Shown piece after piece: positions 1 through 64,000 of a stretch of 64,000 nucleotides of DNA. The position numbers and the translations under genes are program-made. The notes below the pieces were generated by a model. That model saw only the letters and a list, made by a program, of their open reading frames with translations, made no database searches and had not been told where the DNA came from. Every line of letters begins with the position of its first letter. Position 1 is the stretch's first letter. The DNA is from Macrostomum hystrix (Eukaryota > Animalia > Platyhelminthes): contig CATNEN010000038.1 of the NCBI GenBank assembly GCA_950097015.1, forward strand, positions 9,300,001-9,364,000. The letters are read 5' to 3'.

Positions 1-255
1 CCCAGAGACACGGCGGGGGCTGCTGTTTCTCTCGAGTCCCCAGGAGACTCGGGCAGGTAGATTAATCAGAGCCTGAGCACTGGCAGCCACAGACACTCAG
101 CTTGAGCTCGGCGCACCTGTGAGAACCCGCCATTGTCGGCTAATCTATTTGTGTTTTGACTCACCGAGTGGCTGCCAACATCCGCTGAGTTCGCAGCTCC
201 TGAATGGGAGGCTGAGGAGTTCCCACTGGGATCTGCAACGCCTCATCAGAGCTGA

Positions 256-507
256 TTGGCAGAGATATGCATAGGCGGTGCATATGGCGTAGGCGGCAGC
301 GGAGGTAGCGGAGGCGGCGGCGGAGGTAGCGGAGGCGGCGGCGGCTTCAGCGGCGGTGGAGCTGGCACGGAAGTCGGTCAGGCGGGAGGTGGCGGAGGCT
401 CCTTCTGCTCCGGCAGCCGCTGCAACGCCACAGCCGGTGGCAACTCGGCAAGCCAGCACGGTCGAGTCGTCGTAGCGGCCGTCGGCATCGATAACTGCTA
501 CGGCTGA
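256..507 (+). CDS. Terminal exon of a glycine-rich-domain protein (ALK/LTK-type Gly-rich region); 5' part lies outside the window or is unresolved
   Basis: GGGGGFSGGGAG...GGGGGSF..C.....C....GGN....HGRVVV pattern typical of the ALK/LTK glycine-rich domain; stop at 505-507; AATAAA near 597; acceptor AG at ~262/264. Confidence 0.6.
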   Translation: MAEICIGGAYGVGGSGGSGGGGGGSGGGGGFSGGGAGTEVGQAGGGGGSFCSGSRCNATAGGNSASQHGRVVVAAVGIDNCYG

Positions 508-1170
508 CGGCACCAGCGACTGCCTCTGGGCCAACTGAAACTGCTCAGCACACAGAGAACTCAAGCACAGAGTTCGAAATTTCGCTTGCGCTCGAAATAA
601 AAATGTGTAAATTTTATTCCTGTCTCGAAAAAGCAAACAATAGTTTCCTGGTTCTCTTTTATCAGCACGCCTTTGTCTTAGTCGAATATTTCAATTCATT
701 TTTTAAAACAAGGAGTAGTCCAAGCTACACTTGATACGTTGAGTTATCGAATCCTGAACCTCGCGAAAAACACTCTAATTTCCTTCACACGTCACTGGCT
801 GCTTCACACCCGATAGACTTTAATTGTCGAATTACTCGTATTAGCTTGAATAGCATTCATGGGCAGGAAAATCATATTGATGTGCACGGAAACACGCGTT
901 TAAAATTTAGAGCAGGAAGTAAATAGAAATGGATATAATAATATCTATGTAAATTATATTTTATTGAAAAGAACTACAAGTCACAGCATTCACTGTACTT
1001 GACATGTAATCTCGAGCAGATGAATAATATAAGCAAATGATTGAGTTCAAAATCTTGGGAGCAGCGCATTTTAGATCCTTCCGGTTCGGGGGTTCTCACG
1101 CTTGAAGACCCTGAGGGCCCATTCGGTGGTCGCATGAGCAAAGATGTTGCTCTTGTAAGAGAAACGAGGC

Positions 1171-2008
1171 TCAGTTAGCGAAGGGAAAGTACAGCGGTTT
1201 CCTCAGCGTCGTCACGGACTCGACCACCTGCCTGCCGTCGGTCTCGCGAAACACCCGCCCCGCGATTTTCGGCAGCAGCTGGGTGAACTCCACGGATCTC
1301 AGATCAGCCTCCAGGATGGCGTCCCGGAGCGCCTGGCTGAAGATGCCACCGTTAGTCGGGCATCTCTCTGACTTCAGGCCCTCTGAGGTGCTGTAGATGT
1401 ACAGACAGTCCTCCAGACCCTGCAAGCAGCTCCTGGGCTCCAGATGGGGTCCAGCCTCGCGACAGGCTTGAATAACAAAGATCTTCGGCTTCCCAGATAG
1501 CCCGGGACACTCTCTCACCTGGCGAAACAAAGACTCGAGGCCTGCCCTCTCATCGTCGGAGCCGTACACCCAGCCGTACTGGCCGTGGCTCATAACGCAC
1601 AGCAGGAAGGCGTCATGCTGCGCATAGTCTGACACGGGTCTGTTCAGACTGGGCAGGTGTTTGCTCAGGAAGTGGCTGGTCGTATTCTCGTGAATCTCTA
1701 CCTGCAGGCCAAGCCGCTTGAATGCCTGGTACAGTCCTGTCTCGTGTGTATCGGCCTTGGCGCCGTCCCTTCTGTTTAACTCCGGGCCTTTAAAGTCAAT
1801 GTTGTTAATCACAATCGCTACGCCTCGTGTGCGACTGAGCATGCTGTACCTGAGGTCCTCGCCAGCCAGGGGGTCAAGCAGCTGCGATGGGTGGAGCGGC
1901 TGCCCGGTGCCGACCTCCAGCGCTTCGCTCCACGGCTGCAGTTGCAGAGACTCGTCACCAGCGGCTGCCGTCGACTCGCTCGATGCGTCCAATTGATGTC
2001 TGCGAATG
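1171..2008 (-). CDS. Caspase (peptidase C14A) domain exon
   Basis: YSM...RGVAIVINN, RRDGAKAD, LCVMSHG (catalytic His), KPKIFVIQACRE (catalytic Cys), YSTSEG..SER, GGIFSQAL, QVVESVTTLRKPLYF. No in-frame ATG upstream of the domain-internal Met, so upstream exons are needed. Confidence 0.93.
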
Positions 2009-5000
2009 CTGTCGGTTCAGACAAAATCTAAAGATTGCATGTTCCGCTACAAACTACTATAAGTACTATCGATTGGTTATTCAATTTAATTGTCTCATTA
2101 CTATACTGTAATTTGCCTAGCCAGTCAGGCGTAAAGCTGTTTTGTTGCATTCTTTCTGTTAAATTATATAATCCGTAAAAGAAAGCGAGTAGCTTGAGCT
2201 TGCGTGCTTGGGTCGGGGCAGTGCTAAAATGGATAGACGAGCAATTTTCTACTGTTTAATAGCGCTCATTAAGCTATAGCTTCATCTCTCGCGTCTTTGA
2301 ATGAATAGAAAACTTATTCGCGCATGACTTGCTCTGAAATGTAGTAGAGACTGTCAGTATTTTTCTAGAAATGAACTCTAGTTGTGCAGTCTTGCCAGTT
2401 CCAGTTTTTTTCCAGACTGTCTAACCTGTTTGGCCGAGCATTGAGCTGTCTTAGAGAGGCATTAGAGGCACTCAGAGGCATTAGGAAAACCCGAAATGAA
2501 AAGACAATAGAAGTTATAAAACTGCTAAAAACTGATTTGATTTTTTGAAAACCAAACTTTGCATGAGATAAATTTATCCCGTAAATTGAAGATGCTACTC
2601 AAATATTTTCTCTGCAGATACTGCAAATCGCATGTTTTGCAGATGTTGCACACCTACCACTGCTTGATTGATTCCGCAGCAGCCGCATTTCCCAAGAACT
2701 CGGCGCACTGGAGAGCCGTCATCCGGTAATCGCCTGGATGAGACCAGTGCTCCGGCTTGTCCAGGGCTGGGCTCAGCGCCACGATCACGCAGCTGTGGTT
2801 CTGCCTAGCCGCCCAAATCAGCGGCGTGTTGCCGCAGTAGTCCAGCGTGTGCGGCTCCGCACCCAGGCTGAGTAGTAACGTCACGCAGCTCTCCGAGCCG
2901 CGAATCGCTGCGTGCGTCAGCGCGGTTTGGAGGCAGCGATCCTGGAGACCAAGGTGACATATGGAGGTAATGAAACACTCAGGTAAAGACTAGTGGTGTA
3001 CTACTATAAACATCACACGCACGCACAGTCGGTAACATGTCCGACTCTCCCACCAAAGTCCCAGTGCTCGAATCTGCTGCGAGTAATTTTGAGGCGCAGC
3101 CGCAAAGGCTTGGCGATTTGTCGTGCAAATTTTGCCGATCAATCGGCCAGCCCACCATGCACAGTGAGTATTTTTAATTGCTGCTGCGGGCAATGGCACA
3201 TTATCTGATGAGCGGCAGCCAGCGAGGAGGCAATTCTGCCCATTTCGCTGACTCCTGAGCACACACGCACTCAGATACTGTACGCAGCACACGCTCTCAC
3301 AGGTGTGTACATCTGCCCTGACTTTCTCATCGTCAGGCAGTGTACACTTCAATGTGCCTTGAAGGTTGGTCATCAAGGGAATAAATCGCACGACAAGCCG
3401 CCAAGCCATCTCTTCGTGGCTGCGCCCCAAATTAATGTGGCCTCGCCGCGGAATCGAGCTCAGGGATCAGCTCAAAACTTACTACAAACTTCAGCCGCCT
3501 ACCTTTTTCTCCAGGTCAGCTCCCATGCTGTACAGTAGCCGTATCGTGCTTGGATGATCGTTAGCCGCCGCGTGCATCACAGGTGTCTCCAGCGAGTTGT
3601 CAGCAGCATTCACTTCCTCTGCTACAGCTGAGCCGCCCTGGCTACTTATCAGTTCAAGAAATACTTTCAACGCCTGATCATTTCCGTAGCGACTGGCCAC
3701 TGCAATCGGTGTGCGACCTCGCGTATCGCGTTCATTGATGGTAGCGCCGTTCGTGATCAGGGTGCGAAGCAGCTGCGGATCGCCGCTTTTGGCTAGTAAG
3801 ATTAGCGGTGTCTCATTCAAATCATTGACGCTCTGTGCAGCTTTTCCCTCATCGCAGAGGCGCTGTATGTCTGCGGCTGAAATCTCTGCGGTCTGTTCCT
3901 TTGCGTGCTCATCTTCGTTGTCACGCTTCGCTTTGATAAACAATGGATGCCTAATTAGCAAGTCTGATTGCGAAGCTAACTTTGTGTGTATTTTCTCTGT
4001 GTGTAGAGACATGTCTTGGATTGCAGTTTCAGGCGCAAGCTCTTCGAAGCACTTGTCCTCTGGGTCACAGTCAGGCGAATCATTTGTTGAAGCAGAATTC
4101 GCATCCTTATTTTCTATACATGACGCATCGACAGCGAAGGTTTCTTGTTGCGGTGAATTGACACCAGCCTGCAGACATATCGACGGTTCAACACTTGGCC
4201 CTCGATGTGAACGCACTTCGCTTGGTGAATAGCAATCTGACACGTCGCTCTGCTGGACATTATCCGATGGACTTGTGGCTGTCCCAGCATTTTCAGACTC
4301 GTTTACCAGCAAGTTAATGCTTGGCTTGGCACTAAAGTCAGTAGACTGGGCTTCAGCAGCGCTTCTCAACCCCGAAACTGTGTCGGGCTGTAACATTCGA
4401 TTAGCTGACAGATGTGAAAACGAACTACTTAAAGAGCCTTCTGTACCAACCGAAGACCTCTGCAGTGACAAGTTGGTGTGCAGCGCGCTGCCAAGCGTGT
4501 CTGAAGGACGCAAAAGCTCGCTCATCTGTCTCTTCACTTCGCGGCGCGCAGGCACCGGACTCCGTGGCATCTCACCTTCGCTCACTTGACTCCTTGTAAC
4601 TTTTGGCGGTTGCCTGGTTGCTTCCAGCCTCAACAAAACTGGTGTGTTGGCCGTCGATTTCAAGTTTTCTGGCTCGAAATCAAAACTTGTCGGCAGGAAG
4701 CCGCCTTCGGGCTGCCTAAAAGTACGTCAAATGCGTCCTAATTTCAGCTTGATTGAAGTTACGATTGATAAACTAGATATTAACTTTTATCTCCAGCCTT
4801 GTTTCTCAGTGCGAGTAGGTTAAGAAGGGAATTGATAACCCCTGAACACTAAAGAGTAGTAATAATAATAATAATAATAATAATTGCAGGAGGGCTGCGG
4901 GCAATGGCACATCCTTTTTGTGACAAAAAAACCGAAGCCAGCGAGGAAACAATTGCGCCCATTTTGCTGACTCCTGAGCACACACGCACACAGATACCGT

Positions 5001-8000
5001 ACGCAGCACGCACTCACACAGGTGTGTACATCTACCCTGACTTTCTGATCGTCAGGCAGTGTACGAGTACACTCTCCCTGTGCCTTGGAGGTTGGCTTTT
5101 AATGGCGTGAATTGCATGACAAGCCTCCAAACCTTCTATCCACGGCTGCGCCTCAAATAAATGTGGCCTTTGCCGCGGAATCGAGCTCATTAGGACATTG
5201 GGGCGAGAGGCAAACGCGTTAACCGCTCTGCCACCGAACCCCCGAACACTGAAGAGTACGCGAAAATCTTACACAATGATGTTTAAACAATTCTGTGGTG
5301 AAATTAAGTGATTTTAGTCCAGCTGGGTCAATGGCGTTGAGCTTTCTTATGGGGTATGAGATTATGCTCGAAACCATGCACTTTAAAGGGTGTAAATGGG
5401 GTGGGTAATTGCTGGAGCTGCATGTACCACGTAGAAATTTAAACTACACAAAGGTAGCTTTCAAGGCTTACTCGCCGGCCTCGAAAAATTCCTTGGCATC
5501 GTACCTAAAATTTGCAGGGTTTTTTGTAGAGTTGACAATTTGTAAAATAAAATTAAGGCTAATTAAATATTAAAATGGCACACCAGTCGCTCTGAATTCT
5601 GATTAAATAAATTAAAATCATTTTTAGGTTGCCACAGAGACAAGGCTTGTGCAAGACGCGTCCCAACTTATTCATCCCTAGGTGACGCACGCACACAGAT
5701 ACTGTACGCATGTGTACATCTGCACTGACTTTCTCATCGTCAGGCAGTAAACACTTTTACTGTGCCTCGTGGAGGTTGGCCCTCATAAGCGTAAACTGCA
5801 CGACAAGCCTCCAAGCCTTCTCTCCGCGGCTGCGCCACAAATAAATGTGGCCTCACGGCGGAATCGAACTCATGGCGTTAACCGCTCTGCCAATGACCTA
5901 GAGGCACTAGGTCCTTAGGTCCTTAGCGAAGCAAATGCAGCGATATGATTCGTTACATCGTCAAATATTAACTTAAGCAAACAAAAGCGGCAAACTTACT
6001 GCGTGAGAAGCTCAACTAGTTTCTTTTTTTTGTTTTTCTCAGCCAGCTGAAGCGCAGTGAGACCCGCATTGTTTTTCAATGACCAATCTGCTCCTGCCTG
6101 CAGCAGCGAATGGGCCGTCTTCTTCGACATGCAGTCGTTGCAGATGTCGCTGATCGCCACCTGCATCAGCGGTGTCAGTCCGTCCTCGGTGCGAGAGTTC
6201 ACGTCAACCCCGACGCCGAGAAGGGCCTTCAGAGCCACGGAGTTGCCGCTCTTTGCCGCCGCGTGCAGGCAGCTGCTGCCCCAAACGTCTGCGCTGGTCG
6301 GATCGCCCTGACTGATCAGGGCCTGCAGCACGTGCCTGCTGCTCCTGTTGCTGTCCGCGAACTTCCACAGCGCTGTGGCACCGTTTCGGTCCGGCAAGTC
6401 GGTGTTAGAAATGGTCAGCAGTTGCTTCAAGTCACCTACTTGGCTAGACTCCGCGAATCTCACCAGACGCTTGCGAGCGTCCTCCAGCTGAAATGAAGAG
6501 TCACTTTGGTCGACAATATTTGTTCTCAAGTTGTCAAATTTCAAATCAAAGTGGCACACAATAATAGGAGACCAGATTCAACAGTCGACCCAGCGAGAGG
6601 CAATTCTGCTCATTTCGCGCTGACTTCAGATGGCACACAAACTCTGCAGCATCATTGCTGTCAAGTCTGTTGTTGTATCTCATTTAGCTGCCGCTTGCCT
6701 TCTGAAGACCCATGTTTATCGTGACTGCCTCCGCCTCCGCCATTCAACCCTAGCAATTTAGAAGATGCATGAACTTTGGTCGTTCATTTTTTAGCTAGCG
6801 AACTTACAATGTGTTGGAGGAAAATAGTTCCAGGCGTGGGTATTGTCAAGCCTGTTTCTCTGCAATGAGTTTGTAAGTCGATAGCTATAAAATTAATTTT
6901 AAGCGCTTCATAATTTTGTTCAGCTTACATTTCAATTATTTCAGCTATTTCATTCTTTTTTGTCTCTTTTGCCATGTCTAGCGCTGTGCGTCCGTCACAA
7001 GCTCTCGTGCTCAATAGCGTGCCTTTGAATTCGAGGAACCTGCACTGCCGCAAGAGATGCAGGAGGTGTTTTGCACAGCGCCAGCTCCCGGCGAGAGCTG
7101 CCTCCATGAGCGGCGTTCGGCCCGAGTTGTTCTGCAGCCATTTGGCATCGAATGGCAGCAGAGCCAGCAGCTGCAGGTGATCGCACTTGGCTGCAAGGTG
7201 GGCAGCCGTGTTGCCTTCGGAGTCGGCTGCACCTGGATTGCAACCGTTGCGCATGAAGTAGTTGACACATTTCGACGCTGCTGCATTCTTCAAATGCAAG
7301 CCGGAGTCAAACTCTGCTGCCAGCATTAGTACAGTCCGACCGTTGGCACCGCGAATTCGCATCAGCTCATTCGTAGTCAGCATTCGGACCTTTTCAAACT
7401 CGCCTTGCATGGCCAGCTGCGCAAGAAGCGACATCACCTGGAATTTACAGAGTGGAAAAAGCCGTCAATCAATCAAGCTGTTAGACCACGGTGCATTTCA
7501 AATAACCACTGCCCACTACTTTTCGATAGCTTCCAAACCGAATGACCGATTCTCGTGAAAGTCCACCATCTGAATCAAATTTTTCCGCCCTTTTCGATGA
7601 ACTAACTTACAAAGCCGTCTGGCGTCAGAATCGTCGAGATATTCAGCGATTCCTGTCGAAGAACCTGCTGGTGACAAGGACAACTAACACTTCACTGTAT
7701 AAACCTCTATTGCGAATCCATATTGGTTCAATAAACTATAATTAGCAATATAATCAATAAAATATAATCAACAATAACAGCCGACATGGTTACATTTATT
7801 GGGAAATTTTGTGAGCAGAGAAGGTATGCCTATATTGGTTGCTTTTGCCACCAGACACCCAGACGAAAATCGTTGAATATCTCGACGATGTTGATGTTTT
7901 GTGATAGTGGAAGTTGTTTCATCGGAGCGGAAAAGTTTAGCCCGTTTTCTAGGTTTTCATGGCGAATTAATGGTTGAATATTTTAGGAGATAGAGGAAAA

Positions 8001-8868
8001 AATGTGGGTACTTGAAAGCCCCCTTGGTTTCCACGGCTCGTCCAGTTCCTCCGGGGCGACAAGACGAGCCACGTTCTTCCCTACGGAAGACAACGCTGCA
8101 GGACGGACCGGCGGACCACCCTGACCGGCCCCGCGCACTCGCCTGTCTGCGGGCCTACAGGGTTAGCGGTATGGGCGATCCTCGCCTCCCCGCTGTGTCC
8201 ATGGACCACCCTAAGTCAAGTAAGTCAAGCCCCCTTGGTCTTTCTACTGCTTATAAGCAAATCGTGACTACAAGCTAAACCACAAGCGCATGTATGTTGC
8301 AAGGGTCTAAACAATAGACCTGTTTTAACGGCCACACATAGTTGCTAGGAAAGACTCCGGCTTGGCCGTCAATTTCTCCCAGCCACCAGTCAGCGTCGAT
8401 GGTGCGTTTGTGCAGGATGCGCACTATTCGGCCCATTTCCAGGGTCAGTTCGTCTCCACGTTTTGGATCGGCCGTGTATGGACGCACGGCTGCGGCCAGC
8501 TCCTCTGTGCTGCCGAAGTAGAACAATTCGATGGGCCTGGTGAACAGGCTCTGGCCGCAGTAGAATGAGCAGCCAGGCTGCTGCATTCTCAGGTCCTTGA
8601 TTAATACCTCCGTACCGGCTGGCAGCTCGTTGAGGCCGGACACCAGTTGAGCTCGGATGCACCGAACCAGGCAGCTGCTGGGAAATAAGCCAGTCTCGCC
8701 GGTTCTTTCGCTCTGGCCAACAATGGTCGGGCTGTCAAACAAAGGCGGATTATCCGCGCTTACTAGGTCACCAGGTTCAAGGCCAAGCACTCTACCGTCT
8801 CTTGAAGCTTCTTGATGGCAAGTTGCCACGTAGGTGTAGGATCCGTTGTTGGCGTTTTGTTTCTTCAT
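1171..8868 (-). CDS. Multidomain caspase: SH3-like + SH3 + ankyrin blocks + S/D-rich linker + ankyrin block + C14A caspase domain (~1321 aa, 8 exons)
   Basis: Hand-spliced exons 8868-8320, 7437-6929, 6859-6808, 6487-6000, 5504-5472, 4715-3503, 2941-2658, 2008-1171. All introns are GT..AG, phases match (0,2,0,2,2,0,2), and the total of 3966 nt is divisible by 3 with no internal stop. The last junction and the 52-nt exon are the least certain. Confidence 0.7.
2658..2941 (-). CDS. Ankyrin-repeat exon (about 3 repeats)
   Basis: DRCLQTALTHAAIRG, DYCGNTPLIWAARQN, MTALQCAEFLGN; acceptor ctccag at 2942, donor TG|GTAGGT at 2657. Confidence 0.85.
3185..3465 (-). mobile_element. SINE family A, truncated copy
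   Basis: Shares gtgtgctcaggagtcagcgaaatg..cagaattgcctcctcgctggctgc and gagctcgattccgcggcgaggcc with the full copy at 29951-30311. Confidence 0.8.
3503..4715 (-). CDS. Exon with low-complexity Ser/Asp-rich linker followed by ankyrin repeats
   Basis: ORF 3491-4663; NETPLILLAKSG, GRTPIAVASRYG, ETPVMHAAAND; acceptor ttttag at 4716, donor AAG|GTAGGC at 3502. Confidence 0.85.
4859..5243 (-). mobile_element. SINE family A, full-length, with TSD
   Basis: tRNA-like head (A box TGGCAGAGCGG, B box-like GCTCGATTCC), (ATT)n tail, 15-bp TSD gaacact[a/g]aagagta at 4844-4858 and 5244-5258. Confidence 0.88.
5683..5893 (-). mobile_element. SINE family A, partial
   Basis: Matches the head and body of family A. 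Confidence 0.75.
6000..6487 (-). CDS. Ankyrin-repeat exon
   Basis: NGATALWKFA, GSSCLHAAAKSGN, DGLTPLMQVA, AGLTALQLAE; acceptor tttcag at 6488, donor CA|GTAAGT at 5999. Confidence 0.85.
6929..7437 (-). CDS. Ankyrin-repeat exon
   Basis: NGRTVLMLAA, EGNTAAHLAA, SGRTPLMEAA, DGRTALDMA; acceptor ttccag at 7438, donor AT|GTAAGC at 6928. Confidence 0.85.
7482..8241. mobile_element. Non-autonomous TIR element (family also at 42759-43142 and inverted at ~30345-30780)
   Basis: Imperfect TIRs AGACCACGG..TTTCAA..ACCAC / GTGGG..TTGAAA..CCCCTTGGTCT; internal sequence is clearly similar to the other two copies (aaagccgtc..gtcag..atcgtcgaga..., agccgacatggttaca). Confidence 0.7.
8029..8226 (+). mobile_element. 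5'-truncated non-LTR retroelement 3' end nested in the TIR element
   Basis: 13-bp direct repeat aagcccccttggt at 8016-8028 and 8227-8239; GC-rich insert ending in an (aagt/caagt) microsatellite tail; absent from the sister copy at ~43130. Confidence 0.65.
8320..8868 (-). CDS. Exon with two SH3 domains (first degenerate, second canonical CIN85/CD2AP-like)
   Basis: LGLEPGDLV...GQSERTGETGLFPSSCLV and AVRPY...DELTLEMGRIVRILHK...DWWLGEIDGQAGVFPSNYV; donor CAG|GTCTAT at 8319; tttcag acceptor 1 nt before the ATG. Confidence 0.85.
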
Positions 8869-10691
8869 TCTGAAAGCTTTTTTCGATTGATGTATTGTTT
8901 AATAGACAGAATTAAATTGCATATTACTCAGCAGTTAGGCTAGATATTGGCACAGTAATGCTGGGTCAATTCAAAGCTCGCACTCTTTTGCATAACGACA
9001 CAAATTGTTTTAATTTTAATGGTTTTAATTCGAACTAGAATGGAAAAGGAAATTCGAACCATGGGGGTAGCCTAGCTCTTTGTCGGCAGAAATAGTTTTT
9101 ATATCATTTTTTACTGATTTAAACTTGTTATTTAACATGATACTTAATAATTTAAAATATAGGAAAATTCAAAACGGATATATTTATGCTTACATCTGCA
9201 CAAATTGTTATCCAAATTTTAAAGCTTTCCTAAACTTTTCTTCATATTTCTTAAATTACCAGAATAAAACACTATTTTATACAACTTAGCAAAAATATAA
9301 CACTTTTAAAGAAACAAGATTTGCACTTTTTGTTAAATAAATAATACACAACATTGAGCTCAAAAATGATGTTTTCATTTAGCCTTTCTTAGAAGAAAAT
9401 GAAAATTATACGAGCACCTTAGATGTAATATCATAAAATTATAATTACACGCTATAATGGTAGAAATAATATGTATACATTTCTTCTTTTAGATAAGTTT
9501 ACCCCTATTAGTTTACCAGACAGTTTTCTTTAAACTGGACTCTAAACTCGCTTTAAAAAAATAAATTAACGCAAAGTCGTTAATAATTACGACGTTACAA
9601 TCTTTCCGGATTTTCGTCATTAATATTTTTCGCATTTTGAACACATTCGTTCAAGAAAATATGGCGTAAAATTCAAAGAATCACCAGATTTTATTTATTT
9701 ATTAGATGAATATATATTTACTCGCGTGTCGCGCTGCAAGGCCTGTACGAGGAGAACGATAATGTGTAAAATGATCGATTCGCCTGCGGCTCCGCAAAAA
9801 AGAGCTGCCCAATTAAAAAATGAGCAACCAACAGCTAGGAGAAGTCAATGAAAAGGGACTCATAGAGGAGACTGTTAACTCACGACAAGACAACGCATGG
9901 CACTAGCAGGCTTAAGCGGAGGTGGGGTGGGTGTTTTGAGGGGTCTGAGGGATCAAAGTGATGATTCATCAAATCCCGTGCTTTGACTTCCCAGCCTGGC
10001 CTCAAGTATCCCTTACAGTTCAATGGAAAAAACTGACAGGTAATTGAGAATGAATCAGGAGTTAAATATTACATTGATATCCGCGTTGGGATCAAGTTTG
10101 GACGCATTGACTAACTTATCGAAAAACTGCAAATATAACTAAGCTAGTAACAGCTATGCATACACGTAGCTATGTATTTTACGTTATTTATACAGCGAAA
10201 CGGCTGGTCATCACATGTTGTACCTATTCGACATTTGGCTGTTAATAGATATACAAACCACTTTTATTCGGACAATCGGAACAACAGACGTGTTTAGAAA
10301 TACATAAACGAGCGTAAGGATAAGCGTAAAACAATATATACTCACATATAGAGGAAAGCTTCAAACATATTTAAACAAATCTACTCAGTAAGATACAGCT
10401 CAATAACCATTAACGTAGAAAGTAACGTACATTGAACTTCGTTTCTATTCATCTTGCCAAAATGTCACCGTCACTACGATTTACGAGTTTCGTATCTCTT
10501 TTATTACCATGCAGAGTATATTCAATATATTTTTGTGGGTGTTTTAAGACTTGAAAGTATTTACTGTCCATATATATATTTAACATATAGGAACAACGGA
10601 AGCAGAAAAAATAATAGCGGTCCTATTTATCTGCATTTATCTGCAGTGTGTTGATGAGACATGCCTAAGTTTGATTCTAGAATTCTTCACG

Positions 10692-13600
10692 TACCAGTTT
10701 AACCACAGTTCTGTGAGTCAGCTTGCTGAACCAACTACCAGTTTAACCACAGTTCTGTGAGTCAGCTTGCTGAACCAACTACCAGTTTAACCACAGTTCT
10801 GTGAGTCAGCTTGCTGAACCAACTACCAGTTTAACCACAGTTCTGTGAGTCAGCTTGCTGAACCAACTACCAGTTTAACCACAGTTCTGTGAGTCAGCTT
10901 GCTGAACCAACTACCAGTTTAACCACAGTTCTGTGAGTCAGCTTGCTGAACCAACTACCAGTTTAACCACAGTTCTGTGAGTCAGCTTGCTGAACCAACT
11001 ACCAGTTTAACCACATTTCTGTGAGTCAGCTTGCTGAACCAACTACCAGTTTAACCACAGTTCTGTGAGTCAGCTTGCTGAACCAACTACCAGTTTAACC
11101 ACAGTTCTGTGAGTCAGCTTGCTGAACCAACTACCAGTTTAACCACAGTTCTGTGAGTCAGCTTGCTGAACCAACTACCAGTTTAACCACAGTTCTGTGA
11201 GTCAGCTTGCTGAACCAACTACCAGTTTAACCACATTTCTGTGAGTCAGCTTGCTGAACCAACTACCAGTTTAACCACAGTTCTGTGAGTCAGCTTGCTG
11301 AACCAACTACCAGTTTAACCACAGTTCTGTGAGTCAGCTTGCTGAACCAACTACCAGTTTAACCACAGTTCTGTGAGTCAACTTGCTGAACCAACTACCA
11401 GTTTAACCACAGTTCTGTGAGTCAGCTTGCTGAACCAACTACCAGTTTAACCACAGTTCTGTGAGTCAGCTTGCTGAACCAACTACCAGTTTAACCACAG
11501 TTCTGTGAGTCAGCTTGCTGAACCAACTACCAGTTTAACCACAGTTCTGTGAGTCAGCTTGCTGAACCAACTACCAGTTTAACCACAGTTCTGTGAGTCA
11601 GCTTGCTGAACCAACTACCAGTTTAACCACAGTTCTGTGAGTCAGCTTGCTGAACCAACTACCAGTTTAACCACAGTTCTGTGAGTCAACTTGCTGAACC
11701 AACTACCAGTTTAACCACAGTTCTGTGAGTCAGCTTGCTGAACCAACTACCAGTTTAACCACAGTTCTGTGAGTCAGCTTGCTGAACCAACTACCAGTTT
11801 AACCACAGTTCTGTGAGTCAGCTTGCTGAACCAACTACCAGTTTAACCACAGTTCTGTGAGTCAGCTTGCTGAACCAACTACCAGTTTAACCACAGTTCT
11901 GTGAGTCAGCTTGCTGAACCAACTACCAGTTTAACCACAGTTCTGTGAGTCAGCTTGCTGAACCAACTACCAGTTTAACCACAGTTCTGTGAGTCAGCTT
12001 GCTGAACCAACTACCAGTTTAACCACAGTTCTGTGAGTCAGCTTGCTGAACCAACTACCAGTTTAACCACAGTTCTGTGAGTCAGCTTGCTGAACCAACT
12101 ACCAGTTTAACCACAGTTCTGTGAGTCAGCTTGCTGAACCAACTACCAGTTTAACCACATTTCTGTGAGTCAGCTTGCTGAACCAACTACCAGTTTAACC
12201 ACAGTTCTGTGAGTCAGCTTGCTGAACCAACTACCAGTTTAACCACAGTTCTGTGAGTCAGCTTGCTGAACCAACTACCAGTTTAACCACAGTTCTGTGA
12301 GTCAACTTGCTGAACCAACTACCAGTTTAACCACAGTTCTGTGAGTCAGCTTGCTGAACCAACTACCAGTTTAACCACAGTTCTGTGAGTCAGCTTGCTG
12401 AACCAACTACCAGTTTAACCACAGTTCTGTGAGTCAGCTTGCTGAACCAACTACCAGTTTAACCACAGTTCTGTGAGTCAGCTTGCTGAACCAACTACCA
12501 GTTTAACCACAGTTCTGTGAGTCAGCTTGCTGAACCAACTACCAGTTTAACCACAGTTCTGTGAGTCAGCTTGCTGAACCAACTACCAGTTTAACCACAG
12601 TTCTGTGAGTCAACTTGCTGAACCAACTACCAGTTTAACCACAGTTCTGTGAGTCAGCTTGCTGAACCAACTACCAGTTTAACCACAGTTCTGTGAGTCA
12701 GCTTGCTGAACCAACTACCAGTTTAACCACAGTTCTGTGAGTCAGCTTGCTGAACCAACTACCAGTTTAACCACAGTTCTGTGAGTCAGCTTGCTGAACC
12801 AACTACCAGTTTAACCACAGTTCTGTGAGTCAGCTTGCTGAACCAACTACCAGTTTAACCACAGTTCTGTGAGTCAGCTTGCTGAACCAACTACCAGTTT
12901 AACCACAGTTCTGTGAGTCAACTTGCTGAACCAACTACCAGTTTAACCACAGTTCTGTGAGTCAGCTTGCTGAACCAACTACCAGTTTAACCACAGTTCT
13001 GTGAGTCAGCTTGCTGAACCAACTACCAGTTTAACCACAGTTCTGTGAGTCAGCTTGCTGAACCAACTACCAGTTTAACCACAGTTCTGTGAGTCAGCTT
13101 GCTGAACCAACTACCAGTTTAACCACAGTTCTGTGAGTCAGCTTGCTGAACCAACTACCAGTTTAACCACAGTTCTGTGAGTCAGCTTGCTGAACCAACT
13201 ACCAGTTTAACCACAGTTCTGTGAGTCAGCTTGCTGAACCAACTACCAGTTTAACCACAGTTCTGTGAGTCAGCTTGCTGAACCAACTACCAGTTTAACC
13301 ACAGTTCTGTGAGTCAGCTTGCTGAACCAACTACCAGTTTAACCACAGTTCTGTGAGTCAGCTTGCTGAACCAACTACCAGTTTAACCACAGTTCTGTGA
13401 GTCAGCTTGCTGAACCAACTACCAGTTTAACCACAGTTCTGTGAGTCAGCTTGCTGAACCAACTACCAGTTTAACCACAGTTCTGTGAGTCAACTTGCTG
13501 AACCAACTACCAGTTTAACCACAGTTCTGTGAGTCAGCTTGCTGAACCAACTACCAGTTTAACCACAGTTCTGTGAGTCAGCTTGCTGAACCAACTACCA

Positions 13601-14476
13601 GTTTAACCACAGTTCTGTGAGTCAGCTTGCTGAACCAACTACCAGTTTAACCACAGTTCTGTGAGTCAGCTTGCTGAACCAACTACCAGTTTAACCACAG
13701 TTCTGTGAGTCAGCTTGCTGAACCAACTACCAGTTTAACCACAGTTCTGTGAGTCAGCTTGCTGAACCAACTACCAGTTTAACCACAGTTCTGTGAGTCA
13801 ACTTGCTGAACCAACTACCAGTTTAACCACAGTTCTGTGAGTCAGCTTGCTGAACCAACTACCAGTTTAACCACAGTTCTGTGAGTCAGCTTGCTGAACC
13901 AACTACCAGTTTAACCACAGTTCTGTGAGTCAACTTGCTGAACCAACTACCAGTTTAACCACAGTTCTGTGAGTCAGCTTGCTGAACCAACTACCAGTTT
14001 AACCACAGTTCTGTGAGTCAGCTTGCTGAACCAACTACCAGTTTAACCACAGTTCTGTGAGTCAGCTTGCTGAACCAACTACCAGTTTAACCACAGTTCT
14101 GTGAGTCAGCTTGCTGAACCAACTACCAGTTTAACCACAGTTCTGTGAGTCAGCTTGCTGAACCAACTACCAGTTTAACCACAGTTCTGTGAGTCAGCTT
14201 GCTGAACCAACTACCAGTTTAACCACAGTTCTGTGAGTCAGCTTGCTGAACCAACTACCAGTTTAACCACAGTTCTGTGAGTCAGCTTGCTGAACCAACT
14301 ACCAGTTTAACCACAGTTCTGTGAGTCAGCTTGCTGAACCAACTACCAGTTTAACCACAGTTCTGTGAGTCAACTTGCTGAACCAACTACCAGTTTAACC
14401 ACAGTTCTGTGAGTCAGCTTGCTGAACCAACTACCAGTTTAACCACAGTTCTGTGAGTCAACTTGCTGAACCAACT
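10692..14476. repeat. 44-bp tandem satellite, about 86 near-identical copies
   Basis: Unit taccagtttaaccacagttctgtgagtcagcttgctgaaccaac; 3785 bp / 44 = 86; only two recurrent substitutions seen. Confidence 0.98.
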
Positions 14477-14559
14477 TTCTAGGATAAGTCATTCACCATT
14501 CACCATTACTCATTGGTGCAGCTGCTTTATCCAGATCAGCTAATTTATCCGGCGAAGGC

Positions 14560-17500
14560 CTAACGCGGTCTCAGCAGATTGATGAGGCCGCCAGTGTGGT
14601 GCCCGCCGCCGACGTCTCCTTCCCCGCCGCTGCCAACGCCGCCGCCCATCAGGGCGTTGAGAGCCTTCTCGGCGATCTCCTGCTTCCGCTTGCGTCGCAG
14701 TTCATCTCTCAGGTCAACTGGGCGAAGTCGTAAATGTAATGATTGGAAAATATGAGCGCCATGTCAAACAGGTAAAATGTGTCAACGATTTTAAAATCTG
14801 ATCTTCCTGTCTAACACGTAAACTTCCAGTCTAACATGTAAAATTCCTGTCGAACAAGTAAAAAACTAGCGATTTAATAGGTGAAATTCCTGTCTAACAG
14901 GTTAACTTGCTGTCTAACAGGTGAACTTGCTGTCTAACAGGTGAGCTTGCTGTCTAACAGGTTAACTTGCCGTCTAACAGGTAAACATCCTGTCTAACAG
15001 GTGAACTTGCTGTCTAACAGGTGAACTTGCTGTCTAACAGGTGAACTTGCTGTCTAACAGGTTAACTTGCCGTCTAACAGGGGAACTTGCTGTCTAACAG
15101 GTGAACTTGCTGTCTAACAGGTTAACTTGCTGTCTAACAGGTGAGCTTGCTGTCTAACAGGTAAACATCCTGTCTAACAGGTAAACATCCTGTATAACCA
15201 GTGAACTTGCTGTCTAACAGGTGAACTTGCTGTCTAACAGGTGAACTTGCTGTCTAACAGGTGAACTTGCTATCTAACAGGTAAACATCCTGTCTAACAG
15301 GTAAACATCCTGTCTAACAGGTGAACTTGCTGTCTAACAGGTAAACATCCTGTCTAACAGGTAAACATCCTGTCTAACAGGAAAACATCCTGTCTAACAG
15401 GTAAACATCCTGTCTAACAGGTAAACATCCTGTCTAACAGGTAAACATCCTGTCTAACAGGTGAACTTCCTGTCTAACAGGTGAACTTACTGTCTAACAG
15501 GTGAACTTGCTGCCTAACAGGTAAACATCCTGTCTAACAGGTAAACATCCTGTCTAACAGGTAAACATCCTGTCTAACAGGAAAACATCCTGTCTAACAG
15601 GTAAACATCCTGTCTAACAGTAAACATCCTGTCTAACAGGTAAACATTCTGTCTAACAGGTGAACTTGCTGTCTAACAGGTGAACTTGCTGTCTAACAGG
15701 TGAACTTGCTGTCTAACAGGTGAGCTTGCTGTCTAACAGGTAAACATCCTGTCTAACAGGTAAACATCCTGTATAACCAGTGAACTTGCTGTCTAACAGG
15801 TGAACTTGCTGTCTAACAGGTGAACTTGCTGTCTAACAGGTGAACTTGCTATCTAACAGGTAAACATCCTGTCTAACAGGTAAACATCCTGTCTAACAGG
15901 TGAACTTGCTGTCTAACAGGTGAAAATTCTGTCTAACAGGTAAACTTAGACATCAAGCAGTTTGCTCACGCGCTTTCTGCACCGCGTAGATGCCCCAGGC
16001 CATGCTCCAGAACCAGCCAACCAACAAGAAGGTGACCGTCACCAACTGGGAGATGCCCACCCAGAAGTTAATGCATACCGGCTTGAAGAAGCCCTGCACT
16101 TTGCGGTGTTCCTTCGGGCCTACGCACAGGTAGAGAAGTCCGGACACGATCGTTCCTAACCCGGGCAGTAGAACATTCAGGGTCAGCACGAACAGGGCCG
16201 CTGGAACTGGCAGCACTGGCACCTGTTCCTGTATGTAGCTGTCGTTGCTTTGAAACCGCTTTCTAGGCTGGCCGGTCTCGTCCGCGTCCGCATTATCGGC
16301 GAGGCCGCCGTTGGCGCTGTTCGAGAAGTCGCCGCCAGAGAAGTGGCTGATTTGAGACACCGTAGATAGGCGCCGGCTATTTTGGTTAGTCTGAACGGAG
16401 AATGTTTTTAGCATTTTTGCCAAGATTTGCATGACTGCCAATAGGTAATAGGCCATGAGAGTTCCGAAAAGCTTTAAAAATGACAAATTTACCAATCAAA
16501 TGTGAGAGAGTTAAGACGAGCCAATAACTGTGAGGTAGTGACGATGAACCAATTAACTGTGAGAGACTGACGACGTACCAATGGACTGTTAGAGAATGAC
16601 GATGTACCAATGGACTGTTAGAGAATGACGATGTACCAATGAACTGTGAGGTAGTGACAATGAACCAATTAACTATGAGACAGTTAATCAATTTACCAAT
16701 GAGACAGTATGAGACACGATGTACAAATGAACTGTTAGAGACTGACGATGTACCAATGAACTGTGAGAGACTGACAATGTACCAATGAACTGTGAGAGAC
16801 TGACAATGTACCAATGAACTGTTAGAGACTGACAATGTACCAATGAACTGTGAGAGACTGACAATGTACCACTGAATGATGAGATGGTGACGAAAAGCCT
16901 AATGCCTCGTCAGTGACACCACTGAAAGTGATAATGACCGCACATTGATGAGCGGATTGCTCGGTCGCACAGAAAGATCTTGGAAATGACAGTCCTCAAA
17001 ACTGAATTGAAGCCCCGGCTAAAAACCAACAGTGTCTCTTGGCTGCTGCAGTCGTTCCAGATTCCGGGTTCGAGCTTCGATGATGCGTCTATTCAAGGAT
17101 TGGCGAACCATCCGACCCAGCTGAACATCCTCCATTGCAGGCTGCGGCGCTGTTAGCTGCAGTGGCGGCTGCTCATTCTGGGCATGGAGCTCAGACAAGT
17201 TTAAGGCCTGGCCCTGTGAGATCGGCTGTGGCTGCAACTGAGTCTCGTGGACTGCAGGCGGAGGCTTTGGCAGCTTCGAAGACGCAGTCGCTGGCGTCTT
17301 TTTGCCGCTCAACGCCGGGTGCTTCTTCGCGACTGACTTCATGGTTGAACACAAGAATCTTTCGCTACTAGCTCGTGTAGCTTTCCCTCTTAGTCCGGCT
17401 AGCGTGTTAGTTTTGATATAAGGTGGCGAAAACGGCGGTGTGTTTGTCCGATCGATATTCTAGCCATGCATGTGTGCAAATAATATTTGCCAAGCCATAG

Positions 17501-18367
17501 TGTTGTTTCAAGTTGGCTATTGACTTAAGCGAGAATCGATCCTACTTTCGAGGCTAATGATCACAAAAACTGCTTTGCGAGGCTTCTCAGACTTTGGCTG
17601 AAGAAAGTGACAAGCCTAAATGAGTTGATGAGCATAAAGAAAGACGCTCCTACCGGCCTGACTCCAGCATCCTCCAGCGACAAGAAGTCCTTGCTGCCCA
17701 GCACACGCAGGTTATCGGTAGCGCCACCAGCGTTTGTTGCCGGAGCACCACCGCCTGTCTCGGTCGCAGCCGCCTGCTGCTTGCCGGCTGCCGTGTCGCC
17801 TGCCGTCGACGCAGCCACAGCGTCGGAAGCTGCGGAACCAGCGCGACCGCCGGCGAGACCAGCCTTGCCAACTGACTTGGCCGCCGACTTCTCGTCTTTG
17901 CTGTCTTTGACTGACTCGGCGACAAAGGCGGCGTTCGTCTTGCCGTTGCCTGCAGTGCCACCACCGCCAACAGCGGCCGCTTTTAACTTCTGCGCCAGGC
18001 CGAGAGGCGGCTTGCCTGCAGCGGTCGCCGACTGCGGTGCCGCGGGGACCGGCCGCTTCGCGCCATTCTGCTGCTGCGTCGGCGCAGGCGTCGACGGTGC
18101 GACAGGATTCGGCGATGGCGAAGGAGGCGGCGGCTTTCTGACTGGAGCAGCCGCCACAGGCATCATCTCGATGGCTGAGGCGCCGCCGCTGCTGCTTGAC
18201 GGCTCCTGGAGCTGCTGCGACGGCGGTGGCTGCGACGGCTGTGGCTGCGGAGGTTGTTCAGGCGTTGCCGAGGTTATTACTGGCTTCTTCTCGCCAACCG
18301 TCGACAGGGACGGATTCGGCGCTGCCGGCTGCTGTGGAGGTGCTGCAGCTGCTGTTCGCTTCTTCAT
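14560..18367 (-). CDS. STUM: Protein stum (Stumble/Spec3 family) homolog with Pro/Ala-rich N-terminus
   Basis: Exons 18367-17654 (an upstream ATG at 18511 is possible), 16390-15970, 14717-14560; phases 0 and 1 fit. Motif PVLPVPAA...LNVLLPGLGTIVSG...QLVTV..LVGWFWSMAWG is the Spec3/Stum signature. The link to the first exon is less certain. Confidence 0.8.
14795..15946. repeat. 20-bp minisatellite in last stum intron
   Basis: Two variant units, tgtctaacaggtgaacttgc and tgtctaacaggtaaacatcc. Confidence 0.95.
16490..16880. repeat. 29-bp degenerate minisatellite
   Basis: Unit tgtaccaatgaactgtgagagactgacaa. Confidence 0.85.
17030..17342 (-). CDS. Possible alternative first or cassette exon of stum (Pro/Gln-rich)
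   Basis: GC-rich ORF MKSVAKKHPALSGKK... inside stum intron 1, same strand; no strong donor found. Confidence 0.35.
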
Positions 18368-19070
18368 AGCGCAGTGGAAAGGGGATTTTTCCTGATCTCT
18401 GCGCCAAGTTTCAGACTTCTTAAAAGTTAGACTGAACTCGCTGCATGTGACTTGAACACGCTCTTCTGAAACTGCGCACAATGGGAACCAACCAGCACAA
18501 TATTCTCCCATTCATTCTCTTTCCATGCCACTTGCTAGTTCATAAAATATATTTTTCCTCTGGGAGATGACGCACAATGAGACTGACAAGCTACAATAGC
18601 ACTGGCTGCCTCACTGCCTCCCAGTCAAGGGGGTGAAGCGCGGCGGTATCCAGGAAGCGACGAACTCTCGTTGAGTCAACACTGGCGCGCTCACGGCCTC
18701 TTTATGGCGCGAGCTGCCCTTGCTCTCCATCATCTGCTTCCATTGCTGGAGCAGTTTTACAATTTAACGAACAATATATGCCTTACTGAATAGCGCAGCT
18801 CATGCGCATTTTACTGAGTGCCATGCAGTCAATGACTTGGCCCTAAGAAATAGTCGGCGCATGCATGCCCAATAATGGCTTCCTGGACGGAGGTCTTGGC
18901 AAGCTCATTGCTTGGCCCGCAGCATTCAATAGCTCTGCAAGCCATGTCGCCGGGAACGCGATCCCCATGGCTGTCACTGTGTATGCTAAATGTCGAACCT
19001 TTTTTAACTAATTGATGAGCATCATTGAGTACGAAACTGACTTTGAGTCCTATTCTGTGCGACAGATAAT

Positions 19071-19460
19071 TGTGAGACAGGGATAGATGAGTGTGAGACA
19101 GGGATAGATGAGTGTGAGACAGGGATAGATGAGTGTGAGACAGGGATAGATGAGTGTGAGACGGGGATAGATGAGTGTGAGACAGGGATAGATGAGTGTG
19201 AGACAGGGATAGATGAGTGTGAGACAGGGATAGATGAGTGTGAGACAGGGATAGATGAGTGTGAGACGGGGATAGATGAGTGTGAGACAGGGATAGATGA
19301 GTGTGAGACAGGGATAGATGAGTGTGAGACAGGGATAGATGAGTGTGAGACAAGGATAGATGAGTGTGAGACAGGGATAGATGAGTGTGAGAAAGGGATA
19401 GATGAGTGTGAGACAGGGATAGATGAGTGTGAGACAGGGATAGATGAGTGTGAGACAGAT
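19071..19460. repeat. 21-bp minisatellite
   Basis: Unit gggatagatgagtgtgagaca. Confidence 0.95.
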
Positions 19461-19812
19461 AGATTAGTTTAAGACAGAGATGAGTTTGAGGCATAGAAAG
19501 GTAAGTGTAAGACAAAGAAATATTAGTGAGACAGATAGATAGATGAGAGACATAGATATGAGTGTGAGACAAAGAATTGCTAGAAATTAAATAAATTAAC
19601 ATAAAATAAAACAGCTGCTCATAGGTATTAGTCACAAACGTGCCAGTTTTTTATTAACCAGAAAATTAGCAAGTTACAAAAGATTAGCACTGGCTAGAAC
19701 ACTTATATATTTTTACCAACAGTCGCGTCACCTTTGTAACAGACAAAAAGAACTTGACAGAATAGTGAAAAAGAGAAATAAATATACAGCGTTAGCGGGT
19801 GATTTTATGCGC

Positions 19813-20055
19813 TCACATTCTGTCCAGGCATTCTAGAATCATCACCGAGTTGCCGCGCACAACAATCATACCCATCCGCTGCTGCTGCTGCTGTTGCTGA
19901 TCTGGCCGAAGGATTTCTACAGCCTCGTCTAGCACCAGGTTCATGAACGGATCGAAGCCACGGAGGACGCCACTAATACGGCGCTTGCCATTGAGCTGTA
20001 TTGAGACCCGCTTGTCAAGATATTTCTTTAGCTCGGGATTCTGGGCTTTGTTCAT
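19813..20055 (-). CDS. SNRPG: Small nuclear ribonucleoprotein G (SmG), 80 aa, single coding exon
   Basis: MNKAQNPELKKYLDK...LNGKRRISGVLRGFDPFMNLVLDE...GMIVVRGNSVMILE, Sm1/Sm2 motifs of SmG. Confidence 0.93.
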   Translation of the reverse strand: MNKAQNPELKKYLDKRVSIQLNGKRRISGVLRGFDPFMNLVLDEAVEILRPDQQQQQQQRMGMIVVRGNSVMILECLDRM

Positions 20056-20179
20056 GCTGGAGCCGGCTGCAGAGTTTAAAGTTGTGCATTTTAATGATGG
20101 TAAATTTTCTGCTTTAGTGCAATAGGCTATCAACTAAAACCCCAGAAAATCCATAGTGCATTGTTGCAATAAAAAAAAT

Positions 20180-20488
20180 AATTGATTACACCTACCCCAA
20201 TCGGGTCAGATGTGCAGCCGACAGCACAGCCGCAGATATTGCGCGGCGCATCTGAAGGCTGCGTACGGCTGTTCAGTCCATGGACTGGGGGGACGCCACA
20301 CCCACCTTCAATTATCCCAGCTAATGCTGGTAGCTGGTACCCATTTAACAGCTGGGTAAACTGAAGCAATGTAGAGTTAAGTGTCTTGCTAAAGGACACA
20401 AATTGTTCCAGTGGAGACGGGAATCGAACCCCCCCCCCCCGACCTTCAAGTCGTGAGTCCGACGCCCTAACCACTAGGCTACAACCTC
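20180..20488 (-). mobile_element. SINE family B (tRNA head + CORE-like domain)
   Basis: GAGGTTGTAGCCTAGTGGTTAGGGCGTCGGACTCACG..GGTTCGATTCC head, then gtcctttagcaagacacttaactc...cagtttacccagctgttaaatggg, resembling the MIR CORE. Confidence 0.85.
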
Positions 20489-23400
20489 TCTCTCAGATCT
20501 CCAGTGAGATACGCCTGAACAGGCTAGACGGGGTGCCTATTATCCATCAAATTCAAACTCTTTGGCCTCAAAATAACACACGGAACAGAACTCTGCTGTA
20601 CAGCCAGAGATCCCGCCAGGCCCAACGGTTCTGTGCGCCCTGAGGATTGGGCCGATTACACTGACAACGGCGAGATATCCAGCCGCAAAGTGAATGGCAA
20701 GCTGGCTGCCCACGGTGAGGCGCACAACACATGGCCCAACTCGCTCACCGGGAGCATGTCAATGTCGGACAAGACCTATGACATGAGTGGCTTCTATACG
20801 TTGGCATGGGCATTGTTCTTCAATGCTTATAATCATCTGATCCCTGGCCACAACATAGTGCCCCCGCCTCAATTGCATTGGCTGGACATGTCTATTGTTG
20901 TAAACTTCACCTTTTGTTGTGAAAACCAACTGAGTCTCTCACATTCCTAAAGCTTAATTCTTAAAGCTAAAGCTTTAAGCAAGGTCATATTAATTTTTGC
21001 AGAAAAGGCTTAGGGTCTTAAGGGTCAAATTTTAAGGCACAGCAGAGTGTACACTGTCTAACAAAAAAGTCAGGGCAAATGTGCTAAAGTGCCCAATAGA
21101 CATTGTTGATGAGTTAGCAAGATGGCTGCCAAGAGCAACTAAACCTTTCTGACTCCCTAGGGGCGTGGCTGAAAGGTCACCGAGGCTACCTTCGACGTCA
21201 CCCAGCTTAGCAGCATCCGCAACAACATGCCAGCTGCCACCCCTAGGGGCCATCTGCAATAGTTTCACCGATGAGCTGGCAGCCACCCAAGCTGCTCTTC
21301 AGCACATCTGCACAGCATTGGACATCCCCACTGGAACCATCAACATCACTAAAGTCACCAAAAATTTAAAGTCTAAGTTAGCAGTGTAGCAGACTATTGT
21401 GTAGTAGTTGATTTTATGCTTTGTGCAAATCATACATTTTACACAGTGAGTGTGCACTCAAGAGGTCTGCGTTAACAATTTAACGATAAATCCTGACCTG
21501 TTGATTCACTAGTGCAACAATAAGGACTACAGCCCGCAAGTATTGAGGCAGTTTACAACCTGGTCTCTATTTCAGTCTGCAAAATTGTGCCTTAAGCAAT
21601 TGATGTTTTACTGAGGAACGATATGCAGCTAATGTTAAATTTCATTAATTACTATTTGTAATTATTAATTTCATAATGCAAAAAGATTGAACTTATTCAC
21701 GTGGCAATGCTTGAACATAATGTTTATGTTTTATTTTCTTAGTTTCTTTAAACAATTAATAATTAAGGTGTCTGATTGGGGTGTAAAGGAAATTATAAGA
21801 GGACTTAGGGCCAAATAGTCAGAATAGTGCACAACTATCCATTTCCTCTAGGTAACTGCATTAAATATGAAACATGAGAAGCACCCATAGATACAGTGTG
21901 TGCCACTTGCTGCAAGTTTGTTAGAGTTGCCTTGACAACCAGTACAGTCATCATTCTCAACACATGGAGGAACAGTGGAAGTGGAATGTAAGCTTTTAAA
22001 ACTTGTTTAAGCTGTCATTTAATACTGGCTAAAAACAAAATGTTAATGTCTTTCTGTGAAAATTATTTTAGCAGTAAACAATTTTACACCAAATACAAGT
22101 CATTTAAATAGTGTGAATGAGCATGTGAATAAATGTGAAAAGCCAAAGTATAGGCTTTTGGTGTACCACTAATGATTTATAAGACATTCCTTTTATTTGT
22201 TTTTCACACAAAGTCTAAAGAGAAATTTGATAGCTAGTTAGCTAGTTAAAGTTACTCTGTGTAACAGGGTCACATGTGTATACACTATTAGCAGCTCCAA
22301 ACACATTGAATGGTGCTTGTCCTTAGGTTGTTTCTCAAACTAGTGTTTGTTTTTCTGACAAACAAATGCCAATTGCAAGTAAACATACCTAAGGAACATG
22401 TGCAGGTTGTATAGCTTCGTGCATTTTATCTCTGTTGCACTGTATCTAATTTAATTGCAGTACTGAATATGTCTATACCAAACTCTATTGTATGTAATGG
22501 TACATGGAAGAAATTACCTTGTACTGTGTTCCATGAAAAAAGTCTTTACAATGCCATAAAAATACACTGTTTTACTGTGCTTATATTGAGTACTTATAAA
22601 ATATATTGCTTATTTTTTCTTAGGCTTTCTGTTAACCTTTTAAAATTTCTGTTAATATAGCCAAGATAATTTGTCAGCTCTATTGGTTTTTAAGCTTCAG
22701 CTGAATGGCTGCTTTGGAATGTGGCACCAAGATTCTACGAGCCTTGCTTCTTTTACTGAGCATGACACCAATGGTTACTTTGTGGAAACAGACAAGTCTG
22801 GTGATCTCCAAGTCAATGCTGATAGTTTTCTTAATTGGAAAGCAGGTGAACAGCTTGTCACAACTAGGGACACAGCAAAGTAGGATGTTTTTGGCCTGTT
22901 TGCTATATCTTGCCAGCACAAGTTGATAGTGTACCTTTTGGATAGGGCCTATTGTAAAAAGTAGACAAAAGTCTTAAGGACATAAGAAAGGTTTAAGGTC
23001 TATAAGGTTATAAAGATGATATGCATTGATTTTTTTCCCAATCAAATAAAACAACAATAATTTTTTTTATTTTAGCTAGAAATTATCTAGAAAGTTTTTG
23101 AATGTCTGCCATATGAAAAAATTGACTGGTAAGAAATGGTATTTACTATTTGTGCTTCACAAAAAGAAAGCTTTTTTAGCTATTGAATGTGTGCTTGTAC
23201 ACATGTATATAAGTGTTTGCCTTAAAGTTATTTCAAGAGACATTGATAGCCTAAAGTATAGTGAATAAAGTGAAAGGAGAGCTATAACCTTAGATCCACT
23301 GGTAAGCCCAAGATAAGATGGACTTATGAATAATTGAAGATTGAAGAGTAGGCCCAACTGAAGAGTTAGGCCTATAAGACTTAAGAAAGATTGATAGGCC

Positions 23401-23775
23401 TTAAAGAATGATAAAGATGTAGCCTATAAAAAGTGATAAAGACTAATAAAGAGTAGGCCTATTTACAGAGATAATAGGCCTATAGTAAAAATTATCAGTG
23501 AATAGAAGGATAATTAGGCCTATATAAATATTGGCTATTATTGATCCATTGGGATCAAGACTAAGCAAAGAAGTTAGGCCTACAACAAATTAAGATAACA
23601 TGTTGAATTATTAAACAAGTGGTCCAAAGCAGTTTGAGGCCAAAATGGCTTTGGCTGAAAATTGCCTTATTGGAATAAGTGGTATTCTTGCAAACAGTGT
23701 CCAGCATAGGCCTACTTTTTCTTGTTGTCATGTGTGCTTAGGGTAGGCCCTACCTACACCATGATGCACTAGGTC

Positions 23776-24077
23776 TATAAGTCAAGGTGGAACGCCGGAA
23801 TAAATTTTGGAGGGACAATCTATGCGCCGTCTGTGCGCCATCTATGTGCTGTTTCTGTCCCCTAACCCTGACCCTACATAGAAAAGCACTGTATGTTAAC
23901 CCTAAGGGTATACAATAAGGGTATATGACCCTATGTTACCCTTTGTGTGGGCCACGCTTATGCACCAATGTGCGCCGAGACCCTTTGTGTGCACCATGCT
24001 TGTGCGCCAATGTGCACCGAGACCCTAGGCCTAGTGCGCGGGAATTTTCCTCCTCAGAGGCCACCTTCCTGACTATG
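23776..24077. mobile_element. MITE with 9-10-bp TSD (Mutator-like by TSD length)
   Basis: Direct repeat gcactaggtc at 23766-23775 and 24078-24087; imperfect TIRs tataagtcaaggtgg / ccaccttcctgactatg. Confidence 0.65.
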
Positions 24078-26285
24078 GCACTAGGTCAGCATGTGAGAAC
24101 TTGGCTCATCATGTGCAACATACAGGCACAGCAGCCAGTGCAATCCCAACTTCCCAAGCAAGGATATGGATATAGGCTAATTATATAATTGGCCAAATAA
24201 TATATTAGAGATAGTCACAGAAACGACAGGAAAGCCCTTTTTAACAAAGCAAAAGCACGTAGAGACGTAGAGTTAATTTCTTTGTAGGGCCTATTCAATT
24301 TCAGTTATTCCAAATCAAAAATATTTCTACTGTCTTTAAAAATCAATATGCTGCACGCATCAATACGTCGTGCGTATAGTCCTGTTTTGAAGGGACCCGA
24401 TTTTGAAGGAATCATGAAACATATAGTTCATAATTGTCTTTAGCTTTGCCTAGTTACCTGATTTACCTTGCCTAGTTACCTGATTTACCTTGCCTTGTTA
24501 CCTGATTTACCTATAGCAAAATTTCACTCGATCTATTTCTTTTATTTTTATTGAACCAAAACTTCGGACCTTCTAGAAATTTTTAAATTCTAAATTTCTA
24601 TTTTTTACTTTTATATTTATATTTTAATATAATATAGAAATGTTTTAATACAAGAAAATATATACAGCAGTAGAGCCCCCACAAGGGCTGACCTGCAGTC
24701 CAGATTGGACAAGGCCGTTTAACAAACAATTGTCTTTAGCTTCGCGTGTAAACGAATTAATTTGGACCGGATTGACATATATTCACATTCACATTCAAAC
24801 AAGGGCGTTGTAGCTTTGAAAATAACAATTTAATTGCAGCTATTAACAGATTTTCAGATGTAACTAAGAAAAATGTTAAATAAAAAATAATGTAATTTTG
24901 TCAATTCGTCAACGAATTCGGCAATCTTTAAAGTTTGCTCAAATCTCTTAGTGTATTTTCTTGTAATTTCAAAACTGCACTTATACTGCAGCAGTCGCAA
25001 TGAAAATTGACGAAAACTCTGATATGCAACCGAGTTAATTAGATGTGTAAAATTTCGGACTGATTCATCAAAGCGTCTGCGATTTATAAACACACTATGG
25101 AGATACAAAACGAAAAAATATATTATATGTGTATTCAATTTATTAAATGTGGTAAAAATATAATTCACCGATTCAAATGTTGTTTTTTTAACTGCAATGC
25201 TAAGAATTTATCTAAAAATATTCGGAGTGGTAATTGGCCTTTTCCCGTGCTTCTTTGATATCACTGCATTTCAAAAACGATTAAGTTTGGTTCGGTCCTT
25301 GCCTGGCCGCGATCGGTTGGTTGCTTTGAACATGTATATAATGAATGTGTTTGAGTATATTTATTAACCGAAACGAAAAGAGCTGCAAGCGAGACTATTC
25401 AAATTTGTATTATCTACGAGTATATATTTATGCAATAAAACTACGGCTTTTGTGTGCCGCTTTTACTAGATGTTCCATGTTCTAGCTAGCAATGGGCTTC
25501 AGCGCCAAAAATGTCTCGTGGCGTTGTACAAAATTGACGGTCGACATCGTCTGCACTGCCTAGAATCAACATAGCAGTCCATCATCGCTTCGACCACGAG
25601 GCCGACGCGATCGCTGCGCCAATACTTAAGCAGCTGCCGTTGAGCGCCCTCAATATAACGAGAGGACGTCAGGTATAGGGCAAGTCATCAGTGATCTAGT
25701 CTAGCCAACTAGCACACCAAGAGCCGGCTATTCCGGCCGGTGTTTGCAATGGCATCTGCCCAATCGTGATCATCAACGTTGCAGTACGAACCCATCAAAG
25801 GATGAGCAGTTAGTTGCAGCACCAAGCACCTGGTGCAGTAGTCAAGCACCCGGCAACATACGAGCTATAATGTGTAGGCTCTGCTCTTCGTATCACAGCT
25901 ATAGCACGCCATTGCGGAGATGTTTCTAGCAGATGGTAAAACACGCGGACTACAGCTCGTGACCAAATGCTCGAGTCAAATGCCAACTACACTATGCATG
26001 AGTTAAATAGGAGACGAAAATCAGGTTTAACTGCCGATTCCGCGCCTGATCCTATATAAATCATTCGAAAGATCAAAGGAAAAAACGAACTTGAATGTCT
26101 ACATTAGAAGCCAGTATACTTGCCCACTATACCAGTAGCAGCTGAAGTAACAGTTCACAATAATCGTAGAACGTCATCTGCAGCAATTCAAATTACAGTA
26201 AATTATTATTCGCAACTTCCAGTCAATTATCTGCAATTCACAATAATTTAAGTGAATTACAGTTTAGTTTTTGCATTTACTAAAT

Positions 26286-26580
26286 GAGGTTGTAGCCTTG
26301 TGGTAAGAGCGTCGGACTCACGATTTGAAGGTCGGGGGTTCGATTCCTGACTCCCACTGGAACAATTTGTGTCCTTAAGCAAGACACTTAACTCTGCAGT
26401 GCTTCAGTTCACCCAGCTGTTAAATGGGCGCCAGCATTAGCTGGGATAACTGAAGGTGGGTGTGTCGTCCCCCAGTCCATGGACTGAACAGCCGTACGCA
26501 GCCTTCAGATGCGCCGCGCAATGGCTGCGGCTGTGCTGTCGGCTTTACATCTGGCCCAATCGGACAGGTGTAATCAATTA
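26286..26580 (+). mobile_element. SINE family B, full-length
   Basis: A/B boxes and CORE-like segment; near-identical to the 20180-20488 copy. Confidence 0.85.
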
Positions 26581-27638
26581 TTAGTCAATTATATATACTA
26601 TCTTTTTTGCTGGATAACAAAAACAATGCAGTACACTGATCCTTTTGCAGTTTTAGAAAAAAAGATTAATGAAACTACCAGAAAGGAGCTAACTTCTTAT
26701 AGTATTCAAGACAGTGCCAATAACAGGTGTCATTTGACTTAATTAGAGAAGCCCAGAAAATTGGAGCGCGGCTGATTTAAAAAAAGACGATGGACTAAAT
26801 TATGCATTGGCGGTAAAAAGCGCAAGAGTAAACTGCATGAGTAAACTGTTATCTGTCAAATCAAGAGACCCTATTCATTTTTAGCAACAAAAATGTTGTC
26901 ACTCTTATTTGCTGCAGCACTTACAGGTCGCAACATTCGTTCGCGTTTAATTACGGAATAAAAATTACTGAAGGCTATTTGACTCAGACAGTAAACAGCA
27001 AATCTCTCTCAGCTTTTTTAAGGGGATTAATTTTCTGACTGTTGGCCTAGCTAGCCTATACCCCGAAGCACAGAGTGCAAACTAGCTATAGTAAACTTAC
27101 AGCTCCAGTTGTATCAATTGTATCAATGATTCAATATACCCCGAATGCTTTTATATACAAGGTGGGATAAACTTTAAAGAGGCAAGTAAAAATTAAAATT
27201 TGACGTGCATCCGTTAAAAAAAACAAAAACGATAAAAACTAAACGATTAAAAAAAGTGGCCTTTAAAATACTTTCCATCGATTTTGAGTGTTGCGTTCTT
27301 CTACTTTAGCACTGGTAGTCTTACTAGTTTTCAGTTATTCTACGAGTAATTGTTTAATTTAGGGCTCGAAAAAGTTCAAAACAAAAGACTGGAAACAAAA
27401 AATATAACTAAACCAGTCTGGGACAGATTCATAAAAAGTCCGTGGACTGTGGGTGCCGCCACAGCAAATACTGCAGGTATAGCCACTTCTCATCTTGTTG
27501 AACTGAAACTATTAACTGAATTAACTGTCTTAGTCTAGAACAAAAATATGAGATTCGAACTCCTGACCTCTCGATCGGAAATTCAAAGCTCTAAAACCAT
27601 TCGTTTCCAGGTTTTTGTACTGTATAAATCGATATTGT

Positions 27639-28264
27639 TCACGAGCGATTGGAGCAGCAAAATAAGGTGAGAAATTCGCGTCGAAACGTTCGACTCGTGG
27701 CCAAGAAGACGGCAAAGTTGAGCATGGAGTCCACACCGATCAGCGTGTTGCTGATATGCTCGGTCAGCGAGTTCTCAAGACCCAGTAAAACGAAGATACT
27801 GCATGGTGTCTCTAACAGAACAAACAGGACAGCAACTGAGGCGATGGTGATAGTGGCCCTGAGCACAACGTTGCTGCTGTGACTGCTATGACTGCAGCTG
27901 TTGCCAGTCAGCAGGGGCTGCTGAAGGTGCTGACAATGCTGACTCCGGGTGGACTGGGACCTGAAATCACAGTGAAATCCGGCTTTTAGCTGCCGACCAC
28001 TTAGTCAGAAGTTCAAAATTCAAAATACTAGCCTTCAGAGGCTGCTGCAAAATTCATTGAACAATAAGCCTACCTTGTAACTGAGCAACGAAGCTGTTGC
28101 AACTGTTGCTGCTGCTGCTGCTCCTGCTGCTGCTTTTTTTGATGTTGTTTTGGTTGTTCCTGCTGCTGATATTGTTGTAGTTGTTGTTGCTGCTCCTGCT
28201 GCTGCTCCTGCTGCTGCTTTTTTTTATGTTGTTTTGGTTGTTGCTGCTGCTGATATTGTTGTAG

Positions 28265-28299
<35 letters not shown>

Positions 28300-29480
28300 C
28301 CCACTCTATGGACGGCGACTGACGCATGACTGATGGACCTCTGAGCGTCGCGTTACGCGTCCTGAAAGTCACGGAGACCGCTGCAGCGGCATTGGCGGAT
28401 CTGGGCGGGCTGGTCCTGTTCCATCGGTTGCGGGCCAGATCGGCGGCCATCACCAGCGAGGCGGCAAACACTAGCAGGCTGGGCACCGGCGCCTGCACGA
28501 TGATGACGAAGCGCAGCAGGTGCCGGCTGGGGGCGAAGGCGGCGTGAACCCGCAGGCCAGTGAAGACGACGCCCAGAGCTGCGCAGGCACAGAAGCACCT
28601 GAGAGGTGAGATCAGACGCTATCAATTAATATCCGCCCACCTGATTAGTAATTAGTGATTACTAGCGAAGCGAGTAGGCAGTTCAGCCTAACCTCCGTGA
28701 GTACACCCAAGGAAGATTAGAGATTTTCTCTAATCATGATTCGCAGTTTTATACGATGAAAATGAATCCTATAATTTAAATTTTCATGAGCTTGATCTTG
28801 ATCTTGCATTCTACGAGCGATGATCTGATATTGGAAGACCATTGAGTAACGTACTGATTTTAAACCAGCTCAAGGAAGCTTGCAGCCTTTTGGTTACAGT
28901 TAGAATCTCCCTGGTCCGCCACGCAACTATTTTGCTTAAGTGACTTTCTTTGATTTAGCTATAGGCGTTGAATGCCTTGGTAATTAAGAAAAAGAAACAA
29001 ATTGTGAGGGCTTAAGACGCACCTGGTGTAGAGCTTCTTGGTGAACAGCGTGCGAGCGGTGAACGGCCACAAGATGACGAAACAGCGGGCCAGAGTGAAC
29101 GCCGCGATCCACCAGTTTCTTAGAAACAGGCCGGCGTTCGAGGGAGCGAAAGTGGCCACGCAGAGCCACATGAGGCCGGATCCACCGCTGCCGACTTCAC
29201 CGGCTTCCATCGTGGCGTTGCCGCCGCCAACGGCAGGCGAAGGCGCCCCTTCGCAAACTCCACTGACAAGATTGCTGATCGTGAAGGCCAGGTGACTCAC
29301 GTCGAACAGGAACTCGCTGGCTGACAGAAGCAGCAGGCCGAGCAGCGAAGGAGCTCTCGACGCGGCGAATAGGCGACGGAACAGGTGCGTAGCGCACAGG
29401 TTGAAGCAGGTGGAGACGATATTAATGCACAGCTGGGTGCTGAGCCAGGCAAATCGAGAGTTGTCCGACGTCAGTTCCAT
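27639..29480 (-). CDS. Orphan rhodopsin-like (class A) GPCR, 434 aa, polyQ third intracellular loop
   Basis: Exons 29480-29023, 28598-28074, 27960-27639 (phase 2/2, 1305 nt). Seven hydrophobic segments; TM3 RNWW...FTLARC..ILWP, TM6 FVLLETP, TM7 DSMLNFAVF...SRTFRREF. Confidence 0.85.
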
Positions 29481-29950
29481 TGTTAAATTAGTAACTCCTC
29501 GTACCTACCACTTGAACGTTTTTGTTTAAAGAATGTGCTCAAAATTGTTAGAGACACTGTCAGAGCAACAGGAGCTGTAGCTAAGCAGCTGCATGAGTCC
29601 TTCGAGATAAGTGCGTATTCAATCCGTTTATATTTAATTTACACAGCTGCAACCAATCGCAGAGCAGAAGCTGCAGTTCGCCTTCAGGACATCAGCCAAT
29701 GGCCAAATTTTCTGTCGAATTTGCCAGCGGAGACCATCACACAGTCCAGCTCACATAGCTGACAGTTTTCACCCATTCTATATAAGAAAAAACCAAGGGA
29801 TAAAACTTCCTTTCTTGACACCGATGATGGCCTAATCCACTGATCCGTATCTCCTCCAATGGGTTGGGTTAACTTTGAAACCGATCGAAGTACTTATGTG
29901 AATAGACTGTATAGCATAGGAGGATTAATAAGCTATAAAAACAATCGCCT

Positions 29951-30311
29951 AGGGGGGTCGGTGGCAGAGCGGATAACGCGTTTGCCTCTCGCATCACGGT
30001 CCCTAAGTACGATTCCATGGCGAGGCCACATTTATTTGTGGCGCAGCCGCGGAGAGAAGGCCTGGGGGCTTGTCGTGCAATTTACGCCCTTGAGGGCCAA
30101 CCTCCAAGGCACAGTGAAATGTACACTGCCTGACGATGGGAAAGTCAGGGCAGATGTACACACCTGTGTGAGCGTGTGCCTGCGTGCGTGTGTGCTCAGG
30201 AGTCAGCAAAATGGGCAGAATTGCTTCCTCGCTGGCTGCGGGTCTAGTGTCACTAAGTGATGAGCCATTGCCCGCAGCCCTCCTGCAATTATTATTATTA
30301 TTATTATTATT
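29951..30311 (+). mobile_element. SINE family A, full-length
   Basis: tRNA-like head, (ATT)n tail, TSD atcgcct at 29944-29950 and 30312-30318. Confidence 0.88.
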
Positions 30312-30344
30312 ATCGCCTTGATCCGATCCAGATTTTAAAAGTAC

Positions 30345-30780
30345 AAAGATCTCCCAAAATATTCAACCAATCGCCATGAGATAATCCAGAACAATAAGGG
30401 CACACATTTCTCGGTCTATCCGATTAAACAACTTCCAGAATCACAAAACATCGGCATCGTCCAGATATTCGACCATTCGAAAAAACGTTGGAGTCTAAGG
30501 TGGCAGGAACCACAAATGTAGGCTTATTTCTTCTGCCCTCAACGTTTTACCATGTTTTATCATGTAACCATATCGGCTGTCCTTGGTAACTATTTTTCAG
30601 TAACCAAACTGTTGTTTTTTTCCTAACCAATATGGATTCACCAAAAAGTTTACACAGAGCAATCGTACTTGTTCTTGTCGCCGATGCTGACTCGGACGGC
30701 TTTGTAAGTCAGTTCATCGAAAAGGGCGGAAAAATATCATGTATATGGTGTACTTTCACGAAAATCGGTCATTCAGTTTG
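30345..30780 (-). mobile_element. Inverted partial copy of the 7482-8241 TIR element
   Basis: Reverse complements of cgattggttgaatatttt, agccgatatggttaca and aaagccgtccgagtcagcatcg. Confidence 0.65.
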
Positions 30781-31914
30781 AGAGCTGTCAAAGGCTGTGT
30801 AGAGCTGTTAAGTCCATGGACTGGGGTGGGTGCCACACCCCTCACATATCACAAAACGGTACATAGTGTTGACCCTGGAAAGCAACATCAGAGTTACAGA
30901 CACTCTCTAACCTCACTTCACTCTAACCTCAACACCTGCATATAGTCATCTATTTGGGTTGTATCAGCGTAGATTCAGCTCGATAATGTTGAACGATTTT
31001 TGTCTCGACCATCGCTGCAGTCGATTCCCTTCGAAGCAAGTTTTTTTCAGTTCGCTTGCAATGGACTGTATGAGCGATGGTAATATCCATCTACATTTCT
31101 TTTCCCGGCTTTAGAAATAATCTTTATCGACTCGTTTTCGCAAGCAACCCAAATTATAAATTATCTGCAGTTGCTTGTACACACTTGTGAGTAGTACACA
31201 AGCTTATACAGCTTCAGCGTTTACTTCTGATGGCCGATCAATAGCTCATATAGCTACATGAGGTTCCTTCAACATTGATCTCTAACACACATCAAAATGG
31301 TGTACCGACATACATTTCACTGTTGTGCAAAACGGTATTGAGTTTCGCTACAGTCGATCCACTTCTGTTTGCTGCAAGACTGCAGGAAGCCATGTGTACT
31401 ATGCTCATGTGTACTCCTGTGTAGCTATGAGCAACAAGACTTTGTAGCCCGACTAATTAAAAAGCAGCGTAGCTTCTGATCAGTATAACTGCCTGTCTGT
31501 CAGTAGTCCAGTGTGCGATATTAGGCAAGGCATACAGTGCAGTACACACTTAATTTAATTGCGTGGGATGCGGCAATTAATTGATCCTCAGTTGATTAAA
31601 GTTTTAAAAAGTGTCCTATTATTGATTTCCATACTGCATCCAGGAATGCCTTACGCTCGTAGCATACTTCCGCGAGAGACTGTTCAGCTCAAGTACGTCT
31701 AAGAGCACGCTTCGTCGAGCAGGACGGACACGAGCCTTGCGGGTCAGCGCGGCCAGGTTTGTTAATGCGGCCGGCGGCAACAAGCGTGCATGGCTTCTCC
31801 GCCGTCGCGAGACTCACGCCTACACAAATTTCATTCAGCTATTTTGGATAATCCGAGCATATTTACTCTTTCTTTATTCTCAATAAAGCCAGGATGACTG
31901 CTGATTGATGAGCG

Positions 31915-32070
31915 CGAGTGGCAGAGCGGTCTAGCACGTTTGCCCTTGTGCAATCATAGTGATTGCACAAGCGACAAACGTCGCTGAGCTCGATTCCGCG
32001 GCGAGGTAACATTCATTTGGGGCGCAGCCACGGAGAGAAGGCTTGCGGGGGCTTGTCTTGCAATTTACGG
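31915..32070 (+). mobile_element. SINE family A 5' fragment
   Basis: gtggcagagcggt...gagctcgattccgcggcgagg...gcagccacggagagaaggctt. Confidence 0.7.
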
Positions 32071-33760
32071 ATTAAGAAGTGGATGAAACGAATATTTATT
32101 GCATCGTTCATGAAATCAACATAGTCGTGAAAAAACATGTGACACGGAATGTTAAGACGAACAGTACGTCAGTACTAATTGAAGGGATAAAAACACGAGC
32201 AGAACTCGCTTATAACTTGGCTTTCACCGGAATTTATTGTTTCCGCTGACAGTTTTCTCTAGAAGAAAGGGCATGCAGCAGCCGCGACTGGAATAATAAG
32301 TCAGCCCGCCATGGCTGATTTGCATTTTCGCACGAGCGGCTTGCGAGAGGAAACTGCGCGAATGTTGGACGGCAATACACTAATATAATAACACAGCTCT
32401 GTGAGCTCAACGGTTGAGTAGTTCATTGATCAGTAATTAATCACTATGATTGTGTAACTTATTCACTGTAACTTTGATTACAGTTCCATGTGTTCTAACA
32501 TTAGGTTCTAATATGTCTTCGATTAGCAATCAAGTATTGTCACAAGGAGAGCAAGATCGATTCCTGTTTAGTTTCAAACATTAGCTCACATGGCCTTGCC
32601 GGATTAACATTAGGTTGAGCCAAGCCATTGTGCCGCCCGCTTTTATACCAAAGGAGGACGAATTCCATCCCATAAAGAAATTTTTCTCAGTGCCTGAATG
32701 CTAACAGCGTTAGGTGGTGACTATTGGTTGACAGACAGCGATAGCGTCCCGTTGGAGAGCTGCGCCTATTACGAGCGTATTTAGGCTCGTTCAGTGAATT
32801 TGGAGAAATTCGCGTCAGGGTGTCCATAGTGGCCTATTTCCACCAGTTGTAGCCCTTGAAGGTCCAGCAGTCTGTCTAAGTAAGGTGGCTGACCACCGAA
32901 GACGAAGATGATGCAGGCACATTCGGGTGGCATGCTGATAAATTTTGAAGGCCTGGCAAGGCCGCACTGAGGCGCAGTGCTTATTCGTGTATAGGGGTGT
33001 ATGAAATACACTAGCGCTTATGGGAAAAATCAGACCTTCGGCCAGAACCGTTGAATATCCCGACGCTCTGAAGAGCTGGTGACTTGATTCTTTCAGAAGA
33101 TGCGCAACAAAAAGTTGGTCCGAGTTCTTGAGTTTCGTGTGCTTGCGCTGCTCCGTTCGTGTGCAGCACAAAAATGTCAGTGGGAAACCCCCAACTGGTA
33201 CCTAGTTCAACTGTCGTTAGTCCGAACAGTCTTCGGACTCCTACAGACTCGGACACATTCAAAGCAATCGTCCTGCATCAAGTGTATCGTGTGTACTCCG
33301 ACTAGTCAGTGATGATTGGTGAAAATTTCTGATTGGTTAATCCAATGCCGAGAATCATTATTCGGAGCCTTTTGACTTTAGAGAGCGCTTTCAAAATTCA
33401 CTGAAAATCTAATTACTTAGGTTAATAAAAATAAAAAAAGGATTCAATAACGAAGGATAATCTAACATTGTCGAATTTATGAGCAGAAGTTCACACAATG
33501 CAACTTGTGTATTTGCATACTGTGCAAGCGTATTTTCATGGACAGTAATAAGGTTTATAAAATTGTACTTAACGAGCAGTGAATGCTTCTGTTGTGCACC
33601 CATTGCTTCGAAGTCTTGTCTGACATCCTCAAACTAAAATCGACAAAGCAGGTAACAAAAGAGAATTACTATAATTATCCTGAATAAATTTTGTAATGCA
33701 ACTAACTAGTTGTCGAAAACAGACAGCAAATACCTAATTGATGAGCTAATGAGCACAGCC

Positions 33761-34285
33761 TCAGACCTCCTTGACCTGCTGCACCTCAGGAGACCGGTGA
33801 CTGCCGTCGCAGTATGGCGGATTTTTTGTCCGCTTGCACTGGCACAGCCACACGGACTTGTCCTCTTCCAGGCAGATCTTCAGAGGCCTGTAGTTGGGAT
33901 AATGGACTGAGTAGTGGCCGGCATCCACCAGCTTGTTCACCCGCTTGTGATGCCCGTCACACAGTGGCTGAGAATGAGACAGGCCGCAGGTGCACCACCA
34001 GTACACCTTGCCGGCCTTGGCCTCAAACCGAAACGGCTTCGTCTTCTGAATCATCGGCGGCCTATTGAAGCTCGGCGTCGGCTTGTAGCGGGGCGTCTCC
34101 GGGTGAGGCCTGGGCAGCCGGTCGCCCGTGTTGACGTCGAAGCGCTCGTGAAAAGGCAGAACTAGCGAGCCGGGCATGAGGAAGCGGCCCCATCGGACCG
34201 GCTGGCCGCACAGACCCGACCGGCCAACGCTGCTGCTGCTGCCGCTGATGCTGCCTGACAGTGGAAGCAGATTACGGAGCAGCAT
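33761..34285 (-). CDS. CISD3: CDGSH iron-sulfur domain protein 3 (mitochondrial MiNT)
   Basis: Two CDGSH domains (WCTCGLS..QPLCDGHH; LCQCKRT..PPYCDGSH) and an Arg/Ser-rich N-terminal presequence; single exon. Confidence 0.92.
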   Translation of the reverse strand: MLLRNLLPLSGSISGSSSSVGRSGLCGQPVRWGRFLMPGSLVLPFHERFDVNTGDRLPRPHPETPRYKPTPSFNRPPMIQKTKPFRFEAKAGKVYWWCTCGLSHSQPLCDGHHKRVNKLVDAGHYSVHYPNYRPLKICLEEDKSVWLCQCKRTKNPPYCDGSHRSPEVQQVKEV

Positions 34286-34309
34286 CTGGCTTCAAGGTGC
34301 TGGTTGCTG

Positions 34310-34615
34310 CAATAACAATGAAAATAATTGCAGAAGGGCTGCGGACAATAGCACATTATTTGGTGACACTAGACACGCAGCCAAAGAGGAGGCAATTCTG
34401 CCCCATCTCGCTGACTCCTGAGCACACGCTCACTTTCTCATCGTCAGGCAGTGTACACTCTCACTGTGCCTTGGAGGTTGGCCCTCAAGGGCGTAAATTG
34501 CACGACAAGCCCCTCTAAGCCTTCCTTTCGTGACTGCGCCCCAAATAAATGTGGCCTTACCGCGGAATCGAACCTTGGTGCGAGAGGCAAACGAGTTAAC
34601 CGCTGTCACACACAC
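34310..34615 (-). mobile_element. SINE family A directly upstream of CISD3
   Basis: Family A head and body with an internal deletion; degenerate tail ends about 25 nt before the CISD3 ATG. Confidence 0.8.
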
Positions 34616-36164
34616 CCCTGCTATCTGCTGCAAGGCAACTACTTATTTGTACTTCTACGCTAATATCGTCTATACTAATTTCTAGGGGAGCTAAGGGGCG
34701 CAGTAGAACTCTGGCGAGGGTCAACCCTTACTGAAAAAGTCAGTGCAAATGTACACCCCCTGCGTGAGTGTGTTCTCATGGGTCAGCGGAATTGGTAGCA
34801 TTGCCTCCTCGCTTGTTGCGGGTTTAAAACTGCACTAATGAAGAAAATGATAAGAAAAGGAAAATAAAAAAACGACCAGAGGAAATATTAGGCCACTATA
34901 AACAAAAATGGTGGCAATCCTTAGTCGATGGGAATAGCCCGACAGACAAGGCGGGGGTTAAGATCCATTGATCAACAGTCCCATAGGCCCAGAAAATTAT
35001 GCATACTTATGAAGTGGCCAAGCTAGAAGCAGTTTGGAATGCAATCACATTCATAATCTGAAACCGACAAAAAGAAGCGAGCCTTGACTGTTGCGCCTAT
35101 CAGATAAGTGCCACGGATACGAATGAGCCAATCCGTAAACAAGCCTGAAAGACAGCGCGAAAAATCTACTAGCGCTGTCGAGCCAACACAAAAGTACAAA
35201 AGCCAGTCTGTTGAATATCTAACAGGATCTCACAAGAACTATATGGGAAACAAAAACACACTTCCGCTACTGCAAGAAGCAATTTCTAAGCACTGAGGCG
35301 GCAAGGACAAGCTACTCTATGACGTCATGCACGAAACGGAAGGACAGAATAAAAACAAGCGATGGAAATCTAGATAAAAAAACGGGAATTCATACTCAAC
35401 ACTGCTCAGGGCTATCCTTTACAGTTGCGCTCAGTTTAGACAATGGGCAAAGCTTCTCTTTAATACAACTAGATTATTTGTTAAAATTTCTCTAGCAATC
35501 CCTAGCAGTCCATTGCATTCGGCTAGGTTAGAAATTTGGGTGGGTGTACGGGCTTCCAGTCCACGGACTGAACATATGTACACAGCCTTTTTAAATCTGT
35601 GCCGTAGGCTTTAAATATAGTATAACAAAGCCATAATCACGTAAACTCGTGTTAAGTTCATAGCGCTACTAGAAAGTTCACTGATTTTCTCAAATGAAGG
35701 TTGAGAAAAAACTTGCACATGGAAAATAAAGAAATCGAACTTCACTTGGTACAAAGCAGGGGCAAAACTAAACGAACTGGAAAATAAAGTTGACAGCTAA
35801 TATAAAATGGACTCTAGGCAGTCGCTGCCTAGGAAATTGGCTTGCGAAATTGCACAGCGAGCAATTAAAGAACTAGGAAAGGATTAGGAAAGGACTAGGA
35901 AAGGACTAGGAAAGGCTACTCGAGTGGAAGCAGAGGAAAATGAAGTCAAGCAAAGTCGATATATGGATTGGCTGTAAAGTGCGAGCGGCCATAGAAGTCC
36001 TGGAGACTGGAAAGTGAAAGACGGAAATGGGGCACGCGCGATGCCAGATAATCTGGGAGGCTGGGGCACAACTACAAGGATGAAGCTGGTTGGCTGGTCT
36101 GAGACACAGCAGCTAGACAGAGGGTCCATCAATGTCGCAAAATCGTTGTAAAATTTTACATGGA

Positions 36165-36357
36165 GGGTGAGTGGCTGAGCAGTTCGCCTCATGCTCTAAA
36201 GGTTCCTGAGCTCGATTCCGCCGCTAGAAGGCTTTGGGGCTTGTTGTGCTATTCAGGGCAGATGTACACACCTGTGTGAGCGTATGCCTGCGTACAGTAT
36301 CTGTGTGCGTGTGTGCTCAGGAGTCACCAAATGATGTGCCATTTCCCGCTGCCCTAC
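36165..36357 (+). mobile_element. SINE family A, deleted copy
   Basis: gagctcgattccg...cagggcagatgtacacacctgtgtgag...gtgtgctcaggagtca. Confidence 0.7.
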
Positions 36358-37104
36358 TGAAACGGGATAGTTTAAACTAGTGTAGAAGTACTAAAACATT
36401 TAGTTTTTGTTTATGAGGCCATCCAACAGGGACAACAAGGACTTTTAAAACGATGGGACAGAAGTGGGGGGAAAAATAGTGAAGATCAATCGAATTTTCA
36501 AATAAGATGCGTTTGACTGCAGAAAAAAATGTTATTAGTGATTTTTTTAAATACTCGACAGACGGCAGAGACAAGCGATGAGGGCGAGGAAGAGGACAGA
36601 GCTTATCGTGTCTGAAGCAGCTGGCATGGCTCAACATGGCTCAAAGCAACGCATGTGGAGTATGGCACAGACTGATAATTTGAGATCAATTTTTTCTGGA
36701 ACTAAGCCACGCAATTTTCACTTGAATGGGGAAAGCAATTAAGGGCTGCAGCTGAGCACGAGTTGGCGGCATTGTGGGCGCTGGGAAATACACGACGTCG
36801 CTAATGAGATCCGAAATAGCAAATAATAGTGCACGGGTTTAGGAGGCACTGTAGTACGTCGTACGTGCACCCAGCAACTAGAAAGGTGGGCAACGAAACG
36901 ACAAGACCATTTTTAACTAAAAAACATTATCATACTAACCCAGGTGGGCCCGTCAATTAATTTCAGCAATACTCATTGTTGATTAACAAGATTTCGAAAC
37001 CCTGAGTCCTGATAAACAGGTCCGAATTAGGAAGATCGAATTGCAGAGCGGATGTGAAAATATTAGTCATTGGGTAGAGATCTAGTGCCACTTTGAGTAG
37101 AGAA

Positions 37105-37630
37105 TCGGGATTTGGCCCCAGTTTGAGTTGAGATCTGGCCAGAGCTTGAGTAGGGATATAGCCTCAGCTTGAGTAGGGATCTAGCCTCAGCTTGAGTAAT
37201 GATCTGCCCGCAGCTTGAGTAGGGATCTGGCCTCAGCTTGAGTAGGGATCTGGCCCCAGCTTGAGTAGGGATCTGGCCCCAGCTTGTGTAGGGATCTGGC
37301 CTCAGCTTGAGTAGGGATCTGGCCCCAGCTTGAGAAGGGATCTGGCCCCAGCTTGAGTAGGGATCTAGCCTCAGCTTGAGTAATGATCTGCTCGCAGCTT
37401 GAGTAGGGATCTGGCCTCAGCTTGAGTAGGGATCTGGCCTCAGCTTGAGTAGGGATCTGGCCTCAGCTTGAGTAGGGATCTGGCCTCAGCTTGAGTAGGG
37501 ATCTGGCCCCAGCTTGAGTAGGGATCTAGCCTCAGCTTGAGTAGAGATCTAGCCCCAGCTTGAGTAGGGATCTGTTCCCAGCTTGAGTAGTAATCTCGCT
37601 TCAGCTTGAGTAGGGACCTGGCTTGAGTAA
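37105..37630. repeat. 21-bp minisatellite (same family as FARSA intron 3 array)
   Basis: Unit gcttgagtagggatctggcctca. Confidence 0.93.
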
Positions 37631-38782
37631 GTCGTTCTTAATTTCGAAAATCTAAGAACCATTTAAAGAGAGACCTGACAGAAAATCAACACCAAATATC
37701 AATTAGGGAAGACCAGTTTTCTGAATTAAAATGCAGTTTAAAAAAGGCGTTTTGATTGAAAATTCTCAAAAGAGCGTTTTTGTCATTTTTTAATTCTAGT
37801 TTTAATAAAGCAGTAGATTTAAAAGTAGGGTCCCGACAAACTAGTCAAGGTCGGGCATCAAAGAGTTCCCAAAGCTCATCAGAAAAATTAAATCCAATTC
37901 ACGGAGAGAGACAGATAGAGGAGCTACTTAGACCGGAAAAAAATAAATGAAGCGAGATTAAGCGAGGCGAACAACGCAATGGATAAGAGTATTCAAAGAA
38001 ATCTTTCCGGGGCAGGAAAAGTACCCCGGGGCGGCTGGAGGCGAACTATTTTCTTGGAAAATAATTAAAGAAGTCGGGGCGTAAAATTTGAATATCTAGA
38101 ATTTCTTCATTTGTTAGGATTGGCAAATCAGGACGGCCGCTTTGGCAGGAAGCAGACAAAATGAGAAGGCCCGTGCAGTTCAGCTGACCAGGCGAGCATC
38201 AGATTTAAGGAGAAAGCTTAATGAGATGAGAGAATTGTACACGTACGAATTGAAAAACTGCTGCGATTAAAAATAATTACTTGGAAAGATGGATAAGTAT
38301 AGGATAAAGGCGAAGCGGTCTAACGCGTTTGCCCCTTGCAACGATCTTCCCGAGCTCGAATCCGCGGCGATGCCACATTTATGACAGCTTAAAGGAAAGA
38401 ATTCGAAAATAATTTGCCAGTTTCCACAGCCTTCATGCAAATATTAAACTATCATTATTGCCAGGCCCACCTAAGAAAAAGTCTTTGAAATAAAAAAAGG
38501 AAAAATCACAACAAACAATTTGTCATCGGCTGGCCAAGTCCATAATCAGCAAAGCCAGCGCTTGATTTATTAATAAGCTGCAATTCGCTTTAATGCTACT
38601 TAAAGTAGCAGTCGGAATAGCAAAGCCGGAAAGCAAACGAAAAAAAGAGAAATTTAGAATAATAGCGAGCTCACCACAACCCTAAAGACCACTAGGTTGA
38701 GAATGAGGGACTTTTGCAGTTACCTGTCAATTTTATCCACTTAACAAATCCAATAATATGACTTCTTGTCAACTAAAATCGT

Positions 38783-39008
38783 TGTAGTCTAGTGCTTAGA
38801 GCGTCGGACTCACGACTTGAAGGTCGGGGGTTCGATTCCAGATTCCACTGCAACAATTTGTATCCTTTAGCAAGACACTTAACTCTGCATTGCTTCAGTT
38901 CACCCAGCTGTTAAATGGGTACCAGCATCAGGTGGGTGTAATTGAGGGTGGGTGTGTCCCCCCCCCCAGTCCATGGACAGCTGTACGCAGCGCATGGACT
39001 GAACAGCA
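38783..39008 (+). mobile_element. SINE family B
   Basis: tRNA head plus CORE-like segment. Confidence 0.8.
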
Positions 39009-39243
39009 CAAACAACGTACCTGTCACATGAGCTAGGATAAGAAGCTTAAACAAAGCCGCTAGGCAAGGAAGTAAATGTTGAGAAAACGGCGCAGGAGTA
39101 ACTATGACGATACACAAAAGGGAAAAGCGTGTTTTATTTCCTAACTCTCGAAAAAACATGGGTGTACGGTCCGAGTAACTATAACCGCGTTAGAAGTGCA
39201 ATTTGCCTCGTCATCGGCAAAGCCGTGTGTCAATAAAGCGCGG

Positions 39244-42200
39244 CTATTTATCCAGGCGACAGATAGGACCGGCGCTGACCATCTTTAAGTCAACCTTTGG
39301 GCCAATCAGATCCCGGATATTGTTAATGCCGTACTTGATCATTGTGGGCCGCTCCAGTGACAGGCCCCAGGCGATGACGGACACAGACTCCGGCAGGCCC
39401 ATCGGCAGCAGCATCTCGGGTCTGAAGACGCCGGAGTTGCCAATCTCCACCCACTTGCCAAGGCCCTCGTGGTAGGAGAAGATCTCCATGCTGGGCTCGG
39501 TGTAGGGGTTGTAGGCTGGCTTGAAGCGCAGCCTGCGAATGCCCAGCTTGTAGAAGAACTCGCGGATGACACCCATGAGGTGGCACAGGTTCAGGTTGTA
39601 GTCGGCGACTAGGCCTTCGATCTGGTGAAACTCGGCCAGGTGGGTGGCGTCCAGAGACTCGTTGCGAAACACTCGATCGATGCTGAAGTACTTGGTAGGC
39701 TGGAACTGCGGCTGCTGCGACAGCTGGTAGAGCATGCGGGCGCTAACAGCCGTGGTGTGCGTGCGAAGGATGTTCTTCTGCGCCTCCTGGGGAAGCGGAG
39801 AGGGTGTGGGATTTGAACTGACTGGGATTCGAGTTGAAAGGAATTTGAGTAGAAAGGGGTTTGAGTAGAAAGGGATTTTAGTTGAAAGGGATTTGAGTAA
39901 AAAATGGATTTGAGTTAACAGGGATTTAAGTTGACAGGGATTTAAGTTGACAGGGATGTGAGTTGAAAGGGATTTGAGTTGACAGGGATTTGACTTGAAA
40001 GGGATTTGAGTTGACAGGGATGTGAGTTGAAAGGGATTTGAGTTGACAAGGATTTGAATTGACAGGGATTCCAGTTGATAGGGATTCCAGTTGATAGGAT
40101 TCCAGTTGACAGCAACTCACGGACTCCTTCCAGTCGTAGTTGTAGCCGATGGAGCCATAGCCGCCGCTGCTGTGCACCCGCTTCACCCTGTCGAGGTAGC
40201 CGCCAGCCTGCTCCGCCTCCAGCCTGCACGCGGCCGGGTCATTTAGGAAGAACGTGTCGTGCGCGTCTCGCGCCGGATGCTGCTGCGGCTGGAACAGGGC
40301 GTCGAAGTTCCAGAAGCTGCTCTCAACGTAACGGTTGGTGGGCATCTCCTGGAAGCCCATCTCCAGGAAGATCTGGCGGAACTCGGCGCGCACCTTTAGA
40401 AGCGGGTGCAGGTGGCCGCAGTCGGGCTGCTGGCCCAACGCCTTGAAGTTGTAGGCCTTGAAGGTCAGCGACTTCCATGCTCCGGTGGCCAGCATGTCAG
40501 CGGTCAGCTCGGTCTCCTCCTTGGCGAGGGTCAGCGTGAAGTCCCGGCCCCTGCATAGCAGAGAGCAAACTAGTGGTTGCTAATGCCAAGGCTTGAGTAG
40601 GGATCTAGCTTCATCTTTAACTGGGTTCTGGCCTCATTTTTTGGGGATCCATTTATTCATAAGTAGGGATCTAGCCTCAGATTGAATAGGGATTCATCCT
40701 AAGCTTGAGCAGGGATCTGGCCCCATATTGAGTAGGGATCTGGCTTCAGCTTGAGCAGGGATCTGGTCAAAGTTTGAGTAGGGATTCATCCTAAGCTTGA
40801 GTAGGGATGTGGTCTAAGTTTGAATAGGATTCATCCTAAGCTTGAGCAGGGATCTGGCCCCAGATTGAGTAGGGATCTGGCTTCAGCTTGAGTAGGGATG
40901 TGGTCTAAGTTTGAATAGGGATTCATCCTAAGCTTGAGAAGGGATCTGGCCCCAGATTGAGTAGGGATCTGGCTTCAGCTTGAGTAGGGATCTGGCTTCA
41001 GCTTGAGCAGGGATCTGGTCTAAGTTTGAGTAGGGATTCATCCTAAGCTTGAGCAGGGATCTGGCTTCAGCTTGAGTAGGGATCTAGCCTCAGATTGAGT
41101 AGGGATTCATCCTAAGCTTGAGCAGGGATCTGGCCCCAGATTGAGTAGGGATCTGGCCTCAGCTTGAGTAGGGATCTGGCCCCAGCTTGAGCAGGGATCA
41201 GGCTTCAGCTTGAGTAGGGATCGGGCTTCATCTTGAGTTGGGATCTATCCTCAGATTGAGTTGGGATCCATCCTAAGCGAGTAGGGATCTGGCTTCATCT
41301 TGAGTTGGGATCTATCCTCAGATTGAGTAGGGATCCATCCTAAGCGAGTAGGGATCAGGCTTCATCTTGAGTTGGGATCTATCCTCAGATTGAGTAGGGA
41401 TCCATCCTAAGCGAGTAGGGATCAGGCTTCATCTTGAGTAGGGATCAGGCTTCATCTTGAGTTGGGATCTATCCTCAGATTGAGTTGGGATCCATCCTAA
41501 GCGAGTAGGGATCAGGCTTTAGATTGTGTTGGGGTCTATCCTCAGATTAAGTAGGAAAATGGCCTCAGCTAGAGTAGAAACAGTGACTATGTATGAGCAA
41601 AGCCTTGTATGAGTTTGAGGGATTTGGTGTTAGAGATAATATTTGTGAATAAAGGTATTAGTGAGGATCAACTTATCAAGGAACGCTCTATAAGTTGGTG
41701 GTGACTTACTTGGCCACCCTGTAGACCGTCACGCGGCCTTCCTGCACCAGCTTTCGCTTTTTCAACTCGGCCCGCTCCTCTTGCGTCACATCGTCCAGGC
41801 TGAGAGCGGCCACCAGCTGAAGACAGTCGCGGACACGGTCAGCCACCGAATCAACCTGGCGATAGACTCGAGGCCCGCCAGGAGCCGCCTTGTCCAGCCG
41901 GATCCAGCGGTTCGCTAGCGCCTGCGGTCATGTTTCCAGGTGCAATAAAATTAATTGTTGTGATTTAATAGTTTTCTATGTACTGCATTTTTCGGTGAAC
42001 TTTGAGTCGCTTACCCCCTGCTCCTGTGCTCTGCGCCTGCCTGCCTACAAATTTCTCTCACCCCTGGCGTCTGATTGGTTGAGCCAAGACGTTTGCGTAC
42101 CCCGGTTATTGTTATCTCTCGTTCCTGCCCTCTCATTGGTTCGCGTCTCGCCCAGTTGTCTCATTGACCCTGCGTGATTGGCGAGGCTGCAACTAGTTCT

Positions 42201-45200
42201 CTCTCATGCTGTTTGTCTGCCCTGCAGCTTAGCCCCCCTGGGTGAGCAGGTATTATTTATTGGCGTGCGCGCGCTCGTTCCCCTCTGGCGAGACTGTTTT
42301 GGTTTTGTTTGAGCACTCCAACCACAGCCTACTCTGAAAATACATCAACTAAGCCAGCTCTCCCGAGCGCAAACCAGAACTGCTAACCTACGTAAGTGTC
42401 GTTCTGCCTCTGTCTTTTCGGGTTCAGTCACTAGGACTTTGTCACCAGGGCCTGTGCATTCGTTGCGACCTTGGTTGCCGGCTTACTGCCTGTGCGTCTA
42501 GTGCGACAGTAGGCCGACACATAGTAGGACGTAAGTGCTGAACCTCCCTGCTCGTCCTGAGCGAGAGGCGAAGCCGGCTGGCCCGTCTCGGGACACAACA
42601 TAATTGTTTTTATTTTTAATTACACCTTTCCCAAGCTAGTCCAGTTTTGCAGCACAAGGCACAGCCGCAGCTATTGCGATGCGCACCTGAAAGCTGCGTA
42701 CGGCTATGGACTGGGGGGGACGCCAGGCTAGACCCACACTATTTTCCACCTGGTAAAAGACCACTGAGATATTTCAAATACTAAATTTCAAAGCCGTCCG
42801 AGTCAGCATCGTCGAGACATTCAGCGATTCTTGTCGAAGACCCCTGGTGACAAGGACAACTAACATTGCTGTGTACAAACCTCTTTTGCGAATCGATATT
42901 TGTTCAAAGTGAAAATATTACGAAACTAATCAATCCAAAATAGTCAACAAGGGATAGCCGACATGGTTACATTAGGAAATTTTGTGACCACAAAAAACTA
43001 AGTCTACTTTGGTGGTTTAAGTCTACTCATTGGATAGAGCGGAAAATTTTCTGCATGACGTGTTCTGCATGACGATTGGTTAAATATTTTTGGAGATACA
43101 GAAAAAAGAGAAATGTGGGTGATTGAAATACCCCCGTGATCTTCTTACTGAACTAAATACTCCGCCTGATGCTCCTACTTATTTTACAGCTGGGCGAATT
43201 GAGGCAATGCTGAAGTTAAGTGCCATGCTAAAAGACACAAAAGATTCCAGTGTAAGCCTCGAATCGAACCCCCGACCTTCAAGATGCGAGTCCGACGCTC
43301 TAACCCCCAGGCTAACTAAACTAAAGACCTACTAAGGCATGAACCAGTTTCGGAAAGGTTTATCTCAACTTTCTATTTTGTTTTATTACCTTGCTAAAAC
43401 CGATTTTCGCATTGGGCACCCGCTGCATGAGGTCGCTCTGAGGTGCGCCTTCATCAGGCGGCACACTGGCAAACAGGATGGCCTCGTGGCTGCCATTGTC
43501 AGCAATCTGGCGACCCTCCTCAGTCAGTTCCAGTCGGCTGGTCACCTCTGGCTGTGCAGAGATCACCTGATGGCAAGCCAGGTAAGGCAAGTCATATATA
43601 GAAATCTGTAGAGCCCTTGGTATCGTCAACCCAATATACAATCATGAAACTGATTTTTTCATGAACTGAATGATATTATATACAAATTTGATAGAGTACT
43701 TAAGGCACAGCAACTGTACCAATAATACTTATGGAACCAAAAGTTTGATACTCCAAAACTCTATATCTAAATTGCTGGCTGCCCAGCCAGGCATATATAT
43801 ATTGGGCTTAAAAGTGATATAGCCACTTTCTACAAAGGCCAACTAATGGTATAAAAAACAACAGGTTTAATATACAATAAACTCCATTGTTAAAAATGCA
43901 GCTATTATATACAACAGGCTACTAATCAAATATACTACATTGAACTAGTTAACATAGACACATTGTCTTTTGTCAGGAGTTTTTTCTGTTAGCTCTGACT
44001 AATTAACTAATTATTGTATTTAATAGTAAGAATGATATTTAAAACCTGCTATCTCCCTGTTTTTGGCTACAGACTATTTTATTTGTAGTTTAAACTGGTG
44101 CTTAATCTATGAGCATGGATTCTATTTCTAGTTGTATTTTAATTCTAGTTTCTAGGTTCTTGGTTTAGGCTCTAAATTTATGTGGTTGCATCTTATATAT
44201 TATATTTCACATGTCCTATACTTTAAGAAATGTTTAATGGAAGGTACATAGCTATGTATACAATCCTTTAGGGATTAAAAAACTTTTCAATGTTGTTTAA
44301 GAGCAGATTTAAATTAAAATTAAAATAATTAAATACCACAAACTAATAATGACTAAAAATTTTCAGGTAGGCAAAATGTATTACAATGCATACTCTACCT
44401 TTTTGACTAAAGTGAGTCATTTAAATCAAATGAAACATTAGTTTGTTTTTTGATAGTTGCTAGAAAAAGCAAGCAACATATGTATCAATGGGAATAAAAC
44501 CTGTTTAGTCATTGTGAATTCCCTGGGCAATGGGTAATAGGCTTAGATCAAATGTCTTTTGACTTAGTTTATTACATTATTTTATGAAATATTGTACATA
44601 ATATATGGGAATATTAAAGCTGGTGTCACATAAATGTTTGGTCTACTCATGGGACAAGTGGTACCCTATTTAAGTGCAATCAGCAAGATTTTTTGTGAGG
44701 CCAGCTATACCCAGACCATACTCACAAATGTGCTAAACTGTACGCCAGAAAAATGGTCTTGTACGCCAGAAAATGAAATGTATGCCAGAAAGAATTAGCA
44801 ACTGTAGGGCCTATGCAAAATTTTGAAAAACAATGTGCATCATTTTACAAGAAAGAAGTAATTTTTACTACCTAAAACATAGGGATAAAAAACATTTACG
44901 CAACACAGAAATTCACCACAAAGTTTTCCATTCAATGATCCTTTTGTGGAATTTTGTTTTACTCTTCTTTCAACAATCTGAATTAAAATGCTATTTTCTA
45001 AATTTCTTGCTTTCTTGTTTTGCTTTCTTAGTGCAATGCCTCACAAGCCGCACGCCCGCACAACATATGTCACGATGTGTGCCTGCAGCTTGTCTGCTTC
45101 TGCCTGCGCAGCACTGCTAGCTGGCATATGGTAGCGTACGCCGATGTACGCCGATATATGCCAGTACGCCAATGTATCCCAGTATGCACTGTGTACGCCG

Positions 45201-45919
45201 GAAATACATATACCCCACCTAATCTAGTGCAAATGTACGCCAATTTTTTTCGGCGTACATGTAAGATTCAAGAGTATGGTACCCAGAGAGGTACCACTTT
45301 AGCAACTTTCTGTACTAGATAACCCACTAATACCCTCTTTGAACACTCTGTTGAACTCTCTGAATAACTATGGTTTTAATATTCCTGTATATTCTGTAAT
45401 TTTTTTCAGGCCCTAAAATAATTTACCCACAGAAACTAATGGATTTTGAAAAAAATAATTAAATATTTTGTAATTTATTACACAAAAAGAAAACACATGG
45501 TCATAAAAAGGAACAAAATAATGACAGTTTTTTAACTTAGTACTTTTTAACATTTTTAAACAATTATTAAAAAGCTTAATAATTGTGTTAGAAGCTAGGC
45601 CTAGTTAACTAGCTAGCTAACTATCTAGCTAGGGACAACAAAACAAAACAAATATATGTTAATGTACTTATGTATATATATATATATATAATCGTTGGCT
45701 ACCTACAGATGCGATGCAATACAATCTTAGGCCTATGGTTTAAGAATTTTAAAATGACGGAAGCCATTGTGTAGTACTTACATCACCATACGCGAGAATG
45801 CTATTAAGCGCACCAACAACCTTTTGATGGTCGACATTAAATTCTTTGCTTAATACAGTTGATAAACATGAATTATGTTTGTTTAGATACGAAAGAATAT
45901 GGGATCTTAAATCATCCAT
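39244..45919 (-). CDS. FARSA: Phenylalanine-tRNA ligase alpha subunit, 499 aa
   Basis: Exons 45919-45782, 43566-43390, 41921-41710, 40550-40121, 39786-39244 (1500 nt). [58 protein letters not shown] motifs. Confidence 0.96.
39805..40112. repeat. ~19-20-bp minisatellite filling FARSA intron 4
   Basis: Unit similar to agggatttgagttgac. Confidence 0.85.
40590..41575. repeat. 21-bp minisatellite in FARSA intron 3
   Basis: Variants of gcttgagtagggatctggcttca with higher-order blocks. Confidence 0.92.
41956..42600. mobile_element. Solo LTR (Gypsy-like by 4-bp TSD) in FARSA intron 2
   Basis: Termini TGTTGTG...CACAACA (7-bp inverted), TSD taat at 41952-41955 and 42601-42604, 645 bp, no ORF. Confidence 0.8.
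42759..43142. mobile_element. TIR element copy (family of 7482-8241)
   Basis: agaccac..atttcaaata start, gtggg..ttgaaatacccccgtgatct end, shared internal sequence. Confidence 0.7.
43185..43315 (-). mobile_element. SINE family B, degenerate 5' part
   Basis: gaatcgaacccccgaccttcaag..gagtccgacgctctaacc is the reverse complement of the family B head. Confidence 0.7.
44716..45279. mobile_element. MITE with 8-bp TSD (hAT-like)
   Basis: Termini CCATACTC...GAGTATGG; perfect TSD tacccaga at 44708-44715 and 45280-45287; repeated subterminal gtacgcc motifs. Confidence 0.82.
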
Positions 45920-47679
45920 TTAAAGCAAATTTGTGTACGACTGGAGACACGTTCTTATAAAATAAGAGTTTGTTTCAATAAAAGTTATGGTTCTTTCGAA
46001 TAAGCATGCTAACATAATAACCACGTTAGCAAAAAACTTGGGTTTTCTTAGAAGTAATATTTTAAATCTCTGCTACCTTAAACAAGCATACGGCACGATG
46101 GGCACTTCGGACAGTTTGTTGCGGATAAAAGGTTGTAAAATTACAACGCGAACTAGTACTTTTTGTATCTTGAACTCGCATTTTTTGCTTAACGAGCAGT
46201 GTTACTTGCGTTCGTTAATGTTACGATGCCTCTGATTAACCAGTTAGTTTAGCGCACAATCATTTGAACATTTGCACAATTGTACAGCCAGAATTTGAAG
46301 ATAATAGCAGAAGTGTTAGTTTAAAAAAAATCTACTAAAATTAATAAGTCGTGTAAATTTACCTTAGCAAGATTTTGCGAGTAATTACCTTTGTATACTA
46401 AAGGTATAGACGACTATATATTTCTTTTATACATTCACACATGTGCTTATCAAAGACAATAGTCCCAAGCTAATAAGTTAATTTAGTTAACTAGTCACTT
46501 TCTAGTGGTCCTTGGTGCTTGCGTGTGCAATGCTGAAAATATGGTCTGAATAATAAAAGCGTGGTATGCATGTATGTAACTTTTTTGAAGTACAACCCAA
46601 CGATAAAGAACACATTAAAGTATGCAGAATGATGGTGCTGGCCTTGTAAAAAGGATCACGATTTTTCTATTCGTAGCACTTCGTCCCGGTATAGTTCAAG
46701 GTAGCCCCGGATGCTACAGAACTGGGTGACATGATTCTGCCATAAGACAGTTGATTACATGTAACAAAAAACTAGTGAAACGCGTTCAGCAATATATCTT
46801 TGGTTTTCACGAGAACTATGGGAAATAAAGAATGCAGTACATATCTGCATGCAGCATGTCGATGAAGCAAAACAACAGATTATATTTTCTTGAACAGCAA
46901 CATAGAAAATATAATAAGTATATAATGAGTTACTCAATTAAAATATCAATACGAAGGCACGATACTGTTACTTGCACATGTAAAGTAGATAATTTTAAGC
47001 GATTTTTTATAAATGGTGCATTTGTCGAAATATATAAAAAAGCGGTAGGTAATGTATCATTAGCGAATTCCAATTAAATTCGAAAAAGAAAGACATTTGA
47101 CGTCGTCGGCTTCAGCAAGCAATCTTCAGCTCAACATTTTATTACATTATAGACAGATCAGGAAGCCATAGGTATGCGAAATTGTGTATTAAATTTAATG
47201 TTTTTAAAAACATGCAAATAGAAGTATTATTTTGACTTACTCAAACATTGCAGAACACTTTTAGCAACAGGACTCCACGTCCATTCCAAATCTGTATTTG
47301 GACATCCGGGAAACTTAATTTAATAAATAAATGATTTAATGGGCGCCGAGACTTTTCGTTGGCGCTCCAATAAAAGTACAAATCAACAGGAGCTGCTGTT
47401 TTGTGAGGCAGATAAGCAAAGACATTTAAAGCGACTATAAAGCAGAGTATTGCTAGCTTATTTACTGACTTGCAAGCAAATAAACACTAAATAAGCAAAC
47501 ACTAAGCTAGATAATTTCAGCATTAAATAACATATAATCTAAATCTACTTAAGACAGGACAGTGATACTTACAAACGTAAAATAACATCATCTGCTGTAA
47601 TGTAAGAGCATCATAAAGCCAAAAGTGTACACAAGAAGCGAACCAATGGAAATTCGTTGTACAATTTAATTCCAGCCAA

Positions 47680-50376
47680 TCAGAACGCGTCCATAGTTTG
47701 CGCCATGTGCAGCGGGGTGCGCAGGTCGCGGAAGACGCAGTTAACCACGTTGGCGCCACGCAGGTTAGCGTGCTGCAGGTCGCAGCCAGTCAAGTCGGCA
47801 TTCTGGCGGTTCAAGGAAGGCAAGAAGAAGTACATCAGAGCTGAGTATTGAATGAGTGTCGGGAAAGCAAAAAGTTCAGTTTTGTGGGGCCTCAGGTTTG
47901 GTGGGGCCTCATGTTTTGTGGGGCTTTAAGTTTTGTAGGGCCTCAGGTTTTGTAGGGCCTCAGGTTTTGTAGGGCCTCAGGTTTTGTGGGGCCTCAAGTT
48001 TTGTAGGGCCTCAGGCTTTGTAGGGCCTCAGGTTTTGTGGAGCTTTGGGTTTTGTAGGGCCTCAGGTTTTGTAGGGCCTCAGGTTTTGTGGAGCTTTGGG
48101 TTTTGTAGGGCCTCAGGTTTTGCGGAGCTTTGGGTTTTGTAGGGTCTCAGGTTTTGTGGGGCCTCAGGTTTTGTGGGGCCTCAGGTTTTGTAGGGCCTCA
48201 GGTTTTGTGGGGCCTCAGGTTTGGCGGGGCCTCAGGTTTTGTGGGGCCTCAGATTTTGTGGAGCTTTGGGTTTTGTTGGGGCCTCAGTCTTTTAGTACCA
48301 CTTAACAGTCCTAATTACTCCACCTATTTGTTTCACACCCAAACTAGTAAAAAACTCACCTCCAGGTTGGAGCCGGCCAAAACGGCGGATCGCAGATTGC
48401 AACCAACCAGGCGGGCCCCCTTTAGACAGGACACCCTCAGGTTCGCCTCCTGAATTGAGTTACAGCAAATTAGAATTAATTAATAAAGCAACAAAGTGAA
48501 ATTAGCATCTAAGGGAAGAAATTCCAGGTGCTTTTCGAGGTGCGATTTCAAAATAACGAGGACGATCAAGTTGCAAATATTGAACATATTCTTCAGTTTA
48601 ATTTATATATATATATACCTTTTGTATTTATTTCCTTTTGTTTTGTTTTTGCCTTCATTTTATGACATTTCATTATAATTTATAATTTTTTAATATTTAG
48701 CTACTCTTAATATTATTGTAATGTATTTGTTTTACTGATAATCAATTACTTAAATAATTCAACAATAAATTATGTGTCATGTCGCAAGAGTTCGTGTTAA
48801 TTGGGTAGTTTATGCAATCGTCTAAATATCGTTTTAAACCTTTAATCTTGATAAATTAACTTAATTCAAATGGCGATCACATTAAATAAATTTTATTACA
48901 TATTCTACAAGCTTGTAGTTTCGAAAAAAAAGTTAACAAACCAGGCTTTACCATAAAAGGCAAAATCCGGAACGAGAACGACAAACCCGGAAAATTTACG
49001 TCAACAAGTTTAAAATCTGAATAACGACTGTAACATGCCATTTTTGTACATATAGTGCCAGTTTAACAGTAGGTCTACCAAGCCATTTTGCCACCCGTGT
49101 TTATACCAAGGAAAAGAAATCCCCCTGACTATGTTTTGCTGCACCCGAGCGGATCAACACAAGCAAAAGAAACTCAAGAACATGAGCCATTTTTTAGTTG
49201 CGCAGACAGCCCTTTAGACCGTCGAGATATTCAACAGCCATCAAACCTTATCAGGAAGTCACCCAAAAATTTCCTACATCATCTCCGTCGTCGGTAGTCA
49301 CGCACCTTTATGTAGACGGAGCTGCTGGACCGCCTGGGAAATCTCCCCGTTGGTGGTTCTACTGTTAAGGAAAGCAACAAGTAACTGGGATTTGAACTCA
49401 CCTGCAGGTAGCTGTTCTCAAGATTGGTGTCTCTCAAGCTGCTACCCTCGAGGTTGGCAGCCAGCTGCTCGGCGGAGGCCTCCAGGCAGACGCCGATCAT
49501 GGAAGCCTGGTCCAGCACAGCGCAACGCATCTGCACGCCGGCCATGTTTGCCTTGTCAAAGTTAGCCCGGCTGCAGTCGGCCCTAGTAAACAGGCAGTTG
49601 CTGAGGTTGGCGCCGCTCAGATTTGCCTCGCGCAGCTGGCAGTGGCTGAGGTTGGCGCCGGACAGGTCCAGGTAGGACAGGTCGGCATTACAGAAGTTCA
49701 AACCCTGAAGGCGCAGGCGGCATCCGGACACGGTGCCCGCCAGGAAGCGGATGGCGTCCGCTCTGGTGAGAGACTTCGGCAGCTGACAGGGTTTTTTAAG
49801 GGCTCGATAGGTTTATATAAGTGAGAAACTGGCTAAGCTGTAAGCTGAGATATAGACTCACCGAGTCGTCTACCGCAATCATCTGGCTGAGCTCTTCAAC
49901 AACGCCCTGAATGCCATAGAACTGGGCCTCGGTAAGGACGCCCAACGGATTGACATGTTTGTCTAGAATGAGGCGGCCGTGGCGCAGGTAGTTAAGCAGA
50001 GGCTCAAAGTACTCAGGCGACCGATCAATGAGGACGGCGCCGTCGGAATCTGTGCGATTTTGCCACCGTCTGCTGGCATCGGAGTCGTAGGTGGCCAGCA
50101 TCTTGGCCAGCATGCTATCAGGTTCTTTCTGCGTCAGTGTGCTCCTAGAAGCAGAAAAACTAGACTAATGAGACTATTGTAAAAGTACAATTGGAATACT
50201 AAATTTTGACATTTTGAATCCTTATAGACAAGGCATTTATCTTTTTTTACTATTTTTAAATGGATACTAGGATAGGTAAAAGATCATGCTTACCTTGTCG
50301 TTAAAAATAGCTTTCCTCCAATGTTGAGTTTTACCCAATCGTTTGAGCCTGAAGACTCTTGTACTGCAGTTTCCAT
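47680..50376 (-). CDS. KCTD9: BTB/POZ + pentapeptide-repeat protein KCTD9, 319 aa
   Basis: Exons 50376-50294, 50144-49862, 49782-49402, 48449-48360, 47802-47680 (960 nt). DWVKLNIGG, IDRSPEYFEPLLNYLRHG, LRLQGLNF, pentapeptide repeats, C-terminal TPLHMAQ. Confidence 0.93.
47878..48290. repeat. 18-bp minisatellite in last KCTD9 intron
   Basis: Unit ggcctcaggttttgtagg. Confidence 0.9.
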
Positions 50377-50399
50377 CAAAATGGATTTTTATTCTCTGA

Positions 50400-51886
50400 A
50401 ATATAATAACATTGTAAGGAATGTAAGGAATGTTTGAAAAGGAATTAAGTAAAATAGCTAGACCTACACAGGACACAGCTTTGATAAACCTGAGAGCAAG
50501 TAAGCTGCATAGCTGACTAGATACAATGCAGATAAGGAAAATTATATTCATTTAGCTACTCCTAACTACTTAGAAATTGAGAGACTGTCCATTATTGAGA
50601 GACTGTCCAGACTGTTCTGAAAACTAAGTTTAATTGGCATATTCTATAAAATATCAGCTTAAATAGGCCCTATACTTTTAACTAAGTACACAGTTTACCT
50701 TTATATAAAAACAAGCTGTTTATGTGCAATTTTAAGAACACAAAAAGAAGTATCTTGCAATGGCTAACTATACACATTGATATGAAGACCATAAAAATAT
50801 GCCTATATAATTTAGTAGATAGCTATGTATAGGGCCTACAAAAAACAAGGCTTTGACAACTGTAGTATAGAGCTTATGAAATAAAAAACCAGATGAAGAA
50901 TCTCACATACATTGCTAACAGTAAAAAAGTATGCCAAAAGTATCTTGTATATAACATGGGATTTCAATCCAATTTAGAGCCTCTCTTTTCTAATTAAAGA
51001 AAAAAGTTAAATAGAAGTAGAAGATTGCTAACTATATTAGCAGTATTAAGCTATGGACTATAGTCATTATTATCTGAGGTCTATTTTTAGTATTTACATA
51101 AATAAAAAATAAACTCACACACTAGACACAAGTAACAAATTTTTATTTGTTTGTCATTGTAAAACTTTTGAGTGTTTTGACAGTAGGCCTAAAACAATAT
51201 AATTTCTTGCTAAATAATTCTAGCCATGTTTTACTCTGAAAACAAAAAAATGTAAAATTTGATGATTTGATTAATTTATCTGGGATGCTATGTTTTTTAA
51301 CTTCAAAGTAATATCCCGGGAAAACTATCAGTCCGGATTTTCCGGGATAAGTGATCCCAAGATTTTAAAGCATTAGGATTTTTAAGATTTCTCAATCCCA
51401 GCATTGTAAATTGCTAGTATTTTGGAATCCCTACTCGTATATACTCTCTCCTAATATTAAAGTCTAAAATACGATAGCTAAACTCCAAAGCCAATGACAG
51501 CCATGAAATTGCCAATGACAATCACGAGATAAAGCAATCGCATGCTTTGAAGCTTTTGTGTTTCTTATAATTTTTTTTTAATCTCGATCGAAAGACCGCA
51601 CTGAATATAACAAAACTTCAAGTGTTTCTTTATCGTGCTATGATGCATAATTTATTTATGTTAAATATTATTTGCATATTACATTTTTTGGTGCTATTAT
51701 TAAACTGTTATTAAACATCGTTAGAGTTTATAGCAAAATCAGCTGAGCAAGTCATTCTACATGAGCGACATATGTAAGTGACAAATTTACAATCAGTTTA
51801 AAGATTTCCATTTTTAAATAATTATTGAAAAACCCTGTGTGTTTTAATACGTCTTTTTTACTTGTCACTTGTTTTTTCACTGGGAA
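50400..51886. promoter_or_regulatory. Divergent (bidirectional) promoter region between KCTD9 and MAEA
   Basis: Head-to-head start codons 1.5 kb apart; CpG-containing core at ~51310-51920 flanked by CpG-poor DNA. Confidence 0.55.
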
Positions 51887-54800
51887 ATGGAAAGTTCAGC
51901 AGAAGTATTTAACTCAATTCGGATTATGAACCACTCAACATTAAGGGTAAAGTTATTTAGTGTTTGGTCTGGCCTTTATTCAAGTTTATGGGCATTGCTA
52001 GCTAGCTAGGCTATTAATCCATATAATGGCCTTGCTAGCTAGTGCATGTGTGTGCTTATGTAAGTTTGTAGTTGTTATACTACTAATTTATTCCCTAAGA
52101 AATAAGACCTCATACAATCAATGTCCTTAAAAATGTAGGCCTAGGACTAATGCCATTAGTAATGACTAATGCTATTTAAAATTACAATAATAATTAGTTT
52201 CACTTTATTTAGCAGAGTAAATTTATTTTAACTAGATTACTTAAATTGAAGTACTATTCCTATAAATAATAAAACCTAGCATTTTTGAGGGAATTGTTAG
52301 GCCTAGTAAATAGCTCATTAGACATTTTTAGATACATTATACATATAGGGCTAAAATGTGAGATTGGTGTGACATTAGATTTAGGAAAATATATCATTGA
52401 TAGCTAGTCAAGTCACTTGGCATCAAGCATTTAGTTTCATACTTACAAAGTTAGCTAAAGCTGCAGATATCTTGCTTTTTGGAGAAGTTAGGGTAATGTA
52501 TCATCAACCGAACAAGAATATGCATTTTTTTAACTTCAAACCTAAGCTACAGATTTTCTATTTAAGATATCATGATAAATCAAAAGCTAAGTTATAGAAA
52601 TCAGTTTTGTCTTTCTAAATAGTATCTGCTTTTGCAATTTTGTCAAATAGAAAAAAGTTATTCATGTTTTTCATCTAAAACCAAACGATGATTTTCATGT
52701 ATCTTCAAACCAAACAGAGAATTTGATGTTTGGTTTTAAAATTTGAGTGAGTGGTTTAATCTTATTTTAAGGAGTGAACTGTCATGAATTATGTAATTTG
52801 AAAGCATTTTTCATGCTCTATAAATAACTACTTTTATGGTCATTTAATTGGCAAGCAACCACATACAATCTTCATCTAAAGTATATACTGAAAAAATGTT
52901 GTTAAAAAGTATGCTTTTGCAATAAAAGTTTCTACTGAAACATCAATATCTTTCTTTCCTCTTAATGCTTCATTGCACATCATGCCTCAGCTTGTAGATA
53001 ATTTCTTCAATTTTTAAATTAGTTGTTCTGTGAAACACAATTAGCTTGTTTCTGTCTTGCACGAGACCAAGGAAGAAGTCAAAATTTTCATTGTTCGGTT
53101 TTGAAGATACACTGTTTGGTTGATGATACATTACCCTATACATCTGCAACATCTGGCCAAATTGGTGGCTGAATTGAGGGCCAAGCAAATTTAGTCAAAA
53201 AAATGAACCAACAAAAAGCAAAAAATAAAAGGACAACTAAAGGAAAAGGAAGAAAAGAAAGCACAAAGAAAATAATGAAAAACAGAAGGGAGGAAGAGGA
53301 GAATAAGAAAAGAGAAGACATGGTTGTGAAAATTAGGATAAAGAAAGGCATTTTAAGTCAATAAAGCAAAGAAACTAACTAACAGATAAGAGGCAACAGA
53401 GTTGCAGTTAAGGGAACACTAAGTTGAGGGAGGGTGAAGGTGTGAAGGTGAGGGAGAACTAAGATGCAGTTGAGGTAAAACTAAGTCCCAGATTTAATAT
53501 TTATCTGTGCTCCTCAAAAGAGGGCCAAACTGCAATTGTAATTTCCTAATTGAGTTATTTTTTGCTTTTGTACAGCCAGTCTGAAGAATAATAACTATTA
53601 GAATAAAAAGTTGTTTCTTAACCATTGAATTTAAATAGACTCAGAGACTGCAAAAGTTTTATTATAATCATGAAAAATATCATTATGAATTTTGGATCAT
53701 GCAAAATTTCAGTTGAAAAGAAAACTTATGAGTTTAATTATTTATAAAGTATTTCCTTTAAAAAGTTTGAGTTTTTAATTGACACACTTTTAGCTAAATA
53801 AAATTTAACTTTTGTTGCTTTTGAGAAGATTAGTAAGCTTTATTATACTCCTATAGCTGTAGCTTCTATTCAGTTAAGTCAAAAATAGTACAAGCTGAGA
53901 ATGAGCATATTTTTTGGTGTCTTTTTAGTTGTGTATCCTAATGTGTTCAGACTATCAGCTCCACTATAATGCTTGCAACATCTGACTAATTGTGACAAAC
54001 TCCTTCTCAACTCCAAGGTTCCATATGAGTCGCTGAACAAGACCTTCCGAGCAGTGCAGAAACAGATTGACAAGGACATCTCAGTTTTGACTAAGAATGC
54101 TGATGAATTAGCCAAGGCTAAGACTCAAAAGGATGTCAACCAGATACTCACGGGCGTCATAGACAAGCTGTCAAAACTCAAACGAAAGGTAATATTTGTT
54201 AATTATTTATCAATGTTGGTCTTAGGTTTACTGGCTAGCCAACAGTTTTTTTATTTTTAGAGCAATTTTTATGTGCTAAACTACCATGAAAAAGAAATAT
54301 GTTTACTGCACCACACCCTTCTTTTGATGTTCTATTTTTTATGATTGAGTATACCTTTATTATTGACTACTGCAAAAAGTGCAAAATGTAATAAAACATA
54401 TAAAATTATACATATATTAGCAATTATTAAGTGAGATTAAAGTTTCTATTTAAATTTGATGGTTACTCCTGTTTGATCTTAATCTCATCATCAGAAATTT
54501 TCTACTCATTTGAGCAGGCCGGCGACGGCATCGAGGAGGAGGTTGAGCACCTGCAGTCGGCCAAGCGCCGTCTAGACTACCTGCGCGGCGCCGACAATCA
54601 TCATCGGCCAGCGGTCGCCACCTCGGCCGGTCCTGCCGCCGCGCAGCGTTACTGGGAGCGTCGGCGAGTCACCTGCATGATGGTGGATTATTTTCTGCGC
54701 CACGGCCTACACGCCGCCGCGCAGCGATTGGCCCGACTGCACGACGTTGAGCAGCTGACCAACCTGCCATATTTTGCCGCCTGCCAGGGCGTCGAACAGT

Positions 54801-56703
54801 CGCTGATGCTGGCCGACACCAGCAAGGCCGTGGCCTGGTGCGCCGAGCACCGCAGCAAGCTTAGAAAGCTGGGCAGCAATTTTGAGTACTCTCTTAGACT
54901 CCGGGTAGGAATGATGTCAATCACAGTAACGCGACAATTGCTTGCGGGGATTAATGTCTGAATTCACCCCTTGGGCCCTTCTAACATCTACTCCCGCTTT
55001 GTCTCATTTTTCGCCTGTCTCATCTCTCCCGTCTCTTATCCAACCATTCTTATCTCATTCGTGCCTTATCTCACCTGTCTCATCTCTATTGTCTTCTCAA
55101 TCCCTGTTCATCCGACAAAAAAACTAAATATTTTTGACACACCTGCTACATACTGCCCCTGAATTAATCCGTCAAAGCAATGCTCCCCTCTGCATAAATC
55201 TACGCAGGACTTTGTGCAGCTGGTTCAGCAGAACCGTCGCATTGAGGCGGTGAAGTACGCTCGCAAGCACCTGTCGCCAGAGGCGGACACCGAGGCCTCC
55301 GCCGACTTGCTGGCCGAGCGCAACCGCAGCCTCTGTGAGGCCATGGGCCTCCTGGCACTGCCCGCCGGCCAGGCGCCCGAAAAGTACCGCCACCTCACCG
55401 AGCCGGCTGTCTGGCAACGCCTGGTGGACAAATTTCGGCAGGTGAACTGCGCGGTTTTCTCAATCTCGTCAAGTAGCGTGTTTTGCGCCAGCCTTCAGAC
55501 CGGATTGTCGGCCCTAAAAACTAAGTGAGTTAGGCAGTCTTGAAAAATGAAACAATTTTGTGTCGAGTAAAAACGGCCCTAATTAGGGCCCAATAAATAT
55601 ACGAATCGGATATCCCGACCCTAAACCCTCGTTGGCTTTCTTCTGTTAGTGTTTCGTGAACTTAAATTAAATTAAATCATATTATTTACTGCTTTGATAG
55701 TCGTGTGTAACGTGACATTAGTGTAAACAACGTTTTAGCGTTTTTACTTATTCTGCTATTAGACGAGCAGAACGCAATTGATGGTAATAATTTAAGTTGA
55801 ATTTTTGTCGTCTTGTCATCTTCTAAATCTCAATTCCGCTCTCAGCCAATGCGGTAAGGACGGCAAGCGCTGCCTTGAGTGCCCAGTCTGCCAGCCACAC
55901 TTCGCCCAGCTGGCTCAGTCGCTGCCGCGGGCCCAGTACACCCAGTCCAAGCTCATCTGTCCGATCTCGCGTCAGGTTATGGACCACGACAACCCGCCGA
56001 TGGCCCTGCCCAATGGCAACATCTACAGTCAGAAGGTGAGCTGTAGCTAAACAAGTCGGGCAGGTATTGTCGTCCTACAGTCTGTACAGACGAGAGGTCA
56101 GAAGTTCGAATCTTGGTAGGTGGGTGTGTCATTCCCCCCCAGCCCATGGACTGAGCAGCCGTACCCAGCCTTCAGATGCATCTGTGCTTTCGCCTGCGCA
56201 TCTTGTACGAATGGGTTAGGGTGGAGGAGCAGCCGCGGAAGAGAAGGCTTGGGGGCTTGTAGTGCAGTTTACACCCTTTTAGGGCCAGCCTCCAGGGCAC
56301 AGTGAAAGTGCACACTACCTGAATATGAGAGTCGGGGCAGATGTACACACCCGTGTGAGTGTGTGCCTGCGTCCTGTATCTGTGTGCGTGTGTGCTCAGG
56401 AGTCAGCGAAATGGGCAGAATTGCCTCCTCGCGGGCTGCGGGTCTAATGTCACCAAATGATGTGCCATTGCCCGCAGCCCTCCCGCAATTATTATTACTT
56501 CTATTGTTTAAAGTAAGGCAAGAAAGGGTGATAAAAAAAGTTCTCAATGGCCTTTATTGCCCCCACATGTACTTTAATTTGATCAACCCGCTCCGCTTCA
56601 GAGCCTGCTGGACATGGCCCAGCGTGGCGACGGCTTCATCGTCTGTCCCAGGACCAACAGCCGCTTCGAGCTTAAAGAGGCCAGGCGAGTCTACATTATG
56701 TAG
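51887..56703 (+). CDS. MAEA: E3 ubiquitin ligase MAEA (GID9/CTLH complex), 408 aa
   Basis: Exons 51887-51946, 54018-54188, 54518-54904, 55208-55524, 55846-56035, 56602-56703 (1227 nt). STLR|VPYESLNKTFR, LisH/CTLH, GLSALKT, CPVC, PPMALPNG, VCPRT...RVYIM. Confidence 0.94.
56090..56500 (+). mobile_element. Adjacent SINE B fragment and SINE A body in last MAEA intron
   Basis: gtgggtgtgtc..cccagcccatggactgagcagccgta (family B), then gcagccgcggaagagaaggctt...gcaattattatt (family A). Confidence 0.75.
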
Positions 56704-57025
56704 GAGCTGCTTTGGCTTGAACAGAAACTTCGGTATGATGCTGTGACTGATGCATTCAAGACACTTTGCCCCCTTCCACTGTTAAAGTCATTTTTTAGCT
56801 AGAATGTTTTAATTAATCTTTTAAGAAGCATGCCCTTCTCATTTTGGCCTTTCTTATAGTTTCTGTTTTGTTAAATGATCGAACTTACTCAACATTACTC
56901 TCATTTAGTTGCTGTTTTGCTCGACAATATCATTATTGTTTACTAGCCAGTGTGTTACTTTGAAATAATTTTCCTTCGAATTTTAGAAATATCTGGTTTA
57001 AAAAATTACAATTAAATAAAAATGC

Positions 57026-57686
57026 CGTGTTGGCATTGAAATCCCATGGAGTGTTGGCATTGAAATCCCATGGAGTGTTGGCATTGAAATCCCATGGAGT
57101 GTTGGCATTGAAATCCCATGGAGTGTTGGCATTGAAATCCCATGGAGTGTTGGCATAGAAATCCCATAGAGTGTTGGTATAGAAATCCCATGGAGTGTTG
57201 GTATTGAAATCCCATGGAGTGTTGGTATTGAAATCCCATGGAGTGTTGGCATTGAAAGCCCATGGAGTGTTGGCATTGAAATCCCATGGAGTGTTGGCAT
57301 TGAAATCCTATAGAGTGTTGGCATTGAAATCCCATGGAGTGTTGGTATTGAAATCTCATGGAGTGTTGGCATTGAAATCCCATAGAGTGTTGGCATTGAA
57401 ATCCCATAGAGTGTTGGCATTGAAATCCCATGGAGTGTTGGCATTGAAATCCCATAGAGTGTTGGCATTGAAATCCCATGGAGTGTTGTCATTGAAATCC
57501 CATAGAGTGTTGGCATTGAAATCCCATGGAGTGTTGGCATTGAAATCCCATAGAGTGTTGGCATTGAAATCCCATAGAGTGTTGGCATAGAAATCCCATA
57601 GAGTGTTGGCATAGAAATCCCATGAAGTGTTGGCATAGAAATCCCATGGAGTGTTGGCATTAAAATCCCATGAAGTGTTGGCATTG
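57026..57686. repeat. 24-bp minisatellite
   Basis: Unit gagtgttggcattgaaatcccatg. Confidence 0.95.
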
Positions 57687-58193
57687 ACAATGACATGGTT
57701 TCCCAGTAATCAATAACATTGTATGCATGTTGCAATAGACTGAACTGTATATAGCTACTGCACTGTTAGTTCAATCATTTGAAAAGCGACTTAAATGCTC
57801 GAGAAGATTTGAGAACCTGTAAGATTTTCTGAGCACTAGTATGTTATTTATCTTTTTTCTTAGACAAGCTCCTGACGTCATTATCATTTTGAGTATACGT
57901 GTGTATTCTGCCCTATTTTGTAAGTACTTGTTTTTGCAGTACAGAAAACATTAATAGAAGCATGAAATTGTAAAATCCATATGATTTTAATAGCCTAAGT
58001 TTCGCTAATTTGGTTCAAAAAGTCGTTGAAATAATAACCTTATCGTTAACCTGATATGCTTGTGTAAGCTTTTTCTTAATCATTTTAGCTCATACTCTTC
58101 TGCATGCCACCATGGCCAGTTTGATTGATTTCTGAGCAATGTCTTTTGATTTGATCATTTTGTTTTGTTGACCGCGTGGCAACTTTTTAGTTC

Positions 58194-59045
58194 GGTAGAA
58201 GTGACACGGTAGAGGTGTCACGGTAGAGGTGACACGGTAGAGGTGTCACGGTAGAGGTGTCACGGTAGAGGTGACACGGAAGAGGTGACACGGTAGAGGT
58301 GTCACGGTAGAGGTGACACGGTAGAGGTGACACGGTAGAGGTGACACGGTAGAGGTGACACGGTAGAGGTGTCACAGTAGATGATGCTCTGGTACATGAG
58401 ACACGGGTACATGAGACATAGACACATGAGACACGGGTACATGAGACACGGGTACATGAGACATGGGTACATGAGACATAGACACATGAGACACGGGTAC
58501 ATGAGACACGGGTACATGAGACATGGGTACATGAGACACGGGTACATGAGACACGGGTACATGAGACACGGGTACATGAGACACGGGTACATGAGACACG
58601 GGTACATGAGACACGGGTACATAAGACATGGGTACATGAGACATAGACACATGAGACACGGGTACATGAGACACGGGTACATGAGACATGGGTACATGAG
58701 ACATGGGTACATGAGACACGGGTACATGAGACACGGGTACATGAGACACGGGTACATGAGACACGGGTACATGAGACATGGGTACATGAGACATGGGTAC
58801 ATGAGACACGGGTAGATAAGACATGGGTACATGAGACACGGGTAGATGAGATACGGGTACATGAGACATGGGTACATGAGACATGGGTACAAGAGACACG
58901 GGTACATGAGACACGGGTACAAGAGACATGAGACATGGGTACATAAGACATGGGTACATCAGACACGGGTACATGAGACACGGGTACAAGAGACATGGGT
59001 ACATGAGACACGGGTACAAGAGACATGGGTACATGAGACACGAGT
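58194..59045. repeat. Compound 15-bp minisatellites
   Basis: gtgacacggtagagg (58194-58381) followed by gtacatgagacacgg (58391-59045). Confidence 0.95.
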
Positions 59046-59399
59046 TTACAAGTCATTTAGGGACCAGTTGACCCGCAGTCAGCGATTGTGAATGCTGCCC
59101 ATTACGCTGACTCCTGAACATACGCAGAATCAGTTCACACAGGCGTGTACATTTGCCCCTGAAATTATAATCTTCATGCAGTTATAACTTCAGCTGTGGC
59201 TGTATAGAATAGAGGCGGGAGTTAAGCTGTTTAAGGTGTCCGAAGGTTGCAAAAATATTAGTTTATCCTTATTAGCCTCAAAGCCGCTGTCCATTCTTTA
59301 GCTAAATAGTCATCAATCTTTCTTTCAGAGACGAATCGTAAGGATAGAAAACATTTTAATATATTTAATTAGACTTTAATATCTGAAACAAACTGACCG

Positions 59400-61037
59400 A
59401 TGGCCGCAACCAATGAGGACGGTCCTGGCTGGGCTCGCCTGTACAACGGTGACAGGATTCCGACTCTGTTTCGTGAGTATAGTTCATAATAAATGACTGC
59501 GCCTTTGATCTTCCCGCCTCTGCTGGTGTCTGGATGCCTTTGATATTCCCGCCTCTCCAGGTGTCAGGATGCCTTTGATCTTCCCGCCTCTCCAGGTGTT
59601 TGGATACCTTTGATCTCACCGACTCTCCAGGTGTCTGGATACCTTTGATCTCACCGCCTCTCCAGGTGCCTGGAGGCCTCTGATCTCACCACCTCTCCAG
59701 GATGCCTTTGATCTTCCCGCCTCTCCAGGTGCCTGGATGCCTTTGATCTCACCGCCTCTCCGGGTGTCTGGATGCCTTTGATCTCACCGCCTCTCCGGGT
59801 GTCTGGATGCCTATGATCGTACCGCCTATTAGGTGTCTAAAAGTGTTAAAGCTTTCCGCTTCTTTCAAATCCTCTTCACTTTTTCCGCCGCTTTCTCAGC
59901 AACCGAATTTCCGCTTTCAGTCGGCACATTTCGTATTCGCGGCTTTGACGTCATCGACGCCTGCCTGGACGCCGCTCTCGCAGCTGGCTACCGCGGCATC
60001 GACACGGCCGGAGTGTACCGCAACGAGGCCGAGATCGGCTCCGCGCTGTTCGACTCTGACAGCCTGGTGAAGCGGCACGGCCTGTCTCGTCAGGACTTGT
60101 TCATCACCAGCAAACTGGCGCCCAGCCATCAGGGCTACGAGGCCGCCAAGAAGGCCTGCCTGCAGAGCATCCAGAAGCTGCGCTGCGACTATCTAGACTT
60201 GTACCTTATCCACTGGCCTGGCGTACAGGTGAGAACTGGAAATCCGATTATTGAGAGAGTGTGTGAGTCAGAAAGAGGGAGAAAGAGTGACAGAGTGGGT
60301 GAGAAAGAGGGGCAGAGGAGAGCTCCTCTAAACCCAGGCACTGACGCGGTAAAGAATAATTGCAGACGTATAATTAAAATTTTTCCGATATTTCAACGAA
60401 TTTAATATTCTTCGTCAGGGCAGAGTAAGAGTAAGAGAGAGAGAGAGGAAAGACAGCTCAACCTTGTCTATGCTAAAAGTACTTAAAAATAAACTTTGAA
60501 CCTCTGAAGGGCCTGCGCCACAGTGACCCCAAGCAGGCTGAGCTGCGCCGCGACAGCTGGCGCGCCCTGGAGGAGCTGCACGCGGCCGGCAAGCTGCGCC
60601 ACATTGGCGTCAGCAACTACGAGCAGCACCACCTGGAGGAGCTGCTGCGCTACGCCCAGGTGCCCTGCGCTGTGCTGCAGACCGAGTGCCACCCAATGCT
60701 GCAGCGTCGGGAGCTGCGTGAGTTCTGCGCCAGACACAATGTGCACTTCCAGGCCTACAGCTCGCTAGGCAGCACCGACTATTGCCAGCAGCTCATGCAG
60801 CATCCCGCTGTGATTGGCTGCGCCCAGACCGCCGGCTGCAGCCCCGCCCAGCTGCTGCTGCGCTGGGCCGCCGACCTCGGCGTCGGCGTCCTGCCTAAGT
60901 CCATCCGGCCCAACCATATCGCCGAGAATGCCGACGCTGTGCTGAGGCTGCCGGCCCTCTCCGGCGAGGTCCACGCCGCCCTGGCGGCTATGGACTGCGG
61001 CCAGCACTTCTGCTGGAATCCGGTGACCATTCGATGA
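59400..61037 (+). CDS. Aldo-keto reductase (glyoxal/prostaglandin-F reductase-like), 302 aa
   Basis: Exons 59400-59472, 59921-60228, 60510-61037 (909 nt). LYNGDRIP.L.LGTF, GYRGIDTAGVYRNE, LFITSKL, YLDLYLIHWP (D-Y-K-H tetrad), IGVSNY, VLPKS. Confidence 0.93.
59498..59826. repeat. 35-bp minisatellite in AKR intron 1
   Basis: Unit ggatgcctttgatcttcccgcctctccaggtgtct. Confidence 0.9.
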
Positions 61038-61164
61038 ACATGCTTGACGGAATTAAGCGCCAGATATTACCAATGAACCAATTGGACTCTTACAGTTTCA
61101 CCTGGGGATTTAGCATCATTAGTTTTAAATAGTATTTTGACTAGATTTAAATAATTCCACCTGT

Positions 61165-61563
61165 TAGATCGAATTTGTCACCTGGTAGATTCGATTTGTC
61201 ACCTGGTATATTCGATTTGTCACCTGGTAGATTCGATTTGTTACCTGGTAGATTCGATTTTTCACCTGGTATATTCGATTGTCACCTGGTAGATTCGATT
61301 TGTCACCTAGTAGATTCGATTTGTCACCTGGGTAGATTAGAAATGACACCTGGTAGATTCGATTTGTCACCTGGTAGATTCTATTTTTAACCTAAGTAGA
61401 TTAGATTTGTCACCTGGTAGATTGGATTTGTCACCTGGTAGATTCTATTTTTAACCTAAGTAGATTAGATTTGTCACCTGGTAGATTGGATTTGTCACCT
61501 GGGTAGATTTGATTTGTCACCTGGTAGATTGGATTTGTCACCTGGGTAGATTAGAAATGTCAC
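61165..61563. repeat. 21-bp minisatellite
   Basis: Unit gtcacctggtagattcgattt. Confidence 0.9.
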
Positions 61564-62454
61564 TAAATATTTTGTATTTTTGTGCTTTTTTGAATGCATC
61601 GATTAAGATTGTTATTCTATCGATTTCTCGATACTCATACACATACTCATATACGCATACTGTGAGGTGGTGTTCTGCTTTTTTTCTTGTAATTTTGCAA
61701 GCCTTACAAATCACCCAACGGCCAAAACAGCATTCGCTTTTTGTTAGATCTAATTAGGACTTCTAGTTGTTCTATTTTTAGACTATGCAAGTTGGTCTTC
61801 CTAAATTTGATTGGTTGGTTAAGTGTCGGGGGTTTTCCCGCCAGCGTTTCTAAAAATAACCACAACTGAAACCCTCAGCGTCCAATCAAATTTCGAGGCC
61901 ATACTCACTTATTGAATTTATGTCATTTTGGTTCCTTGAACTTGTACCCTTGTAAATAATTAAATCTACAAAATATCCAAGCAGTTAAAGAGATCATACT
62001 TTGTCATACTTTGTGTTATTTACTCATTACTGATGGTGTACTGATTTATTTATCTATTCAAAGTTATTAGATAACTGCTCATTATTAGTCAGTGTTAATT
62101 ATGTGTGTTATACGTCCTCTTTTGTTCTAGCTCTTCCTATGTGTGTGTACGAGTATATATAAAGAATTGTGGAATACAGTGCCTAATTTAAATTCAATGA
62201 ATTCAATTACTTATTGAAACATGTTGGCGTGTCCTAGCAAAACAATTATTTTCCTAATGCACATTAAAATATTGTCATTTATGCTTTTGTCTCTTCTTTA
62301 GAGGTAGAAAAAAACTTTGTGACGACCAAACCCTTTGTTTTCATTTTTTCACTGTAAAAATCCTTCTGATTGGTCAGATTTCTGTAAAATCTAAAGACTG
62401 ATCTATGGGTAATTTTTGACATCTAGATACGATTTTGAGATGTGATATTTAAAG

Positions 62455-63395
62455 ACAGTTCCTATAAGTGGATATTTTTGATCTTGCGACAGTTCCAGTA
62501 GGTAGATTTGGGATATCTAGAGACAGTTCCAGTAGGTAGATTTGGGATATCTAGAGACAGTTCCAGTAGGTAGATTTAAGATATCTAGAGACAGTTCCAG
62601 TAGGTAGATTTGTGTGATCTAGAGACAGTTCCAGTAGGTAGATTTAGGATATCTAGAGACAGTTCCAGTAGGTAGATTTGGGATATCTAGAGACAGTTCC
62701 AGTAGGTAGATTTGTGTGATCTAGAGACAGTTCCAGTAGGTAGATTTGTGATATCTAGAGACAGTTCCAGTAGGTAGATTTGTGTGATCTAGAGACAGTT
62801 CCAGTAGGTAGATTTGGGATATCTAGAGACAGTTCCAGTAGGTAGATTTGTGATATCTAGAGACAGTTCCAGTAGGTAGATTTGTGTGATCTAGAAACAG
62901 TTCCAGTAGGTAGATTTAGGATATCTAGAGACAGTTCCAGTAGGTAGATTTGGGATATCTAGAGACAGTTCCAGTAGGTAGATTTGTGTGATCTAAAGAC
63001 AGTTCCAGTAGGTAGATTTGTGTGATCTAGAGACAGTTCCAGTAGGTAGATTTAGGATATCTAGAGACAGTTCCAGTAGGTAGATTTGTGATATCTAGAT
63101 ACAGTTCCAGTAGGTAGATTTGGGATATCTACAGACAGTTCTAGTAGGTAGATTTGGGATATCTAGAGACAGTTCCGGTAGGTAGATTTGTGTGATCTAG
63201 CGATATCTAGGGATATCTAGATTTGGATATCTAGATGTGGATATCTAGATTTGGAATATCTAGAGACAGTTCCAGTAGGTAGATTTGGGATATCTAGAGA
63301 CAGTTCCAGCAAATAGATTTGGGATATCTAGAGACAGTCCTAGTAGGTAGATTTGTGTGATCTAGAGACAGTTCCAGTAGGTAGATTTAGGATAT
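62455..63395. repeat. 34-bp minisatellite
   Basis: Unit atctagagacagttccagtaggtagatttgggat. Confidence 0.93.
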
Positions 63396-63523
63396 AGATC
63401 CAGTTAGTAGAGTCAGTCATTATTTTTCTTCATTCCGCAGCTTGCTTCTCAATCAGTCCGCAGCCAACAGTCTTTCAAGATGACTTCCTTCTGTCAGCCC
63501 GTGCAGAGCGGCAAGGCGTAGCT

Positions 63524-63887
63524 ATGGAGCCTCTCAAACTGCTGGCAGTCCGGCACCCCATTCTTGCCAGATGCCGCCGCTGCTGCATGACCTACGCCAG
63601 GGCGCTGAAATCGCTGAAGCCGCTTCTGCAGGCCATCCACCCGGACCTATTCGAGGCCCAGCCCAAACTCCAGGCTGTCAACGTGGCTTCCCTGCAGCGG
63701 CTGCATCTTCTGCTCAGCGATCTCAGCCAGGGTCGCGTCGTTCACGGATCGCGGCATGACTTCCGCTTCTACCTGAAGCGGGGCACCGAGGCGGCTACCA
63801 CGCTGAGTGTCACCTCCAGCGGCAGCCTCGGCGACTCCGTCCAGCAGATCCTCGGACAGCTGGGCTCACCCGCTGCCACTGAGGGCG
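63524..63887 (+). CDS. TCAIM: First coding exon of T-cell activation inhibitor, mitochondrial (DUF4460) homolog; continues beyond window
   Basis: LKPLLQAIHPDLF..QP.....N..SLQRL and FRFYL match the DUF4460 pattern; donor G|GTAAGA at 63888; acceptor ttccgcag at 63440. Confidence 0.75.
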
Positions 63888-63895
63888 GTAAGATC

Positions 63896-64000
63896 ATCTC
63901 ACCTGTATCACCTACCTGTTATCCTGACATCTCACCTGTATCACCTACCTGTTAACCTGACATCTCACCTGTATCACCTACCTGTTATCCTGACATCTCA
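63896..64000. repeat. 33-bp intronic minisatellite (runs off window)
   Basis: Unit atctcacctgtatcacctacctgttatcctgac. Confidence 0.85.

Follow-up and report, generated by a model that had tools for sequence, protein, structure and literature searches.

The locus at positions 1171–8868 on the minus strand of the DNA analysed here, from the free-living flatworm Macrostomum hystrix (a window of 64,000 nucleotides, to which coordinates refer throughout), is one expressed gene of eight exons, as established by our own sequence reading and by spliced cDNA contigs, encoding a protein of ∼1,321 residues that ends in a caspase domain. From the N-terminus, a degenerate SH3 domain is followed by a conserved insert of 55 aa, a canonical SH3 domain of the CIN85/CD2AP type, and two ankyrin blocks of four repeats each; a 290-aa linker rich in Ser, Glu, Asp and Pro then leads into six further ankyrin repeats (∼14 in total), a 55-aa linker and the caspase itself. 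This order (SH3-like, SH3, ankyrin, S/D-rich linker, ankyrin, caspase) had been proposed in an initial annotation of the DNA, and is borne out by domain and similarity searches, which were run exon by exon. On balance, the product is read as a long-prodomain, initiator-type, Asp-specific caspase that would work as an uncleaved single chain activated by dimerisation.

The coding sequence totals 3,963 nt (1,321 codons), from an ATG at 8868 to a stop codon at 1173–1171, with all exon borders read as GT–AG and all phases matching. Exon 1 (8868–8320, 549 nt, phase 0, ATG at 8868–8866) holds both SH3 domains and the insert between them; exon 2 (7437–6929, 509 nt) holds the first ankyrin block, of ∼4 repeats (Ank_2, E = 2e-17), and is linked to exon 4 (6487–6000, 488 nt), with the second block of ∼4 repeats (Ank_2, E = 2e-19), through the 52-nt micro-exon 3 (6859–6808), which restores the frame between them. 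A second micro-exon, exon 5 (5504–5472, 33 nt), adds 11 in-frame residues ahead of exon 6 (4715–3503, 1,213 nt), in which the long linker (4715–3845) gives way to three ankyrin repeats (3844–3503; Pfam Ank_2, E = 3e-20, residues 287–387 of the exon translation). The last three repeats are carried by exon 7 (2941–2658, 284 nt), and exon 8 (2008–1174, with the stop to 1171) encodes the 55-aa linker and the caspase domain (1842–1204), followed by a 3′UTR at 1170–936, the end of which is approximate. ARAGORN and Rfam returned nothing on the intronic repeats or the locus.

Spliced cDNA contigs from four runs (X1–X4) of one study were compared over 1101–7100, and contain six of the seven predicted junctions, both micro-exons among them, at joints 2008/2658, 2940/3502 (+1), 4714/5471 (+1), 5501/5997 (+3), 6487/6808 and 6859/6929. 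These coincide exactly with the predicted junctions, spliced contigs occurring in all four runs, and the ∼1,321-aa frame with two micro-exons that the initial annotation had assembled is matched almost to the base by sequence reading and contigs together. Both joints of exon 3, including the 3′ junction of exon 2 (6929/6859), are present in every run, as are those of exon 5, at a depth equal to that of the flanking exons; exons 4, 6 and 7 also have both their junctions in contigs. One contig per run links exon 4 through exon 8 at uniform depth, that of X1 (3,091 nt) running on ∼165 nt past 1101, into the 3′UTR. The ankyrin-to-caspase joint (2658/2008), which had been singled out for checking, is made by transcripts in all four runs, read depth in these contigs is zero across 2101–2300, and the alternative acceptor at 2000, whose use would have counted against the joined frame, is used by none of the joints listed (four further joints lie outside the list). 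The claim that the caspase exon has no usable ATG of its own did not hold, an in-frame ATG being present at residue 56 of exon 8, just before the domain; exon 8 is nevertheless an internal exon, because transcripts splice it.

The remaining junction, between exons 1 and 2 (8320/7437), we infer from contig-length arithmetic and from the collinear Macrostomum lignano ortholog P0004: contigs joining exons 3 and 2 (1,107–1,122 nt) reach 883–898 nt beyond 7100, where the 337 nt left of exon 2 and the 549 nt of exon 1 give an expected 886 nt, and the M. lignano models P0004 and P0161 are both collinear across it. Contig word depth (18–29) indicates moderate, steady expression in whole-animal runs. 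A considerable fraction of transcripts keeps intron 3 (6807–6488), with a 380-nt contig across 6458–6837 in all four runs at a depth of 6–11, against 6–13 for the spliced joint, the depth of the other introns being about zero. By sequence reading, its retention brings in a stop after seven codons; such RNA would give a 377-aa SH3-SH3-ankyrin product without caspase, or would be unspliced precursor.

The caspase domain is apparently intact and retains its Asp pocket. Peptidase_C14 (PF00656) matches exon 8 over model positions 1–233 of 233 (E = 1.2e-30), and the PDB matches include caspase-3 (6wi4, E = 1e-23), the best, and caspase-8 (6px9, E = 4e-19). The catalytic His (codon 1585–1587, SHG) and Cys (codon 1462–1464, QACRE), the Gln, and both S1 Arg residues align with those of solved caspases in the QAC, RRDG and SER motifs. 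The pentapeptide departs from QACxG, reading QACRE here, QACRL in the M. lignano ortholog and QACRH in paralogs with a Mab21 head; QACRE in place of QACxG counts against the reading of an active single-chain caspase. The inter-subunit linker comprises 16 residues (AGPHLEPRSCLQGLED) between QACRE and CLYIYS and contains no Asp processing site, its sole Asp being structural and aligning with the (E/A)D that precedes the strand opening the small subunit in other aligned caspases. A short linker free of processing Asp is a trait of every member of the macrostomid clade described below, in distinction from the long linkers with ETD/EAD-type Asp of classic flatworm ANK caspases and of caspase-8/-10. 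With an L2 linker this short, the enzyme might be kept in a zymogen-like form.

Modelled as a homodimer, the caspase domain reaches an ipSAE of 0.87 against 0.02 for the best control, a value that may be owed to solved caspase dimers already familiar to the model; the partner has a pLDDT of 85 or higher, and three runs share at least 98% of contacts, all of this being prediction only. The modelled interface is centred on residues 211–222, the C-terminal strand. Among proteins solved as pairs, 21 of 30 attain the same dimer mark, and among those solved as single chains none of 23 does (animals: 7 of 16).

It is unlikely that the caspase domain is instead a pseudo-protease or regulator, the protein acting in the manner of c-FLIP as a scaffold or decoy that binds caspases or their substrates. 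An ultra-short, uncleavable linker could lock the active-site loops, QACRE departs from the consensus, the catalytic Cys has been lost in three paralogs of the kinase-headed subclade, and a further caspase-like domain is present in the kinase paralogs. Against this, the protein and its M. lignano ortholog, although only 53–57% identical, have both kept the His, Cys and Gln residues and the two S1 arginines, and 6wi4, the nearest solved caspase, has a stretch of comparable shortness at the linker position of the alignment. The Gly of QACxG is, moreover, dispensable in some caspases, Drosophila Dredd having QACQE.

The best matches of the protein are all from M. lignano, at 43–57% identity. The UniProt models P0004 and P0161 have an SH3 head, ankyrin repeats and caspase in the same order, and the NCBI model P0001 has ankyrin and caspase only (53–57% identity). 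In word-indexed protein searches the caspase exon drew one hit, and the caspase region of P0004 drew nothing beyond M. lignano relatives and a single fish caspase; a search with P0075 was swamped by ankyrin proteins. In its own genome the gene is single-copy, with paralog clusters at C1:3.09–3.12 Mb (Mab21-like head), C38:8.74–8.78 Mb (kinase head) and C1:9.22 Mb; the paralog search suggested earlier recovered an ankyrin-caspase family in Macrostomum, the SH3-headed gene itself remaining without a second copy.

Fourteen caspase domains form a macrostomid clade with an SH-aLRT of 98, the pairing of this gene with P0001 receiving the same value, and its members share the last ankyrin exon and single caspase exon as a cassette. 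Exon 7 shares 46% identity, over its full length, with the penultimate exon of a Mab21-ankyrin-caspase paralog (E = 3e-20) and 36% with a kinase paralog (E = 2e-16); its resemblance to P0083, a classic ANK caspase, is of the general ankyrin kind only. Within this macrostomid clade, of which the gene is a member, a single ankyrin-caspase cassette is carried behind heads of SH3, kinase (with pseudocaspase) or cGAS-like Mab21 type. Three classic ANK caspases (P0075, P0128, P0083) were taken into the tree; in the free quick search they group (95) apart from the macrostomid clade (98), among caspase-8/-10-like sequences. A tree joining the macrostomid clade and the classic ANK caspases has a log-likelihood 9.9 higher than that free quick search and is not rejected (p-AU 0.68).

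In exon 1, the canonical second SH3 domain (8493–8329, residues 126–180) is matched by Pfam SH3_9/SH3_2/SH3_1 at residues 129–178 (E = 8e-13). The degenerate first domain (8841–8659, residues ∼10–70) draws sub-threshold SH3 matches only (E = 0.025 and 0.11 for residues 1–69), and is recognised by its alignment (E = 6e-11) with a genuine SH3 domain of a CIN85/CD2AP-like gene in the same genome, and by hhalign to the second domain (95%, E = 4e-8). It has neither the canonical Trp nor the ALYDY-type residues, canonical ligand-binding residues being kept in the second domain and lost in the first. The conserved 55-aa insert (8658–8497) between the two is without an assigned fold; its candidacy as a third SH3 was dropped, hhalign lending no support and a language-model lead (0.83) falling under the counting level. 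AlphaFold2 on exon 1 with a three-row alignment gave an unusable model (pLDDT 33.5). The N-terminus is 43% identical to that of P0004, and the best PDB matches of the exon are Grb2, SH3KBP1/CIN85, SH3D21 and CD2AP.

The canonical domain is most like the SH3 domains of the CIN85 (SH3KBP1)/CD2AP adaptors, although the likeness is confined to the SH3 module: that family has three SH3 domains, a Pro-rich region and a C-terminal coiled coil, in contrast with the one canonical and one degenerate SH3 here, with neither a Pro-rich nor a coiled-coil tail. An adaptor in the same genome that does have Pro-rich and coiled-coil parts carries a paralog of this SH3-x-SH3 head. Since the SH3 pair is closest to this CIN85/CD2AP-like adaptor gene lying elsewhere in the genome, its sequence suggests that the head was acquired by exon shuffling. 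That the caspase would be recruited or gated by proline-rich ligands, as the initial annotation proposed, is plausible.

The kinship of the SH3 module with CIN85/SH3KBP1, CD2AP and SH3D21, and with an adaptor as its nearest in-genome relative, also fits a further reading, to which a low probability is attached: that the protein is an active protease for non-lethal signalling at membranes or endosomes, with few substrates, docked through its CIN85/CD2AP-type SH3 domain, and is not an apoptotic initiator. The moderate, steady expression agrees with such a role, and an uncleaved single-chain design would resemble paracaspase logic; however, the classic ANK caspases, a possible sister group, fall among caspase-8/-10-like sequences. 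That the gene is an artefact, in which SH3-ankyrin and ankyrin-caspase neighbours were joined by read-through or by mis-assembled contigs, is very improbable, since for all that the exon 1–2 junction is not directly seen, that intron 3 retention would end a large share of frames after the first ankyrin block and that P0001 comprises the ankyrin-caspase end only, each run has a contig of uniform depth joining exons 4–8 and another joining exons 3 and 2 with ∼886 further nt, every junction is phase-compatible GT–AG, two micro-exons would otherwise be purposeless, and the order from head to tail is repeated in P0004 and P0161.

The favoured reading of a long-prodomain, single-chain caspase concerns a protein in which no CARD, DED or Death domain was matched in any exon by Pfam (E ≤ 0.01), and the absence of a death fold proposed in the initial annotation was thereby upheld. 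The 290-aa linker of exon 6 (14% S, 9% E, 6.6% D; 53% polar residues) is probably disordered and has zero Pfam matches at E ≤ 0.1, so that no death fold came to light within it; it is absent from the M. lignano models, themselves imperfect. Just after the last ankyrin repeat, exon 8 encodes HQLD/A, with LQTD/A as its counterpart in M. lignano, a site found in these two sequences only and missing from the paralogs. A cleavage motif conserved between ankyrin and caspase was rejected, the paralog segment being poly-Gly/Ser.

‘ANK caspases’ have been published for flatworms and analysed in PMC11463336, where Lee et al. 2014 are cited for first noting them in Schistosoma, and where a kinase-caspase of M. 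lignano is noted as sister to them. The architecture had been thought uncharacterised; for the ankyrin-caspase part that view does not stand (PMC11463336), but for an SH3-SH3 head on a caspase no description was found in the literature searched, the term ‘SH3’ having zero occurrences in PMC11463336. The ankyrin pro-domain of ANK caspases is present here, with repeats in exons 2, 4, 6 and 7 and the exon 7–8 joint seen in cDNA. Flatworm ANK caspases (Schistosoma, Taenia, and the Cichlidogyrus ‘caspase-8’) are, like this one, platyhelminth proteins without a death fold, with the ankyrin pro-domain directly before the caspase in one polypeptide. The classic forms P0075, P0128 and P0083, in contrast, are of 600–800 aa, without SH3, with a single ankyrin block and with a long, Asp-containing inter-subunit linker.

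The M. lignano kinase-caspases (P0002, P0003) and Mab21-like-ankyrin-caspases (P0012, P0157, P0028) belong to the same clade (SH-aLRT 98) and share with this gene the final ankyrin and caspase exon cassette and its short linker free of processing Asp, but are headed by a protein kinase (with caspase-like domain) or a Mab21/cGAS-like domain instead of an SH3 pair, and lie in tandem clusters, unlike the single-copy SH3-headed gene. The DED initiators caspase-8/-10 likewise have a long prodomain, 6px9 ranking among the best solved-structure matches, and would have the logic of activation by proximity in common with this protein, whereas they carry a DED, QACQG and a long linker with processing sites in place of QACRE and ∼16 residues without a DED. 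The MALT1 paracaspase, in which a caspase-fold protease ends a multi-domain scaffold protein with death and Ig domains, is Arg-specific; its activation is ascribed to dimerisation on a scaffold with no cut between the subunits, as would be the case here. Since this gene encodes a true C14A caspase, with an Asp pocket and with modules of SH3 and ankyrin type, the likeness is one of working principle, not of family.

On the favoured reading, the SH3 and ankyrin modules would dock the protein on a scaffold or ligand, bringing caspase domains together to dimerise via strand β6, and dimerisation would suffice for activity with the linker uncut, a mode open to MALT1 and to uncleaved caspase-8/-9. 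Cleavage at HQLD/A (LQTD/A in M. lignano) may free the protease, with cell death, immunity or non-lethal proteolytic signalling as candidate outputs. A more speculative extension, rather unlikely to hold in full, is that macrostomids possess a modular set of single-chain sensor-effector caspases, in which one uncleaved, dimerisation-activated ankyrin-caspase cassette was placed by exon shuffling behind SH3, kinase or cGAS-like heads. Through the SH3 version, caspase activation would be coupled directly to receptor, endocytic or ubiquitin-adaptor complexes, and the intron-3-retaining isoform would act as a caspase-less SH3-ankyrin decoy tuning the response. Such proteins would replace death-fold adaptor signalling, a proposal made because FADD is absent in flatworms (PMC11463336).

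A published statement is corrected by these results, in that ankyrin-caspases also occur outside the parasitic flatworms, P0083 of M. lignano being a classic ANK caspase and the M. hystrix genome holding many ankyrin-caspase genes. RNAi and transgenesis are both available in Macrostomum, a tractable model that regenerates. Textbook accounts give animal initiator caspases a death fold (CARD or DED) and make them dependent on adaptor platforms; the caspase of this transcript-verified gene, conserved in a second Macrostomum species, is predicted to be recruited by an SH3 adaptor module and ∼14 ankyrin repeats, and its protease part, to judge by its linker, would not be activatable by the usual linker cleavage. 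Set beside its paralogs with kinase and cGAS-like heads, the gene suggests a cassette system by which one protease is coupled to different kinds of input.

On the minus strand, positions 1171–8868 of the window hold six long open frames, and eight exons, all with GT–AG borders, were placed by reading the sequence: E1 (8868–8320; 549 nt, ATG at 8868, phase 0 at its end), E2 (7437–6929; 509 nt), micro-exon E3 (6859–6808; 52 nt), E4 (6487–6000; 488 nt), micro-exon E5 (5504–5472; 33 nt), E6 (4715–3503; 1,213 nt), E7 (2941–2658; 284 nt) and caspase exon E8 (2008–1174; stop at 1173–1171). These total 3,963 nt, or 1,321 codons, with phases compatible at every junction, an independent reading that reproduces the exons, borders, phases and length of the ~1321-aa gene in the initial annotation. 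That observation is confirmed, and its interpretation is supported in part; the statement that the caspase exon lacks a usable ATG was incorrect, an in-frame ATG being found at E8 residue 56. The introns carry three same-orientation copies of a ~250–330-nt interspersed repeat (3217–3465, 4936–5191 and 5711–5875), for which neither a tRNA nor an Rfam match was obtained. At the left window edge, a 63% G+C patch contains a Gly-rich open frame with GGSGGGGG runs (256–507, plus strand), which has no Pfam match and could belong to a gene extending off the window.

Domain and homology searches were run on individual exons rather than on the joined E1–E8 protein. Pfam identified a canonical SH3 domain at E1 residues 129–178 (E=8e-13). 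It also found ankyrin repeats in E2 and in E4 (~4 each, counted by eye) and across the end of E6 together with E7 (~6), and no death-fold family in any exon, linker included, as had been proposed. For the first 70 residues of E1, Pfam returned SH3 matches below threshold only; the proposed order of an SH3-like domain followed by SH3 is nonetheless borne out by alignment of this segment to a bona fide SH3 domain encoded by a different gene of this genome (E=6e-11), by profile comparison of the first with the second SH3 (95% probability), and by a language-model search with E1 residues 1–125, which returned SH3 families only, at 0.91. The canonical Trp and ALYDY-type residues, read from the sequence, are missing from the first SH3 and kept in the second, and the 55-aa segment between them is conserved in M. 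lignano without an assigned fold. Ser makes up 14%, Glu 9% and Asp 6.6% of the 290-aa linker, which has no Pfam match. SH3KBP1/CIN85, SH3D21 and CD2AP are among the best solved matches for the canonical SH3. Within the genome, the head is nearest to the SH3 pair of a CIN85/CD2AP-like adaptor gene on contig C29 (locus L038, G000:C29:915001–925000, about 3274–7783, minus strand; SH3, SH3, Pro-rich region, C-terminal coiled coil), the lineage of which is therefore a likely source of the SH3 head.

In an exhaustive HMMER search the top matches were Macrostomum lignano proteins: the ankyrin-caspase P0001 (57% identity); P0004 and P0161 (856 and 876 aa), which share the SH3 head, the ankyrin blocks and the caspase; the kinase-ankyrin-caspases P0002 and P0003; and P0012, P0157 and P0028, ankyrin-caspases with a weak Pfam match to Mab-21. 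The gene is single-copy in its own 220-Mb genome, with clustered paralogs at 37–44% identity. Mab21-like-headed paralogs, orthologous to P0012 and P0028, comprise three tandem genes at C1:3.09–3.12 Mb (L021–L024, C1:3093001–3133000) and one more at C1:9.22 Mb (L031, C1:9216001–9226000); kinase-(caspase-like)-ankyrin-caspase genes, orthologous to P0002 and P0003, lie at C38:8.74–8.78 Mb (L025, L028 and L029; C38:8736001–8786000), about 520–560 kb before the window. Exon E7 shares 46% identity end to end (E=3e-20) with the penultimate exon in a Mab21-type paralog and 36% with its counterpart in a kinase-type paralog, whereas its likeness to a classic ANK caspase is only of a generic ankyrin kind; the last ankyrin exon and the caspase exon are thus a cassette common to the paralogs. 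Outside flatworms, the jellyfish Sanderia malayensis has an ankyrin-caspase-ankyrin-caspase protein (P0033) and the amphioxus Branchiostoma belcheri an fn3-kinase-caspase (P0047), similar fusions that seem to have arisen independently.

A quick maximum-likelihood tree was computed from 89 caspase domains, leaving aside the damaged model P0004, duplicates within clusters and matches not spanning both subunits; it placed the gene with P0001 (SH-aLRT 98) in a long-stemmed macrostomid clade of 14 rows (SH-aLRT 98). The classic ANK caspases P0075 (Cichlidogyrus), P0128 (Taenia) and P0083 (M. lignano), each with ankyrin and C14 matches in Pfam, group separately (95), among caspase-8/-10-like sequences. 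Constraining both groups together was not rejected (p-AU 0.68), the constrained log-likelihood being 9.9 above that of the free quick search, so all flatworm ankyrin-caspases may share one origin.

A full Peptidase_C14 domain is encoded in E8 (Pfam, E=1e-30), and in alignments to solved caspases and relatives the catalytic dyad, His (SHG) and Cys (QAC), is in place together with the Gln and both S1 Arg. The pentapeptide, QACRE, departs from the textbook form, as does the linker that follows. Only 16 residues, with no cleavable Asp, separate QACRE from the first small-subunit strand; this short inter-subunit linker is common to every macrostomid clade member, whereas in caspase-8/-10 and in classic flatworm ANK caspases the linker is long and carries ETD/EAD-type sites. 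Modelled as a homodimer, the caspase domain scored 0.87 (best control 0.02; among solved proteins, 21 of 30 pairs reach this mark, 0 of 23 single chains do, and on animals the figure is 7 of 16), with partner pLDDT of at least 85, at least 98% of contacts agreeing between runs, and an interface centred on the C-terminal strand. This pass may stem from the model's memory of solved caspase dimers, and is read as evidence that the caspase fold and interface are normal, not as proof that the protein dimerises.

Architecture, expression and conservation of the catalytic and S1 residues are shown; beyond these, we infer a long-prodomain caspase that would not mature by linker cleavage and whose activation would instead follow from clustering, mediated by its SH3 and ankyrin modules, and then dimerisation; subsequent release might occur at HQLD/A (LQTD/A in M. 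lignano), a site based on two sequences only. That the product is a catalytically silent scaffold is unlikely: QACRE, the short linker without cleavable Asp and the Cys-less relatives in the kinase-headed cluster (L028:6288–7304, QADRG; L029:6797–7834, EAGRD; the Cys is also missing from M. lignano P0024, QANRG) favour it, but the catalytic and S1 residues are all conserved. A non-lethal signalling protease is a similarly unlikely alternative to the clustering-activated caspase.

The gene is expressed. Four small sequencing runs from one study contain 54–57% of sampled words from the 7.8-kb stretch, near the 52% (about 4,030 of 7,801 nt) accounted for by exon sequence plus that portion of the 3'UTR which the stretch includes. 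Contigs of these runs, placed on window 1101–7100, are spliced and therefore cDNA, with joints in all four runs at 2008/2658, 2940/3502 (+1), 4714/5471 (+1), 5501/5997 (+3), 6487/6808 and 6859/6929, each with CT..AC ends on the plus strand (GT..AG on the gene's strand). The predicted 2658/2008 junction and five others, both micro-exons included, are thus matched exactly, and a single 3,091-nt contig in run X1 joins E4-E5-E6-E7-E8 and continues about 165 nt past 1101. Neither a transcript end at the TAG at 2654 nor use of the acceptor at 2000, both named beforehand as arguing against the fusion, was seen in the cDNA contigs, given zero depth at 2101–2300, contigs joining E7 to E8, and no joint at 2000 among those listed for 1101–7100, four further joints falling outside the listing. 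The 8320/7437 (E1/E2) junction is supported indirectly: contigs of E3 and E2, 1,107–1,122 nt long, reach 883–898 nt beyond 7100, where 337 nt of E2 plus 549 nt of E1 (886 nt) would be expected, and M. lignano P0004 and P0161 are collinear across it. A read-through artefact, the contigs being spliced across the ankyrin–caspase junction, is very unlikely. In all four runs, a contig of depth 6–11 retains intron 6488–6807 (6–13 for the spliced form), the remaining introns having about no contig depth; retention brings a stop after seven codons and would yield a 377-aa SH3-SH3-ankyrin protein without caspase, possibly a decoy isoform, or else the contig is unspliced precursor. Over the intronic repeat copies, contig depth is in the thousands, the repeat family therefore being abundant in transcripts.

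According to PMC11463336 (Genome Biol Evol 2024), ANK caspases are a platyhelminth-specific type, known originally from Schistosoma (Lee et al. 2014, as cited there) and limited to parasitic species, with one M. lignano caspase bearing a kinase-like pro-domain as their sister and no other unexpected pro-domain in platyhelminths. The term 'SH3' is absent from the text of that paper, and no description of an SH3-bearing caspase turned up in our literature search. The suggestion that the architecture was uncharacterised thus holds for the SH3 head, which is new to the papers searched, and not for the flatworm ankyrin-caspase, which is known, although the modular design of the surrounding family has itself barely been described. 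P0083 (PAA94436.1, 'Caspase-8', 599 aa, ankyrin plus Peptidase_C14) falls together with the ANK caspases of Taenia and Cichlidogyrus; the classic type is therefore present in a free-living flatworm, which contradicts the published restriction of this type to parasitic platyhelminths.
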